The notes beneath the pieces are model-generated. The model did not search any database and had not been told where the DNA came from. It worked only from the letters and a program-made list of their open reading frames with translations. A program made the translations under genes and the position numbers. From Myxococcota bacterium (GTDB lineage: Bacteria; Myxococcota_A; UBA796; GCA-2862545): a DNA stretch of 64,000 nt. The DNA is taken from contig JBCCQY010000007.1 of assembly GCA_039208735.1 (NCBI GenBank), positions 40,841 through 104,840 of the forward strand. The letters are read 5' to 3'. Shown one piece after another: positions 1 through 64,000 of the stretch (its first letter is position 1; every line of letters begins with the position of its first letter).

Positions 1-1782
1 GAGTCTGCAAGTTCCGAACCTCCGGACATCACCGAGCTGGAGGACGCGACTACGCGACTCCTGGCCACCCGAGAGGCATTCGAAACGGCGATTGCGGATG
101 GAGAAGAGACGCAGGAGGCCGTTTCTACCCTGATGTTGGGTCTCGATGAGCGCCCCTTACCCGCCATCATCGAGCCAGCCAGCCACACCCTCGTTCGCGC
201 GCTTCGGGCCCAGACAGCTTCGATTTCGTCCCAACTGGACGGCTATTGGGATCACCTCGGTCAACTCGTCGCATGGTCTGTGACCCTTTCGGTTGCCATC
301 ATGGGCCTTTGCGTTTGGATCTTGGTGAGCCGTGCTCGCGAGGAGCGGCTGTCTGAGAAGCTTCGTCGGTTGACCGCCCAGCAGCTCGCCGCACGCTCCC
401 AAGCCAACCTCGAGCAGATCATGGCCACCATGCCGGTGGGCGTCGCGATTCAGGCCGAAGGCGTGATGGTGTATGCCAACTCGCGGCTGGCGCACCTCTT
501 GCACGCGGGAAGCCCAGACGCCCTGGTGGGTCGTCCGTTGCAGGTTGACGCCTCCATCGATGTTTCGGAGCCCGTCGACATTCGGTGGGACGGTGCGCCG
601 GCTACGCTCGTGGTGGTCCGCGACCTCTCGGAGTGGAACGCCCTGCAAGCCCAGTTGCGCCTTGCCGATCGCATGGCCTCGGTCGGCACGATGGCTTCCG
701 GCGTCGCCCATGAAATCAACAACCCGTTGACCTACGTGGTGCTTCATCTCGACGAATTGACCCGCATCGTGTCCGGCAATCCCGAGGCCGGAAACCTGCT
801 CCAGCCGGTTCGGCAGGGAATCGACCGTGTTCGGCAGGTCGTTCGGGATCTCTCGACGCTCGCGCGGAGCAGCACCGAGACCGAGGCCACGACCCATGAC
901 CTCATGGGGCTGCTCCATTCCACAGCCCGAATGGCTACTTACCCTCAACGGCACTCCGTTGAAATCGACGTTCGGGGGAGTCCGGTGCCCCCCGTCAATG
1001 GGAACGAGGCTCGCCTGGGACAAGTGTTCTTGAACCTGATGGTGAATGCGGTGCAGGCCATCTCAGCGCATGCCCCCGAAGGACGAGGACGCGTTGAGGT
1101 GCGCGTCTCCAAGGCGTCCGACGACGTGGTCTTGGTGGAGGTGTCTGACAACGGACCGGGCATCTCTTCTGCCGACCTGGAGCATCTGTTCGATCCCTTC
1201 TTCACGACCAAGCCGGTAGGGGAAGGCACCGGTCTGGGGCTGTTCATCTGCCATCGCATTGTCAAGGAGACCGGCGGGCGCATCGAAGTGGTGTCTCCGC
1301 CGGGCCGGGGGGCCACCTTCCGCGTTGAGCTGCCGGTGGCTGACCGTGAGGCGGCGGTTGCGGATCGGCCCCCGAGCTACTCGCTTCCTCCCGAGCGCAA
1401 CCTCGTCGTGCTGGTTCTCGACGACGAACCCCTGGTGGGTCGAGCCCTCGCACGGCTGCTGTACCAGCATGAAGTCGTGGTGGCGCAGTCGGTCCGAGAA
1501 GCCCGCGATGCGATCGCCAATAGGCCCGTTGACGTCGTGCTTTGCGACCTTCACCTGCCCGACGAGCCAGGCCGCAACTTCTATGCGCACCTCGAGACCA
1601 CCGACCCCGAACTCGCATCGCGCGTGTTGTTCATGACCGGAGGACCCCTCACTCGGGCCGACGAAGCGCTCCTCGAAGAAACGAACCAGCCCACCCTCGA
1701 AAAGCCTGTGGAACCAGGGCTTCTCGAGGCGGCTATCGAGCAGATGGCGCGGTCAAGCTTTGAAGGTGAACAACGGCCGTAG
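1..1782 (+). CDS. Hybrid sensor histidine kinase (TM, PAS-like, HisKA, HATPase, C-terminal receiver); 5' partial
   Basis: Frame is open from base 1; H-box VAHEINNPL, N-box QVFLNLMVNA, DNGPG, FDPFFTTK, GTGLGL; receiver VLVLDDEP...VVLCDLHLP...KP. Confidence 0.93.
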   Translation, partial: ESASSEPPDITELEDATTRLLATREAFETAIADGEETQEAVSTLMLGLDERPLPAIIEPASHTLVRALRAQTASISSQLDGYWDHLGQLVAWSVTLSVAIMGLCVWILVSRAREERLSEKLRRLTAQQLAARSQANLEQIMATMPVGVAIQAEGVMVYANSRLAHLLHAGSPDALVGRPLQVDASIDVSEPVDIRWDGAPATLVVVRDLSEWNALQAQLRLADRMASVGTMASGVAHEINNPLTYVVLHLDELTRIVSGNPEAGNLLQPVRQGIDRVRQVVRDLSTLARSSTETEATTHDLMGLLHSTARMATYPQRHSVEIDVRGSPVPPVNGNEARLGQVFLNLMVNAVQAISAHAPEGRGRVEVRVSKASDDVVLVEVSDNGPGISSADLEHLFDPFFTTKPVGEGTGLGLFICHRIVKETGGRIEVVSPPGRGATFRVELPVADREAAVADRPPSYSLPPERNLVVLVLDDEPLVGRALARLLYQHEVVVAQSVREARDAIANRPVDVVLCDLHLPDEPGRNFYAHLETTDPELASRVLFMTGGPLTRADEALLEETNQPTLEKPVEPGLLEAAIEQMARSSFEGEQRP

Positions 1783-1813
1783 CCGAGCGACGATGTGGAA
1801 GGGCTCACCTGCC

Positions 1814-2611
1814 CTACAGCGCCGGCACCTCGAACGCCTTTGGATCGGCCGAATCAAAAGTAAACGACTTGACTTTCACGACATGGAGGTTGTCTTCGAG
1901 CGTGTCGGCAGGCTTGGGGGCGACGAACATCGTCATCGGAACCCAGGCTCCATCGATGTCGACGTAATCCTGGTAGTTCATCGTGCCCGAAACAAAGCGA
2001 GCAACCTCACGCACCGTGTAGAACGTCTTGGCCAGCCGTCCGGTCTTGGGGTCGATGTAGGCCACGTACTGGTCGAAGCGACTCGTAGGTTCAAGGCCTT
2101 CCCACGTCACAAAGACGCGGTCGTAGGTCACCCCATCGATCGTTTCGGGCCCCGCGTCGACGGCGATGGGGGCTTCGAGGAGTCGATAGGGAATCTCGGT
2201 GAAGTAGTGCATCGTGGGCAGCATGAACTCGGTGCCACCGTGGGAGCCTACGGAGGTCTTCCCATCCTTGACCTGCCAACTCTGGCCGTTCGTAATGCCC
2301 CAGACGAGGCCTTCCTCTTCGCCAAGGAAGGTCGCACGCGAGTCGAAGCTATGAAGCCGCTGCTCCAGCCGGACGTGGGCGTTTGGCGTAGGCCAAGGGT
2401 TTGCGACCTTCGCCATGAGCCCTTGCCAAACGTCTTCCAACTCGACGGTGACGGACGTGCGCTCGTTCCAGGCGGCGACGCCCCCGTGCGCTGCGGCCAC
2501 GGACTCGAGCATCGCGCGGCCTCGTTCGGCAGCGGCCGTCTCGTCGGTCAGGCTGCGAATGGAATCGGGACGAATGTCCGCCAGGCAGGCGGTCAGCGAC
2601 AATAGCAACAT
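1814..2611 (-). CDS. Hypothetical lipoprotein
   Basis: Lipobox-like LSLTAC; 265 aa directly downstream of a TetR gene. Confidence 0.7.
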   Translation of the reverse strand: MLLLSLTACLADIRPDSIRSLTDETAAAERGRAMLESVAAAHGGVAAWNERTSVTVELEDVWQGLMAKVANPWPTPNAHVRLEQRLHSFDSRATFLGEEEGLVWGITNGQSWQVKDGKTSVGSHGGTEFMLPTMHYFTEIPYRLLEAPIAVDAGPETIDGVTYDRVFVTWEGLEPTSRFDQYVAYIDPKTGRLAKTFYTVREVARFVSGTMNYQDYVDIDGAWVPMTMFVAPKPADTLEDNLHVVKVKSFTFDSADPKAFEVPAL

Positions 2612-2620
2612 CAGGACGTC

Positions 2621-3214
2621 CTAGGTTCGATCTTGGCGAAGCAGGGCCACGATGGCCCGAGTTGAAGCGGCGAGACTGACGGGATCGGCCCCCGCTCGGA
2701 TTTGCGTGACGAGGCCTCGGGTGAACACGGTCAACATGGCGGCCAGCTCATCGACCGACGCCTCCGGGCCGAGTTGCCCGGCTCGCTGGGCACCTCGTAG
2801 AACATTGGCGTACGCCGCCTCCATTCGTTCCTGGTGGGCGACAACCCGTTTGTGAACAGCCTCGTCGAGACGGGCGCGTTCACTGCCGCTGTGAGCGATC
2901 AAGCATCCAAAGGCCATCGGGGCGTCCTTTGCACTCGAGCCCAGTCCCGTGAACGTGCGCATCAACGTGTCGAGATCGGCCCCCTCCGCCTCAAGCGGCC
3001 CAAGGACAAAGTCCACCACCCGCTCGAGGTAGCGGTCCAGCACCGCGAGAAACAGCCCCTCTTTGTCGCCAAACGCCGCGTAGAGGCTCGATCGACTCAG
3101 CCCGGTCGCGTCCAGCAAATCCGCAAGCGACGTCCCCGTGTAGCCTCGCTCCCAGAAGGTCACGACAGCGGCGTCTAACACCTGGTCCACATCAAAGGTT
3201 CGAGGCCGTCCCAT
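2621..3214 (-). CDS. TetR/AcrR family transcriptional regulator (NemR/ComR-like)
   Basis: MGRPRTFD...FWERGYTGTSLADLLDATGLSRSSLYAAFGDKEGLF HTH; GCL motif in C-terminal domain. Confidence 0.93.
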   Translation of the reverse strand: MGRPRTFDVDQVLDAAVVTFWERGYTGTSLADLLDATGLSRSSLYAAFGDKEGLFLAVLDRYLERVVDFVLGPLEAEGADLDTLMRTFTGLGSSAKDAPMAFGCLIAHSGSERARLDEAVHKRVVAHQERMEAAYANVLRGAQRAGQLGPEASVDELAAMLTVFTRGLVTQIRAGADPVSLAASTRAIVALLRQDRT

Positions 3215-3228
3215 CGTTTCCTCGTTCT

Positions 3229-3242
3229 GGAACGATCGGTCC
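3229..3242. promoter_or_regulatory. Putative TetR operator palindrome
   Basis: GGAACGATCGGTCC near-perfect palindrome 15 bp upstream of the tetR start. Confidence 0.6.
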
Positions 3243-3327
3243 GTAACCTGAGCGGACCCCCTGTCACGTTCGAATTGCTGCCAGGAGGTTGGACCTAAGG
3301 TCGAGCGAGGCGGCGCCTGAACGAACC

Positions 3328-5799
3328 TTAGGCTTCGTCACCCAACCCTGGGCGTGTCGCTGCGGTGGGACGACTCACGAGTGTCTGGGCCTGGGAGACC
3401 CAAGCGTCCCGTTCGATGCGCCCTCGATAATCCATGAGTTTCGCATCCACCGCCGACACTTGAGCGTCCGTCCACTCCGCGATCTGCCAGTAGTAGTACA
3501 CGCCAAGGTCATGAAGGATGTCGCGCAGTGGGTTGTCGATACCGTCGAGCAGCGTAAGGTCGTCGGGTGTACCAAACGCAGCCTCGGTCAGCAGATTGTT
3601 CTTCGGACTCCGACGCATGGGGTCGATGGGGTCGAAGCGAGGGCTGGTCCGTGACTCGGTGCGGCTTCCCGTGCGCACCGACCGCTTGGTCTTGGTTTGC
3701 GTCACGACCGCGGACTTGCCCGCCGACCGCAACTGGTGATGCACCGCCGCCAAGCCGTACTCGATGGCGGTGAGGCGGTTTTCGATCGAGGCAAGATCGA
3801 GCCGGCCTTCGATGGCCACGACTTCGTCGAGCACCGCCGTGAGGTCGGGCTCGGGCACGTCGATGGCCAGCACGGACTCCCGAATGTCCTCCACCCGCTC
3901 CTCGAGCGTTTCGAGCTTCGTCGAAAGCGGGTCCAAGTCCACCCGGGCAGGGCGCAGGGCCGCGATTGCCCCTTCGAGGCCCACGAACCGAGCGTGCAAG
4001 CCATCCATGTCGCCGGTCGAACCGAGCCGACTCGACAAGGCCTCGAGCCGCGTGTCCAACGTCGCTTCGATCGGGGTGAAGTCGGGCTGGGCGGACTTGA
4101 GGTCGTCGATGCGCGCATCCACCGCGTCGAGACGAGCGACGAGGGGCGAGAGGTCGACGGTCGGTTCGGGCAGGGTCGCGAACGTGCTCTCGATCTGGGC
4201 CAACCGTTCGTACAACGGGGCCAGATCAACGTTGGGCGCAGACAACGCGCCGAGATGTTCCTCGAGCCGCACCAGATGGTCGGAGACCGCAGTAAGTTCG
4301 ACCCGTTCCCCCGGTTGGGTGGTGAGTCCTTCTTCGATGTGTGTCAGACGCTCCTGAATGGGCCCAAGGTCCACGACGGCATCGGGCTGGGAGAGAAGCG
4401 CCTCTTCGATTTGGCCAAGCTTGGCCTTCAATGGCTCAACATCGACGGGGGCTAACCCCGCCAGCCGTTCGTCGATCTTCTGCAGATGCGCATGGACCGA
4501 CTCGAGATCGACCTCTTGGGGACTGGCCACTCGCTCCTCAACCTGCCGCAGGTGGGCGTGCAAAGGCTCGAGATCAAGGTTTGGTGTGGGAACCGCCACA
4601 AACCGCTCTTCCACCTGCCGCAGGTGGGCGTGCAAAGGCTCGAAGTCCACCCCTGAACCACCCAGTCGCGACTCCAGGCTCGCGATTTGCTCGCGCAGGG
4701 GCGTGAGATCCACGGAAGGCTGCGTGGTGAGGTACTCCTCGAGCCGCGTGAGGTGCTCCTGTACGGGTGCAAGATCGACGTTGGAGGCCGGCGTCGCTTC
4801 GAGAAGCTGTTCAAGCTTCTGCAGATGCGCGTGGACGGGCTGAAGGTCGGGGGGAGTCGGCGTCGCAAGCTGCGCTTCGATCTTCGCCAATTGCTCCCGA
4901 ACGGGCCCAAGATCAACATTCGGCTGGGTCGCCAGGTGCTGGTCGATCTGATTGAGCTGAGCGTGCACCGGTTCCAGATCGAACGAGGGCACAGGCAACG
5001 CCTCGATCCGCTCCTCGAGCTTGTGCAGGTGGGCGTGCACGGGCTCGAAGTCTACCCCCGTCGCGCCAAGCCTTGACTCAAGGGTGGCAAGCTGCTCCCG
5101 AACCGGCCCGAGATCGACACTCGGTTGAGCCAGCAAGTAGTCCTCAATCTGCTTGAGGTGTTCGTTCACCCCAGTGAGATCCACCGCGGGCAGCGCATCC
5201 AGACGCGACTCCAGCTTTTGCAGATGCTGGTGAACCGGCCCCAAATCCGTCGACTTGAACGCAGCGACCGTCGACGCCACCGCGGCCACCCCGGATGTGA
5301 CCTGGTCGAGGTCCATCGCGCCAAGACGCGTTTCGATGGCCCTCAACTGTGCATGCACAGGCTCGAAGTCTGGGCCCGACTGACCCGCCACCCGCTTGTC
5401 CAACGCATCGACCTTGCTCGACAGCGCAGACTGAACCGACACCAAATCCGACTTGGTGAAGTCCATCGCCACGGGCTCGATCTGCCGGATTTCCGCCGTC
5501 AACGCTTCGCTCACGTTGGTCAACTGCTGTTGCACCGGAGCCAAGTCGGTGGCCTTCAGCCCGTCAAACCGCTTGGCAAGACCCGCGATCTGAACGGTCA
5601 AATCACGCCGCAAGGCTTCGAGGTCGTCGGTGGTGACCGACGGCCCCTTGGCGATCATGGCCTGTTCGTGCTGCAACAGCTGGGCGTAGGTCTCGGTCAC
5701 ATCCTCGTACCGATGACTCATCCAGTAGTAGGAGAACGCTGCCCCGAACAAGACGGCGAGCAGCAGCAGAAACACAATCTGCACGGATAGAAGCATCAT
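3328..5799 (-). CDS. Membrane-anchored repetitive coiled-coil protein with C-terminal HhH (COG3743-like) domain
   Basis: N-terminal TM; many D[LF]xP[VL]xxxLxx[IL]ExxL repeats; C-terminal PDDLTLLDGI...LHDLGVYYYWQIAEWT...GRIERDAWVSQA. Confidence 0.8.
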   Translation of the reverse strand: MMLLSVQIVFLLLLAVLFGAAFSYYWMSHRYEDVTETYAQLLQHEQAMIAKGPSVTTDDLEALRRDLTVQIAGLAKRFDGLKATDLAPVQQQLTNVSEALTAEIRQIEPVAMDFTKSDLVSVQSALSSKVDALDKRVAGQSGPDFEPVHAQLRAIETRLGAMDLDQVTSGVAAVASTVAAFKSTDLGPVHQHLQKLESRLDALPAVDLTGVNEHLKQIEDYLLAQPSVDLGPVREQLATLESRLGATGVDFEPVHAHLHKLEERIEALPVPSFDLEPVHAQLNQIDQHLATQPNVDLGPVREQLAKIEAQLATPTPPDLQPVHAHLQKLEQLLEATPASNVDLAPVQEHLTRLEEYLTTQPSVDLTPLREQIASLESRLGGSGVDFEPLHAHLRQVEERFVAVPTPNLDLEPLHAHLRQVEERVASPQEVDLESVHAHLQKIDERLAGLAPVDVEPLKAKLGQIEEALLSQPDAVVDLGPIQERLTHIEEGLTTQPGERVELTAVSDHLVRLEEHLGALSAPNVDLAPLYERLAQIESTFATLPEPTVDLSPLVARLDAVDARIDDLKSAQPDFTPIEATLDTRLEALSSRLGSTGDMDGLHARFVGLEGAIAALRPARVDLDPLSTKLETLEERVEDIRESVLAIDVPEPDLTAVLDEVVAIEGRLDLASIENRLTAIEYGLAAVHHQLRSAGKSAVVTQTKTKRSVRTGSRTESRTSPRFDPIDPMRRSPKNNLLTEAAFGTPDDLTLLDGIDNPLRDILHDLGVYYYWQIAEWTDAQVSAVDAKLMDYRGRIERDAWVSQAQTLVSRPTAATRPGLGDEA

Positions 5800-5823
5800 C
5801 GCGAGCTCACAAGAGGTTGGGGG

Positions 5824-6972
5824 TCAGTCCGAGGCACGGACGACGCGGATCTCGATCCGCCGGTTTCGGGAGCGGCCCAGCTTCGTGGCATTGTCGTCCA
5901 CTGGACGCCTTGAGCCGTAGCCCCGCGCCACCAGCCGGCGCGAAGATAGGCCTCGTTCGATCAACGACCGTCGGACCGAGGCCGCACGACGCTGGCTTAA
6001 ATCTTCGTTGAACGCCGGGTCACCCGTGTTGTCGGTATGGCCTTCGATTCGTAGCGTACCGGGACAATCGCGGGCGGCGGCGGCGACCTCGTCGAGCACC
6101 GGTGCACTCGCCGCGTCGATGGCATCGCTTTCCGAGGCAAACCGAATCGTCGATCGGCCCAACACGTCCGCCATCGCCTGTTCGCAAGAGGCAACCGCCT
6201 CGTTTGCAAGAACCTGAACCGTCCCCACCCGACCGTATGGAAGGGGCGCCGAAGCCGCCGTGCGCAAGTCTTCCGCCCGGCTCTCCGGCAGCTCGCAAAG
6301 CAGCGAGTAGCGATCGCACGAAAACTCGGCGACCCCCATGTCGCACGCAGAGACGTTGGCCAAACCACGCTTGGCGACGTCCACAAAGCCGTCGGGAACG
6401 GGCTGGTCCACCACCACGAGATGGCTGTCCACCGAGGTGATCGATCCCGGCTGGACGAGCGTTCGCGCCGCGGTCTCGATGGCCTGTCGCGATGCGGCAT
6501 CGGGCACTTCGCCTTCGAGCCTCAGCACGCCTTCCTCGACGCGAAACGTCCATTCGAGTGCAGGCGACGGGGCCGCGGCCGCGGGTGCCTCTGCCGCCGT
6601 GAAGTCCCCTCGCACCCGGGTGGGCGCCACCACCGGCCCCGCCCACGTCGCGGCCCGCGCCGCCCGGACCGCGGCCAGGGCTTGCGAGGCGGCTTCGTCA
6701 CTGGGAGGAGTGCCCTTCACCACGACATGTTGCCCGGAAACTTCGACGGTCGCCCATGAAGCCTTCACGTCATGCAACGCATCCTTTGCCGCGCGTTCCG
6801 TCTTGTCTTGGATCCAAGTGATCGCAAAGGGACCAAGCCCAAACAAGAACACCAAGCCCAAGGCCGCAAGAAGCATCCAACCCCATGGGAACCAGGGCAT
6901 CGGCGCCGACACGCGACGCCAGCGGCGCACGGTGGACGCGTTCTTCGATTCGGCGCGGGTACGGGTCGCCAT
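5824..6972 (-). CDS. OmpA-family peptidoglycan-binding protein with BON-like domains
   Basis: IEGHTDNTG...NEDLSQRRAASV...GYGSRRPV...NRRIEI; TM helix; RBS GGAGG before ATG 6972. Confidence 0.9.
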   Translation of the reverse strand: MATRTRAESKNASTVRRWRRVSAPMPWFPWGWMLLAALGLVFLFGLGPFAITWIQDKTERAAKDALHDVKASWATVEVSGQHVVVKGTPPSDEAASQALAAVRAARAATWAGPVVAPTRVRGDFTAAEAPAAAAPSPALEWTFRVEEGVLRLEGEVPDAASRQAIETAARTLVQPGSITSVDSHLVVVDQPVPDGFVDVAKRGLANVSACDMGVAEFSCDRYSLLCELPESRAEDLRTAASAPLPYGRVGTVQVLANEAVASCEQAMADVLGRSTIRFASESDAIDAASAPVLDEVAAAARDCPGTLRIEGHTDNTGDPAFNEDLSQRRAASVRRSLIERGLSSRRLVARGYGSRRPVDDNATKLGRSRNRRIEIRVVRASD

Positions 6973-7088
6973 GGCACCCCTCCGGAGGACGAAACCTCGC
7001 ATGTCCCGATGGGGAGCACACGTAACACCTACGGTGCAAAGTCTGGTGATCTACGCGACAAGCCAATTTCCACCCTTTCGAACAAAAG

Positions 7089-7145
7089 GCAACCATTAGG
7101 TTGCGCATTGGAGCATGGGGCCATTAAAGGCAACCTGGAGGTTGC
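7089..7145. promoter_or_regulatory. Two GCAACC-N4-GGTTGC inverted repeats (likely ArsR-family operators)
   Basis: GCAACCattaGGTTGC at 7089-7104 and GCAACCtggaGGTTGC at 7130-7145, both preceded by AAAG. Confidence 0.7.
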
Positions 7146-7147
7146 GT

Positions 7148-7498
7148 TTGATCCGGCGCCCCGACCCGGAACTCTTCAGCGCGTTGGCTGACCCTACCCG
7201 TCTCGACCTCGTCGAACGCCTGCTCAGCGTCCCCAGTCTGTCGACCACCCAGCTCACCAAGGGTACCGGGCTCACCCGACAAGCCATCCACAAGCACCTC
7301 ACCGTGCTCGAGGGAGTGGGGTTGGTGGCGCAAGAGCGCGTAGGACGAAGACGGCTATGGTCGCTCGATGCGCGGCCCCTGGGGTTGGTGCGGGATTGGA
7401 GCAACCGTCTTCGTGCAGTTTGGGCTGCGCGATTCGACCAACTCGAACGTCTGCTTGCCGAGGGAGGGCCCGATGACCCCCGATCCGTTGACCCTTGA
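7148..7498 (+). CDS. ArsR/SmtB family transcriptional regulator
   Basis: LFSALADPTRLDLVERL...LTRQAIHKHLTVLEGVGLV; start uncertain (TTG 7148 or ATG 7115). Confidence 0.9.
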   Translation: MIRRPDPELFSALADPTRLDLVERLLSVPSLSTTQLTKGTGLTRQAIHKHLTVLEGVGLVAQERVGRRRLWSLDARPLGLVRDWSNRLRAVWAARFDQLERLLAEGGPDDPRSVDP

Positions 7499-8435
7499 GA
7501 TTCGCGCCGAGGGGGACCGCCAGATTGTCCTCGAACGGCGATTCGAGGCCGGTCCGTCCAAAGTCTACGCAGCCTTCACGGACCCAAAGAAGATCCGGCG
7601 CTGGCTTAGCACCCCCGAATGGCCCATGCGCACGTGCATGAATGAAGCTCGCGAGGAAGGGGCGATCCGGTACGAGTGGTTCAATGCCGAGGCGCCCGAA
7701 AAGACCATGGGCATGACGGGTCGCTACCTGCGCGTGGACCCTCCTCGCTTCGTCGAACCCCGCGAGGTGTTCGACGAAGATTGGACAGGCGGGGAGGTTC
7801 AAGTGCGCACCGAATTCCTCGAAGACGGAACAGGAACGCTCCTTCGCATGACGATGCGCTATTCGACGCAAGAAGCCCGCGACGCGGTGCTCAAGACCGG
7901 AATGGCCCGCGGCATGGACCTCAATTTCTACGGCCTCGATGAGGTGTTGTCGGGCCGGGATCGGTTGATGACCCCCGATCCCGAACGTGATCTCGTCCTG
8001 CAACGGATCTTGGATGCGTCGCCATCGCGGGTGTGGGCCGCGTGGACGCAGCCCGAGCTGATCGCCCAGTGGTTTGCGCCCGCTCCGTGGTCCGTGGCTC
8101 GCGCCACCGTCGAGCCATTCGCCGGCGGCGCATTTAGCGTGGTGATGCAAAGCCCCGAGGGCGAAGCGATGGCCGGGGAGCCCGGCTGCGTGCTGATGGC
8201 ACTGCCCAATCGTCTGTTTGCTTGGACCGATGGCCTGGGGCCCGGTTTTCAACCCAAGTCCGACAGCTTCTTCACGGCCTTTGTTCGGCTGCGACCTCAT
8301 CACCGTGGCACTCGGTACCAGATCCTGGTTCGGCATGCCGACGCTGATGGTCGAGCCCGGCATGAGGCGATGGGTTTTCATCAGGGGTGGGGCAAAGCCG
8401 CAGACCAGCTTGCCACTCTGCTTGGCGAACGTTGA
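7473..8435 (+). CDS. Tandem SRPBCC (AHSA1-like) domain protein
   Basis: Two AHSA1-like domains (VYAAFTDP..IRRW; VWAAWTQPELIAQWFAP...HEAMGFHQGWG), each beginning MTPDP. Confidence 0.88.
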   Translation: MTPDPLTLEIRAEGDRQIVLERRFEAGPSKVYAAFTDPKKIRRWLSTPEWPMRTCMNEAREEGAIRYEWFNAEAPEKTMGMTGRYLRVDPPRFVEPREVFDEDWTGGEVQVRTEFLEDGTGTLLRMTMRYSTQEARDAVLKTGMARGMDLNFYGLDEVLSGRDRLMTPDPERDLVLQRILDASPSRVWAAWTQPELIAQWFAPAPWSVARATVEPFAGGAFSVVMQSPEGEAMAGEPGCVLMALPNRLFAWTDGLGPGFQPKSDSFFTAFVRLRPHHRGTRYQILVRHADADGRARHEAMGFHQGWGKAADQLATLLGER

Positions 8436-8477
8436 GCGATCGCCAGCTTCCTTTCTCAAGACGTTCACATTGAGGGA

Positions 8478-8819
8478 TTGGCCTTTGAGGGCGGGAATGG
8501 CATCTTGCTGGTGCATGCAGCCCAACCCGCACCGAGTGGTGCGCTCCAAACCTATGGCCAAACCCTTCATACCCGAGAACTTGGGCTCGTCCTCCTGACC
8601 CTCTCCGAGCCCGACTGCGCCACGTTGCTCGCGAGCACCGGACAACAAATCCATGTGATCGGAGAGCAGAATCCGCACGGCGCGGATTCTCCTGGTCTAA
8701 GAGCGCAGCGCGCCCAAACCGTTTTCAAGCGGCTGGGAAGTCTTGGTCTGGACCTCAACATTCACGACGGAAGCGTCAGCGATAGCGCAGTTGTAAGGCT
8801 CTGTATTGCCCCACCTTGA
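8478..8819 (+). CDS. Hypothetical protein (doubtful)
   Basis: 113 aa ORF in an otherwise empty gap; no recognised motif. Confidence 0.25.
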   Translation: MAFEGGNGILLVHAAQPAPSGALQTYGQTLHTRELGLVLLTLSEPDCATLLASTGQQIHVIGEQNPHGADSPGLRAQRAQTVFKRLGSLGLDLNIHDGSVSDSAVVRLCIAPP

Positions 8820-9000
8820 ATCGGTGACATCCTTCTGGCAACGACAACCTCAGAATTCGGCATCATAGGGTCAGCCTGGTGCTGCGCGGTATCGTCGAAT
8901 TTCCCTCTGCCTGCCAGCTTCTACCTACGACCGATACCGCGTGGCACCGACTTCTCTCCTCCCTCCATCCCGAGACTCGACAGCTCAATCAAAGACGCTA

Positions 9001-9024
9001 TGACCATATAAACGAAAATGGTCA
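9001..9024. promoter_or_regulatory. Putative TetR operator inverted repeat
   Basis: TGACCAT-N10-ATGGTCA directly before ATG 9027. Confidence 0.65.
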
Positions 9025-9026
9025 CA

Positions 9027-9626
9027 ATGCCGAAAGCGTTCAACGATGAAGAGAGAGTGCAGGTGAGACGTCGGCTTGCAGCGGCGGCGGCCGAACGCGT
9101 AGCCCAGGTCGGCTACCGGCGAACCACGATTGGCGAACTCGCGCGCACGGCGGGCATCTCAAAGGGTGCCTTCTACACCTTCTACGACAGCAAGGAAGCG
9201 CTGTTCATCGAGATCTTGAGAGACACCGAGACCGCCCTTCGGGCCGAGATGCAGGCCGCCGCGGACCGCGAGGGGGCTCCGCGCGAAATCCTGGCCGGTG
9301 TCTTCGAAGCCCTCCGCGCGGCGGTGGCGGACCACCCCTTGCTTCGCGTCCTGGCCCAGCCCGAAGAATCGGCCGCGCTGTTTCGTCACCTGCCTCCGGA
9401 GTTCCTCGAAGAGGCCCAAGCCGACGACGATCGGTGGTTCGCCGAGCTGTTTTCGGGGCTGGCCGCTCGCAAGATCGTCGATCCAGCGATGGTGCCGGTG
9501 CTCGTGGCGTTGCCGCGATTTTGGTTTGCTCTCGCCACGGGCCGTTCCTGGCTTGGCGACGACTTTGGTCCCACGACGCGCCTCGTCGTGGACGCGCTTG
9601 CCCATCACCTTGGAGGTGACTCATGA
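9027..9626 (+). CDS. TetR/AcrR family transcriptional regulator
   Basis: MPKAF...GYRRTTIGELARTAGISKGAFYTFYDSKEALF. Confidence 0.93.
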   Translation: MPKAFNDEERVQVRRRLAAAAAERVAQVGYRRTTIGELARTAGISKGAFYTFYDSKEALFIEILRDTETALRAEMQAAADREGAPREILAGVFEALRAAVADHPLLRVLAQPEESAALFRHLPPEFLEEAQADDDRWFAELFSGLAARKIVDPAMVPVLVALPRFWFALATGRSWLGDDFGPTTRLVVDALAHHLGGDS

Positions 9627-10465
9627 TCGAGGTGCGCGACTTGTGGTTTCGCTACCCCGGCGCCCCGCAAGACACCCTACGTGGACTTGGGTTTGCCGTG
9701 GGGCCCGGCGAGGTCTTTGGGCTTCTGGGGCCGTCCGGCACCGGAAAGAGCACCGTCGTTGGCGTGCTGACCGGGGCGCTGCATGGCTACCGAGGGACGG
9801 TTCGCATCCTCGGGGACGATGGCGCCGCAGACCGCGCCCGCCGATCGCGAATTGGCGTGGGATTCGAGGTACCAAGTCTCTATTCTCGACTCACCGCTCG
9901 AGAGAACCTCGACTTGTTTGCCGCGTTGCACGGCGTTCCTTTGCTCGACGTCGACGCGCGGCTCGCCCCCCTCGGTCTCGAAGACCATGCAGACCAACGG
10001 GTCGAAGCCTTCTCAAAGGGCATGAAGAGCCGACTCGACCTCTGCCGAGCCCTGCTTTCCGATCCCGATCTGTTGTTCGTCGACGAGCCCACGGCGGCAC
10101 TCGACCCCGGCCACGCGAGAGTCGTTCGGGATCTCCGTCGCGCCTTCGCCGATCGTGGAGGCGCGGTCCTCCTCACCACCCATGACATGCAGGTCGCCGA
10201 AGCCATCTGCGATCGGGTGGGATTGCTCATTGATGGACGGTTTGCCGCCACGGGCCCGCCACGCGCGCTGCGGGCCCGTTCGGAGCCGCCGACAATCCGC
10301 GTCGAAGCATCATCCGGCGCCATCCGTGAGGTCCCGCTCCTCGCGCTCGCCGACGATGAGGCGCTTCGCCAAGCGATTCGAGAGGGCCACGTCCGCTCTC
10401 TGCACACGTGCGAACCCACGCTCGAGGACGTTTTCGTCGAGCTAACCGGCCGAACGCTCACATGA
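9623..10465 (+). CDS. ABC exporter ATP-binding protein
   Basis: Walker A GPSGTGKST, signature FSKGM, Walker B LLFVDEP, H-loop TTH. Confidence 0.93.
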   Translation: MIEVRDLWFRYPGAPQDTLRGLGFAVGPGEVFGLLGPSGTGKSTVVGVLTGALHGYRGTVRILGDDGAADRARRSRIGVGFEVPSLYSRLTARENLDLFAALHGVPLLDVDARLAPLGLEDHADQRVEAFSKGMKSRLDLCRALLSDPDLLFVDEPTAALDPGHARVVRDLRRAFADRGGAVLLTTHDMQVAEAICDRVGLLIDGRFAATGPPRALRARSEPPTIRVEASSGAIREVPLLALADDEALRQAIREGHVRSLHTCEPTLEDVFVELTGRTLT

Positions 10466-11148
10466 CGGCCCTGTTGTGGACCGAGCTTCGCCTGCTGACC
10501 CGCGGGGGCTTCTGGCTCGCCTATGCGGTGGTCGGCGCAGGTTACCTCGCCATCCTCCATGCATTGCCCGCTTCCCTGGCCAAGGGGCTGCTGCCGGTGC
10601 TCGTGTTTTCGGATCCGGCGGTACTCGGGTTGTTCGTTGTTGGGTCGATGGTGCTTCTCGAGCGTCGTGAGGGCGCGCTGCAGGCCCTCGCCCATACGCC
10701 CACACCAGCCGCAACGTGGATCGGAGCCAAGGTCCTGGCGATCACGGGGTTGGCCAGCATCGTGGCTGGAGTGGTCGCCGCAGGAAGCGGCCAACTGGTG
10801 CGACCCGATCTGCTCGTGCTGGCCGTCGTGCCCACCTCGATCCTGACGGTCTTGGTAGGCATCGCCATCGTCAGCCGAACCAGTACCTTCAACCGGTTCA
10901 TCGCTTGGGTCTCCCTCATCACCACTCCCCTGGCCCTGCCCGCCGTGGAACTCCTGCTGAACGCCGAGTGGACGTGGATCCGATGGCTTCCCACCGGAGG
11001 AACCGCGGAACTGCTCCGAGGGGCCTTCGGCGCAAGCCTCTCGCCGGGGGTGGTCCTCCGCGACGTTGTCGGGCTCGTTGTGGCCTGCGTCGGGGCCGCA
11101 TTCTGGGCGGACGCATGGACCCGTCGGTACCTTTGGAGGCGTGCATGA
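10462..11148 (+). CDS. ABC-2 exporter permease (fluoroquinolone-export-like family)
   Basis: Hydrophobic; FSDPAVLGLFVVGSMVLLERREG...TP motif; ATGA overlap with the ATPase gene. Confidence 0.85.
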   Translation: MTALLWTELRLLTRGGFWLAYAVVGAGYLAILHALPASLAKGLLPVLVFSDPAVLGLFVVGSMVLLERREGALQALAHTPTPAATWIGAKVLAITGLASIVAGVVAAGSGQLVRPDLLVLAVVPTSILTVLVGIAIVSRTSTFNRFIAWVSLITTPLALPAVELLLNAEWTWIRWLPTGGTAELLRGAFGASLSPGVVLRDVVGLVVACVGAAFWADAWTRRYLWRRA

Positions 11149-11837
11149 GCCCGTGGTTGGCCCTCGCACGGGCAGACCGTGTGAACGTCCTTCGCGACCC
11201 GATGTTGCTCGGCGCGAGCCTGGCCCCGTTGCCGTTGGGCGGCTTGGTCCGGTTCGGAGGACCATGGCTGCACGAGGCCGCACCCGCAGTTGTCGATCCC
11301 ACCGTCCTGGAGGCCATCGTAGGCAGCGCCTTGCTCGTGCTTCCGGCCCTTCTCGCAGGCACCGTTCAGGGCTACCTCCTCCTCGAAGAACGCGATGAGC
11401 ACGTCGAGGCCGCCATTCGCATGACCCCGCTTGGGACCGTAGGGCTCTGGCGATGGCGGCTGAGCACCAGCTTCGCCATGGGCCTCATCGGGGGGGGCGT
11501 GGCGTGGGGGATCGCAGGGCTGGCGATTCCGGCCACGTGGGGGCTCGGGCTCCTCGTCGGAGCCAGTCACGCTCCCCTCATCGCACTCATCCTCGCCACC
11601 TATGCGCGCGACAAAGTGCAGGGCCTGGCCCTCTCGAAGGTGACGTCGTTGGCCGCCGTGGCCCAGGTCGCCCTGTTGTTCCCCGAACCGTGGGCCTGGC
11701 TTGGCGCACCGTTTCCCGCATGGTGGTTGGCGCGTGGGCTCCGGCCCGACGCCGGTGCGATGGTGGTAGCGGCCACGATCGTGGGCGCCTTTGCGTTTCA
11801 CGGAGCTTACTTCAGTCGCTCGACCGCTCGCTCCTGA
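11145..11837 (+). CDS. ABC-2 exporter permease, second subunit
   Basis: RDPML, LLLEERDE...AIRMTPL, DKVQGLALSK; ATGA overlap. Confidence 0.85.
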   Translation: MSPWLALARADRVNVLRDPMLLGASLAPLPLGGLVRFGGPWLHEAAPAVVDPTVLEAIVGSALLVLPALLAGTVQGYLLLEERDEHVEAAIRMTPLGTVGLWRWRLSTSFAMGLIGGGVAWGIAGLAIPATWGLGLLVGASHAPLIALILATYARDKVQGLALSKVTSLAAVAQVALLFPEPWAWLGAPFPAWWLARGLRPDAGAMVVAATIVGAFAFHGAYFSRSTARS

Positions 11838-11882
11838 CCCCGAGGGCCCATACCCTTCCCGTCTGGACACGGGGGTGCACAG

Positions 11883-14800
11883 ATGTGGGGGTGGGTCATC
11901 TTGAGCGTGGGGTGCCGGCCATCCGTTCCCCCGAATCCCGTACTTCCCGATGCCGCCTCCGTCCGTTCCGCCAAGCTCGTGCCGCAGCTTGGCCACCGCT
12001 CGAGAGTCACGCAGCTGCTGACATCCGGTCCGTACGTCATCACGACCGATCCCGAACCCGAAGTCTTGGTGTGGCATCTCGACGACGCGGTCTTGTTGCA
12101 TCGCCTGCGGCTGCACACCGACACCGTCCGCGACCTGGCCCTGTCGCCCGACGGGCGGCTGCTCGCCACCGCGAGTGACGATGGGCAAGTCGGCGTCTGG
12201 AACCTCGACGATGGGACCATGCTCCAGGTGTTCGAGCACGAGAAGGCCGTCGAGACCGTGATCTTCGGTGCGAGAGGCAAAACCGTGATCACGGGCGCGC
12301 ACGATGGGGTGGCCCGCATCTTCGATGTCGCCCAAGGCCAGCTGGTTCGCGAGCTGCCACATCCGGGCTGGGTCTTCGTCGATCGATTGAACGATGGGCG
12401 GTTGGTTACATCCTCCATTAGCGAGGTCCGAATCTGGGCTTCCGACTTCAGCCGGACCGACCTTCGCCTCGCGCCATCCGACACATTTCAATCCGCCACG
12501 GTTTCGGCAGACGGTTCTCGCATCGCCATTCAGCGGAAGTCGCAGGTGACGGTCCACGACGCCTCCGGCCGGGTTCGCGGCACCCTCGACCACAACGCCG
12601 AGGTGACCCACCTCGCGTTCGGACCTGGCCGGCGCCTCCTCACCACAAGTCTCGACGGCACGGCTCAGGTGTGGAACACCAACACGCTCAACCCCATCAC
12701 GACCTACCGCGGCCACGAAGAAGAGGTCGATCGAGCTTATTTTTCCTCGGACGGGACGCGGGTCGCGTCGGTGGGGGGGGATTACCGGGCGCACATCTGG
12801 GACGCCGAAACGGGCGAAACCCAGGCCGTGTTCGGGGGCATCGACAATTCCCTTGGCGTTCCCTTGATCGTCCATCAGGTGACCCTGCGAGAGGCCGATG
12901 ACACCTTGATCACAGGCCATGCCGACGGACAGCTCTGGGCGTGGGATCTTAGGACCCGCGAGCCGGTAGGGCGGCTGCGATCTCGCGTTGACTTGGCCAT
13001 GAGCGTCGATGCGTCCCCTGACGGTCGGTACCTGGTCGCGGCCCATGGGCCCAAGGCCACCCTGTTCGACCTGCGCTTTGGGCGGGAGCATGCGGTACTG
13101 GAGGGGCACCAATCCAACATCCAACAGGTGCGCTTTGCGCCAGATGGCGCCACCGTGTTCACCGCGGCCTCGGACAGCGGCGCGGTGGCTTGGGATGCGG
13201 CCACCGGAGAAGCCCGTGCGGCCTTTGTCGGAGAGCACCAAGCGGGGCTTCGCGACTTGGCGGTGGCGCCCGATGGTGCCTCGATTGTCACCGCGGGTGA
13301 AGATGGCTTGGCCGTGTGGTGGGACGTCGCCACACAGAAGGCCAAACGTCGCCTTGAAGGCCATACGGGTGACATTTGGGCTGTCGCCATGGCACCGGAT
13401 GGCCGACGGCTCGTCACCGGCGGAGAGCACGCGGAAGTCCGGCTGTGGAATTTGGACGAAACGCAGCCTCCGCGCCTCGTGACGGTGCCCCATCGCACGA
13501 GCCGTCCGCCCACCGTGCTTACCGCCACATTCACCCCGGACGGCGCGGAAGTGCTGATTGGAACCATCTACCGAGAGATCCTACGCCTTGACGCAAACAC
13601 AGGTGACATCCTCCAAACCGTGAAGCGAGAGGGTCCCGTTTCCACGCTGAGATTCACCTCCGATGGCCGGGATCTCATTGCCGGGAACTTTAACGGCGTG
13701 ACCCAGCGCCTCGATCCCAAGACCCTCACCCCTCGGGAGTCGTTTGCGCGCCTCGATAGCTTCGTGCTCGATGCCCTCGCGTGGCCAGACGCTCCGTGGG
13801 TCGTCAGTGCGGGCATGGATGGCACGGTGCGGTTCTTCGAACGGGGCGCTTCAGAGGCGCAGGCGACGCTCTTGCTGGCCGGCGGCGGATTTGCCGTCAT
13901 CGATCGCGACGGGCGATTCGATGCTGAGGAAGCCGAGCAGAACGCCTTGTGGGTGATCGATGGGATGGGCTACGCCCTCGGTCAGCTGCGCGATGAGTTC
14001 TACGATCCAGGCTTGCTTGCCAAAGTCCTTCGCCAAACCGTCACACCACGGCGTACGGTGCCTGAACTTCGCGCCATCGCTCCCCCCGCCAAGGTCACCG
14101 TCGAAGGTCCTCGACCAGACGGTCGGGTGCGACTGACCGCGGAGGACCGAGGTGGCGGCGTGGGGGAGGTGTTTGCCACGCTGAACGACACCGATGTCTC
14201 CTCGGTGGTCCAAACGACCTGTGGCCAGTTCGATGTCCCCTGTGAGGTCGACCTATCCGAACTCCCCACGTGGGCCGCCGGCCTCGAAAACACGTTTCGT
14301 GTGCAAATGAGCAACCTGGCTGGCTCCGTCCAATCCCGGGGCCTCCTCATCACCACCAAGGCCGCGGGCCGACCTCCCCGGGACCCGCCTGATCTCTGGG
14401 TATTGGCCGTTGGATCCAGCGACTACACCGGCACCCAACTCGACTTGGCCTACCCTGCCCTCGATGGGCATCAGATCGCATCGGCGCTCCGTTTGGCAGG
14501 ACTTAGCGGGTTTGGGACAGAGCGAACTCATATTCGCGTACTCACTACGGACACGACACTGCCGCTCTTCCACGACACCCCAAGCCGGGACTCGCTCGAC
14601 GAGGCATTCGCCTGGCTCCAACAGGCCGACGTACTCGATACCGTGGTTGTGTTCTTCGCGGGGCATGGCGTCGCCTGGTCCGATGAGCAGTCCGACGACT
14701 ACTTCTTCCTTCTCCCCAGTGCCGCTTCGCTCGAAGACGTCCGAGACCCCAACCTTCGGCAACTTCGGACGTGGTCGGGAGACGACCTCGCCGTCGCCTT

Positions 14801-15539
14801 GAGTCGCGTGCCGGCACGAAAGCGCGTCGTCATCCTCGATACCTGTGCCGCCGGTAAACTCGATCAGTCGCTCACCGTGGAACGGATGTTGTCTTCAGAC
14901 GCACTTCGCGCCCACGCACGGGCGCGTCATCGGACCGGGGCGTGGGTGCTCGCGGGCGCCGCCGCCGATCAGATCAGCTACGAAGCGTCGAGGTTTGGCC
15001 AAGGTCTCCTCACCTACAGCCTTCTCGAAGCGATGAAGGGCCCAGCCCTCGACGAGGGCGATCAGCTCTGGGTCAGCCGTTGGTTTGCCAGAGCCGAAGC
15101 CCAAGTCCCGCGGTACGCCAAGGCGATTGGTGGCGTGCAACGTCCGGTGCTTCGGCGGGGGGCCGGCGACTTTCCGCTCGGCGAACTCCCGCCAAAGGAC
15201 CGATCACGCATCGTCCTGGCCGCGGTGCAGCCCGTCGTCGTACGCACCGTTGTGGTGGGGCCCGGAGGACGACCGGATCGACGGGGCATCGCAACGGCGG
15301 TGGACCGAGTACTCCGTCGTCTGGCTCCTACCCACAACTTTGTGTGGTGGGACGTCGATGACGCGCCGGACGCCACGAGGCTGAGTGGTCAATACAAGGA
15401 GGCGCGCGACGGTCTGACCTTCGAGGGGTTTGTGAGCCGTGGGGATCGCGAACAGGCCGTTGCCTTGGGCGCACCCGATCTCGACGTGTTGGCCCAGCGT
15501 CTCGCCGAACAGGTCCACGCCTTTCTTCAAGCCGAGTAG
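11883..15539 (+). CDS. Lipoprotein with WD40 repeats and a C-terminal caspase (peptidase C14) domain
   Basis: Lipobox LSVGC; many GH...SPDG...WD repeats; catalytic dyad FFAGHG and ILDTCAAG. Confidence 0.9.
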   Translation: MWGWVILSVGCRPSVPPNPVLPDAASVRSAKLVPQLGHRSRVTQLLTSGPYVITTDPEPEVLVWHLDDAVLLHRLRLHTDTVRDLALSPDGRLLATASDDGQVGVWNLDDGTMLQVFEHEKAVETVIFGARGKTVITGAHDGVARIFDVAQGQLVRELPHPGWVFVDRLNDGRLVTSSISEVRIWASDFSRTDLRLAPSDTFQSATVSADGSRIAIQRKSQVTVHDASGRVRGTLDHNAEVTHLAFGPGRRLLTTSLDGTAQVWNTNTLNPITTYRGHEEEVDRAYFSSDGTRVASVGGDYRAHIWDAETGETQAVFGGIDNSLGVPLIVHQVTLREADDTLITGHADGQLWAWDLRTREPVGRLRSRVDLAMSVDASPDGRYLVAAHGPKATLFDLRFGREHAVLEGHQSNIQQVRFAPDGATVFTAASDSGAVAWDAATGEARAAFVGEHQAGLRDLAVAPDGASIVTAGEDGLAVWWDVATQKAKRRLEGHTGDIWAVAMAPDGRRLVTGGEHAEVRLWNLDETQPPRLVTVPHRTSRPPTVLTATFTPDGAEVLIGTIYREILRLDANTGDILQTVKREGPVSTLRFTSDGRDLIAGNFNGVTQRLDPKTLTPRESFARLDSFVLDALAWPDAPWVVSAGMDGTVRFFERGASEAQATLLLAGGGFAVIDRDGRFDAEEAEQNALWVIDGMGYALGQLRDEFYDPGLLAKVLRQTVTPRRTVPELRAIAPPAKVTVEGPRPDGRVRLTAEDRGGGVGEVFATLNDTDVSSVVQTTCGQFDVPCEVDLSELPTWAAGLENTFRVQMSNLAGSVQSRGLLITTKAAGRPPRDPPDLWVLAVGSSDYTGTQLDLAYPALDGHQIASALRLAGLSGFGTERTHIRVLTTDTTLPLFHDTPSRDSLDEAFAWLQQADVLDTVVVFFAGHGVAWSDEQSDDYFFLLPSAASLEDVRDPNLRQLRTWSGDDLAVALSRVPARKRVVILDTCAAGKLDQSLTVERMLSSDALRAHARARHRTGAWVLAGAAADQISYEASRFGQGLLTYSLLEAMKGPALDEGDQLWVSRWFARAEAQVPRYAKAIGGVQRPVLRRGAGDFPLGELPPKDRSRIVLAAVQPVVVRTVVVGPGGRPDRRGIATAVDRVLRRLAPTHNFVWWDVDDAPDATRLSGQYKEARDGLTFEGFVSRGDREQAVALGAPDLDVLAQRLAEQVHAFLQAE

Positions 15540-16307
15540 TCAGGCCTCGTCAACCGGTTCGGGACGGCCCACGACGAAGAAGGCGTAGCCAACCGCTTCG
15601 GGGTGGGCCCAAAAGGCATCGATCTCTGCTTGGGCTTCGTCGAGCACCGCCACCAGGGCCTCGTCGGCTCCAGGTCGAAGGTCGTGAATCCTCGACTGTA
15701 GGGGATCGTAGTACGGCCGCCACGCGGTTTCGGGGTCCAGCACGAACAGGTCATGCAGCACGAGACCGGCTTGAGCCACCTGCTTGCGGCGCACCTCGAT
15801 TGGCTGCAAGTCAGGGTAATCCGCCCATACCGCCGCGACTTGTGTCGGCAGGGGGTCGACCAGCTTTACCGGTTCCGTCAAGGCGATGGCTCCGCCGTTC
15901 GTGAGCAGGGTCGGCCATTCGAGCATGGCCCGCTCAAAGCCGAAGAGGTAAGCCGATCCTTCTGCCCAGATCAGGTCGGCCGGATCGGTCACTGGCGGAT
16001 CGCGTAGATCGCCTCGAACGGTCGAGATGCGGTCACGAAATCCTTCCGCTGCCGCTCGTGCGTCCAGCACATCAAGGAAGGGTTGGTGGAGGTCGACTGC
16101 GGTGATGCGGGCGCTTGGCAGGAGGCGGGCCAGATCCAGCGTCGGGGTGCCGGGTCCGCAGCCAAGGTCGAGGACGCGGGGTCGGTAGGGCAGGGCGGGA
16201 ATCGAGAACAGTGCGCGGGCGGTACTCTCGGAGTCGCCCGGCCCCTCGCGGAGCAGGCCTCGATGAAGCCGGAAAAAGGGGTTTTCGTTCGGTTCCCGTT
16301 CGGTCAT
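15540..16307 (-). CDS. Class I SAM-dependent methyltransferase
   Basis: VLDLGCGPG, AVDLH, DLIWAEGS, GYAFFV. Confidence 0.92.
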   Translation of the reverse strand: MTEREPNENPFFRLHRGLLREGPGDSESTARALFSIPALPYRPRVLDLGCGPGTPTLDLARLLPSARITAVDLHQPFLDVLDARAAAEGFRDRISTVRGDLRDPPVTDPADLIWAEGSAYLFGFERAMLEWPTLLTNGGAIALTEPVKLVDPLPTQVAAVWADYPDLQPIEVRRKQVAQAGLVLHDLFVLDPETAWRPYYDPLQSRIHDLRPGADEALVAVLDEAQAEIDAFWAHPEAVGYAFFVVGRPEPVDEA

Positions 16308-16411
16308 GGTCGCCTTGTAACGTCGATCTACACGTCTTCTGCGCCTGTCACCTGACCGTTGCCCACCAAGCCCGAGCGTTCCCGCCGAAGCGACAAAACC
16401 AGCCGGCCATT

Positions 16412-16534
16412 TCGCTCCCCCCTCCCCCCAAGCGAAGCGCCAGCGGTCCGCCGGAGCGCAGCGACGCCGGACGAGCTGACGGCGTCGAGCGGAGCGAGAG
16501 GAGGAGGCCGAGCTGAGCGCGGAGCGCTTAGGGG
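16412..16534. repeat. GC-rich branched palindromic element with four GCGNAGC mini-hairpins
   Basis: GCGAAGC 16432, GCGCAGC 16456, GCGGAGC 16489 and 16519; nested stems CAGC/GCTG, GTCCG/CGGAC, CTGAGCG/CGCTTAG. Confidence 0.55.
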
Positions 16535-16576
16535 TAATGTTGCGGATGCCACCTCGCCCCCGCTAATCTGACCGGC

Positions 16577-17056
16577 ATGTCACGGCTCGCGCGCGGGAGA
16601 GGGCCGGTCTGGAGAGGGTTGGTGGCAGACACCGATAGTGATGGTCGGCGACCTGTCGAGACGCCGCAAGGAACGGCCTATCTCGAGATTGGCGCCGATG
16701 GCAGCGTACATATTCAAGGCCCCCCAGAGGCGGTTCGATACATCAACGACCACCTTCAGCGGGCCATCGCCCAAGCTCGGGGTGACCGACGCCCGCGCAG
16801 ACGCGTGTTGACCGGTCGGGTCATCAAGAACAAGATGACCAAGACCGTCGTGGTGCAGGTCACCCGTCGGGTTCGACATCGGCGCTACGGCAAGTACGTC
16901 GAACGACGTAAGACCTACATGGCCCACGACGAACACGAGGAATGCAAGGTCGACGACGTCGTCGTGATCCAAGAGTGCCGGCCTCTGTCGCGGCACAAAC
17001 GGCACCGTGTCGTGTCGATCTACTCGCAGGAGCGCGGGATGGCAGGGCGTCCTTGA
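16577..17056 (+). CDS. rpsQ: 30S ribosomal protein uS17 paralogue with ~70 aa N-terminal extension
   Basis: LTGRVIKNKMTKTVVVQV...HRRYGKYVERRKTYMAHDE...DVVVIQECRPLSRHKR is the S17 signature; no rpmC or rplN neighbours. Confidence 0.88.
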   Translation: MSRLARGRGPVWRGLVADTDSDGRRPVETPQGTAYLEIGADGSVHIQGPPEAVRYINDHLQRAIAQARGDRRPRRRVLTGRVIKNKMTKTVVVQVTRRVRHRRYGKYVERRKTYMAHDEHEECKVDDVVVIQECRPLSRHKRHRVVSIYSQERGMAGRP

Positions 17057-17117
17057 CCGCAAACGCGCTGGCTTAACGAGTCGCCGCGCTGGCTCACAGC
17101 TGCGAAGGAGGCACTTG

Positions 17118-20100
17118 ATGATGTGGCTTGGCATGGTGACGGTCGCGACGTGCCTTGCCCAAGACCTCCCCGTGCAGCGGGCGCGCATTGTGGTCGATGT
17201 CGATCAGGCCATCGCAACGGTGACCCAAACGCACACGTTCACCAACGACCGCAGCGCCTTCATCGAAGGCACCTACGTGTTTCCCCTGCCTGAAGACGCC
17301 TCCGTAGACGGCATGGTGATGCACATCGCAGACCGCACGATCGAAGGGCGCGTCGAAGAGCGTGACACAGCCTGGCTTGCCTATCGAAATGCGGTCGCCC
17401 AAGGCCGCATTGCGACGTTGACCCAAGAATCTCGGCCTAACGTGTTTTTACAACGGGTCGGCAACATTCCCCCCGGCGCCAGCATCGATGTCACCCTGAC
17501 TTTGGTGCAACCCGTCGACCAACGCAATGGCTACGCAGAGCTGGTGCTCCCGGTGGTCGTTGCCCCGCGCTTCATCCCGGCATCCGACCGACCCAACATC
17601 GAACCGGGGCCGCGGTTAGGCGACACCCCCGTCGAGACCCAGGTCTCCGTTTCGCTGACCAGCGCCACCCCGATCATCGACCTGCATTCGCCTAGCCACG
17701 CCGGGCTCACCTCCCTGGAGGCTTCCGCCACCCCTGGAGTTCCCCATCAAGCACGCTTTGAGTTGAACACGCCCGGGCAGCGAGATGTCGTTCTGCGCTG
17801 GTCAATGAGACGGCAGACTCCTACAGCCCACGTCCTTCTCCAACGGGGACCCAACGACGCCGAACATGCGCTCCTCATCGTCGATCCACCGGCGGACGTA
17901 TCCCCAGCGGATCGGGTGGCCCGCGAATTGGTGTGGGTCATCGACCAATCCTGTTCGATGCGCGGCGCGCCCCTCACCTTGACCCAGCGCGCCATGCAGC
18001 AGCTCGTGGACGACCTCGATGAGCGCGACAGCGTCTGGCTCTTGCCATCCACCGCGTGGCTCGAGGGCGAGAGCGAACCGCAGGCAGTGACGCCTTGGCG
18101 TCAAACCCTGGTCCGAGGCCGCATCGCCAGCCTCGAGGCCACCGGTCCCACGCCCTTGTTTGAAGGGCTTACCCTCGCGCTCGAGCATCCCCTCGACCCA
18201 CGACGAGAGCGCGCGATCATCGTGGTCAGTGACGGCCTTGTGGCGGACGACTGGTCCGTCCTACAACAGGTGGCGGATCAGCTGGGCCCCAGCCGACTGT
18301 TCAGCATTGGCGCCGGACCCTCGCCCAATCGTTTTCTGCTGGAAGAACTCGCTCGTATCGGCGGTGGAACATCGACATTCTTGCGTCAGGGTGAAGACCC
18401 TGAGGCCACGGTGGCCCGGTTCCTGCGCACGATTCAAGCGCCTGTGCTCACCGATGTGGGGGTGGACTGGGGCGACTGGGTGGTCGACGAAGTGACGCCA
18501 GACCGCTGGCCCGCGGTGTACGCGAACCAGCCCCTGCAGCTCACCGCCATCGTGCGAAAGCGAGGCACCACACCCATCACGATTCGGGGCCGTACCGTGG
18601 ACGGGCCATGGAAGACCGAGGTCACCCCAACCGTGCTCGATGCAGGCCGTAGCATCCCTTCAACCTGGGCCCGGCAGCGCATCCGCGAACTCGATCGGGA
18701 CCAACTGTGGCGCGACGTTCCCGGCGCCGTCAAGCGCATCATCGACCTGTCGCTGACCTACCAGGTGTCGAGCCGCTACACCGCATTTGTGGCGATCGAC
18801 GACCGCCCGGTCCGGGACCCCACCGACGCAATCTTTCGCGCCGAGCAACGGGCGGCACCTCCTGCAGACGCCACCTTCTTTGCCCCAGTGGTCGAAGCCA
18901 GCACCGCGTCACTCGAGTCCGCCTCCAGGGTTGTGGCGGCGTTCACAAGCCGCCGTACCATCCCGGCCGGGCGATCCTACCAAACCGCTGTTTCCACCAT
19001 TTACTTCCCCCTCTACCGCCGAGCATCGTTCGTCGGTCATCAATCGATCCTCTGGCCGTTCGACCCCGCCCTGGTGCAGCGGTACGGAGCGACCAACAAT
19101 CGCTTCATCGAGCTTCGCCACGAAGAAGGCCTCGCAACCCGGACCGACCTGGGCGTTCGCGAGACCATGGGCGCCGCGCGAGGGCCCGTGGTGAGGGATG
19201 CCGTATGGGCCGAAGGACGGGCTCGGCGCATCGAGACCAACGCGGGAGATCGAAGCTACCTAGGGCATCGTCTCGTGATAGGCGCCTCCGCGCAGCCCAA
19301 TTCAAGCCATCAGCTGATGGCTCGAGGATTGGTGGATCGCAGCACCATCAACGATGCGTTTGGGCGCTCCGACCAGGCCGAGCTGGCGCTGTCCGGCCAG
19401 TGGAAGGCGTTTCCCTCGCCCAACTTCGCGGTTGAGCTTCAAACGGAAGGGCGACGGGTAGGGATTGGCGACGATCGATTCGACCGTTTGGTGGCCCAAG
19501 TCATGCTACGCCAGGTCATTTCGAAACACCGTTGGTGGGCCGAACTGCTCGCCGACCGCGTGCGGTGGCAGCGCCCGGATGGGTTCCGAACCCGGGGCCT
19601 TCCTCAGATCGCAGCGACCAACCGCATCTTCTTCCGCGGCGCGTATCGCTACCGCTTCGATGAGCATTGGCTCATCCGCGCGTGGCTCGAGACGCACGGG
19701 TTCTTAGGCCGAGTATGGCCCACCCCGGCCCTCTGGATCGAATGGGAGCCGTCGGATTGGCTGACGGTGACCGGAGCCGCGGGTCGCCATCTCACGCACG
19801 TGGGCCAAGCAGGGTTTCTCAATGGTCAACCCGCCATTCTCAACGAAGCTCTGGCATCGGTGGAACTTCGCGTAAACTACGCCTTGGAGGCCAACTTCCA
19901 AGCCAGTGTCCGGTCCCGTCAAAACGTTCCGCAGGTTGACGGCTCCTCCGTAGACCGCGATGTGGCACGGCTCGCCTTCGCGGGCCGGGCCGAACTCCAC
20001 CCTCTGGAACTCGAAGTCACCGCGACCCAGCAATGGTTGCTGACCGATGTCCCCGGACCGGTCTACAGCGATGGCACGTTGGCCGGCTTTGCCCATCGAC

Positions 20101-20441
20101 TCGAGGGGCACATCGCGTGGACGTCCAACCGCCGCAACCCCCTGACGACCGAATTTCTCGCGGGAGTCTTCGCTCAGCCCCTTGGAAACGTGCTTCCCGA
20201 TCCCACCCTCCGTAACGGACCCAACATTCCGCGGTGGAGGCTTGGCAACCGTTGGACGTGGACCCGAACCAGCCACCAGGCCATCCCCTTCGAGATCTCG
20301 GTCGAAGCATCATGGACCGAGCTGCTCGGACCCGCCTCTCTCGACGATGTGCTTCGGTCCGGCCTGCAAGGTCCCCAGGTTGCGCTACCCGCGTTCACCG
20401 GTCTGCGCCTTGGGGGAACCGTGGCACTGAAATTCGAGTGA
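17118..20441 (+). CDS. VIT + vWA domain protein with C-terminal outer-membrane beta-barrel-like region
   Basis: VIT (EGTYVFPLP...RPNVF...VGNIPPG); vWA MIDAS DQSCS and VVSDG; aromatic/Arg-rich beta-strand C-terminus ending LKFE; RBS AGGAGG. Confidence 0.85.
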   Translation: MMWLGMVTVATCLAQDLPVQRARIVVDVDQAIATVTQTHTFTNDRSAFIEGTYVFPLPEDASVDGMVMHIADRTIEGRVEERDTAWLAYRNAVAQGRIATLTQESRPNVFLQRVGNIPPGASIDVTLTLVQPVDQRNGYAELVLPVVVAPRFIPASDRPNIEPGPRLGDTPVETQVSVSLTSATPIIDLHSPSHAGLTSLEASATPGVPHQARFELNTPGQRDVVLRWSMRRQTPTAHVLLQRGPNDAEHALLIVDPPADVSPADRVARELVWVIDQSCSMRGAPLTLTQRAMQQLVDDLDERDSVWLLPSTAWLEGESEPQAVTPWRQTLVRGRIASLEATGPTPLFEGLTLALEHPLDPRRERAIIVVSDGLVADDWSVLQQVADQLGPSRLFSIGAGPSPNRFLLEELARIGGGTSTFLRQGEDPEATVARFLRTIQAPVLTDVGVDWGDWVVDEVTPDRWPAVYANQPLQLTAIVRKRGTTPITIRGRTVDGPWKTEVTPTVLDAGRSIPSTWARQRIRELDRDQLWRDVPGAVKRIIDLSLTYQVSSRYTAFVAIDDRPVRDPTDAIFRAEQRAAPPADATFFAPVVEASTASLESASRVVAAFTSRRTIPAGRSYQTAVSTIYFPLYRRASFVGHQSILWPFDPALVQRYGATNNRFIELRHEEGLATRTDLGVRETMGAARGPVVRDAVWAEGRARRIETNAGDRSYLGHRLVIGASAQPNSSHQLMARGLVDRSTINDAFGRSDQAELALSGQWKAFPSPNFAVELQTEGRRVGIGDDRFDRLVAQVMLRQVISKHRWWAELLADRVRWQRPDGFRTRGLPQIAATNRIFFRGAYRYRFDEHWLIRAWLETHGFLGRVWPTPALWIEWEPSDWLTVTGAAGRHLTHVGQAGFLNGQPAILNEALASVELRVNYALEANFQASVRSRQNVPQVDGSSVDRDVARLAFAGRAELHPLELEVTATQQWLLTDVPGPVYSDGTLAGFAHRLEGHIAWTSNRRNPLTTEFLAGVFAQPLGNVLPDPTLRNGPNIPRWRLGNRWTWTRTSHQAIPFEISVEASWTELLGPASLDDVLRSGLQGPQVALPAFTGLRLGGTVALKFE

Positions 20442-20540
20442 GGCCTGGAGGCAGAATGCTCGTGCCACTCGGGTCGTGCGCCCTCCCAAGTCGGCGTGGA
20501 CCAGCGTGGCCCGTCGAACCGCGGTGCCCGACGACGATCG

Positions 20541-21515
20541 CTACATGGACGGAAGGTCGACGGCCCAGATCCCGAATGTGTCGAGGAAGGAAGCGGACAG
20601 GTACGTTTGCTGACCCGCGCGCACGGCGATGGAATCGATGTTGATGGTGTCCTGGTCACCAAATCCGAGCAACGGTTCGGCTTCCCAACGCGCGGCCACC
20701 GTGCCATCTGTCGCCACGCGCCACAGATCGCCGCCCGGGCTTTCCGCAACGAGAAACCCATCCTCAATCGCCACGATGTCGGAGACCGCCGCCATCTCTT
20801 GATCGTCGATCGTGCCGAGTCCGATCGAGGTGAGTTCGGCGCCGGTGGTCACGTCGATCAGCACGGCCGGTGGCAGGGCGTTGGACGGATCGTGATGATC
20901 GACCGCAAGGTTGGCCCCTGCAGCCACCGGGGCCGTGCTGATCGCACTGGCCAGCTTCAACGACGTCGGCGCCTTGGCGCAGTCCCCAACCCCAATGTCG
21001 ACCCACGTGAGGGTGTCCGCGCCCACGGGCACGATGTAAGCGCGGTCCCCGGCCCCGGAGACGGCAACGCCTTGACCCGAGGGTCCTTCACAGGAAAACT
21101 CCACGGCACCCGCCGTCGACAACCGAACGATCTCAGAGAAGAAGACGAGCAAGGTGGGACGCCCGGCATCGTCAAGGTCGAAGTCGGTGATCGCATCGAA
21201 ACCGGTGTCCTGCCAAACGCGAGTGCCCTGCAGCGAACAGCCTGCGGCCTCTCCATCCGCCTCGTAGCGGAAGAGTTCCCCTCCGACCTGCACCCAGAGC
21301 ACCCCATCGGGCCCAATTCGGATCTCATCCGCCGCGTCGGTCAATGCAGGGGTCAACACGCAGGGCGTGCCGACGATCTGCGGAAGGATGGGCGCCATGC
21401 CGGTATCAGAGGTGTCCGGGGAAGGCATCGTCGTCGAGGGGACTGGGGCAACCCGATCACATCCAATGGCGAAAGCCCAGATCAGAACAGCAGCAAGCGA
21501 GGAGCGAAGGCTCAC
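20541..21515 (-). CDS. Hypothetical lipoprotein, beta-propeller-like
   Basis: Lipobox FAIGC; acidic beta-rich repeats. Confidence 0.65.
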   Translation of the reverse strand: MSLRSSLAAVLIWAFAIGCDRVAPVPSTTMPSPDTSDTGMAPILPQIVGTPCVLTPALTDAADEIRIGPDGVLWVQVGGELFRYEADGEAAGCSLQGTRVWQDTGFDAITDFDLDDAGRPTLLVFFSEIVRLSTAGAVEFSCEGPSGQGVAVSGAGDRAYIVPVGADTLTWVDIGVGDCAKAPTSLKLASAISTAPVAAGANLAVDHHDPSNALPPAVLIDVTTGAELTSIGLGTIDDQEMAAVSDIVAIEDGFLVAESPGGDLWRVATDGTVAARWEAEPLLGFGDQDTINIDSIAVRAGQQTYLSASFLDTFGIWAVDLPSM

Positions 21516-21669
21516 GTGATCTCCACGGGAAGGGCGGCCCAAGCCTATCTCGCTCCGAAGACTTCACACGGCTGTGAACTCGAAACGAGGCGAAAGGAGT
21601 TTCATCAGCTACGGAATTAGTGTAACCTGACTCCAAATACCCAAAGCCAAGTCTTGGAGGCGCGTTTCC

Positions 21670-22359
21670 GTGCCACAACCACCGAATCCGAAGGCCCCCC
21701 ACAACCCACGGAACCGGCTTTCCCTCAATGATCTGCGCGCGGCGGCAAGGCTCGTCAACGCAGCTTTGGTGGGAATCGTAGGATTCTCTGGTTCGTGGGC
21801 GCACAACGCACGCAAGGACGCGAAGCAGGTTGCAAGAAATGCCCTCACCGGACTCTTTCGTCGGCAAAGCAACGCCGGACAGCCCCCTGCCGACCTCTGG
21901 TGCGTGAGCGGGGCCACCAATTTTGGGGTACCTGCCCTCGCCTATGAAGTTTCAACCGAACTCCACATTCCCCGGATCGGACTCACGGCAAGGGAAGCCC
22001 TCCGCTACAAACTTGCGGAACTCGATGTCCTCACGCTGGTCGGGCGGCGGTTTGGCGATGAATCACGCGCCTTCGTCGACCTTTGCGATGTGTTTTGGAT
22101 GATCGGCGGAGGGTCGCAGTCCGAGGCCGAGATGCGGCTTGCGGCGAAACGTGGCAAGCCCATCGTCGTGGTGCAGGGCTTAGGGGGTCGGGCGGACCAC
22201 ATGACGCTGACGGAGCTTCCTACCGCACAGTTCCTCGATTGCGATACCCTCGAGGTCAGGTCGCCGGATCGTGATCGAAAAACCTATCTTCGGGTCGCAG
22301 GGCAAGCTGCACGAGCCCTCCCTCACACCGCACCAGCCACGTCGGGACCCGTTTGTTGA
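21670..22359 (+). CDS. SLOG-superfamily (LOG/MoCo-carrier-like) nucleotide-binding protein
   Basis: VGIVGFSG, VSGATNFGVP, RFGDES, CDVFWMIGGGSQSEAE, GKPIVVVQGLGG match the SLOG Rossmannoid motif order. Confidence 0.7.
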   Translation: MPQPPNPKAPHNPRNRLSLNDLRAAARLVNAALVGIVGFSGSWAHNARKDAKQVARNALTGLFRRQSNAGQPPADLWCVSGATNFGVPALAYEVSTELHIPRIGLTAREALRYKLAELDVLTLVGRRFGDESRAFVDLCDVFWMIGGGSQSEAEMRLAAKRGKPIVVVQGLGGRADHMTLTELPTAQFLDCDTLEVRSPDRDRKTYLRVAGQAARALPHTAPATSGPVC

Positions 22360-23212
22360 CGAGTTCGGCATACAACCTGGTGCGTTTTTGGGGCCACAGC
22401 GAATCCAGTCTCCCTTGCTGGTTTGGTAGGTTCCAAACGCGTTCGGCCAACGCCATCCAAATCACGGGTCGGCCCGTTCCTGCGGTGAGGCGCCCCAGCT
22501 GCCGAAGGATGTCATGCGACCGCTGATACAGACGCACCGGACTACGCCCCTCGATTCGGATTTCGGTCTCGTCGTGGTGGCAGTGGACCTCGATGGGAGG
22601 CACCTCGGTGCGGGTCCCCGACATGCTCGCAGCCACTCGCGACCGGAGCATCAGGGTGACGTTGCGTCCATCCAGGACCACGGGCTCGCCAGGCTCCAGC
22701 TCCACGACGGGTCCCCCGGGTTCGCGCGCGTACCAAACGCCTTCCGCACCCCAGACGGCCGGCCAATCCGCCAGGTCTCCCGGCTGCAGTTCCCCATCCG
22801 CATCCAAATGCCACGCCAGGTGGTCCATCGGATGCTCCGGACCCTCATCGACCTTCAGCGTCGGCACCAGATCGGGAAGGCACAACTCGACCACGCGCAG
22901 CGCCACCCCAGGCGCAAACTCAATCCGCATGCCGCGGATTAGCTTGACGTCATCGCGTCGGGTTCCATCGACCCACACCCGACCTCGGTAGGCCAACAAC
23001 CAAAGCGCCCCCCCTCGCAAGCCAACCCCCGCGTGGGCCACCGAAATCGCGGGGTCCCTTAGCTGAAGGTCGGCGTACGGACCTCGTCCTACGACCGCCC
23101 CCAAACCCAGGGGCTGAATCTCACCGTCCGGCCCCTCGAAGGTCACACCGATGGACGGCGGGCCCCCTTCCCCAGCGCCCGACGCCGTAGCTGACGGAAT
23201 CGCACCTTCCAC
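22256..23212 (-). CDS. FHA domain protein with C-terminal winged-helix-like domain
   Basis: VGRGPYADLQLRDPAISVAHA FHA core; C-terminal ILRQL...LAERVW...RTRLYAEL. Confidence 0.8.
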   Translation of the reverse strand: MEGAIPSATASGAGEGGPPSIGVTFEGPDGEIQPLGLGAVVGRGPYADLQLRDPAISVAHAGVGLRGGALWLLAYRGRVWVDGTRRDDVKLIRGMRIEFAPGVALRVVELCLPDLVPTLKVDEGPEHPMDHLAWHLDADGELQPGDLADWPAVWGAEGVWYAREPGGPVVELEPGEPVVLDGRNVTLMLRSRVAASMSGTRTEVPPIEVHCHHDETEIRIEGRSPVRLYQRSHDILRQLGRLTAGTGRPVIWMALAERVWNLPNQQGRLDSLWPQKRTRLYAELVNKRVPTWLVRCEGGLVQLALRPEDRFFDHDPAT

Positions 23213-23318
23213 ATCCCCTCCAAGGCCCCGGATGCACCCCGGAGCCGCGTTCTTCTGACTTCACTGGGAGCAAGCTTCCAGCTGACTTTTCAAGCGCCAA
23301 TGGCGCAGGAGAACGCGC

Positions 23319-23753
23319 ATGCTCAAGTCTCATCACTTTGCCGCAGCCACCGCCGCCGCTGCCACGATGCTCGCGCCGCTCACCGCGCACGCCCTTGTCA
23401 TCATTTGGAACCCGGGTAAGCTCGAAGTCACGGTCGATGGCGCCTCGGAAGCAAGCATCGAAATCGATTCGTTGACCTACGTTCCTTGTGACGGCGCCGC
23501 GGTCACCGAAGAAGACTTCTCTGGGGACCTCGTCGCCGGCCTGCTGCTGGACCCGCCCAGCCCCGAGATCTGCTCGATGACGCTTACGCCGAGCGACGAC
23601 GTGGTCATCAGCGGCACCAACGGGAATGGCCCCTTCGAAATCACCGTGTCCGCTTCGGAGTTTTCTTTCGATGGCGAAGACCTCCCGAAGTCGCTGCCGT
23701 TCAACATCACGTTCGGGACGGTACCCGGCCCCGTGATGCTGAACGTCGAGTAA
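23319..23753 (+). CDS. Secreted hypothetical protein (NPG/two-Cys domain)
   Basis: Signal peptide ending AHA; RBS AGGAG; acidic beta-rich mature region. Confidence 0.7.
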   Translation: MLKSHHFAAATAAAATMLAPLTAHALVIIWNPGKLEVTVDGASEASIEIDSLTYVPCDGAAVTEEDFSGDLVAGLLLDPPSPEICSMTLTPSDDVVISGTNGNGPFEITVSASEFSFDGEDLPKSLPFNITFGTVPGPVMLNVE

Positions 23754-23754
23754 G

Positions 23755-24603
23755 TCACGGCGCCTCATCTTCGATGGTGCGGGGGTCTACCGCGTTGTCG
23801 GAGTAGAGGCTGATCGGAAAAAGCGCCAGGTTCAGATGAAAGACCCGGTTCGGGACTTCCTTCGCCGCCGAATACAACGTCGGTGCAAGGATTTCCTGCA
23901 ACCGGGACATGAGTTTCAGGTAGTCGTCTTCCGACAGCGCCAGGCTACCCGCCACATACAGACGGTCCGTTGGGGGAACTGTCTCGAGTGCGCGTTGGGC
24001 CATCGCCAACGTCTCGCGGTGGTACTCGGCCGCTCGGTTCGAGTCGTGGCCAGCGTCTACCTGACGTGCGGTGCCCAAATCGGGCGCGCCTTCGACCAAC
24101 CGGTAGTGCTCATCGAGCAACCCGTGCGCCACCAACTCGTCCATCGCGGCCTGCGCCTGCGCGTCGGTGAGGCGAGGACGCAGCGTCGCCGCCACCCAGC
24201 CCACCTCGGGCACATACTCTTCGCAGCGGGCGAGTTCGAGAATCGCGCCGAGATGCCAGTCACACAGACGGTTCTGTAGGGCATCAGCCGTGTTCTCCAC
24301 GGGCTCCGGCTTTTCAAGTCCACTCAACAGATCCTTCGCCCGGTCCCGAATCAGACTCGAGTTGCCGACTTCCCGCTCCACGAGCGTGAGAAACTCGACC
24401 CGCTGGCGGTCGGTCAGCTCAAGCCGCGTGGCGATTTGCTCGGCCAGCGCAGGCTGGAGGTTTCGACGTCCGTTGAGGATCTGGCTCAACCATGCCGGAG
24501 ACCGACCCACGGACCTGGCAAATTCGAACTGCTTGAGGTCCCGGTCGCGCATCAAACCCTGAAGGTAGTCCCGATAGCTGGCTCGCCGACTCGCCGTGTT
24601 CAT
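23755..24603 (-). CDS. TIGR02147-family protein (XRE-like HTH + DUF4423)
   Basis: SYRDYL...FARSVGRSPAWLSQILNGRRNL; W..GAILELA...WVAATLRPRLT; YH; VFHLNLALFPIS; RBS GGAGG. Confidence 0.88.
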   Translation of the reverse strand: MNTASRRASYRDYLQGLMRDRDLKQFEFARSVGRSPAWLSQILNGRRNLQPALAEQIATRLELTDRQRVEFLTLVEREVGNSSLIRDRAKDLLSGLEKPEPVENTADALQNRLCDWHLGAILELARCEEYVPEVGWVAATLRPRLTDAQAQAAMDELVAHGLLDEHYRLVEGAPDLGTARQVDAGHDSNRAAEYHRETLAMAQRALETVPPTDRLYVAGSLALSEDDYLKLMSRLQEILAPTLYSAAKEVPNRVFHLNLALFPISLYSDNAVDPRTIEDEAP

Positions 24604-24644
24604 CAGCCCTCCCGGTGCAAGGAAGGAACCTGAATACGCGAGAT

Positions 24645-27329
24645 TCACAACTCCGTGAATTCACGATACGTGAATGAATCGGGACCCAGCGGGTACACCC
24701 CCCGGAATCCGAGAAAGCCGTACCGCTCGAAGGTCCGCTCTCGGGGGCGACTCGTACTCCGTGCATTGCGGCCCCCGTACTGCCAAGTTCCGCCACGGAC
24801 AATCGCCATCTCTCCTTCGGAAACGGCCTCGGGAGGCAGCGCACGGCCGTGCTTGACCACCCCACCTGCGTCGAAGCACCAGTCGCGAACGTTTCCCCCC
24901 AAGCCCCGCACCCCATAGGGACTGATGTCGGTCTCGACGTACCGAGGGTCGTCGACGGGCACCGCACCGCGACGGCCGCGGTGACTCGAGAACATGCAGC
25001 ACCAAGCCGAATCGATGTGTTGGCCCCACGGATGGATGCGTCCATCCACGCCTCGGGCCGCCTTCTCCCATTCGAAGTCTCCGGGCAACCGCCACGGCTT
25101 GCCATCCTGGCGTTCGCGCCATCGAAGGTAGGCCATCGCAGACGACCAGTCGATGTTGGTTACCGGCCGGCGTGCCAAGGCTGGATCAGGGAGGGCGTAG
25201 CGACCGTCTCGAAGAACGAAGAGCGCGTCTCCCACGGCTTGACCAGCTTCGGTGCGCCGCCGCGGAACGTAGGCCTCGGCCTCCTCGGGCGAACAATCCT
25301 GAAGGAACGCAGCGTAGGCTCGGTTCGTGACGGGATCCCGCTGCATGACAAACCCTGAGACCCACACGCGGGCTGCGGGATGGTTGTTGTAGGCCTCGTC
25401 TTCGTCGCCTCCCGAATGAAACCAGCCCTCCGGAACGTAGATTTCGTCGTCGGCCAATGCATCGGCGGGCGGCAACCACACGGGCGGGGTGCGAGCGTCC
25501 CAGTGTCCCAACCGAGGGACTTCGACCGGATACCGAACCGTGGCGCGCCCCGGCGCTCGAATCACGAGGTGGTAGCTCCCCGTGGGCAGGACGTAGTTCT
25601 CGATGGGCTCAGAGCCGAAGTCACCCCGGTGCTCGAGCTGTAGGCGACGGTGCCGCTCCACGTACGCATAGAGTTGCACGCTCGCGCCGGGCGGGGTGGT
25701 CACAAGCGAAAGACGACCATTGCCTTGCAGGTAGGCATCCGCCCGTTTGCGCACCTTGTGCGTCGGGGGGAGGGCCTGCATATGAAGGCGCATGCCGCTT
25801 TCGGCCCGGACGCCATCTGCCGAATCGCGATGCTTCTCCGCCCGCTCGTGCCGAGCCATGTAGCGTTCGACGAGGGCCTCATGGGCTTCCTCAAGCATGG
25901 GAACGAGCTGCAGGGCGGCGTAGAACTCGCGCTGGGCCGCAACGGTCTCTTCGATGGCTTGTTGCTCGGCCTCCTCCGCGCGCCGTTCAAGCTCCCAGGC
26001 AGGCCAACGCGCCTCCTCGGGTTGCCACCCCTCGATTTGGGCGAGAATCCGTTCGCTGGATTCGCGAAACTCCCTGGCCAAGGCATTCGACGCTTCGATC
26101 TGCGGCTGGCGCTCGGTGGCTTGGCTCACGAGGCTCAACGCCTGTTCTCGAAGCCGCACCCCCTCGAGCCACTCCTGCATCGCATTGGTGAGGGCGTCTG
26201 CGGATTCAAAGCGCTCACCAGGCTCTCGGGCCATGGCACGATGGCAGATGCTCTTGAGGGCGAGCGGCACGCCATTGCGGTCCGACCCGCTGGGAGAGGT
26301 TCCTGGGTCGCTCGTCATGGTGAACGTGGCGCTCGAGTTGCGGGGGCCCGGATCCAGCCGTGGTGGGCCGTGCTTCACCTGTTCAACGATGCTTCGCCAA
26401 TCGGGACCTGAATACGGCAGGCGGTTCGACAAAATCAGGTAGAGCAGAACCCCCAACGTGTACACATCGCTGCGCTCATCGACCTTGTCGTGCTCCATCC
26501 GCGCCTGTTCGGGCGCAAGGTAGGGAGGACTCCCGATGATTCCCGCGGTTCGATGACTCCGTCCGTCATCCCCAAGACCCGTCGGCCAATGGCGAAGGTC
26601 GCCCTCTGTCGGGTCCGTCTCATGCCGCCGCCATCGAGCCACCCCCCAATCCAGCACGTAAGGTTGTTCGTGGCTGCCCAAACGGATGTTGCTCGCACTC
26701 AAGTCGCGGTGAACGACCCCTTGTTTGTGCGCGATCGCAACGGCGCGACACACGCCAAGGTACCCCCGCAACACCCTTTGAATCGCGGGCCACCCCCGAG
26801 TACCAGGCCCCCATTGCCCAGGTTGGACATGAACATGGGCTGCCTTCACCATGTGGTCGAAATCATGCCCTTCGATCAGCGGCATCGTAAACCAAGGTCG
26901 ACCATCCGTCAGTCGGCCTTGGTCGAACACCGTAGGAATGTTCGGATGATCGAGCGCAGCGAGAATGCGCCACTCGAGCTTAAAGCGAGAGATGAGGCGT
27001 GGCTTGTCGATGTGTTTGCGCAACAGCACCTTCATCGCCACATGCCGGTCGAAGACGGCATCGCGCACACGCCACACCTCACCCATGCCCCCTTCGCCGA
27101 TCTGGTCGACATAGTGGTAGCGTTCGGCGATCGACGTGACGTCGACGTAAAGGGCAACGAGTTCGTCGCAGAGTCGCGCATCGAGCTTAGACTTTCTCAG
27201 GTAGCTCTGGATAGGGCGTTCGGGATCGCCTCGAATCGAATCGAAGAGAACCTGGATCGACTTTGTGTAAGCCGGGTTCAGCCCTTGTTGTTCAACGAAG
27301 GACTCAATCCCCGGATGAACCTTGGCCAT
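24645..27329 (-). CDS. Ser/Thr protein kinase with C-terminal PEGA-like and FGE-sulfatase (SUMF1) domain
   Basis: GEGGMGEV, VAMK, HRDLSASN, DWG, YLAPEQ, DVYTLG; FGE motifs PVT, WRLP..EWEKAARG, GNVRDW, RGG, GFR. Confidence 0.93.
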   Translation of the reverse strand: MAKVHPGIESFVEQQGLNPAYTKSIQVLFDSIRGDPERPIQSYLRKSKLDARLCDELVALYVDVTSIAERYHYVDQIGEGGMGEVWRVRDAVFDRHVAMKVLLRKHIDKPRLISRFKLEWRILAALDHPNIPTVFDQGRLTDGRPWFTMPLIEGHDFDHMVKAAHVHVQPGQWGPGTRGWPAIQRVLRGYLGVCRAVAIAHKQGVVHRDLSASNIRLGSHEQPYVLDWGVARWRRHETDPTEGDLRHWPTGLGDDGRSHRTAGIIGSPPYLAPEQARMEHDKVDERSDVYTLGVLLYLILSNRLPYSGPDWRSIVEQVKHGPPRLDPGPRNSSATFTMTSDPGTSPSGSDRNGVPLALKSICHRAMAREPGERFESADALTNAMQEWLEGVRLREQALSLVSQATERQPQIEASNALAREFRESSERILAQIEGWQPEEARWPAWELERRAEEAEQQAIEETVAAQREFYAALQLVPMLEEAHEALVERYMARHERAEKHRDSADGVRAESGMRLHMQALPPTHKVRKRADAYLQGNGRLSLVTTPPGASVQLYAYVERHRRLQLEHRGDFGSEPIENYVLPTGSYHLVIRAPGRATVRYPVEVPRLGHWDARTPPVWLPPADALADDEIYVPEGWFHSGGDEDEAYNNHPAARVWVSGFVMQRDPVTNRAYAAFLQDCSPEEAEAYVPRRRTEAGQAVGDALFVLRDGRYALPDPALARRPVTNIDWSSAMAYLRWRERQDGKPWRLPGDFEWEKAARGVDGRIHPWGQHIDSAWCCMFSSHRGRRGAVPVDDPRYVETDISPYGVRGLGGNVRDWCFDAGGVVKHGRALPPEAVSEGEMAIVRGGTWQYGGRNARSTSRPRERTFERYGFLGFRGVYPLGPDSFTYREFTEL

Positions 27330-27341
27330 GGCTCCCCCCGC

Positions 27342-28028
27342 TCAGAGCTTGCCTGAGCGTGCCAACGCCACCAACTGAGCGATGATGATCGACGAAACCT
27401 CGGCTGCGTCTGTGGCATCAAACAAGCGCTGGCGACGAGCTGCGGGCAGACCGGTGTGGTCGTCCAACGTGCCACTGACAAGCTTAGGGACCAACTGGGC
27501 GCGACAGTATCCATCAAGCATGCCCGTCACGAACACGGGGGCTCGAGGGTTTGTGTCGCGGAAGATCTCCCATTCTTCCTCGAGCCCCGGAACCCCCCCG
27601 CCAACGTTACCGTGGGTGAGCCCCCCCATAAAGACGGCGGCCCGACTGCTCTTAGACATGGCTTGACGCATTTCACGCAAATCGTCGGCGAGGCCCGCAG
27701 GATCACTCGGCGCTGCCCCTTTTCCATACAGTTGCCGGTTCACGAAGACCGAGGTGTCGTGCGCTTCGTTGGGGGGCTTTTTATCAAAGCCCTTGGCGAG
27801 AACCAGATGCACCGCGCCGCGATCCAATCGGCCGCCATCGACCAAACGGTGCACCAATGGGGTCACCGTCGGGTGCCCGCCAAAGATGACTTCACCGCCA
27901 AGCCGCCCGACCTCAACGAACAGCCTTGAGACCAACGATTGAAGTTCCTGTGCTCGCGAGGTGCGATTCAGCTCTTGCGGCAAGGCTGCGGAAAATTGAA
28001 TCCGAATGCCATCCAGCGACTTGGTCAC
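27342..28028 (-). CDS. Stand-alone SLOG domain protein (SLOG cluster-3-like)
   Basis: FSAALP, VIFGGHPTVTPLV, LREMRQAM, AAVFMGG, GLEEEWEIF, PVF...GMLDG. Confidence 0.8.
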   Translation of the reverse strand: MTKSLDGIRIQFSAALPQELNRTSRAQELQSLVSRLFVEVGRLGGEVIFGGHPTVTPLVHRLVDGGRLDRGAVHLVLAKGFDKKPPNEAHDTSVFVNRQLYGKGAAPSDPAGLADDLREMRQAMSKSSRAAVFMGGLTHGNVGGGVPGLEEEWEIFRDTNPRAPVFVTGMLDGYCRAQLVPKLVSGTLDDHTGLPAARRQRLFDATDAAEVSSIIIAQLVALARSGKL

Positions 28029-29173
28029 GCCTGCTCCAGTAGCGTTCGCAATTGTTCTTCAAGCTGCGATATCGAACAAAAGCGCATTTCATGCTTGGCC
28101 GCCGCCCATGCCGCGGCCTCTCGTTCTTGCAACGTGGTGGTGTGTTCCTCAGTGCAAATCAAAAGCGGGGATCCGGCTGCCTCATCGACCCTTTGCCGAA
28201 CCTGATCCGCGTTGTACATCAGCTGGAATGAAGGGATGGCCGCATTCCAAACCAACTGGATGCGTCGCTGGTCTGCATCCACCAGACCGCTCCGTTCTCC
28301 TTCCACCCTCTCGTATTCGAAGGTCATGTCGCCCGACAGATGGCGCAACATCCGGTCGATCCGACGGTCGAAGACATCCCGGCGCCCCAACCCCGCATTG
28401 ACAAAGGAACGTACGCGGGTGTCCAAGCTCCGATCGCCCAGCATCCAATTCCAGTCCCGAGCCTGGGTTTCCAACCGCGCATTGGACTTTACACTGTGTG
28501 GAATCCAACCGTCCTTGCCGATCTGAAGGACCCGTACCGGAGCATGATTGGCCTGGGCAGCCGCGACTTCTCGCTGCACGAACTCCGACCCGACGAGCCC
28601 TGGCGTGCTGAGCAGCAGCAGGAAGTCCGTTTCGCGAATCGCTCGCATGAGGGCGGTGTACCAAGGCTCGCCCCCGACCAGATCCGTACGGTCCCGATAG
28701 ACCTGGAATCCACCAGCTTCGAGCCACCCTTGGACGCGATTTGCGTAGGCCTCCCCATCGTCTGCATTGTACGAAAGGAACAGACGCCGATGATGCCGGT
28801 GAGCCTTCAATCCCAGCTGAATCTGTACGGCTTCTTCAATGGCCTCAGGACTCGTCAAGCGAAGCATTTGCAGGGCATCGAAATCCGTCCAATCGCCTTC
28901 CAGATTGTAGTAGTCGTCGGGCTCCCCTTCGATGACGGGAATGATCGGAACGACCTTGAAGAGGGATCGAAATCGACGAGCCAGAGCCTGATCCTGCACC
29001 GATCCCTGCGTCATCACCAAGACGACCACCACATCGTGGAACGCTTTCAGCTCGGCTTCACCATCGTCGAGAACGACCTCAATCGGCGTTTTTCGAAGCC
29101 GTCGAGCCAGGTCGCTCCGCAACGCTTCGCCACGAGCATGTTCAGCATTCGAAGCGAGAATTCTGCATTCCAT
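28025..29173 (-). CDS. TIR domain protein (central TIR_2 with catalytic Glu; extra N- and C-terminal domains)
   Basis: LFLSY...VYRDRTDLVGGEPW...AIRETDFLLLLSTPGLVGSEFVQREV; GTGA overlap with the SLOG gene. Confidence 0.88.
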   Translation of the reverse strand: MECRILASNAEHARGEALRSDLARRLRKTPIEVVLDDGEAELKAFHDVVVVLVMTQGSVQDQALARRFRSLFKVVPIIPVIEGEPDDYYNLEGDWTDFDALQMLRLTSPEAIEEAVQIQLGLKAHRHHRRLFLSYNADDGEAYANRVQGWLEAGGFQVYRDRTDLVGGEPWYTALMRAIRETDFLLLLSTPGLVGSEFVQREVAAAQANHAPVRVLQIGKDGWIPHSVKSNARLETQARDWNWMLGDRSLDTRVRSFVNAGLGRRDVFDRRIDRMLRHLSGDMTFEYERVEGERSGLVDADQRRIQLVWNAAIPSFQLMYNADQVRQRVDEAAGSPLLICTEEHTTTLQEREAAAWAAAKHEMRFCSISQLEEQLRTLLEQA

Positions 29174-29370
29174 TCGTTCCCAACCCCAACGTTAATGGAC
29201 TATGGTACGGCTCACCTTACAGCAATGGTTCAACTGGATGGAGTTCACGATTGGTGAAGATCGAGGGGAGACCTCTTTGAATCCAATCGGCCGTGCTTCT
29301 GACAGAACCTCGACCGACCCTGACACACGAACCAGTCTCTCTAGGTCATGGTGGTCCCCAAGGAGGCGAC

Positions 29371-30525
29371 ATGGTGTGGCAAAGCGTGGCGATCATGGTC
29401 TTGGGCGCCTGCACAGGCGACTCGCCCGAGACAACCGAGACGGCAGCTCCCGAACCGACCGGGACAACTCCCCCGATGACCGCCGACACGAGTCCAACGG
29501 GAGACACCGGTCCGAAGTCGACCACGGATACCGGCCCAACCCTCCCAAGGGTCCTCCCGCGCGACAGTTTGGTGGTCCCCGACAAGGTTGGCGTGACCTT
29601 TCTCGGCCTCGATGGTTCGCTGCTCGAGTCGTTCACCTGGTCCGACCTGGTTGGCCCCTGCGCAACCTGCGGCGGAGAAGGCGGAAGTCCTGATGGGGAT
29701 GGGCTGCTCCTGTCCTTCACAACCGGCGATGGCCCCGGGAATGTCGGCGCGGTGGCTCGCGTCAATGGCAAGGGTCAACTGGATTTTCGCGTCAACGGGT
29801 TCGCATTTCCGCATGATGTCATTCGCGACCCGGCCGACAACCACTTGGCGGTGGTCGCGACCTTTACGAACGACGTACGGTGGATTGCCGGAGATGGCAG
29901 CTCGGGCACCGTGCTGCGAAGCATCGGCTCGTCCGACCCGGAGTTTCCAAACACGCCAAACGGCGCCGAACTCCTAGAATACAATGGTCGAAACTTTATT
30001 CTCTTGTCCCATCGCCCCAACGCAAACGGACGCATCACCCTGTGGGACATCACCGACCCGAAGGATCCCGTCTTCGTTTGGCGCTTCCCGGAGACCGGGC
30101 GGATCGCGGTGCCTCACGGTCCCATTCTCCGTCAGCGAGGCGCAGATTGGTGGCTGCTTTGGGCCCACACCAACGGGGGACCCTCGGGCCGAGGAAGCGT
30201 AGGCTTGGCCGTGACGACCGACCCGACGCTGCGACCGACCTACGTGGCGGACCTCGATCCAGAGCCCGATATTGCCCCGTTCACGTTCCTTCGCGGCGTG
30301 GAGTTGCTCGACGATGGACGGATGTACGTCACCGACAGCGGAAGTGCCGGCGGCAACGGAGACGGCCGGATCTTCCTTGCCACATTCCCAACCCTAGCCC
30401 CGAGCGGCAACGGCGAGGTGGGTTCCATCGGCGATCAGCGTTTCGAAACCTTGGGCCCAGCCCCGTTGATCTATGACGACGTCACGTCACCCTTCGAAGC
30501 CTGGTACTGGCCTCCCGTCAATTGA
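29371..30525 (+). CDS. Hypothetical lipoprotein, beta-propeller-like
   Basis: RBS AGGAGG; lipobox LGAC; Thr/Pro linker; FPHD, PNG, PHG blade-like motifs. Confidence 0.7.
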   Translation: MVWQSVAIMVLGACTGDSPETTETAAPEPTGTTPPMTADTSPTGDTGPKSTTDTGPTLPRVLPRDSLVVPDKVGVTFLGLDGSLLESFTWSDLVGPCATCGGEGGSPDGDGLLLSFTTGDGPGNVGAVARVNGKGQLDFRVNGFAFPHDVIRDPADNHLAVVATFTNDVRWIAGDGSSGTVLRSIGSSDPEFPNTPNGAELLEYNGRNFILLSHRPNANGRITLWDITDPKDPVFVWRFPETGRIAVPHGPILRQRGADWWLLWAHTNGGPSGRGSVGLAVTTDPTLRPTYVADLDPEPDIAPFTFLRGVELLDDGRMYVTDSGSAGGNGDGRIFLATFPTLAPSGNGEVGSIGDQRFETLGPAPLIYDDVTSPFEAWYWPPVN

Positions 30526-30552
30526 CGATGCGGCTCGTGGTATCCAAGGGCC

Positions 30553-31314
30553 ATGTCGAATTTAAACAACAAAGTCGTGTTGATCACGGGTGCGGCCTCT
30601 GGAATTGGCCAAGCCACCGCAGTGATGATGGTTCAACGAGGCGCCCGGGTCGTGATGACGGACCGAAATGAGCCGGGCGTTGAGGCAGCGGCGGCCGAAC
30701 TCGGCGAAGCGGCACTGGCGATGGCGCTAGACGTGACGGACGAGGCCCGGTGGCCCGAAGTGGTCAGCGCGGCCGAGGCACACTTCGGAGGCGTGCATGC
30801 GCTGGTCAACAACGCAGGCGGAGGCATCCTCAAAGACATCGAGGACACCACCCTCGACGAGTGGCGCATGGTCCATGCGGTGAACGCCGACAGTGTGTTT
30901 CTCGGCACTCGGGCTGTCCTCCCCGCCCTGCGAAGGGCTGGCGGAGGGTCGATCGTCAACGTATCGTCGGTGGCCGGCATTGTGGGCGACGGTCAGCTCG
31001 CTGCGTACTGTTCCGCCAAGGGTGCGGCGCGAATGTTCAGCAAGGCGGCTGCGATGTACTGCGCCCAACGCGGCGAGCCCATCCGAGTGAATTCCGTACA
31101 CCCGAGCTTCATCGACACGCCGCTCGTCCAGGCCATGATCAAGCACTCGCCGGATCCGGACCGCATGCGGCTGCGCCTCGAACGGGCGGCCCCGGTCAAT
31201 CGCATGGGTCGCGTTGAAGAAGTCGCCGAAGTCATCTGCTTTCTCGCCTCGGACGCCGCATCCTATGTGACGGGGGCCGAGTGGACGGTCGATGGCGGAC
31301 TGACCGCGCGCTGA
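30553..31314 (+). CDS. Short-chain dehydrogenase/reductase
   Basis: TGAASGIG, NNAG, YCSAK, IRVNSVHP, VDGG. Confidence 0.95.
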   Translation: MSNLNNKVVLITGAASGIGQATAVMMVQRGARVVMTDRNEPGVEAAAAELGEAALAMALDVTDEARWPEVVSAAEAHFGGVHALVNNAGGGILKDIEDTTLDEWRMVHAVNADSVFLGTRAVLPALRRAGGGSIVNVSSVAGIVGDGQLAAYCSAKGAARMFSKAAAMYCAQRGEPIRVNSVHPSFIDTPLVQAMIKHSPDPDRMRLRLERAAPVNRMGRVEEVAEVICFLASDAASYVTGAEWTVDGGLTAR

Positions 31315-31318
31315 CCGA

Positions 31319-32647
31319 TCAAGGACGATTCGTTGCGAGGTTGCGCGCCCCTCCTTCGGACAGCTCGGCCCAGAACGCCCACGAATCCCCATCGTCTTCG
31401 GTGCGCGACACCACTTGCTCCCACACCCCAAACAACGCTCCGTTGTGTGCCACGATGGCATCGAGCGGCTTTTCGGGAATGGGGAACCACGACAGGCCAT
31501 CGGTGGAACGCCAACCGTCGAGGTCGCCCACGGCGACGTAGGCGGTGCCGCTCCAGGCGACCGATTGCAGCTTGCCTCCACCTTCGTCCACGAACGTCCA
31601 CACCAGTCCGTCGGTGCTTCGCCACCGCTCGCCCCCTTCGCCCACCGCCACGAAGCCGGGCGGCCCCCAGGTCAGGCCGAAGAACTCTGGCGCACCTGGA
31701 ATCGTGCCGAACGTCCATCTCTCGCCATCCGAAGAGACCCCGACCTCTTCATCGCTCAAGACCACGATGGTGTCTGGGGAGGCGGTCATGACTCGCCACA
31801 CCACCCCTTCCTGGGCACGAACCGTCCACGCTAGCCCATCGTCGGACGACAGCAAATCCCCACCGAAGCTCGCCGCAACAAACCGTCCATCGAATGCCGT
31901 CACGGTCGAGAGCACGGGCTCAGTATCGGTGAGTTCCCAGGTCAGCCCTTGATCGACCGAGGTTCCCGATCGACCGGACGCATCACCGCCCACCACCACC
32001 CAACGGCCGTTGGCGTAGGCTGCCGCGCCAAAGAACCCGGCTGCCTCGGTCTGGAGGTAGGTCGGCGCCGGAGGCGTGGTCACGCTGGCTCGCAGTCCCG
32101 GATCCCCCACCACGAGCAATACGGGAGGCTCAGGATTGTCGGGCGCACGGTCCGCACCCCGGCCTGCAGCGCCTTGGGCCCGTTCGAGCAGGTCGAGTTG
32201 CCCGTCTGCCTCGATCTCTCGGTAGACCCCCGAACGTCGAGCAAGCCCTTCCACGTCGCCCGGCTCGCCAAGCTCGATGATCCAGCGTTCCCGAGCGAAC
32301 ACCACCCCGCGAATGTCGATCGTAGCGGTTGCTTCGTCGATCTCCGTGAGCGTCTCCCCAGCCGCCCGAAGGTTTTGCAATCCCACGTCCAGGGTGCACC
32401 ATTGTCCGTCAGGAATGCGGAAGGCTGCGCCCTCGAGCAGGTCTTCCTCCACAATCACCGAGCCCGCTTCGCCCTCGCAGCTCGTAAAGGTCGCGGAAAC
32501 CCTGCGGGCGGTCGCAACCTCCCAGACGCTCCCTTCCGTATCTGGGGGGGCAATCCGCACCGACGCCGTGCCGGGATTTCCGACCGCGGTACCCCCTCCT
32601 TCGCGCCACAGCCCACAACCCACGAGCAACAGCAATCCGAGCATCAC
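31319..32647 (-). CDS. Lipoprotein with N-terminal NPG/two-Cys domain and BNR/Asp-box propeller
   Basis: Lipobox LVGC; repeats SVDQGLTW, SSDDGLAW, SSDGERW, STDGLVW, STDGLSW. Confidence 0.8.
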   Translation of the reverse strand: MMLGLLLLVGCGLWREGGGTAVGNPGTASVRIAPPDTEGSVWEVATARRVSATFTSCEGEAGSVIVEEDLLEGAAFRIPDGQWCTLDVGLQNLRAAGETLTEIDEATATIDIRGVVFARERWIIELGEPGDVEGLARRSGVYREIEADGQLDLLERAQGAAGRGADRAPDNPEPPVLLVVGDPGLRASVTTPPAPTYLQTEAAGFFGAAAYANGRWVVVGGDASGRSGTSVDQGLTWELTDTEPVLSTVTAFDGRFVAASFGGDLLSSDDGLAWTVRAQEGVVWRVMTASPDTIVVLSDEEVGVSSDGERWTFGTIPGAPEFFGLTWGPPGFVAVGEGGERWRSTDGLVWTFVDEGGGKLQSVAWSGTAYVAVGDLDGWRSTDGLSWFPIPEKPLDAIVAHNGALFGVWEQVVSRTEDDGDSWAFWAELSEGGARNLATNRP

Positions 32648-33498
32648 GTGCCTCCCTCGTCCTCACCCGGCGTGGACAACGGAAAGAAGTTTAGGTTGAA
32701 CTGGAAGACCTGGCCCGCGGGGGGCTCTGCGTTCGCACAGAGTTCGAGGATGCGCTCTTGGAAGGCATTGAACTCGTCTTTCAAGGTCGGCACAAGCGAC
32801 GGTGGTGCACTGACGGTGACCGCGAGGAAGTGTCGTTCCTGGGGTTGCACATCGGACAAGGCCTGCTTGGCGCGCTCCAGCATGCCCTGATGGTAGTTGT
32901 AGGCGGCAAGGCCCGCGAGTTCGTGGGGCGTGACGACGCTGCCCCCGCCGTGGCTCACCCGTCCATCGTCATGGCGCACCAATAACTCAAGTTCGAACAG
33001 TAGATCCAGGGCTTGGCGCGCCTGGCGGGCGGTGATGCGAGGCCGGATCTGTCTTGCTACCCATGCGGGATCGTCGCGAAACGAATCGCGATTGGCCAGT
33101 TCCCGAATCGCAGGGTGAATCCAGTTCGACAGGTAGCGAACGCTATCGCCTTCGATGCGACGAGCCTCACGGAATCGTCGACTGGCCATGATGTCGACCC
33201 ACACCGCGTTCTTTTCGGTGGGTGTCTCGGCCTGATCGAGCTGCACAAGCAGCCGAAAGAACCGGGCTTCGGTGGAACCTAGCGAAAGCGCCTTCTGAAA
33301 TCCCTCGATTCCCGCCTGGGTCAGGTTGCGACGCCCCGCGATCACATCCGAGAGCAGCGACGGCGAGCGCTGGCCGGTTCGCGCCACGAAGGCCCGATGG
33401 CTGAATTTTGGATTCGCTACCTTCTTAGCATCGAACCACTCGGACAAGTACGCCCGGTAGTCCAGAAACGCGAACACGCTGGGAAGATCGTCGGCCAC
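32644..33498 (-). CDS. TIGR02147-family protein (HTH + DUF4423)
   Basis: VFAFLDYRAYL...NPKFSHRAF...SPSLL...GRRNLT; W.HPAIREL; YHQ; VFQFNLNFFPLS. Confidence 0.92.
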   Translation of the reverse strand: MADDLPSVFAFLDYRAYLSEWFDAKKVANPKFSHRAFVARTGQRSPSLLSDVIAGRRNLTQAGIEGFQKALSLGSTEARFFRLLVQLDQAETPTEKNAVWVDIMASRRFREARRIEGDSVRYLSNWIHPAIRELANRDSFRDDPAWVARQIRPRITARQARQALDLLFELELLVRHDDGRVSHGGGSVVTPHELAGLAAYNYHQGMLERAKQALSDVQPQERHFLAVTVSAPPSLVPTLKDEFNAFQERILELCANAEPPAGQVFQFNLNFFPLSTPGEDEGGT

Positions 33499-33671
33499 GT
33501 CCCCTCATAGTAGCTCTCGCCACGGATTCCCAGTGCAGTCTGACTACCCAATCAAGCCTGCAAAAATCGAAGCTTTCATCCCATTTAGGGTGTCCCGTAC
33601 TGAAGGCCAGTACGCAATGTCTCAGTACACCTACCGCTGCCGTCCTACGGGCCAAGACATCAGGAGGGCGC

Positions 33672-35339
33672 ATGCCAGGACCCCGATGGCTCGTTGGAGT
33701 CGTGATGCTTGTTGCGTGCGGAGGTGGACCCAACAAGGATTCCGTCTTCGAATGCGACGTCTCCACTGCACCCAGTCCCACTCCGATGCGGCGGTTGTCC
33801 CACGACCAGTATCGGCAGACGGTGCACCACGCGATCGAACGGCTTGGCGGCTCCGTGCTCCGGGAGCGTGTGGGAGAGCGTGTGGACGCGCTCATCGACC
33901 GCATTCCCGACGACTTCGCGGACGAGACGTTGTCGCGCGAGGATCAGGTCATTTCACAGACCCATGCTGAACAATGGTACCTCGTGGCCGAGACGGTTGC
34001 CGATGGGGTTCGCACGCTAGACCCACTGCCTTGCGACGACCCGCTTTGTGTTCCGGAGTTCATCGAGACGCAAGGGTCGCGATTGCTGCGGCATCCGTTG
34101 AATGACGAGGAACGAACGTTTTTCGGGTCGATTTACGATGCGGTGCCCGACCATGCCGACGGCATTCGCGACCTGGTGCTGGTGTGGCTGAGTCACCCGA
34201 TGTTCGTGATGCAGGTCGAACATGGAGCGAGCGAAGACGGTTCCGACACCACCGCCCTCACGGGACCCGAACTCGCCAGTCGCTTGTCGTACCACGCGTG
34301 GAATGCACCACCCGACGATGCGCTTTGGACGAAGGCCCTCGACGGTTCCCTGCTGGACGAAGCGGTCTACGTGGCAGAGGTCGAACGACTCTTCGATGAC
34401 GGGCGGAGCCGGGGACCTCGGGAGCGCTTCTTCCGCGATTGGCTGCAACTCGACACGGTGCCGCGACTCGATCTACAGGTGGGTCAACCTCGGTTTGACG
34501 CCTTTCGTGGTGATGTGACGCCGACCGCAGAACTCTCCGAACTCGTTCGAGACGACACGCTGAACCTCCTCGAATGGCACATCCGCAACCGGAGCCCCCT
34601 GGACGACGTGTTCACGGCGGCGGTCCACACCGTCACCGAACCCGAGGTCGGCGCTCTATACGGCACCAACCAGCTGTGGGACGGGCACTCGGACCCCGAA
34701 ACCCTCACCACCGGACACGGTGGCCTGCTGACCCGACCCGCATTCCACGTCGCGGGCACCGCCAGCACCCGACCCATTCGCAAAGGGGTCCTCATTCGTC
34801 GCCGCATCCTGTGTGACTCGCTCGGCGACCCTCCCGCCGACCTCGGACCCGAACCCGAGATCGATCCCGCGGCGACCCAGCGCCAACGCACCGAACAGCT
34901 CACCGAGATCGAAGGCTCGATCTGCGCAGGCTGCCACACCTTCGTCAATCCCTTGGGCTACGCGACCGAGCGCTTTGATGGGCTGGGTCGCGCGCGCACC
35001 CAAGAAACGGTGTGGGGACTTGAAGGGGAGCGGCTTGCCACCTCGCCCGTCGACGATGAAGGCATGCTTCGCATCGAAGCCACTGACGAGACGGTCACCG
35101 CGGGCCACGAAGCGCTCGCCGAAGCCCTTGCGGACTCGGCCAAGACGGACGCGTGCTTGGCGCGGTTCTGGTTCCGCCACACCTGGGGCCGCCACGAAGA
35201 CGAAGCCGTGGACGGCTGTGTGCTGCAGGGTGTGGAGCAGCGCCTCCAGCAAGGCGAAAGCCTCGACGAAGCCCTGCGCGCCATCGCACTTGACCCCACC
35301 TTCCGCCAGCGTCGTTTCGACGAAGGAGAGACCCCATGA
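33672..35339 (+). CDS. DUF1587/DUF1592/DUF1588-type lipoprotein with CxxCH motif
   Basis: MRRLSHDQY, ELASRLSY...PPDD.L, GGLLT, TRPIRKG, CAGCH...NPLG...E.FD.LGR. Confidence 0.88.
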   Translation: MPGPRWLVGVVMLVACGGGPNKDSVFECDVSTAPSPTPMRRLSHDQYRQTVHHAIERLGGSVLRERVGERVDALIDRIPDDFADETLSREDQVISQTHAEQWYLVAETVADGVRTLDPLPCDDPLCVPEFIETQGSRLLRHPLNDEERTFFGSIYDAVPDHADGIRDLVLVWLSHPMFVMQVEHGASEDGSDTTALTGPELASRLSYHAWNAPPDDALWTKALDGSLLDEAVYVAEVERLFDDGRSRGPRERFFRDWLQLDTVPRLDLQVGQPRFDAFRGDVTPTAELSELVRDDTLNLLEWHIRNRSPLDDVFTAAVHTVTEPEVGALYGTNQLWDGHSDPETLTTGHGGLLTRPAFHVAGTASTRPIRKGVLIRRRILCDSLGDPPADLGPEPEIDPAATQRQRTEQLTEIEGSICAGCHTFVNPLGYATERFDGLGRARTQETVWGLEGERLATSPVDDEGMLRIEATDETVTAGHEALAEALADSAKTDACLARFWFRHTWGRHEDEAVDGCVLQGVEQRLQQGESLDEALRAIALDPTFRQRRFDEGETP

Positions 35340-36838
35340 ACCGTCGCATGTTCTTGCGCACCGCGGGAGGGGCCGCGGTCACCATCCCGGTCCTCGGGTC
35401 GCTGCTTCCGGCCCATGCCGCCGAACCCTCCTCGATCCGCTTTGTGGCCATGGCCACGCAGCACGGAGGCATCTGGGGCGAGCACATGTGGCCCACCGAC
35501 GCCACGCTGAACGAAACCCAAGACATTGGACACACGATTCGACGCGGTGACCTGTCGTGGGTCGAGCAGGGGGGTGACGTCGTCCTCTCTCAGGTGCTGA
35601 CCGCCCGTGGACACCACCTCACGCCATCGGTGCGCGACCAGTTGGCCCTCATCCGCGGGGTCGACGTGCCCTTCTACATCAGTCATCACACCGGCGGGTA
35701 CCTCGGGAACTACGGCCGTAACGACACCGAGTTCGAGACCGACAATCCGGTGCCCTACCACCCCACGATCGACCAAGTCATGGCGTGGTCAGAGGGCTTT
35801 TACGGTTCGCTGCTCGGCGTCACCCAGCGAAGCGTGCACATCGGCCACCCCATGAGCTGGGGGTATGCGAATCCCGTGGCCCAGGCTGGCGACATCGATC
35901 CCATGCCCACGACCTGGCATTCGACCGAACTCTTCGCGTCCCTGTTTGGAACTGGTGACGCCAGCCAAGGCGAGGACCGACGACTCGTGGTCGACCAGGT
36001 GCTGGAAAGCTACCGGCGCCTCCGAGAGGGTGCATTTGGCCCAGGTCGTCGGCTTTCGCAGGGTGACCGGACTCGGCTAGACGCGCACATGGAACGCTTG
36101 TTCGAGGTCGAACGTCGACTCACCGCGCTGGGTTCCTGCGGCGAGGTTCCCCAACCTCCCCTCGACACCGACGCACATCCGGGCGCCCCGTTTGAGTCCT
36201 TCGATCTCGAAGCGGTGGAGGCGTACCACGAGTTGTGGATCGACGTGTTGGCACTTGCATTGATCTGCGGGGCGACCCGGATCGCCACCTACAACTGCCT
36301 CCACACCTTCGAGCCGTGGGTGGGCGACTGGCATCAAGACATCGCGCATGAGGCCTGGGTGGACTTGGATGCCGAGCAGCACCTGGTTCGGGGCCATCAG
36401 CGCTTCTTCGACCAAGTCTTCTGCGAACTCGCGTCGCGCCTCGACGTGCCCGATTCCGATGGCAACACTGTGCTGAACAACAGCCTCTTGGTGTGGATGC
36501 ACGAAAGCGGCCCTGCCACCCACGACATGATTTCCACCCCGGTCATCACCGCCGGAGGGGCGAGCGGCGCCTGGCGAACCGGCCAATACGTCGACTACCG
36601 GAACCGCGAAAGCCGAGCCCTGGGTCAAGACGAGTACAACCCCATTGTCGTGGCCCAACGGCCGGGCTTGCTGCACGGTCAGCTGCTCGGCAGTCTGCTT
36701 CGCGCCGTCGGCGTGCCCGACCACGCTTGGCAGCGGTCCGAAAACCCCGGCTTTGGACCCCATCGGAACGACTCTCTCAACGCGTGGCCCCGCTACGTGG
36801 AACAGATGGCCAACGACCCGCTGCCGTTCTTCGGTTGA
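35336..36838 (+). CDS. DUF1552 (HXXSHH-family) protein with Tat signal
   Basis: MNRRMFLR Tat motif; PTIDQ, RLDAH...VERRL, WHQDIAH; ATGA-coupled to the DUF1592 gene. Confidence 0.85.
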   Translation: MNRRMFLRTAGGAAVTIPVLGSLLPAHAAEPSSIRFVAMATQHGGIWGEHMWPTDATLNETQDIGHTIRRGDLSWVEQGGDVVLSQVLTARGHHLTPSVRDQLALIRGVDVPFYISHHTGGYLGNYGRNDTEFETDNPVPYHPTIDQVMAWSEGFYGSLLGVTQRSVHIGHPMSWGYANPVAQAGDIDPMPTTWHSTELFASLFGTGDASQGEDRRLVVDQVLESYRRLREGAFGPGRRLSQGDRTRLDAHMERLFEVERRLTALGSCGEVPQPPLDTDAHPGAPFESFDLEAVEAYHELWIDVLALALICGATRIATYNCLHTFEPWVGDWHQDIAHEAWVDLDAEQHLVRGHQRFFDQVFCELASRLDVPDSDGNTVLNNSLLVWMHESGPATHDMISTPVITAGGASGAWRTGQYVDYRNRESRALGQDEYNPIVVAQRPGLLHGQLLGSLLRAVGVPDHAWQRSENPGFGPHRNDSLNAWPRYVEQMANDPLPFFG

Positions 36839-36850
36839 GCCAGCAGGCGC

Positions 36851-37243
36851 CTACTGCTTGGAGAGGCGCCGCGTCAGACTCGACTGGAACGCAAGCGTGT
36901 CGAGGCCCATCAGGGCCGGCGAAGGAGGCTGGCCCGACACTTCACAGAACAATTCCCGGTTGGGCGTGACGCCCCGAAGCTCCGCTCGGCACACCAGCTG
37001 GGCACAGTCCAGGCCCGCGGTCGACAAGAACGCGGTCATGCTCTGTTGGGCCACCAGCTGTGGGTCACCGGTGGCTTCAGCGATCTCGGCCCCTTCCGCG
37101 CATCCACGACGCGCCGCTTCGCTGCCCATCGCCCAGTAAAAGAACAAGAATCCGGCGTGCAGGGTTCCAAAGAGGAACATCACGAAAAACGGAATCGTCA
37201 ATGCGAATTCGACGGCGTTCGCGCCGCGCCGTGTCCGGCTCAT
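36851..37243 (-). CDS. TadE-like pseudopilin
   Basis: RRGANAVEFALTIP prepilin motif. Confidence 0.85.
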   Translation of the reverse strand: MSRTRRGANAVEFALTIPFFVMFLFGTLHAGFLFFYWAMGSEAARRGCAEGAEIAEATGDPQLVAQQSMTAFLSTAGLDCAQLVCRAELRGVTPNRELFCEVSGQPPSPALMGLDTLAFQSSLTRRLSKQ

Positions 37244-37662
37244 GGCTGATCCAGCGTCGCGAGTGTGGTTTGGTAGGAAATGGCAAATGGCACGGGAAAC
37301 AGGATTCCGCTGAACCGGGATGACAGGGGAGCCGTGCCCCGAATCGTGACGTGCGACACGCCTCCGCGGTCCTCGAACCCGATCGCTACAACCACGTCGT
37401 CACGCTTCCAACCTGCGCGTTCGGCGGCGTCTTTGACTTCGTTGTCGGCGATGGCCGTCACGTTGGTCTCGTACTCACCGGGCTTCAAGGGGTCCCGAAG
37501 CGTTACCGACGCACGCCGCGAGCCCTCGGAAACCGCATCGACCAGGGCCGCGTGGGACATCAGAACCCACGACACCGTAATGATACCGCCGATGAAGGTC
37601 GCGAGCATCGGCACCACAAGGGCGAACTCGACCACCGTTGCGCCTCGTCGCTGGGAACCCAT
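37240..37662 (-). CDS. TadE-like pseudopilin
   Basis: RRGATVVEFALVVP...AVSEGSRRAS. Confidence 0.85.
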   Translation of the reverse strand: MGSQRRGATVVEFALVVPMLATFIGGIITVSWVLMSHAALVDAVSEGSRRASVTLRDPLKPGEYETNVTAIADNEVKDAAERAGWKRDDVVVAIGFEDRGGVSHVTIRGTAPLSSRFSGILFPVPFAISYQTTLATLDQP

Positions 37663-38609
37663 TAGAGCGGGTCCCCGCACAACGCCCAACCCTCTTTGAG
37701 GTGGATGGAGTGCGCCTTGGTGCCGCAAGGCTGCGACAGGTCATGGAACTCGGGGCACTGATTCACGTATGCGCAGTAATGCTGCATCTCGAGCGTATTG
37801 GTGCTGTTCTGGTCGATGTAGAACGTGCCAAGGTAAACCCGCTCTTTCAGCTTGAAGTGACCCTTCACGCCGTTGTCGTAGTCCCGCATTACGTACTGGT
37901 CGCCGCAGTTCGCTTCGGAGGGAAGCGGAACCCCGGTGGGGTTCGAATCGTTTCGGACCCGGAATACCGCCGACTCGTTTTTCTGGCTGCTCCCCGACTC
38001 GGCAATTCCCGCCTTATAAAGACGATAGTAGCCGGTAGGGGGCGGATCCTTCATCTCGAGCGTGACGACCTTATGGAGGTCGTGGGCCAAGCCCACCACC
38101 GCTTCGGCGGTCTTGCGCTCGAAGTTGATGTCGGTCGTGCAGATCGCGTCGTCCACGATGCTCGGGATTTGGTCGCTCATGGCCTGTCCATGAACTTCCA
38201 GCGAGTTCTGACCCAAGAAGCTCGCAAAAAACGTATTCGAAGCGTTCTTACCCGTACGCGAGACCTTCGCCTCCGCCGCCTCGATGAAGGGGCTTGCTAG
38301 GAACGCACCGTTGGTGCGGTCGACCCGGCCCCACGAAATCCCATCTAGGTTGAACGGTTTGTTGTCGAACGACGACAGATGATTGGCCACCACGTTTTTC
38401 GCCATCAACTCGGCTTCGCCAACCGACTTGCCCTCGGCATAGGCCACGATCGCTGTGTGAGCCGCCGCGTAGGCGACCGACTCGGCTTCGCTCGAATGCA
38501 CCGACATCATACCCATGTCCACGGCGCCTGCTGCCAAGACCACAAGCGGAACCATGCCCAGGGCAAGGATCATTCCGTACTGACCGCGTTTGCGTTCTGC
38601 ACTCCGCAT
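37662..38609 (-). CDS. TadG-like Flp pilus assembly protein
   Basis: RKRGQYGMILAL...AGAVDMG...AAAHTA; TFFASFLG; RBS GGAGG. Confidence 0.75.
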   Translation of the reverse strand: MRSAERKRGQYGMILALGMVPLVVLAAGAVDMGMMSVHSSEAESVAYAAAHTAIVAYAEGKSVGEAELMAKNVVANHLSSFDNKPFNLDGISWGRVDRTNGAFLASPFIEAAEAKVSRTGKNASNTFFASFLGQNSLEVHGQAMSDQIPSIVDDAICTTDINFERKTAEAVVGLAHDLHKVVTLEMKDPPPTGYYRLYKAGIAESGSSQKNESAVFRVRNDSNPTGVPLPSEANCGDQYVMRDYDNGVKGHFKLKERVYLGTFYIDQNSTNTLEMQHYCAYVNQCPEFHDLSQPCGTKAHSIHLKEGWALCGDPL

Positions 38610-38717
38610 CCCGACCTCCTTCTCCCCGCCGGCGCATTTTGGCAGGACCCTGTTGACAAGCAACTTACGGTTGTGTTGCAAAGCTGATAAGCCTCTTTCG
38701 AACATATCAATTCCACA

Positions 38718-41675
38718 TCAAACGGATGCTACCATACGATTCAAAAGACGGAGTGCGTAAGGGCCTTGGGCCGCGAGCGGCTGCCAGGGTTCTCCATCGA
38801 ACCATCTGGCCAATCGCTCACCCGCCCTGCGCTCACACGCGAAAACGGGTCGCGCGGCGGCCAGAATCCCCGATGCATCGCCTTTTTTCGACTGAAAGCG
38901 AGCTAGGCTTAGGAAAAACCGAATGAGACTCTCGCGGCGGGGCCCGAGCAGCTGGGTCGCTTTGTCAAGGGCATTGCCGTAGCACCGGCAAGCTGCCGCC
39001 AGGTTGCCCTGCAAATGCTCGACGTTCCCCAAAAGCATATCCGCAAAGGCTTGACTGCTTCGAAACTGCAGGTCGCCCCTGGACCAACCGGGGGACAAGG
39101 TATGCAACACGGAGTGGGCGATTTCAGCCCCCGAGGTAAGGTTACCGTATTCGATGTCGCATATCGCAATTATAAGCTTGCACTCTGCAGCCGACCGTTG
39201 TTGCTCAGCCTCAACAAAGTACCGTACTGCCGCACTGGCGTAGGTGCGTGCTTGGTCGTGGTCGGGCACGTGTAAGAAGTACTCTGCGTGCTCACGGTGA
39301 CATTGGGCCATGCCCGTGACGTGCCCGTCGGCGACCGCCAATGCAGCCGAAAGGTCCGCGTAGGCCTCGTACAGACGCCCCTCACGCATCAGGACTTTAC
39401 CCCGTGCGTTCCGAGACATCCCTTCCATCGCAACCAGCCCTAACCGGCGTGAGAGCGTCAACGCGTCTTCGAACGCCAACTTTGCCTGACGCACCTCGCC
39501 CATCCGTAGGAAGAGCGCCCCGCGGTTGAGGTGTCCTAAAATCACCGGGCCCGGCTCACCGGTGCGCTTCGCGGCCACCATGCCGCGATCGAGGTGTTTC
39601 GCGGCTGCATCGGCCTGGCAGGTCCAGCGGTGCCATTGCCCGAGCGACAGGTGGGTGTTCGCGATCAACTTGTCGTTGCCCTCGTCCTCTGCCAGGGCAA
39701 GGCTCTTGTGTAAGAGGTCCAGAGCAGCCTCACCATGCTCAAGGTGCAGCAGGTGAATCCCGAGCGCCGCCATCAGCGCCGAGTGCAACGGACCTTGCCC
39801 CGCCGCAAGCGTCGCGCGCATCGGCTCAAGGGCCGGCGCTCCGGGCTCGGCCGTCATCAAGGGGGCCGCATCGAGGATGAGGGCCTCGGCAGCCCCAAAA
39901 TCGGTTTGAAGGGAATGTTCATGCGCTTCTAGGACGTTAGTGAGTTCCGCCAAGAACGAGGATAGAACCTAACTCATCCTTGATGTTTGGGCCTGCGTTC
40001 GCCACTCCCGCACGCGCTGGCGATAGGCCTTTAGGTGTCGGGCTCGCAGCACATCGTCATCCTCGAGACGCTCGGCGGCAAAGAAGCGCACGGTGTCGAG
40101 CAAGGTGAAAACGGCCTGGCCGTACCGATCGAGGCGCGTGTTCAGCAATGACTTGCTGACGAGCGATGAAAGCTGTACGAGCGAGTCGTCGACGGTCAAC
40201 ACCTCACTTGCAATGCGCGCACTGAACGGTCCTCGGAACACCGTGCACTGGGAGAGGGTGGTTCGTTCCTCATTGGTGAGCATGGACCAAGACCAGTCCA
40301 CCATTCCTCTTAGGGTCGACGCCCGAGGAGTTGCGGGCCGAGGCCCCAACAGGTCCAACCGTTCGGGGAGAAGCCGCAGGAGTTCGTCGAGGCCAAGGGT
40401 CCGAACCTTGGGCACCGCCAGCTCAAGGGCCAAGGGAATGCCCTCGAGAGCCTCGACGAGTTGATCGAGGCCTTCGAGGTCCTCCAGAGCTTTCTGGGAC
40501 CATCCTGCTTGACTCATCCGCTCAATGAGAAGTCGCACCCCATCGTCCGTACTCAATGGACCGACGACAATTCGCTGTTCGCCTCGGCCAAGGGTGGCCT
40601 CACGGGACGTCGCCAACACCCGCAGCTCTCCTGCTGCGGCAAGCCAGCGTTCGACGTGACGCGCCACGGGCCCCGCGATCCGTTCGATCGTATCGAGCAC
40701 CAGCCAACCCGGCCCAACCCGGCGGAGGGCTCGGGCGATCTGGACCGTTTGGGCCTCCGGGCTCATGGCCGGTTCCGCTCGAACCCCGAGCGCCTGGCGA
40801 ACGCCGCGCAACAACCCTTCGGCATCCTTGAGGTTCGCAGCATCGACCCACCATACGGGCGGCCCCCGACGCTCCGTGAGCTGCCGAACGAACTCAAGCG
40901 CGAGACGCGTCTTCCCCATTCCCCCCATGCCCGTCAACGTGACCCAGCGCCCGCCCTTAAACCTCTTCTCAAGAGCGCTTTGTTCAACAGAACGCCCCAC
41001 GAACGCGTCGAGCGCCAACGGCGCGGGGGCGGCTTCGGGCTCGAACCGGACCCCCGCCCCGCGCACCGTCAGAAGATGGCGCGGATTCATGGGATCGGAC
41101 TCAATCTTCGCGCGGAGGCGATGCAGAGTGGTGTGGAGGGTGCTCGTGCGTACGCCCGCTGCGTAGCCCCAGACGTCCTGCAGCAGCCGTTCCCGCGTCA
41201 CTACGCGGCCTCGCCGGTCATCGAGGTACCGCAGGATGGCCACCTCCATGGGAGTCAGCGTCACCCGCCCCTCCGGTCCCAAGACGCAACCCACATCAAA
41301 GTCGATCGACCGATCGTGGAGGCGAATGTTCCGATCGTGAAGGGCCTCGGGGGGAGCGAATCCACGCTCGCCAGGCAGGCCGTCGAAGCGAATCCCGAGC
41401 CCTCGCACGGTCTTGAGGTGATCCGGCGCTTTGGGATCTCGCTCCACTTTCATCCGCAGCCGACGCAGCGTGAAATCCACCATGCGTCGTCCCGGAGCAG
41501 CCGTCCCCCAAACTGCTTGCTGGAGCTGGGGCCGCGGAACCGTCTGTCCTTCATGCTGGACGAGGTACCGTAAAAGCGATAGTTCGAGCGGAGTCAATTC
41601 CACATCGCCATCGGAGCGGACCACCCGCCCGCTCGCCAGGTCGACCGTACAGTCAGCGAACTGCCTTGGTGTCAT
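38718..41675 (-). pseudogene. Tandem OmpR-type wHTH + STAND ATPase + TPR regulator interrupted by one in-frame TAG (39969-39971)
   Basis: Two wHTH domains (LTPLE...HLKTVRGLG; LTPME...HLLTVRGAG); Walker A GMGGMGKT; LVLD; GIPLALELA; frame continues past the TAG as VLSSFLAELTNV into TPRs. Confidence 0.75.
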
Positions 41676-41784
41676 CGGCACCCCAGGATCCGGATTCCGT
41701 CGGGGGTAACCGTCTTCGGGAGACTTGAAAACCATTCGGCGCCTTGTCGCGACCTTAATGCAACAGGTCCCGTCGGGCGCTTTT

Positions 41785-41937
41785 CACGTGGCGTAAGGAA
41801 GCTCGACTCCTTACGTCGTGTATGGGTGTGGGACTCGTGGCGGGACTTCCGAACTCGTCTTCTAAGCGAAACATCGCAGTCGCGCACTTCCTCCCCACCC
41901 ACTCTCCTGCCCCGGCGAGCCTTGGCCCCCGCAGGAG
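41785..41937 (+). ncRNA. Candidate structured RNA (Y-RNA-like) upstream of a TROVE-like gene
   Basis: Three consecutive hairpins at 41785-41820, 41823-41901 and 41904-41937; central stem GACT-TC-CGA / TCG-C-AGTC. Confidence 0.45.
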
Positions 41938-41969
41938 CGTGACACCACCAAATCCATCTGGGGGGCGTC

Positions 41970-43376
41970 GTGCTCGACGAAGGGGTGCTGGAGCGAGAAG
42001 ACGTGGCGTTGTTCATCAACGCAGCGACGACGTGCACCGGCCAATCCGAGTTTTACGGAGATGCCCGCGAGCAACGTGTCTCGCTAGGTTTCCTGCACGA
42101 TTACGTTTTCGGTAACTACCGACGTCTGTACGCATTGTGCCTGGCCGCAGGCATCAACCACTTCAACCGCGCAGCGATCGTGCACCGCCTCCTGGCTGCG
42201 GGAGCCCCTTCGGACCCCGTCCGCCGGGTGGAAGAAGCCGCGTTGATCGCGGGAGCCCTTCGGCAGTTGCCCCCGCAGCGCGTCTACCGGCTGTTTACGA
42301 CGCTGCGCCACCACCGCGTCAACAATCGACGGAGCCGGGCCACCATTCACACCTGGCTGGCCCAACGGCCCGACCTAACGTTCGATGCAGTGAAGTACCG
42401 GGGTCCCCTTCGTTCGGCCCTACGTCATGCCCATCTGCCGCTCGACGTGGAACTCCGCGAGTTTCTATTCGAGGGGCCGAACCACCGACCGCAGTGGTCC
42501 GCTCCGCTGCTCGATGCCTTTCGCCGAGCCCGCTACGATCAGCGAGCCATCTACGAGCTGCCTTACACCGTGGCCGAAGGCCTCGCGGCCACCAAGGGCA
42601 TTCCCCGGGAGCGCTTTCTCAAGACCATCGAGCCTCGGCTAACGGCCGCGGAACGGGTTCGTCTCAACCGCTTGGCAGATGACGGAGGCTGGGCCACCCT
42701 CGATCTAGAACGCGTCCCCTTGGACCGCCTTTGCGTGTTGGTGCTTGCCCAACCCGTCGGGGAACGGTCGGAGGCGTTCCGGGCGGCGCTGAACCACCAG
42801 GCCAAACGCGTCTGGCGCGGTCAGGCGTCGCCGGCCCAGCACATTCACGTGGTGCTCGACAACAGCTTTTCCTCACGATCCGGGGCCCAAAAGCGGAACC
42901 AAGCGTTGGCCGTCACGCTGGGATGCACCAAAGTGCTCGAAGCGGGGGCAAAGAGCTACCGCCGGTGGTGGACGAGCGGGGCGACCGATGACCTGCGCGT
43001 CACGCCTCGCGGCCAGACCGACCTGGCGACCCCGTTGCTCGCCGCATTGGAGGGAAAGCCCGATCTCGTGGTCGTGGTTTCGGATGGCTTCGACAACGAT
43101 CCTCCAGGGGCGGCAGGCGAGGTTGTCCGGCTCTTCCGCACCCACATCGACCCCAAGCGACACACCACCATCGTCCACGTAAATCCCGTGTTCGATGCCC
43201 AGCGCTTCATGCCAAGACCCCTAGGTCCAGGTGTGCCTATGGTCGGAATTCGGGATCCGGCCAACCTGCCGCTCAAGCTCGGCTTCGCATCCTTCGTGCA
43301 CGGGTCGTCTCGCATCGAAGCCCTTGAAGCCTGGCTCCTCAAGCGCGCCGAACCCTGGCTGCGGGAGGTCCCATGA
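41970..43376 (+). CDS. Ro60/TROVE-like helical protein with C-terminal vWA domain
   Basis: Arg-rich helical N-terminal region; vWA MIDAS VVLDNSFS, GQTDLA, VVVVSDGFDN. Confidence 0.65.
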   Translation: MLDEGVLEREDVALFINAATTCTGQSEFYGDAREQRVSLGFLHDYVFGNYRRLYALCLAAGINHFNRAAIVHRLLAAGAPSDPVRRVEEAALIAGALRQLPPQRVYRLFTTLRHHRVNNRRSRATIHTWLAQRPDLTFDAVKYRGPLRSALRHAHLPLDVELREFLFEGPNHRPQWSAPLLDAFRRARYDQRAIYELPYTVAEGLAATKGIPRERFLKTIEPRLTAAERVRLNRLADDGGWATLDLERVPLDRLCVLVLAQPVGERSEAFRAALNHQAKRVWRGQASPAQHIHVVLDNSFSSRSGAQKRNQALAVTLGCTKVLEAGAKSYRRWWTSGATDDLRVTPRGQTDLATPLLAALEGKPDLVVVVSDGFDNDPPGAAGEVVRLFRTHIDPKRHTTIVHVNPVFDAQRFMPRPLGPGVPMVGIRDPANLPLKLGFASFVHGSSRIEALEAWLLKRAEPWLREVP

Positions 43377-44503
43377 TCTTGGAAGCCCGAGGCCTCGACC
43401 TGCGACCGCCACAGGTTTGGGGCACCATTCGGCTCGTTCCCATCGTGAGGGACGTTCCGCTCGTGGACCTTCGGCTCGCCGTCCGACCCTATGAGGGCGC
43501 CATCGCGGTCACCGAAGTGTCGAAGCGACATCGGTACATCAGCTACGTGCCCCATGGCATCGTGATGCGATGGAATGAGCGAGGCGAAGCCGCGGTGCCC
43601 GTTGAAACGCGCATCGGCGCTCGCGAGCTACGGCAGGAAGGCCCCGTGGTCTGGCTCAAACGCATGGTCCGCCGCGAAGCGCGCGACCAACTGAGACTGT
43701 TGCCCTTGCACACGGCCATGGAAGGCTTCTTGGCCTTGCATTTCGGCGGACCCCAGGTGGCTCACCGGTACTACTCCAAGCGCGTTCTGTCGGACGGCTT
43801 CGATCCTCGAGTCGAAGGCTCGGTTCGCGGCGAAGCGCTCCCGGGTCTCGATGAAGCATTGCGAACCTTCGAAGTCCATGACGGGCAGTGTGGCATGTTG
43901 ATTTTCGTGGGCGACCACCTGGCTTCGGCCATGCTCGTCGCCCATCCAGACGACTACCTCGCCCTGCACGAGGCCCTCCTGCAGGACTGCTATGGCACGA
44001 TCGTGGCCCGCTTCGGATGGGGGGCTCGCCGGCAACCCCTGCCCGGCGTGACCCTCGAAGGAACGAGCTTTGAAGCGATCGGCACCTCCCTCCAGCGTGC
44101 GCGGGACACCTGGGCCTGGTACGCCCGCGAGATGTCGACCGGCCTTTTGGGGCGGTCGATCCAGGCCACCACCCTACGTCAGGTAGGCAACTACTCGTTG
44201 GTTCGATTCTCGACGGGCTTCGATGTGGAGCGCGTGACACAGGACGGCGAGCACCTTGGTGAAGCCTTGGTTGCCGCGGACGGCACCCTTGCGTATCTCA
44301 AGACCTACCGTCTCGATCGGGGACAGAGCCGACGGGGACGGATGTTGTCGCGGCTCGCAGAGCACGATTGGGACATCCGAGCCCTGGCCAATGCGGACGG
44401 GCACGGCAAGATCGGCCGTGTCGTGGGCGATTTGGTGGCCGCAGGCCTCGACTGGGTGGTTCGAGACGAGATCCGACGTCAAGGCGGGTCGGAAGGCGTG
44501 TGA
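43373..44503 (+). CDS. ARPP-2-like domain protein with C-terminal HTH-like tail
   Basis: QVWGTIRLVP, YVPHG, LLPLHTAMEGFLALHFGGP, FEVHDGQCG, HPDDY, YLKTYRL; ATGA-coupled to the vWA gene; family assignment from memory. Confidence 0.6.
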   Translation: MILEARGLDLRPPQVWGTIRLVPIVRDVPLVDLRLAVRPYEGAIAVTEVSKRHRYISYVPHGIVMRWNERGEAAVPVETRIGARELRQEGPVVWLKRMVRREARDQLRLLPLHTAMEGFLALHFGGPQVAHRYYSKRVLSDGFDPRVEGSVRGEALPGLDEALRTFEVHDGQCGMLIFVGDHLASAMLVAHPDDYLALHEALLQDCYGTIVARFGWGARRQPLPGVTLEGTSFEAIGTSLQRARDTWAWYAREMSTGLLGRSIQATTLRQVGNYSLVRFSTGFDVERVTQDGEHLGEALVAADGTLAYLKTYRLDRGQSRRGRMLSRLAEHDWDIRALANADGHGKIGRVVGDLVAAGLDWVVRDEIRRQGGSEGV

Positions 44504-45348
44504 GGGTCGCTGAGGGCGGTATCGACCATCCAGCTCATCAAGGCTCGAACCCGAGGATTCCTACGGAGGTCAGGATGGGTGAGCACCCACATGGACTGGG
44601 GGAACGTTCGTGGCTCGCTCACCCGTACCAAGTCGGGCCATCGCTCTGCGATGAGACAGGGCAGGTACGCCACCACCTCCCCCCGTCGTGCCGCCTCAAG
44701 CTGTAGAATGTGAGCGTTCGCCCGTAAGATCACGGGTGCACTAGGGGCCAGCTGACGCCGCGCTTGGTCCATCACCGACGCTGTCTCGAACTCCGAAGTC
44801 CAACAGACCCAGGGCAACCCTTCGAGCCCCTGTTGCGCGACGGAAGCCGACGCGTAGGCCGCCATGGCCAGGTACCCGACCCGCCGACCCACAAGGTGTT
44901 CGGCGGCCTGGCGCGTCAGCCGTACCGCAACGTCGGCTTCGCGGCGGTGGAGGCTGCGCAGCGAGTCAGCGGCGACCACCTCGAGCGATAGCCTCGGATA
45001 GGCTCTCCCAAACGCCGCCAATCGATCGACCCAGGCTGTCGCGATGAGTTCGGGCAACGTCAACACCACCCGTCCCACCAGGTCGAGGTGCCCACCTGCG
45101 ACCCGCCGTTCCAGTTCGAGCAGCGCGCGTTCCATGGCCTCGGCGGTCTCGCGATGGGCCTCCCCGGCGGGAGTTAGCTCCACGCCGCCTCGCAATCGCC
45201 CAAACAAGGCGGTGCCCCTCACCTCGGCAAACTTGCGGAGCCGCCGCGTCACCGTCGTCTGGCTGACCCCCAACGCCTCGGCCGCGCCCGTCAGCGTTCC
45301 CGCCCGGCTCACGGCCAACAACACGCGATAGTCGTCCCAGTCGTGCAT
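44479..45348 (-). CDS. LysR family transcriptional regulator
   Basis: DWDDYR...AAEALGVSQTTVTRR; READVAVR; WVLTHPDLRRNPRVRA. Confidence 0.93.
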   Translation of the reverse strand: MHDWDDYRVLLAVSRAGTLTGAAEALGVSQTTVTRRLRKFAEVRGTALFGRLRGGVELTPAGEAHRETAEAMERALLELERRVAGGHLDLVGRVVLTLPELIATAWVDRLAAFGRAYPRLSLEVVAADSLRSLHRREADVAVRLTRQAAEHLVGRRVGYLAMAAYASASVAQQGLEGLPWVCWTSEFETASVMDQARRQLAPSAPVILRANAHILQLEAARRGEVVAYLPCLIAERWPDLVRVSEPRTFPQSMWVLTHPDLRRNPRVRALMSWMVDTALSDPHTPSDPP

Positions 45349-45462
45349 TCGACCAACCTGCATTTCTGTGAGTTTAACTCTATTCGATAGAGCTGGGCCC
45401 TGCAGCTGCGCAAGTCTATGGAATGGTCATCCTCCCCTTGGTTGAATGAACCTGGAGAACCC

Positions 45463-46023
45463 ATGCCGCTGCTCATCCTGGCCCTGCTCTCGCCGGCCCA
45501 CGCCGATGCTGAACCGAAGGTGCATCACATCGACGTCAGCCGCGAACTTGATCATCCGGCGGGCGACGTGTGGAACGCGATCGCCAAAGACTACGGCAAC
45601 ATCGCGAACATTCACCCGTTGATCGTCCAAAGCGACTACCTGAAAGGGTCCATCGAAGGCGATCTCGGCGTACAGCGGAGCTGCTGGTTCGACGAGAAGG
45701 GCAAACGCACGTTGGTCGAGGAGATCGCGGGCTGGTACCCCAACGACTTCACGTTTGAAAACCGGGTGGTGGACGCAACGCGCTTCCCCGTGGACCCCGA
45801 CCACACGATGGCCGTGTACCGTGTCGTGCCGCTCGGCCCGCAGCGTTCCCGCATCGAAGTTGGATTCGACTTCCGTACGAAGCCCGCGTTGCTCGGGGCG
45901 ATGGCGAAGGGGCGCTTCCGGAACTTGCTCGAAGACCACTTGCTCGCGATCGACCATCACTTGAGGACGGGCGAGTCCGTCAACCGCGACAACTTCAAGC
46001 AGGTTGCGAAGCGATACCGCTAA
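45463..46023 (+). CDS. Secreted SRPBCC (polyketide cyclase-like) protein
   Basis: Signal peptide ending AHA; VWNAIAKDYGNI..IHP...RSC; divergent from LysR. Confidence 0.82.
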   Translation: MPLLILALLSPAHADAEPKVHHIDVSRELDHPAGDVWNAIAKDYGNIANIHPLIVQSDYLKGSIEGDLGVQRSCWFDEKGKRTLVEEIAGWYPNDFTFENRVVDATRFPVDPDHTMAVYRVVPLGPQRSRIEVGFDFRTKPALLGAMAKGRFRNLLEDHLLAIDHHLRTGESVNRDNFKQVAKRYR

Positions 46024-46036
46024 CGACGTCGACGTC
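45950..46036 (+). repeat. 87-bp direct repeat, left copy (att-like)
   Basis: 82/87 identical to 52829-52915 by manual alignment. Confidence 0.92.
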
Positions 46037-46145
46037 ACGTGGGCCGAGATGGACGTGCATCGGTGAGACCGGAACGCCACCCGACGCCATCGACCACCTG
46101 CAGGGGCAGGTGATCTCAGTCGGGGTCGCTACATCGACCCATTCG
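46037..46145 (+). pseudogene. Tyrosine recombinase remnant 1 (TWAEMD plus C-terminal PDAIDHLQG...RGRYIDP)
   Basis: CACGTGGGCCGAGATGGAC nearly matches the sequence near 51534; C-terminal box II and Tyr-like motif. Confidence 0.5.
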
Positions 46146-46149
46146 TGGC

Positions 46150-46923
46150 CTACGACTTGGTGGAGGTGGCGGGGAGCGTGCTCGTTTCCCCATCATCGTC
46201 TCTCAACCACTGCCGGAAGCGCTCGGCTTCGCCGGCATCCACCCCTAACGCCTCGGCCGCTTCGTACCACGCCAATGCGCTAACCAAGTCTAATTCAATG
46301 CCACTTCCTGACGCATAGCAGTTCGCTACTTGCATGACCGCATCGGCTTCGCCCCTGATCGCGGCACGCAGGTACCAATAGAAGGCCTTGTGGCAGTCTG
46401 AGGGGACACCGCGTGCCAGCTCAAAGCTCACGCCAAGGTCGTACATGGCCTCTGTGACCCCCGCCTGAGCAGCGGCATGAAGCAAGGACAGCGCCCGCTC
46501 GTCCGAACATGGATAGCCGTACTCTCCGGCCAAGTACCAGGTGGCAATCGCATACATCGCCCTGGGATCGCCTGATGTCACGGCAAGTTCCATCCGCGAG
46601 CTGACGTCGCCGTCGTCGGCATTGGACGCCGCCAGCTGGATCGCCTCCGCATACGGAGAGGCCTCGCCTTTCGTCGGATGCAAATCTACCTTGTACACAA
46701 CTGCTCCAGACGTTGGTGCTTTCAACGTTACTCGGGCTCCGGCTCCGGGTTCGGAGTCTTCGTGGAGGGACGCTTCTTCCGGTGGCCCGCCGCCTCCGGT
46801 TACGGGCTGGGTAACCGTTGACTCTGGGCGTGTTGGGCACGTCCGACGTCCTGGGCACCAGGCGCAGTCGGCTTGGCCGAGCACCCAGACCGATGGAGGC
46901 TTGCATAGCGCTGCCAGAACCAT
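46150..46923 (-). CDS. Sel1-repeat protein (true start probably downstream of 46923)
   Basis: GDPRAMYAIA, GVTEAMYDLG...KAFYWYLRAA, AVMQVANCYASGSG...ALAWYEAA. Confidence 0.8.
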   Translation of the reverse strand: MVLAALCKPPSVWVLGQADCAWCPGRRTCPTRPESTVTQPVTGGGGPPEEASLHEDSEPGAGARVTLKAPTSGAVVYKVDLHPTKGEASPYAEAIQLAASNADDGDVSSRMELAVTSGDPRAMYAIATWYLAGEYGYPCSDERALSLLHAAAQAGVTEAMYDLGVSFELARGVPSDCHKAFYWYLRAAIRGEADAVMQVANCYASGSGIELDLVSALAWYEAAEALGVDAGEAERFRQWLRDDDGETSTLPATSTKS

Positions 46924-47477
46924 CGCCAGCCGTCACGTTGGAGGACTTCCTCGAACTCGAGCGAGCCACTGGACTCCGGCACGAGTGGATCAAAGGCATG
47001 GCCTCCGCCATGGCCGGGGGAAGCGCGGAGCACTCCAGAATCAAGACGAACCTGCTGCTGGCCATCGGACGACAACTCGAGGGTTCCGACTGTCACGTCG
47101 CGGACAGCGACCAGCGCATTCGGGTCGAGTTGACAGGAGCAACGCTGTACGCCGACGTCGCCGTGATCTGTGGCCCCTATGCCTACGCATCCGACGACCT
47201 ACAGGCGGTGACAAACCCGAAGATCGCAGTGGAGGTCCTGTCCTCGACCACCGAGGACTACGATCGAGGCACCAAATTCCAGCACTATCGCAGGGTTCCT
47301 GGGCTCCTAGAATACGTATTGATCAGCCAGGACGAGCGCCGCATTGAGGTGCGCAGGCGCGCCGAGGACAAGTGGGTGCTCGAAGAGCACACCTCGGGTG
47401 CGCTCGAACTGCTCGAAGGGATCACTGTACCATTCGACACGATCTATGATTTCCGGCATCTGCGTCCCGAAGGGTGA
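46893..47477 (+). CDS. Uma2 (DUF820) family endonuclease-like protein
   Basis: RHEWIKG..AMAGGSAEH, YADVAVICG, NPKIAVEVLSSTTEDYDRGTKF.HYR, EYVLISQ. Confidence 0.92.
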   Translation: MEACIALPEPSPAVTLEDFLELERATGLRHEWIKGMASAMAGGSAEHSRIKTNLLLAIGRQLEGSDCHVADSDQRIRVELTGATLYADVAVICGPYAYASDDLQAVTNPKIAVEVLSSTTEDYDRGTKFQHYRRVPGLLEYVLISQDERRIEVRRRAEDKWVLEEHTSGALELLEGITVPFDTIYDFRHLRPEG

Positions 47478-47499
47478 TCTCAAGGCGGGCATCAAGGGC

Positions 47500-47700
47500 C
47501 CGACGCCTCGTCTGGGAGACCAGGTCTCTGCACTGGTGCGACCTCGATATCCAGCGCCACCTGCTCACCATCGAGCCGGGGATCACCAAGAAGAAGTGTG
47601 GGCACCTGATCCCTCTGAGCCTCATCTCGTGGAACAGCTCTCTGGCTGGCCGAGGGCCACCGTCTGGTTGATCCCGTCGCCGGCCAAGGGGTCGGACCCG
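47500..47700 (+). pseudogene. Tyrosine recombinase remnant 2
   Basis: ET..LHWCDLD...LTIEPGITKKKCGHLIPLS, then after a frameshift HLVEQLSGW...WLIPSP. Confidence 0.6.
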
Positions 47701-47737
47701 GCAGCCGCGGCCGCGAGAGGTAGCCCCCCGGACTTCA

Positions 47738-48033
47738 TCACGAACGACCAACCTCAAACGCATGCTCAAACTCGCCCGTCGCTAGGAGGTCTTCGACTAC
47801 CTCATGGATGACCGACGGTGAGAGGGTTTGCACGATGATCGGGTGGGTCGACCAGAAGTAAAGGCCCGAAGCGCACTCTCCAGTCTTTGACCAGCGAAGC
47901 ATCAGCTGGCGAATGGACGACAACGTGAAAACGTGGCGGCGAAACATCGACCGTCGGAGAATTCGACCTCGACGTCAACGTTGTCCTCCAAAGGGTCGAC
48001 GATGTCGTGCAGGACGCGCACCTTCCATTCCAC
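47738..48033 (-). pseudogene. Small acidic protein (immunity-like), frameshifted in a T-run near 47930
   Basis: RBS GGAGG + GTG; NVDVEVEFSDGRCFAATF / FTLSSIRQLM...TGECASGLYFW joins if one T is restored. Confidence 0.55.
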
Positions 48034-48499
48034 AACCGCCTCCAAGTCCCCCGAGCACTTCCTTGATCTGATCTTCCCTTCCCGATCGGCTCGTCCCAAT
48101 ATCTTGATTTAGCGTGCCCTTTCGAAATTCCTCGGTCTGCCCGCAAGCCCTATTTGCCATCTCCACTGGAGCTCGCCGGCCAAGGGCACACCAACGTGGA
48201 CAACCTGCAACGTCGTCCACCGCGAGAAAGCCCACATTTAACCATGGTGATGGAGTGTGCGTCAGTCGGCAGCCGCGCACCTCCCCGAATTTGGATCACA
48301 GGATCCGCATCACTCTGCCGACTGACCCAGGCGGGACCATCCACTTCGATTACACTAACGTTGTTGGGGATGAAGTGAAGTGGTCCCCACTCGCTAGACC
48401 AATAGCCTTGAATGCTTGGGTGATCTGAGCTGGGCAGGTAGCAGCGGTAGAATAACGTCAATCGAGAGTGATCGGGGATCCAAGGTGCTCGCCCCTCCC

Positions 48500-48862
48500 C
48501 CAGGAGGGGTGATTGTCAAGAGGGGAGACTGATAACTTGGGGATGAGCTGTGGATACCCTGCGGATGAGCTGGGGACAGTCATGCCGCACTTGGGAGAAG
48601 GAGATCGTAGAGCTTGGCCGGCGGCTGGTCGCCGAGGGACTGGTGCGGCCGTTCGTGGTTGTAGAAGCGGAAGTAGGCGCGGAGCCGGTCGCGAGCCTCA
48701 CCCAGGTCGTCGTAGGCGTGCAGGTAGATCTCCTCGTACTTGACCGATCTCCAGAGCCGCTCGATGAAGACGTTGTCGAGCCAGCGACCGCGGCCGTCCA
48801 TGCTGATCGCGATGTCTCGGGACTTCAGGATGCCGGTGAAGTCGGACGAGGTGAACTGCGAA
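48500..48862 (-). mobile_element. IS3-family transposase C-terminal fragment with probable downstream IS-end sequence
   Basis: SQFTS...ISMDGRGRWLDNVFIERLWRSVKYEEIY...YNHERPHQSL; N-terminal part missing. Confidence 0.88.
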
Positions 48863-48872
48863 TTCGATCGCC

Positions 48873-49169
48873 TCATTCCTCAACGGCCTGCCGAATCCAC
48901 ACGATCTTCGGCGGACCTCGTAGGAAGGGTCGCAGCCGCTCCATGGACCCCGTCTCCCGCCGCCAGGCTGTGTAGGCGTGGAAGTGTTCGCGGGTCTCCC
49001 ACCCGAGCACGGTCCACAGGGCACCATCATCGTCTTGGGGAATCCAGACCGCGGCGTAGGTACAGCCCGGATACGCGCGTGTCTCTCGAAGGATGTCGTG
49101 GGTGATGGCGATAAGCTCCCTGCGTGTCTCGGGCTCCACGGTCATCTGCAGTACGACCCTCTCAGCCAT
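48873..49169 (-). CDS. Antibiotic biosynthesis monooxygenase (ABM) family protein
   Basis: TRAYPGC...WETREHFHAYTAWRRETG. Confidence 0.85.
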   Translation of the reverse strand: MAERVVLQMTVEPETRRELIAITHDILRETRAYPGCTYAAVWIPQDDDGALWTVLGWETREHFHAYTAWRRETGSMERLRPFLRGPPKIVWIRQAVEE

Positions 49170-49347
49170 GGGGTCCCCCATGCTTGTGTGCGGGACCCCG
49201 CTCTGTGCGACCATGCCAGGGCACGTGACAGCGTGGGCTCGTGAGAGGTTGCGTGAGCATCCAGATTGCAGACCGCGGGTGGGGCCTTTGGCCCGAGGCG
49301 TGGTCACGGGGCACTGTCGCGGCGCCTGCCCCCCGGTGGGGTAATCC

Positions 49348-50232
49348 ATGAACCTCGGCGACGTTCCCTGGGATGACGTTCGGTTCTTCTTGGCGACTTT
49401 GCGCGCCCCCAGCCTGCGCCAGGCCGCTGAGGACCTCGGCGTGTCGCACCCGACCGCCAGCCGCCGGGTGCGTGCGCTGGAGGAGGGGCTGGGGCTGCAG
49501 CTGTTCGAGCGGCGCGCGGACGGACTGCACCCGACGGCGGAGGCGATGGAGCTGGCGGCGGCGGCGGAGGAGGTCGAGCGTGCAATGTTCGCGCTGCAGC
49601 GGGTGGCCAAGTCCGTCGAGCCCGCCATCCGCGGCCCCGTCCACCTCACGATGACACAGCCGTTGGCCACCGACCTGTTGATGCCCGATCTCCACGCTTT
49701 CTCGCTCCGGTACCCGGAGCTCGAGCTGCACCTGCAGATCAACACGGAGTTGTCCAATCTGGCAGCGCGAGAGGCGGACGTCGCCATTCGGGGCATGGCT
49801 GCCGGGCGAAGCCCCGACCCCGACCTCATGGGTCGGCGGGCGGTGTCGACCAGCTGGGCGGTCTACGGCAGCGGCGCATGCTGGCTGGGTCCCGAGGACC
49901 GGCGTGCCATGTTCGAAGGCGCGATCCTTTCGGACGAGGCTGACTTCTTCGACCTCCCTGTGCGCGGCACCTATCCTGGGATCTCCCTCAAACGCGCCGC
50001 CTGCCTCGCGGGGGTCGGCTACGCGCGCCTCCCGTGCTTCTATGGCGACCCGGTGCTCCCACGGCGCAGCAGCCCCGTGCAGGGCGGCGACATCTGGGTC
50101 CTGGTCACCCCGAACTGCGGCGAAATATGCGGCTGCGCTTGGTCCGAGACTTCCTGGTCGATGCGCTGCGGCGTCATCAACCCCGGCTCTTGGGGAAGAT
50201 CCCGCGTGACGCCGCCGGGCCCGAAGCGGTAA
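49348..50232 (+). pseudogene. LysR family regulator with a 1-nt frameshift near 50106
   Basis: WDDVRFF HTH; READVAIR; WVLV then HPELRRNMRLRLVRDFL continues in another frame. Confidence 0.75.
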
Positions 50233-50245
50233 TGAGGGGCTGCAT

Positions 50246-51235
50246 TCAGCCCCCCATGGCGGCGGCGTGTTCGATGCGCTGCTCGGTCAGGTCGCACAGC
50301 GCGGCCCAGGCGGCCTCGGCCGACTGGCGATCCAGGACGTGTGGATGGCGCATGGGGGCTAACGGTCCGGTCATCTTGCCCGACGCGGAGGCCCAGAGCT
50401 CCCCGCTGCGATCGGTGCCCCACCCGATGGCTTCTACGTAGCGATCGGCGGCGGTGGCGACGCTGTGGGCGGCTCCGGTCCAGCGGCCGATTGGACCGCC
50501 CATGACGGGCATGACCAGGTTGCGTACCAGCCAGGGCTGGTTGCGCGCTGCGCCTGTGCCGGGCGTGCTGCACGGAGACACGGCATACACCGCCATCCCA
50601 TCGGGGAGTCGCTCCGAGAGCGCCTGCGCCCACCACGCGCCGACGAGCTTGACCGTGCTGTAGTGGGGGGCGGGCTTGTAGGCGTACGGGGCCTCCACCC
50701 GGGCGAGGGCGAGGAGGGCGGCGCGGCGGTTGCCGCTGAAGTGTGCGTCGGCCAAGGCCGTGACGTCGGTCGGGGCCATCATCGATAGCTCCCCGTTGAC
50801 GGCCTCAGCACTCGCGATGACGATGCGCGCCTGGTCGGCGAGCAGGCGCGAGCGCAGCAGACCGACGGTCAGGGCGTGGTGACCGAGCAGGCTGGAGGCG
50901 AAGCCGAGCTCGATCCCGGTCTCGCTGAGCTGAGGGGTCGCGCCGCCTGCAACGCCGGCATTGAGGATCAGTGCATCCAGCCGTCTCCCGCGCTGCTGAA
51001 GCGTGCCGATCGCAGCGTCGACCGTCTCCAGCTTCGCAAGATCCACGGGCAGGACCTCGAACGGGTCCCTCGCCACGCGCTCGCGCAGCCGTCGCCTCGC
51101 GTCCTCTCCCTTCTGGAGTGTGCGGGCCACAAGAACGACGCGGCCGTAGCCCAGCTCGGCGAAGCGAGCCGCGGCCTCGAAGCCAAGACCGGAGTTGGCC
51201 CCGGTGATCAGGATGGTGCGCGGTTCATCGGACAT
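50246..51235 (-). CDS. SDR family oxidoreductase (retinol dehydrogenase-like)
   Basis: ITGANSGLGF, LILNAG, YSTVK. Confidence 0.9.
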   Translation of the reverse strand: MSDEPRTILITGANSGLGFEAAARFAELGYGRVVLVARTLQKGEDARRRLRERVARDPFEVLPVDLAKLETVDAAIGTLQQRGRRLDALILNAGVAGGATPQLSETGIELGFASSLLGHHALTVGLLRSRLLADQARIVIASAEAVNGELSMMAPTDVTALADAHFSGNRRAALLALARVEAPYAYKPAPHYSTVKLVGAWWAQALSERLPDGMAVYAVSPCSTPGTGAARNQPWLVRNLVMPVMGGPIGRWTGAAHSVATAADRYVEAIGWGTDRSGELWASASGKMTGPLAPMRHPHVLDRQSAEAAWAALCDLTEQRIEHAAAMGG

Positions 51236-51454
51236 GACGTGCTCCCTGGTTCGTGACGTCAATCTGACCGCGTTGGGGTCTTCACGGAAGAACCCATGTT
51301 GTGCAGCTGCCGGTTCAAAAATGAACCACTCGATCGAGAGTTCAGGTCCGGTGGGGAGCTCGCGGAGTCGACCGACCCGGCCTACTCCGTCCAGTCGAAG
51401 CTCAGCGCCGCGTGAATGGCCTTGGTCTTCGCGCGGGTCGTGGCCACGGCGGGA

Positions 51455-51665
51455 TTGACCGGTGGCCGGGACGGGTCCCGAGGCCGAGGCGCATCGAGAT
51501 GCCCCGGAACGCGCGGAAGCCACCGACCGCGCCCACGTGGGCAGAGATGGACGCGTGCATCGCGGTGGTGAGGACACCGCGGATTGCCTGCTTGTTGGCG
51601 TTCCTCCGCTTCACCGGTCTGCGAGTCGGCGAAACCATGCTGTTGCGCTGGAACGACCTCGACCG
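51455..51665 (+). pseudogene. Tyrosine recombinase remnant 3 (box I)
   Basis: APTWAEMDACI...LRFTGLRVGETMLLRWNDLD. Confidence 0.75.
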
Positions 51666-51976
51666 TCCATCCTCCAGAGCGCCATTGTCGAGCCGGATCA
51701 TGGGAAGCAACGACTCGGCCACCTGGGCTGCTCGATGCCTTTCGATCGTCTGCTGCCGGCCGAGGCGATCGATCGGCCATCGGCGGTCGGCGTGAGCACG
51801 AACTCCCACGCACGACGAACAAGCCCCCCAACGCACTCACGGGCCAGGCGAAACGTCGGCGAGGCTCGACCCCCTCGAAGCGCACGTGCAGGGTGAGGCC
51901 AACGCTCGCCTTGACGACGAGATGTTGTAGCGTCTACGGAACCACGCCACGATCTCGAGGTGGCCGGAGGTGTCCC

Positions 51977-52432
51977 GTGACGTCCCTGTCCCTATTCGTC
52001 CGAGCCTTGGTGATCTACGTCGTCGTCGACGTGGCCTACCAGGCAGTGGTGGGACTCCGGCTGCTGACGACGTTCGTGGCAAAGGCCGGCCTCGAAGATG
52101 TCTTCGTGCCGCCGGAAGGTCCAGGGCTACTGATGATGCTCGTTTTCTTCGCCCTACTCGCGTGGGCCAACGTGCAGCTGGCGATCCGACCCGCGATCGC
52201 CGCGGGAAGCGTCGGAGTGGCCATCCGCCACGGCGCCCTGCTCGGCGCAGCCTGCTACGGCACCCTCGGGCTCACCAACGGCTGGTCCCTGCGCGGATTC
52301 AGCCCCGCGTGGACGTTCGCCATCGTGGCGGAGGGCATCTTGTTCTCGGTCATGACCTCGGGGCTGACCACCTGGTGGGTCTTGCGGAGTGCGCCTATCG
52401 ATCCCCGCCCCAGCGGAGAGTCCAGCCGATGA
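51977..52432 (+). CDS. DUF2177-like membrane protein
   Basis: RBS GGAGG + GTG; four hydrophobic segments; GALLGAACYGTLGLTN. Confidence 0.7.
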   Translation: MTSLSLFVRALVIYVVVDVAYQAVVGLRLLTTFVAKAGLEDVFVPPEGPGLLMMLVFFALLAWANVQLAIRPAIAAGSVGVAIRHGALLGAACYGTLGLTNGWSLRGFSPAWTFAIVAEGILFSVMTSGLTTWWVLRSAPIDPRPSGESSR

Positions 52433-52491
52433 CCCCATAGCTCGGCAAGGGCAGCAGCATCACGCTGTCAGCGCCATCATCGCTGGCATAC

Positions 52492-52828
52492 CTACTCAGG
52501 CGACCACGCTGTCACCCGGTTGCACCCGCGCGGAGCCCACCCGCCACTCTCCTCGACCGGCGCATCCTCCACCTCGACCCAGCGCTCATCACCTCCATCC
52601 GTGGCGGCGGCGGAAACGACGTTCGAACCTACCTCAACGTCTTCGATGGCGATAGACCCGTTGGTGACGAACACCTCGGTACCGGCGACGAAGCACCCTG
52701 TTTTCTTGGCTACCGTTCCCACGCCAAACGCCAAGGGACTTCCAATTTCGGCATTGGTCAACCCCAGTTGGAGGAGTGGCTCGGGCTGCAGCCACGTCCC
52801 ATCGGCCAAATTGGTGAAGCGTTCCCGG
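52492..52828 (-). pseudogene. RHS-core + pretoxin Hint domain fragment
   Basis: GTWLQPEPLL RHS-core-like motif; CFVAGTEV....G...IEDVEVG Hint N-terminal block, then a stop. Confidence 0.7.
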
Positions 52829-52915
52829 TCGACCATCAGTTGAGGACGGGCGAGTCCGTCTACCGCGACACCTTCAAGCAGGTTGCGAAGCGATGCCGCC
52901 AACGACGTCGACGTC
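52829..52915 (+). repeat. 87-bp direct repeat, right copy
   Basis: 82/87 identical to 45950-46036. Confidence 0.92.
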
Positions 52916-54010
52916 CACTCCTTCGAGCATGCGCAACGGGGCCAGATCCACGAGGTGAGGGCACCTTCGAATGCCAATTCGACGCAGGGTTTTTGCGCGC
53001 ACGATGGCCGTAACGTCGACCAATCCAGCGTCCTCAACGTCCAAGACCTCGAGCCGCTCGAGCCTCTCGATTCCCTCGAGGGTGCGGAGTCCTGGGTGAC
53101 CCACGATTCGGAGGTGGGTCAGTCGACCACATCCCGCCAGATCGTGCAGCGACATGTCCACGTCATCGACGACAAGCCGAGTCAGCGCAGGCAAACCCGC
53201 CGCCAGGTGCAGGCCCGCCCCTTTGACGGTGAGGGCGGTAACGTTGGGAAGTCCGTAGAGCGGGGTCAGATCACGGCCTCGCTTACCGTAGGTGATGGTC
53301 AGCTCCCGCAACTGGTCCAACGCCGTCAGCGGCTCGAGGTAGCCCTGAAAGTGGTGAAGGTTGAGCTTCACCAGCTCAGGGAGCTGCAAGAGCGGCTCGA
53401 GCGAGGCGCGGACGCGGGGTCCGAGCTTGAGCCGGGCAAGCGGTACCTCGGCCAACGGCTCGAGGCTCACCGTGAACGCGTCCAAACCGAGGTCCCGAAG
53501 CGGTCCGACCGACGACAAATCACACAGGTCGAGTTGTCCCAACGACGCGCTCAACTTGAGCCGGCGGAGGTCCAACCCAGCCAAGGCGCGGACCGATGGC
53601 GCGGAGCTGACGAAGAGGCCCAAGCTTCCGGTTGCTGGAGGCAGGGGAGGCAACTCGTCGAGGCGATCGCGCACATGGCCTACGTCGAGAAGTCGAAAGC
53701 GGGTCGAGGCGGCTTCGGCGCGTGAACGCGGACCTTCTCGACCGAGTTCCGCCCGCACCCCGTTCTGCCAGTACAGGTTGACGGAAGAACGTGCTCCGAC
53801 CGGCCGAGCCCATGCCCCCAAGCGGCGCACCCCACCGGGACCCAACCCAAACTCCCGCAGGTCGGCACGGCCTGACAATCCTGCCCGCACCACCTCCACC
53901 CAGGGGTCCTCGTGCTCCGCTAGCCAGTCGGCGTAGACCCACCAGTCCTCGGGAGTTGGATGATCCAGGAGCCGCTGTTCGAGGAACCGTTGCGTCGACC
54001 CGACGCGCAT
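52874..54010 (-). CDS. Leucine-rich repeat protein with N-terminal TIGR02996-like domain
   Basis: LLDHP...WWVYADWLAEHEDP; LRRs such as LEPLLQLPELVKLNL and LEGIERLERLEVLDV. Confidence 0.8.
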   Translation of the reverse strand: MRVGSTQRFLEQRLLDHPTPEDWWVYADWLAEHEDPWVEVVRAGLSGRADLREFGLGPGGVRRLGAWARPVGARSSVNLYWQNGVRAELGREGPRSRAEAASTRFRLLDVGHVRDRLDELPPLPPATGSLGLFVSSAPSVRALAGLDLRRLKLSASLGQLDLCDLSSVGPLRDLGLDAFTVSLEPLAEVPLARLKLGPRVRASLEPLLQLPELVKLNLHHFQGYLEPLTALDQLRELTITYGKRGRDLTPLYGLPNVTALTVKGAGLHLAAGLPALTRLVVDDVDMSLHDLAGCGRLTHLRIVGHPGLRTLEGIERLERLEVLDVEDAGLVDVTAIVRAKTLRRIGIRRCPHLVDLAPLRMLEGVDVDVVGGIASQPA

Positions 54011-54040
54011 GACTCGACCCCTCCCCTCTACATCCCATAG

Positions 54041-55207
54041 CTACGGCGCCGCGTACTCCGAAAGGCTCATGCCAAGACAAAGGGTGAGCCACCAGATGCC
54101 GCCGAACGCAAGACCGGTCACCCCAAGCGCCAACCCTACCGTCGACAACTCGCGTCCTGCACCCTTGCGTTCCTGCGCGGCGAGAAGCCCCACCCAACCG
54201 AGGCCCACCGCAAACAGCGTCACCAGCAATTGCAGCCCCCCTGCGGCCGGAATGAGGACCGCGGCGAAGGTGCGAGGAGTGAGAGCCAGCAGGATCGAGA
54301 CGAACCACCCCGTGACCGCAAGCACACCGGCGAGCAACGCCCAAGGAGCAAACCAATTGCGAGGCCGCGGACGCGCCAGGGGAAGGGTGACCGATGGGAT
54401 CCGACGGCGGTGCGCCGTTGGAAAGACCACCGCATCATCAGGAGGGGGCGGCGGTTCGGGAGTCTCCGGCTCCGCTGGCGCGAGTTCGACCCCCATTCGA
54501 AAGGCCCACTTGTGCCACGTGGCCTCGGCCACCCCAAGCCGCGCCGCAACCTCCCCGAGGACCGCCTGCGCTTCGGGTCGAATCGGGCCGTCGCTTCCGG
54601 CGATGCCGAGCAACGCAAACAGGACCTCCTGCCGGTCCAGCTCGGCAAAGCGGCATCGCAACGACGCCGTCGCCATGGCCAGATCAACCGGCTCGCTGGG
54701 AAGGAGGAGAAAGCGGGGAATCGCCGGATCGTCGGCCCCCAGGAGCGCCTCGAGCTGAAGGGCGACCTGTTCGTGCTTGCGCTCATCGAGGGGACCGTCC
54801 GCGAGAGCCACGGCCCACGCGAGATCGACAAACGGACGAACGTAGCTCGAGAACACCACGGGCTCCGCGACGGCCGGAGTGAACGCGAAGGCCGCATTTC
54901 CACGCACCACATTTGTGGCATCGCGCATGAGGAGCCGCATGATCGTTCGAGATGGCGGATCGACAAGTGCCCCGTACGCAACGAAAAAGACGATGCGGCC
55001 TTCGACGATGGGCACCTCGAGGGCGAAGTTCCCGTCCGCATCTCCAAAGGGCGCCGCCGCCTCGATGGCCGAACCGCCCATGGCTTCCACCGAGACGCGT
55101 GCGGTGGTGACCGCCCCAATGTCTTCGGTGAGCTGAACGAGAAACCCGATACCGTCCTTGTCTTCAAGGACCTCGGCCTGGGCGACCGCCACTTCACCGA
55201 GGCTCAT
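54041..55207 (-). CDS. TerB/DjlA-like domain membrane protein with DUF4190-like C-terminus
   Basis: AVALADGPLDERK...IAGSDGPIRPEAQAVL..VAARLGV; three C-terminal TMs with GRELSTVGLALG; start uncertain. Confidence 0.65.
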   Translation of the reverse strand: MSLGEVAVAQAEVLEDKDGIGFLVQLTEDIGAVTTARVSVEAMGGSAIEAAAPFGDADGNFALEVPIVEGRIVFFVAYGALVDPPSRTIMRLLMRDATNVVRGNAAFAFTPAVAEPVVFSSYVRPFVDLAWAVALADGPLDERKHEQVALQLEALLGADDPAIPRFLLLPSEPVDLAMATASLRCRFAELDRQEVLFALLGIAGSDGPIRPEAQAVLGEVAARLGVAEATWHKWAFRMGVELAPAEPETPEPPPPPDDAVVFPTAHRRRIPSVTLPLARPRPRNWFAPWALLAGVLAVTGWFVSILLALTPRTFAAVLIPAAGGLQLLVTLFAVGLGWVGLLAAQERKGAGRELSTVGLALGVTGLAFGGIWWLTLCLGMSLSEYAAP

Positions 55208-55369
55208 CCGGAGGGGGGCGCAGCGCGGGCCAACCCGGGTGGCCACCGCCCCGAGCATGGAGGACTCGAATCGGGACAATGGCCTCAAGCCAACCCCCGC
55301 CTTCGCTGCCACTCCAACCCGACGACGTGCACGCATCACTCCCGCGCACACGGATAACCGCTGCGACGC

Positions 55370-56038
55370 TTATTGTGTGGGCCCCACGAACGAGCCCCGA
55401 ACCGTAATGGTGTGGCCATTGGTCGGTATCTCCACCAACACCATCTCGAGCGTTCCCTGCACGACAGGCGGTGCATCAGGGTTGAACGCGTCTCCGGCCA
55501 CCGCAACCGTCTCGGAGATCGTGATCTGGCAAGGGGTTCCTGACGTCGACTCGTAGTCTACCTGGGTCCAACCCGCCTTCTCGAGCTGTTCTCGGATGGT
55601 GATCGCCACCGAAACACCGACGACCGGCGTGGAACAATCGTAGGTTCCTCCTGGCAAGGCATTATCCAACCGAGGCAACCCTTCGATCGTGAGGTCGATC
55701 GTATCGGCGGCATCGAAGTCCGGTCGACTGGCCCCGTAGCGCAGCCGACTCGACTCCCGACGGGCCGAGACGCCACCTCCAAGCCACACCCGTTCATCCG
55801 GATCCAGCCGGCCGGGATCATCGTAGGGGCCCGTAACGGCCTGCGTTGCTTCGAGTACCCGAAGGTCGAGCCGTCCGGGAGCCGCGGGTTCAACTTCGCC
55901 TGTGTCGGCTTGCTCAGGAGGTTCGTAGCAAAGCCGGTAGCCGTCTGCAGGACAGGGCCCGAGCAGTTCTCCAGGGATCGTGGGCAGTTCCTCGGAATCC
56001 GAGCAGCCCAACATCAGCAACCACAGCCAATGGGACAA
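55370..56038 (-). CDS. Hypothetical lipoprotein
   Basis: RBS GGAG + TTG; lipobox LMLGC. Confidence 0.6.
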   Translation of the reverse strand: MSHWLWLLMLGCSDSEELPTIPGELLGPCPADGYRLCYEPPEQADTGEVEPAAPGRLDLRVLEATQAVTGPYDDPGRLDPDERVWLGGGVSARRESSRLRYGASRPDFDAADTIDLTIEGLPRLDNALPGGTYDCSTPVVGVSVAITIREQLEKAGWTQVDYESTSGTPCQITISETVAVAGDAFNPDAPPVVQGTLEMVLVEIPTNGHTITVRGSFVGPTQ

Positions 56039-56202
56039 GGCATCTCCAGATGAAGCTCGCCCATCATCTCCGAGTGACCCTTTTGTGCGACCCCAGGGCT
56101 GCCATCTTGACCAACCCTTGGCGTGGACGGAGCCTGGGTCTCCCCATGAACAGCTCAAACCTCAACGCGGGGATCCGTTGACCGCCGGGACAGGGAGGTT
56201 CG

Positions 56203-58677
<2,475 letters not shown>

Positions 58678-58679
58678 AC

Positions 58680-60419
58680 ATGCTGGCGACCCTCGGACGT
58701 CCCGCGCAGATCGTCACCATCGACGACGATCCCCTGACTCACAGCCTCATCAAGGCCATTCTGCGCTCCGTGAACGTCCAGATTCACGGGGCCCGAAACG
58801 GTCCCGACGGCATCGCACTCGTGCGCGCCGTCTTGCCCGACCTCGTCTTGCTCGACTACGACATGGCAGGCATGAACGGACTTGAGGTCCAGCGCCAGCT
58901 GCAGGCCGACAATTCCGTGCGACACATTCCGGTGGTCTTTGCCACGGGCACCGACGGGACCGAACTCCTCGCCGCGTGCTTTGCCGCCGGAGTGGCGGAC
59001 TATGTGCGCAAACCCCTGTGCGCTCCTGAACTGCGGGCCCGCATCACTTCGGTCCTCGAGCGGCGGTTCATGACCGAACGGCTCGAAGAACTCGCCTACC
59101 ATGACCCGCTCACGGGGTTGGGCAATCGGCGAGCCCTAAAGGAGCGCATCGAGGCTGTACTGAACCGCGCCTCCCCGCACGCCAGTCGTTCGCTCATGTT
59201 CATGGACGTCGACCGCTTCAAGCTTGTCAATGACAGTCTCGGTCACGCGTTCGGCGATCAGCTGCTTTGTGACATCGCGGTTCGCGTCACCAATACGTTG
59301 AAGACCTGCACAGCCAAGCGAGGACCGTCGTTCGAGTGGTTCGTGGGCCGATTGGGCGGCGACGAGTTCGCGGTGCTTGTCGAAGGGCTCGCCACGGCAA
59401 CCGAATCCGAACAAATCGCCGCTCGGCTTCTTGAAGGGCTGTCCGCCCCGTACCTCTTGGGCGAACGACGGGTCTACGCCTCGGCGAGCGTCGGAGTGGT
59501 GCACCTCACTGAGAACGCGGACCCCGACATGCTGGTGCGCGATGCCGACACCGCGATGTATGAGGCCAAAGGTTCAGGTCGAGGACGGGTAGTCGTCTTC
59601 GACCCGCGGATGCGCGACGCGGTCAACCTGCGCCTTCGTCTCGAATCCGACCTCCGCACAGCCCTCGTAGAAAATCAGTTCCATCTTGAATATCAGCCGA
59701 TCATCGATCTGCAGACGGGGCGTCCCTGCGCCGTTGAAGCCCTCATCCGGTGGAACCACCCCGAACGCGGCCGCGTAAGCCCGATGACGTTCATTTCGGT
59801 TGCCGAAGAAACGGGACTCATCATCCCCATTGGCAGCTGGGTCCTCGACGAAGCGTGCGCGGCGATGGCCCGGTGGCAAGCCCAACTGAAAGACGACGCT
59901 CCCCAGAGCATCCACGTCAACCTCTCTCGCAAGCAGCTGCTGCTCGACGACCTTGTTGACGTGGTTCGCGGGGCGGTCGAGCGACATGGCGTTCCAGCGT
60001 CCTGTCTGCACCTCGAGGTCACCGAGAACGAGTTGATGCAAGACCCCAAGGGAGCCGCCCGCAAGATGAGGGATCTTCGCGCCTTTGGTGTGCGCATCGA
60101 CATGGATGACTTCGGCACCGGCCACTCGTCGCTGTCGTGCCTCCAGGAGTTCCCGCTCGACCTTCTAAAAATCGATCGGTCCTTTCTTAGCAACCTGGGG
60201 CATCAGCGCTCATTTGCAGCGTTGCTACATGCGATCGCGACGTTGGCCAAGAATCTGGACCTGCAGGTCGTGGCCGAAGGCATCGAAGAGGAAAGCCAGC
60301 TCGCCATTCTTCAGGCGCTGGACGTCGACTTCGGGCAAGGCTGGTTGTTTAGCCGGTCCCTTCCCGAAGAGAAGCTACTCGACTACTTCAACTCGCACCG
60401 TCAACCCGTCACGGCCTGA
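58680..60419 (+). CDS. REC-GGDEF-EAL diguanylate cyclase/phosphodiesterase
   Basis: LLDYDM receiver; DPLTGLGNR, GGDEF; EALIRW, DDFGTGHSSL. Confidence 0.95.
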   Translation: MLATLGRPAQIVTIDDDPLTHSLIKAILRSVNVQIHGARNGPDGIALVRAVLPDLVLLDYDMAGMNGLEVQRQLQADNSVRHIPVVFATGTDGTELLAACFAAGVADYVRKPLCAPELRARITSVLERRFMTERLEELAYHDPLTGLGNRRALKERIEAVLNRASPHASRSLMFMDVDRFKLVNDSLGHAFGDQLLCDIAVRVTNTLKTCTAKRGPSFEWFVGRLGGDEFAVLVEGLATATESEQIAARLLEGLSAPYLLGERRVYASASVGVVHLTENADPDMLVRDADTAMYEAKGSGRGRVVVFDPRMRDAVNLRLRLESDLRTALVENQFHLEYQPIIDLQTGRPCAVEALIRWNHPERGRVSPMTFISVAEETGLIIPIGSWVLDEACAAMARWQAQLKDDAPQSIHVNLSRKQLLLDDLVDVVRGAVERHGVPASCLHLEVTENELMQDPKGAARKMRDLRAFGVRIDMDDFGTGHSSLSCLQEFPLDLLKIDRSFLSNLGHQRSFAALLHAIATLAKNLDLQVVAEGIEEESQLAILQALDVDFGQGWLFSRSLPEEKLLDYFNSHRQPVTA

Positions 60420-61240
60420 CGGACCCGCTCGCTGACCGCCGCGAGGTCCGTCGGCGTGGCGGACAAACACGCCAACATCCATTCCGTCGGCTCATCTGCG
60501 CCCACATCCAACCCGAAACCCTCCGGTTCCTCGGGCACCAACGCGTTGGCGAGGTGCACCACCGCCGCCAGCGGAGCGTCCGATGTGGGTTCATGATGTT
60601 CCGCGACCGCCTGACCTACGGCCACCGGCAGCTTCCACTCCCGACAAAGTGCGGCGCCGATCTTAGCGTGGTCCGTCCCAAAGCACGAACGTTCGGCCTC
60701 GCACAAGCGAACGTTGGGGTCCGTCCGGGCCAACCGCAACGCCTGTTGCAGCGCTCCTCGGTCGACCAGCATCTCCAACACAATGCCAATCTCATGGAGC
60801 AGACCGGCCAGATAGGCTTCCTCGGGAGGTGCGCCGAAGTAGTCCGCAACATGGCGACTGGCGATCGCGGTGGCGTTGGAGTGGCGCCATAACGCCTCGG
60901 CGTCGACCCCTGGCACGAGGGCACCCGGCTGGAACAGCTTTGCCATCGACACCGCGATGGTCACGTTGCGGGTGGCCGCATGGCCCAGCAGATCGACCGC
61001 GCGCCGTACGGAGGCCACTTTCTGCGTGAACCCGTACATCGGTGAATTGGCCACCTTGAGAATCTTGGCAGACAGGACGGGGTCGGCCTGGATCACCTGC
61101 TCAATCTCTGCGTTTTGGCTGTTCGGATCTTCGACAAGCTCGATGACCCGCGCGGCGACTTGAGGCAGCGTGGCAATCCGAGCTGCAGCGGCCAAGGCGC
61201 GCTTTAGCGTCTCGGATTCATCGATCGAGGGAACAGTCAC
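60401..61240 (-). CDS. HDOD domain protein
   Basis: TLP...DPVLSAKILKVANS; LWRHS; AGLLHEIG; ER..FGTDHA..G..L..W.LP; start uncertain. Confidence 0.92.
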   Translation of the reverse strand: MTVPSIDESETLKRALAAAARIATLPQVAARVIELVEDPNSQNAEIEQVIQADPVLSAKILKVANSPMYGFTQKVASVRRAVDLLGHAATRNVTIAVSMAKLFQPGALVPGVDAEALWRHSNATAIASRHVADYFGAPPEEAYLAGLLHEIGIVLEMLVDRGALQQALRLARTDPNVRLCEAERSCFGTDHAKIGAALCREWKLPVAVGQAVAEHHEPTSDAPLAAVVHLANALVPEEPEGFGLDVGADEPTEWMLACLSATPTDLAAVSERVRQAVTG

Positions 61241-61431
61241 TTGAGATCCTTGGATGATTCCCTTTCGATCCCACGATCGACGGTCTTGAGCGTCCACTCC
61301 GGCGGGATGGCGCGAGCGACCTTCGAAATCTCACCGGCCCGCGATCGTGAAGCAAGCCACTGCATGCCATGCTCGAAGTCCAACTTCCTCCATCGGTCTT
61401 CGGTAAGTGACGCCATGCTACGCTCGCAGGC

Positions 61432-62895
61432 ATGCCAAACCAGCTGCTCCGAACCGTTGCATCCACCCTCACCGATTCACCCCATCCCTACCTGACCGGG
61501 GCATGGACGCCGGTGTTCGAGGAATTCGATGCGGACGATCTCGAGGTGGAAGGGGAGATTCCTCGCGACCTCGAAGGAATCTACATCCGAAACACCGAAA
61601 ATCCGGTCCATGAGCCCCTTGGCGTGTACCACCCGTTCGACGGCGATGGCATGCTTCACGCGATGTCCTTCCGGGATGGCAAGGCCTCGTACGTCAATCG
61701 GTTTGTTCGCACCCAGGGCTTCCTGGCCGAACAGGAGGCCGGCCGCGCGCTTTGGGCAGGGATTGCGGCGTTCAAGACTCCTTCCGAACGACCAGGCTGG
61801 GGGGCGCACGGGGGACTCAAGGATTCCTCGTCGACCGATGTGGTCGTTCATGCGGGTCACGTCCTGAGCACGTTCTACCAGTGTGGCGATGGGTACCGCC
61901 TGGACCCTCGGTCACTCGATACGGTCGGCACAGCGCCGTGGGTGCCTGACGACGGCATTTCCGCCCATCCCAAGGTCGACGAGGCGACGGGCGAGCTGCT
62001 GTTCTTCAACTATTCCAAGCGCTCGCCCTACCTTCACTATGGGGTGGTCAGTGCAGACGATCAACTTGAACACTACATCCCCGTGCCTCTGCCGGGCCCG
62101 CGCCTGCCCCACGACATGGCGTTTACGAAGAACTACGCAATTTTAGCTGATCTCCCGATGTTCTGGGATGCCAAGGGCCTTGCCGCGGGCGTTCACGTAG
62201 CCCGGTTCCATCGGGACCTTCCCACCCGGTTTGCCGTGGTTCCTCGTCGAGGAGAGCCCGACGCCATCCGTTGGTTTGAGGCCGATCCCACCTACGTGCT
62301 TCATTGGACCAATGCCTGGGAGGAAGGCCAGGAGATCGTGCTCGAGGGCTACTTTCAGGAGAATCCAGACCCTGACGCGTTGCCGGGCTACCCCAAGGGC
62401 CTCGACCGATTGATGGCTTACCTCGACCAGCACTCCTTTCGACCTCGGCTGCATCGCTGGCGATTCGATCTGGTGACCGGACACACGCGCGAGGAGCGCC
62501 TGGACGAACGTACGTTGGAATTCGGGACAATCAACCAGCGCTTCGCAGGGCGCAAGCACCATTTCACCTACAGTACGACCGCAAAGCCAGGTTGGTTCCT
62601 GTTTACCGGCCTCGTCAAACACGACGCACAAACCGGACAGTCGCAAAGCATAACGTTTGGACCCGATCGATTCGGCTCCGAGGCGCGCTTCGCCCCGCGT
62701 CCGGGGGCCACCGAAGAAGACGACGGCTACCTCGTGAGCTTTGTTACAGATCTCCGCGAAAACTGCTCCGAATGCGTCATTTTCGATGCCCGCAGCCTCG
62801 CTGACGGGCCCATCGCTCGCATTCGGCTACCCCATCGCATTTCGAGCGGAACCCACGCCACCTGGGCGAGCTGGGACCAAGTGGAGCGCCCATGA
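61432..62895 (+). CDS. Carotenoid cleavage oxygenase (RPE65 family)
   Basis: HPFDGDGM; four His ligands in SAHPK, PHDM, LHW, GTHA; GSE..F.PR. Confidence 0.93.
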   Translation: MPNQLLRTVASTLTDSPHPYLTGAWTPVFEEFDADDLEVEGEIPRDLEGIYIRNTENPVHEPLGVYHPFDGDGMLHAMSFRDGKASYVNRFVRTQGFLAEQEAGRALWAGIAAFKTPSERPGWGAHGGLKDSSSTDVVVHAGHVLSTFYQCGDGYRLDPRSLDTVGTAPWVPDDGISAHPKVDEATGELLFFNYSKRSPYLHYGVVSADDQLEHYIPVPLPGPRLPHDMAFTKNYAILADLPMFWDAKGLAAGVHVARFHRDLPTRFAVVPRRGEPDAIRWFEADPTYVLHWTNAWEEGQEIVLEGYFQENPDPDALPGYPKGLDRLMAYLDQHSFRPRLHRWRFDLVTGHTREERLDERTLEFGTINQRFAGRKHHFTYSTTAKPGWFLFTGLVKHDAQTGQSQSITFGPDRFGSEARFAPRPGATEEDDGYLVSFVTDLRENCSECVIFDARSLADGPIARIRLPHRISSGTHATWASWDQVERP

Positions 62896-64000
62896 CGACC
62901 CGCCCCGTGTTTCTGTTGGGCGGTGCCCAAAGTGACTTCTCCCGCAACTGGGCACGCGAGGGCCTCGGGATCTTCGAGCTGCTTCGCGACACCACCTTGG
63001 CCGGGTTTGAATCGGCGAAGGTTGAGCCCCACGAGGTCGAGGTCATTCACATCGGCAACTTCGTCGGTGAGCTGTTTGCTCACCAGGGCCTGCTCGCCGG
63101 CATGATGGGTCATGTGCACCCCGACCTCGAAGGACGGCCTGCATCGAGGCACGAAGCAGCGTGCGCATCAGGCTCCATGGCCTTGTTGGCCGCAAGTGCG
63201 GAAATCGAGGCAGGCCGCTACGGGCTCGCGGCGGTGGTGGGCATCGAGTTGATGCGCAACGTGCCCGGCGACGTCGCTGCCCACAACTTGGGGTGTGCCG
63301 CCTGGACCGGCCGCGAGGCCGAAGACGCCACCTACGTCTGGCCCGCCCTGTTCTCCCGGCTCGCCGAGGTCTACGACGAGCGGTACGGCCTCGACGAGGC
63401 CCATCTCTCGGAGATTTCGAAGATCAACTTCGACAACGCAACGCGGAACCCGTTGGCGCAAGCGCGACGATGGACGTTCACCGAAGAGAGCTTCGCGCGA
63501 GACGATGCGACCAATCCCATCGTCGAAGGACGCATGCGGCGCAGTGACTGTGGGCAGATCACCGATGGCGCGGCGGTGCTGTTTCTTGCCTCCGAAGCGG
63601 TCGCCAAGGCCCACGCAGCTCGCATCGGCGTGCCTCTCGAAGCGCTGCCCCGCATCAAGGGCTGGGGGCACACCACCGCCCCGCTGCTGTTCGAAGCGAA
63701 GCTCGCCCGCCCCTCGGACGGCCACCTGTTTCCATGGGTTCGCAAAGCGATCACCGACGCCTACGCGCGAGCCCAGCTGGCAGGCCCTCAGGACCTCGAT
63801 GCCATCGAGCTGCACGATTGTTTTTCGATCACCGAGTACATGGCGATTGAGCACTTTGGGCTCACCCCACCCGGCGAAGCGTGGCGCGCCATCGAATCGG
63901 GCGTCATCCGCGCGGACGGCTCCCTTCCCATCAACCCGTCGGGCGGCCTCATCGGACTGGGGCATCCCGTAGGGGCCACCGGCGTACGTATGGCCCTCGA
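62892..64000 (+). CDS. Acetyl-CoA acetyltransferase (SCP-x-type thiolase); 3' partial
   Basis: Manual translation from ATG 62892: EAACASG, TDGA, ELHDCF, NPSGG, GHPVGATG; runs off the window. Confidence 0.9.
   Translation, partial: MTTRPVFLLGGAQSDFSRNWAREGLGIFELLRDTTLAGFESAKVEPHEVEVIHIGNFVGELFAHQGLLAGMMGHVHPDLEGRPASRHEAACASGSMALLAASAEIEAGRYGLAAVVGIELMRNVPGDVAAHNLGCAAWTGREAEDATYVWPALFSRLAEVYDERYGLDEAHLSEISKINFDNATRNPLAQARRWTFTEESFARDDATNPIVEGRMRRSDCGQITDGAAVLFLASEAVAKAHAARIGVPLEALPRIKGWGHTTAPLLFEAKLARPSDGHLFPWVRKAITDAYARAQLAGPQDLDAIELHDCFSITEYMAIEHFGLTPPGEAWRAIESGVIRADGSLPINPSGGLIGLGHPVGATGVRMAL

Follow-up and report, generated by a model that had tools for sequence, protein, structure and literature searches.

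The locus lies in a 64,000-nucleotide stretch of DNA from a Myxococcota bacterium, here called the window, whose coordinates are used throughout. Four open reading frames on its minus strand, encoding a TIR protein, a SLOG protein, a kinase-FGE protein, and a TIGR02147 protein, had been read in an initial annotation as one candidate Thoeris-like operon with a kinase output. The genes of interest are the following:

28025-29173, minus strand: ThcB4-like TIR protein, 382 aa (Pfam TIR_2, E 1.5e-14)
27342-28028, minus strand: ThcA-like stand-alone SLOG protein (cluster 3/2), 228 aa (Pfam LD_cluster3, E 6.3e-13)
24645-27329, minus strand: host Ser/Thr kinase-FGE, 894 aa (Pfam Pkinase and FGE-sulfatase)
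23755-24648, minus strand: TIGR02147 HTH protein (Pfam DUF4423/HTH_31; TIGR02147 77.2 bits, cut-off 50)
23319-23753, plus strand: small putatively secreted protein (signal peptide judged by eye)
22256-23212, minus strand: FHA-domain protein (Pfam FHA, E 0.0017, below cut-off)
21670-22359, plus strand: second, different SLOG protein of the LSDAT/cluster 4 type (Pfam LSDAT_prok, E 6e-06)

The co-directional arrangement was confirmed, and a Pfam check of each of the four frames returned TIR_2, SLOG cluster 3/2, Pkinase with FGE-sulfatase, and DUF4423/HTH_31. The GTG start of the SLOG gene overlaps the TIR stop as GTGA, and 12 bp with a purine-rich run resembling a ribosome-binding site separate SLOG from the kinase; with no space for a kinase promoter between them, the two genes are likely co-transcribed. 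The TIGR02147 gene starts either at a GTG overlapping the kinase stop or at an ATG at 24603, 41 bp past that stop—the latter agrees with the spacing of about 40 bp first reported. A contig from run X1, which is possibly the source sample and not independent, spans 26650-29318 and crosses the TIR-SLOG-kinase junctions with 0 differences; hence there is no obvious misassembly at the SLOG-kinase junction.

The TIR and SLOG genes had looked AT-rich by eye, and composition bears this out. Ranked among 5703 called genes of at least 200 aa, their GC contents of 58.1% and 60.6% fall at the 1.6th and 8.1th percentiles, compared with the 37.5th for the kinase (63.3%) and the 29.9th for the TIGR02147 gene (62.8%). 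The pair thus looks acquired beside a host-like kinase, and horizontal acquisition of the TIR-SLOG module is likely. A SLOG homologue was sought in 48 genomes of the same family, four of them of the same genus, and was not found.

The TIR protein consists of a TIR-like N-terminal domain (residues 1-123), a TIR domain containing Glu202 (128-262), a long helix, and, at its C-terminal end, a domain with the PD-(D/E)xK (NucS-like) nuclease fold (approximately 263-382). The catalytic glutamate was correctly described as retained; it is Glu202, with E in 67 of 68 aligned homologues. The nuclease-fold domain has zero nearly invariant columns across 67 sequences. We placed its catalytic positions by the (D/E)xK motif, which we take to mark them; mapped by strand order rather than by residue-level superposition, the expected D and (D/E)xK positions are S/R and V-W-N in the window protein, whose catalytic triad has apparently been lost. 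The C-terminal domain also differs from the clade consensus at several positions, including V308 and N310, where 14/23 and 15/23 sequences have E.

The SLOG protein matches SLOG families alone in Pfam, and its motif residues are conserved. It has no SIR2 domain by Pfam, the sole SIR2_2 match of the genome being on another contig (C159). The earlier statement that no effector is adjacent overlooked the nuclease-fold domain of the TIR protein.

Type III Thoeris, composed of ThcA and ThcB TIR proteins, was reportedly described by van den Berg et al. in 2024, and is represented in NCBIfam by models NF058525 and NF058526. In the portions available, two preprints (10.64898/2025.12.03.692087; 10.64898/2026.01.22.701046) describe a system that combines a SLOG-only protein with several TIR proteins; its signalling is uncharacterised, it shows no abortive phenotype, and a NucS effector is put forward as a hypothesis. 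The first preprint regards the SLOG protein as the effector. Further accounts of Thoeris, likewise available in part, are two reviews (PMC13276650, PMC13434031) and a preprint (10.1101/2025.02.20.638879). Since a SLOG-only protein defines type III, a stand-alone SLOG is no anomaly.

The sole NCBIfam matches of the TIR and SLOG proteins are the type III models ThcB4 and ThcA, both below cut-off (66.7 bits against 220, and 49.9 against 110). PADLOC 2.0, run from among the suggested defence-system searches, gave generic TIR matches for the TIR protein but no match for the SLOG protein. A quick, midpoint-rooted tree of 127 SLOG domains separates two groups (SH-aLRT 95); in a sample of 51 hand-picked proteins the canonical group mostly passes the ThcA and ThcB4 cut-offs, whereas all tested proteins from the window's group fall short. 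Homology nevertheless extends across the groups: the window SLOG aligns to a cut-off-passing ThcA (hhalign, 99.4%), the three TIR-protein domains align in order with canonical members, and domain-by-domain profile comparison between the groups gives 95.9% for the N domain, 99.9% for the TIR domain, and 82.4% for the C domain.

Like type III Thoeris, the TIR-SLOG pair has a TIR protein of ~380 aa that ends in a nuclease-fold domain and is followed directly by a stand-alone SLOG, and the pair is homologous to that system in every domain and in gene order; it differs in forming a separate clade below both cut-offs, in having one TIR gene rather than several (contig C7 has one TIR_2 match and zero ThsB_TIR matches), and in the host kinase that follows. 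Type I Thoeris (ThsB with a SIR2-SLOG ThsA) also has a catalytic-Glu TIR, and the window SLOG is weakly alignable to the ThsA SLOG (8wc0, E 0.008); however, the locus has no fused or adjacent SIR2, its SLOG is of cluster 3/2 rather than STALD, and its TIR protein is multidomain. The proposal of a Thoeris-like TIR and SLOG unit is upheld in this form, and the pair does map onto an already described system, but only with scores under the curated cut-offs. Judged by its sequences, the pair is homologous to type III Thoeris throughout; we withhold strict membership because the cut-offs and the extra TIR genes both fail. We consider it quite probable that TIR-SLOG is a two-gene module of a divergent type III Thoeris-like clade beside an incidental kinase, and the predicted anti-phage role is likely.

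The same genome (G000) has a second pair of this kind, a 393-aa TIR and a 236-aa SLOG protein at C204:7249-9165, of which the SLOG passes ThcA (116.3 against 110) and the TIR fails ThcB4 (125 against 220); no kinase is adjacent to it. The genome is rich in both TIR domains and kinases: it has 30 TIR_2 matches, and 159 of its 7835 called genes encode Hanks-type kinases.

Related loci were collected through a 38-sequence SLOG alignment, giving 121 (41 from genomes and, of 364 confirmed in metagenomes, the best 80), a set that includes duplicates such as L021/L085 and many short contigs. The order TIR-then-SLOG is conserved among these relatives, the two-gene form is the commonest layout, and the same multidomain TIR adjoins or is fused to SLOG in 80 of the 93 loci that extend 1.3 kb or more upstream. 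An additional TIR gene is adjacent in 25 of the 121. Of 139 SLOG homologues, 24 contain part of a ThcB4-like protein and none contains a kinase.

Conservation of the neighbourhood thus extends to the TIR but not to the kinase. A co-directional kinase within 1 kb downstream occurs in 1 of the 81 loci that extend 1.5 kb or more downstream, where the counts exclude the four nearest SLOG relatives (P0010-P0013, 40-56%), which come without genomic context and constitute the window's own subclade. The single case, L080, has a different kinase, 24% identical to the window kinase across the kinase domain alone. Genes for a kinase-FGE, an FHA protein, or TIGR02147 were found near the pair at 0 of the 121 loci (41 genome and best 80 of 364 metagenome). 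These counts run against a relay from SLOG to the kinase and the TIGR02147 regulator, and largely justify the original caveat that the kinase adjacency could be incidental. Kinases hardly occur together with TIR-SLOG; the five distinct loci with a flanking kinase are all in the window's broad clade (canonical loci, 0/66).

In one subclade, which includes a Nannocystis MAG, 4 of the 6 loci have a kinase beside the cluster and 3 a sigma-factor gene (2 NCBIfam-confirmed), although these are related genomes with different kinases (24-30% identity, within the kinase domain alone). At L034, L078, L080, and L082, a multi-TIR cluster containing ThcB4-ThcA lies next to a kinase; ThcB4 and ThcA are fused in three of these loci, and three have an ECF-type sigma gene. 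A regulatory module in a Nannocystis-related clade is possible. At L145, a kinase-FGE gene is convergent with the gene for a 1689-aa protein that contains a weak SLOG match (E 5e-8). Elsewhere, a ThcA-like SLOG behind a ThcB4-like TIR is fused to receiver and/or sigma-54 activator domains (L058:6980-8908, P0019, L010), and isolated cases of fusion to EF-G (P0144) and to alpha-amylase (P0021, P0046) may result from read-through.

The window kinase has a family of its own. With its Gly loop, VAMK Lys, HRD, DWG, and APE motifs intact, it is one of 10 kinase-FGE paralogues in the genome; the TIR-SLOG pair adjoins 0 of the other 9, and an FHA gene (by HMM) flanks 3. The kinase, the FHA protein, and the second SLOG, which is tail-to-tail with the FHA gene, form a trio (21670-27329) repeated on contig C87, at 46% identity over 890 aa for the kinase (C87:1951-4620), 39% for the FHA gene divergent from it, and 55% for the SLOG (C87:250-882). 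The FHA-domain protein is likely the kinase's native partner. Eight of 19 same-genus kinase matches were fetched, two of them on short contigs; 0 had TIR-SLOG and 2 had an FHA gene. Nor is kinase adjacency rare in this genome, since for 94 of 7538 genes the next gene is a co-directional kinase.

Compared with host kinase-FGE/FHA or ECF sigma modules, the window kinase agrees in its paralogue family and in the C87 trio, and differs in its inverted orientation relative to C87, in the two genes between kinase and FHA, and in the TIR-SLOG pair directly upstream. Inverting approximately 23300-27335, which holds the secreted gene, the TIGR02147 gene, and the kinase, would give the C87 order, and a rearrangement would then have taken place at the SLOG-kinase junction; no sign of a breakpoint was found. 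The kinase domain also matches models of kinase defence systems (PD-T4-6, Stk2, MADS Mad6, BREX PglW), but as a generic kinase domain only, with scores far under the NCBIfam cut-offs (Mad6 121/460, PglW 41/990); the FGE domain and the paralogue family argue for host signalling instead. The genome has two copies of an arrangement in which an LSDAT/cluster-4 SLOG gene and an FHA gene overlap tail-to-tail close to a kinase-FGE (window 21670-23212; C87:250-4620). This SLOG was sought in four same-genus genomes and not found; the order holds three strong homologues, one of which (L148) has a different kinase ~0.56 kb downstream.

The TIGR02147 gene likewise has other company. A kinase is the neighbour of 1 of the 16 TIGR02147 genes in the genome, and the closest paralogue (C34, 56%) also lies tail-to-tail with a homologue of the secreted protein; such homologues, on C34 (E 1.6e-22) and C37 (E 1.3e-4), each stand beside a TIGR02147 gene. 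By this evidence from gene neighbourhoods, the TIGR02147 gene belongs with the convergent secreted gene and not with TIR-SLOG, the kinase-FGE is likely no part of the TIR-SLOG system, and the supposed four-gene operon is best read as three modules side by side. Elsewhere in the window are a second TIGR02147-type gene (32644-33498) followed by a putative lipoprotein (31319-32647), whose short N-terminal motif resembles secreted partners elsewhere in the genome, and a short ORF (48580-48876) that by eye resembles an IS3-type transposase fragment.

How the two-gene module might work can be sketched tentatively, with odds somewhat against the steps being right in detail. The TIR protein would detect a phage cue, perhaps via its catalytically degenerate nuclease-fold domain; it would oligomerise and convert NAD+ into an ADP-ribose-derived signal; and SLOG would bind this signal and act back on the TIR protein, switching on or tuning its output. 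The last step is proposed because SLOG and TIR are often fused.

The main rival to SLOG acting on its TIR partner is that the pair makes or manages a signal for separate effectors in cis or trans, with SLOG degrading or converting the TIR product and the kinase again incidental—a possibility we rate a little lower. LOG-family hydrolases degrade or convert such nucleotide products, and the lack of nearly invariant columns in the nuclease-fold domain would fit an effector elsewhere. A small membrane protein matching PDC-M50A (PADLOC) occurs in the flanks of 30 of the 121 loci (41 genome and best 80 of 364 metagenome), although 91 show no such gene in the available DNA, many contigs being short. 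The gene after SLOG encodes SIR2 in 2 loci, and in 1 it encodes a CBASS-type phospholipase. The genome itself has a PDC-M50A-like gene (C5:60482-60916) and the SIR2_2 gene on C159, but both are unlinked and have no TIR beside them; the portions available of preprint 10.64898/2025.12.03.692087, moreover, make SLOG itself the type III effector. No other third gene was noted near the pair as often as that for the PDC-M50A-type protein (~135 aa; for example, L014:3492-3896), and at L014, L016, L018, and L076 it accompanies a SLOG with no ThcB4-like TIR upstream.

It is unlikely that the pair is what remains of a larger type III cluster in decay, its extra TIR genes lost and its defence function gone. 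The absence of an adjacent additional TIR, present at 25 of the 121 loci, the departures of the C-terminal domain from consensus, and the failure to find a defence island around the pair are consistent with decay; however, both genes have uninterrupted reading frames, their products retain Glu202 and the SLOG motif residues, related strains (runs X2-X4) have pieces of both genes at ~97-99% identity with no indels listed, and the two-gene form is the commonest among the related loci.

Least probable is the model first proposed, in which SLOG, on sensing the TIR product, switches on the neighbouring kinase and, through it, transcription: tight co-directional spacing, intact kinase motifs, the five clusters with kinases nearby, and the SLOG-sigma-54 activator fusion in one Acidobacteriota-linked subclade (L058, P0019) speak for it, but the kinase-FGE recurs at none of the 121 loci, none of the 139 SLOG homologues is fused to a kinase, the GC content of the kinase is host-like, its paralogues pair with FHA genes instead, and the TIGR02147 gene has its own partner. 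Equally improbable is that TIR-SLOG has been wired into a host phosphorylation circuit, where a shared transcript and a SLOG-sensed ADPR signal would drive the kinase-FGE and the FHA regulator would read phospho-threonine. This reading is echoed by the kinase and ECF sigma genes at Nannocystis-type clusters and by the SLOG-sigma-54 fusions, and, if true, it would give TIR signalling a non-lethal, transcriptional output. A kinase-output Thoeris would matter greatly; the evidence points the other way.

As a divergent type III Thoeris-like module, the locus represents a sister clade overlooked by the NCBIfam models, in minimal two-gene form. Across both clades the proposed nuclease-effector domain keeps its fold and has no conserved catalytic residues—this makes the NucS-effector hypothesis simple to test, and the locus supplies a compact construct in which to search for the signal.
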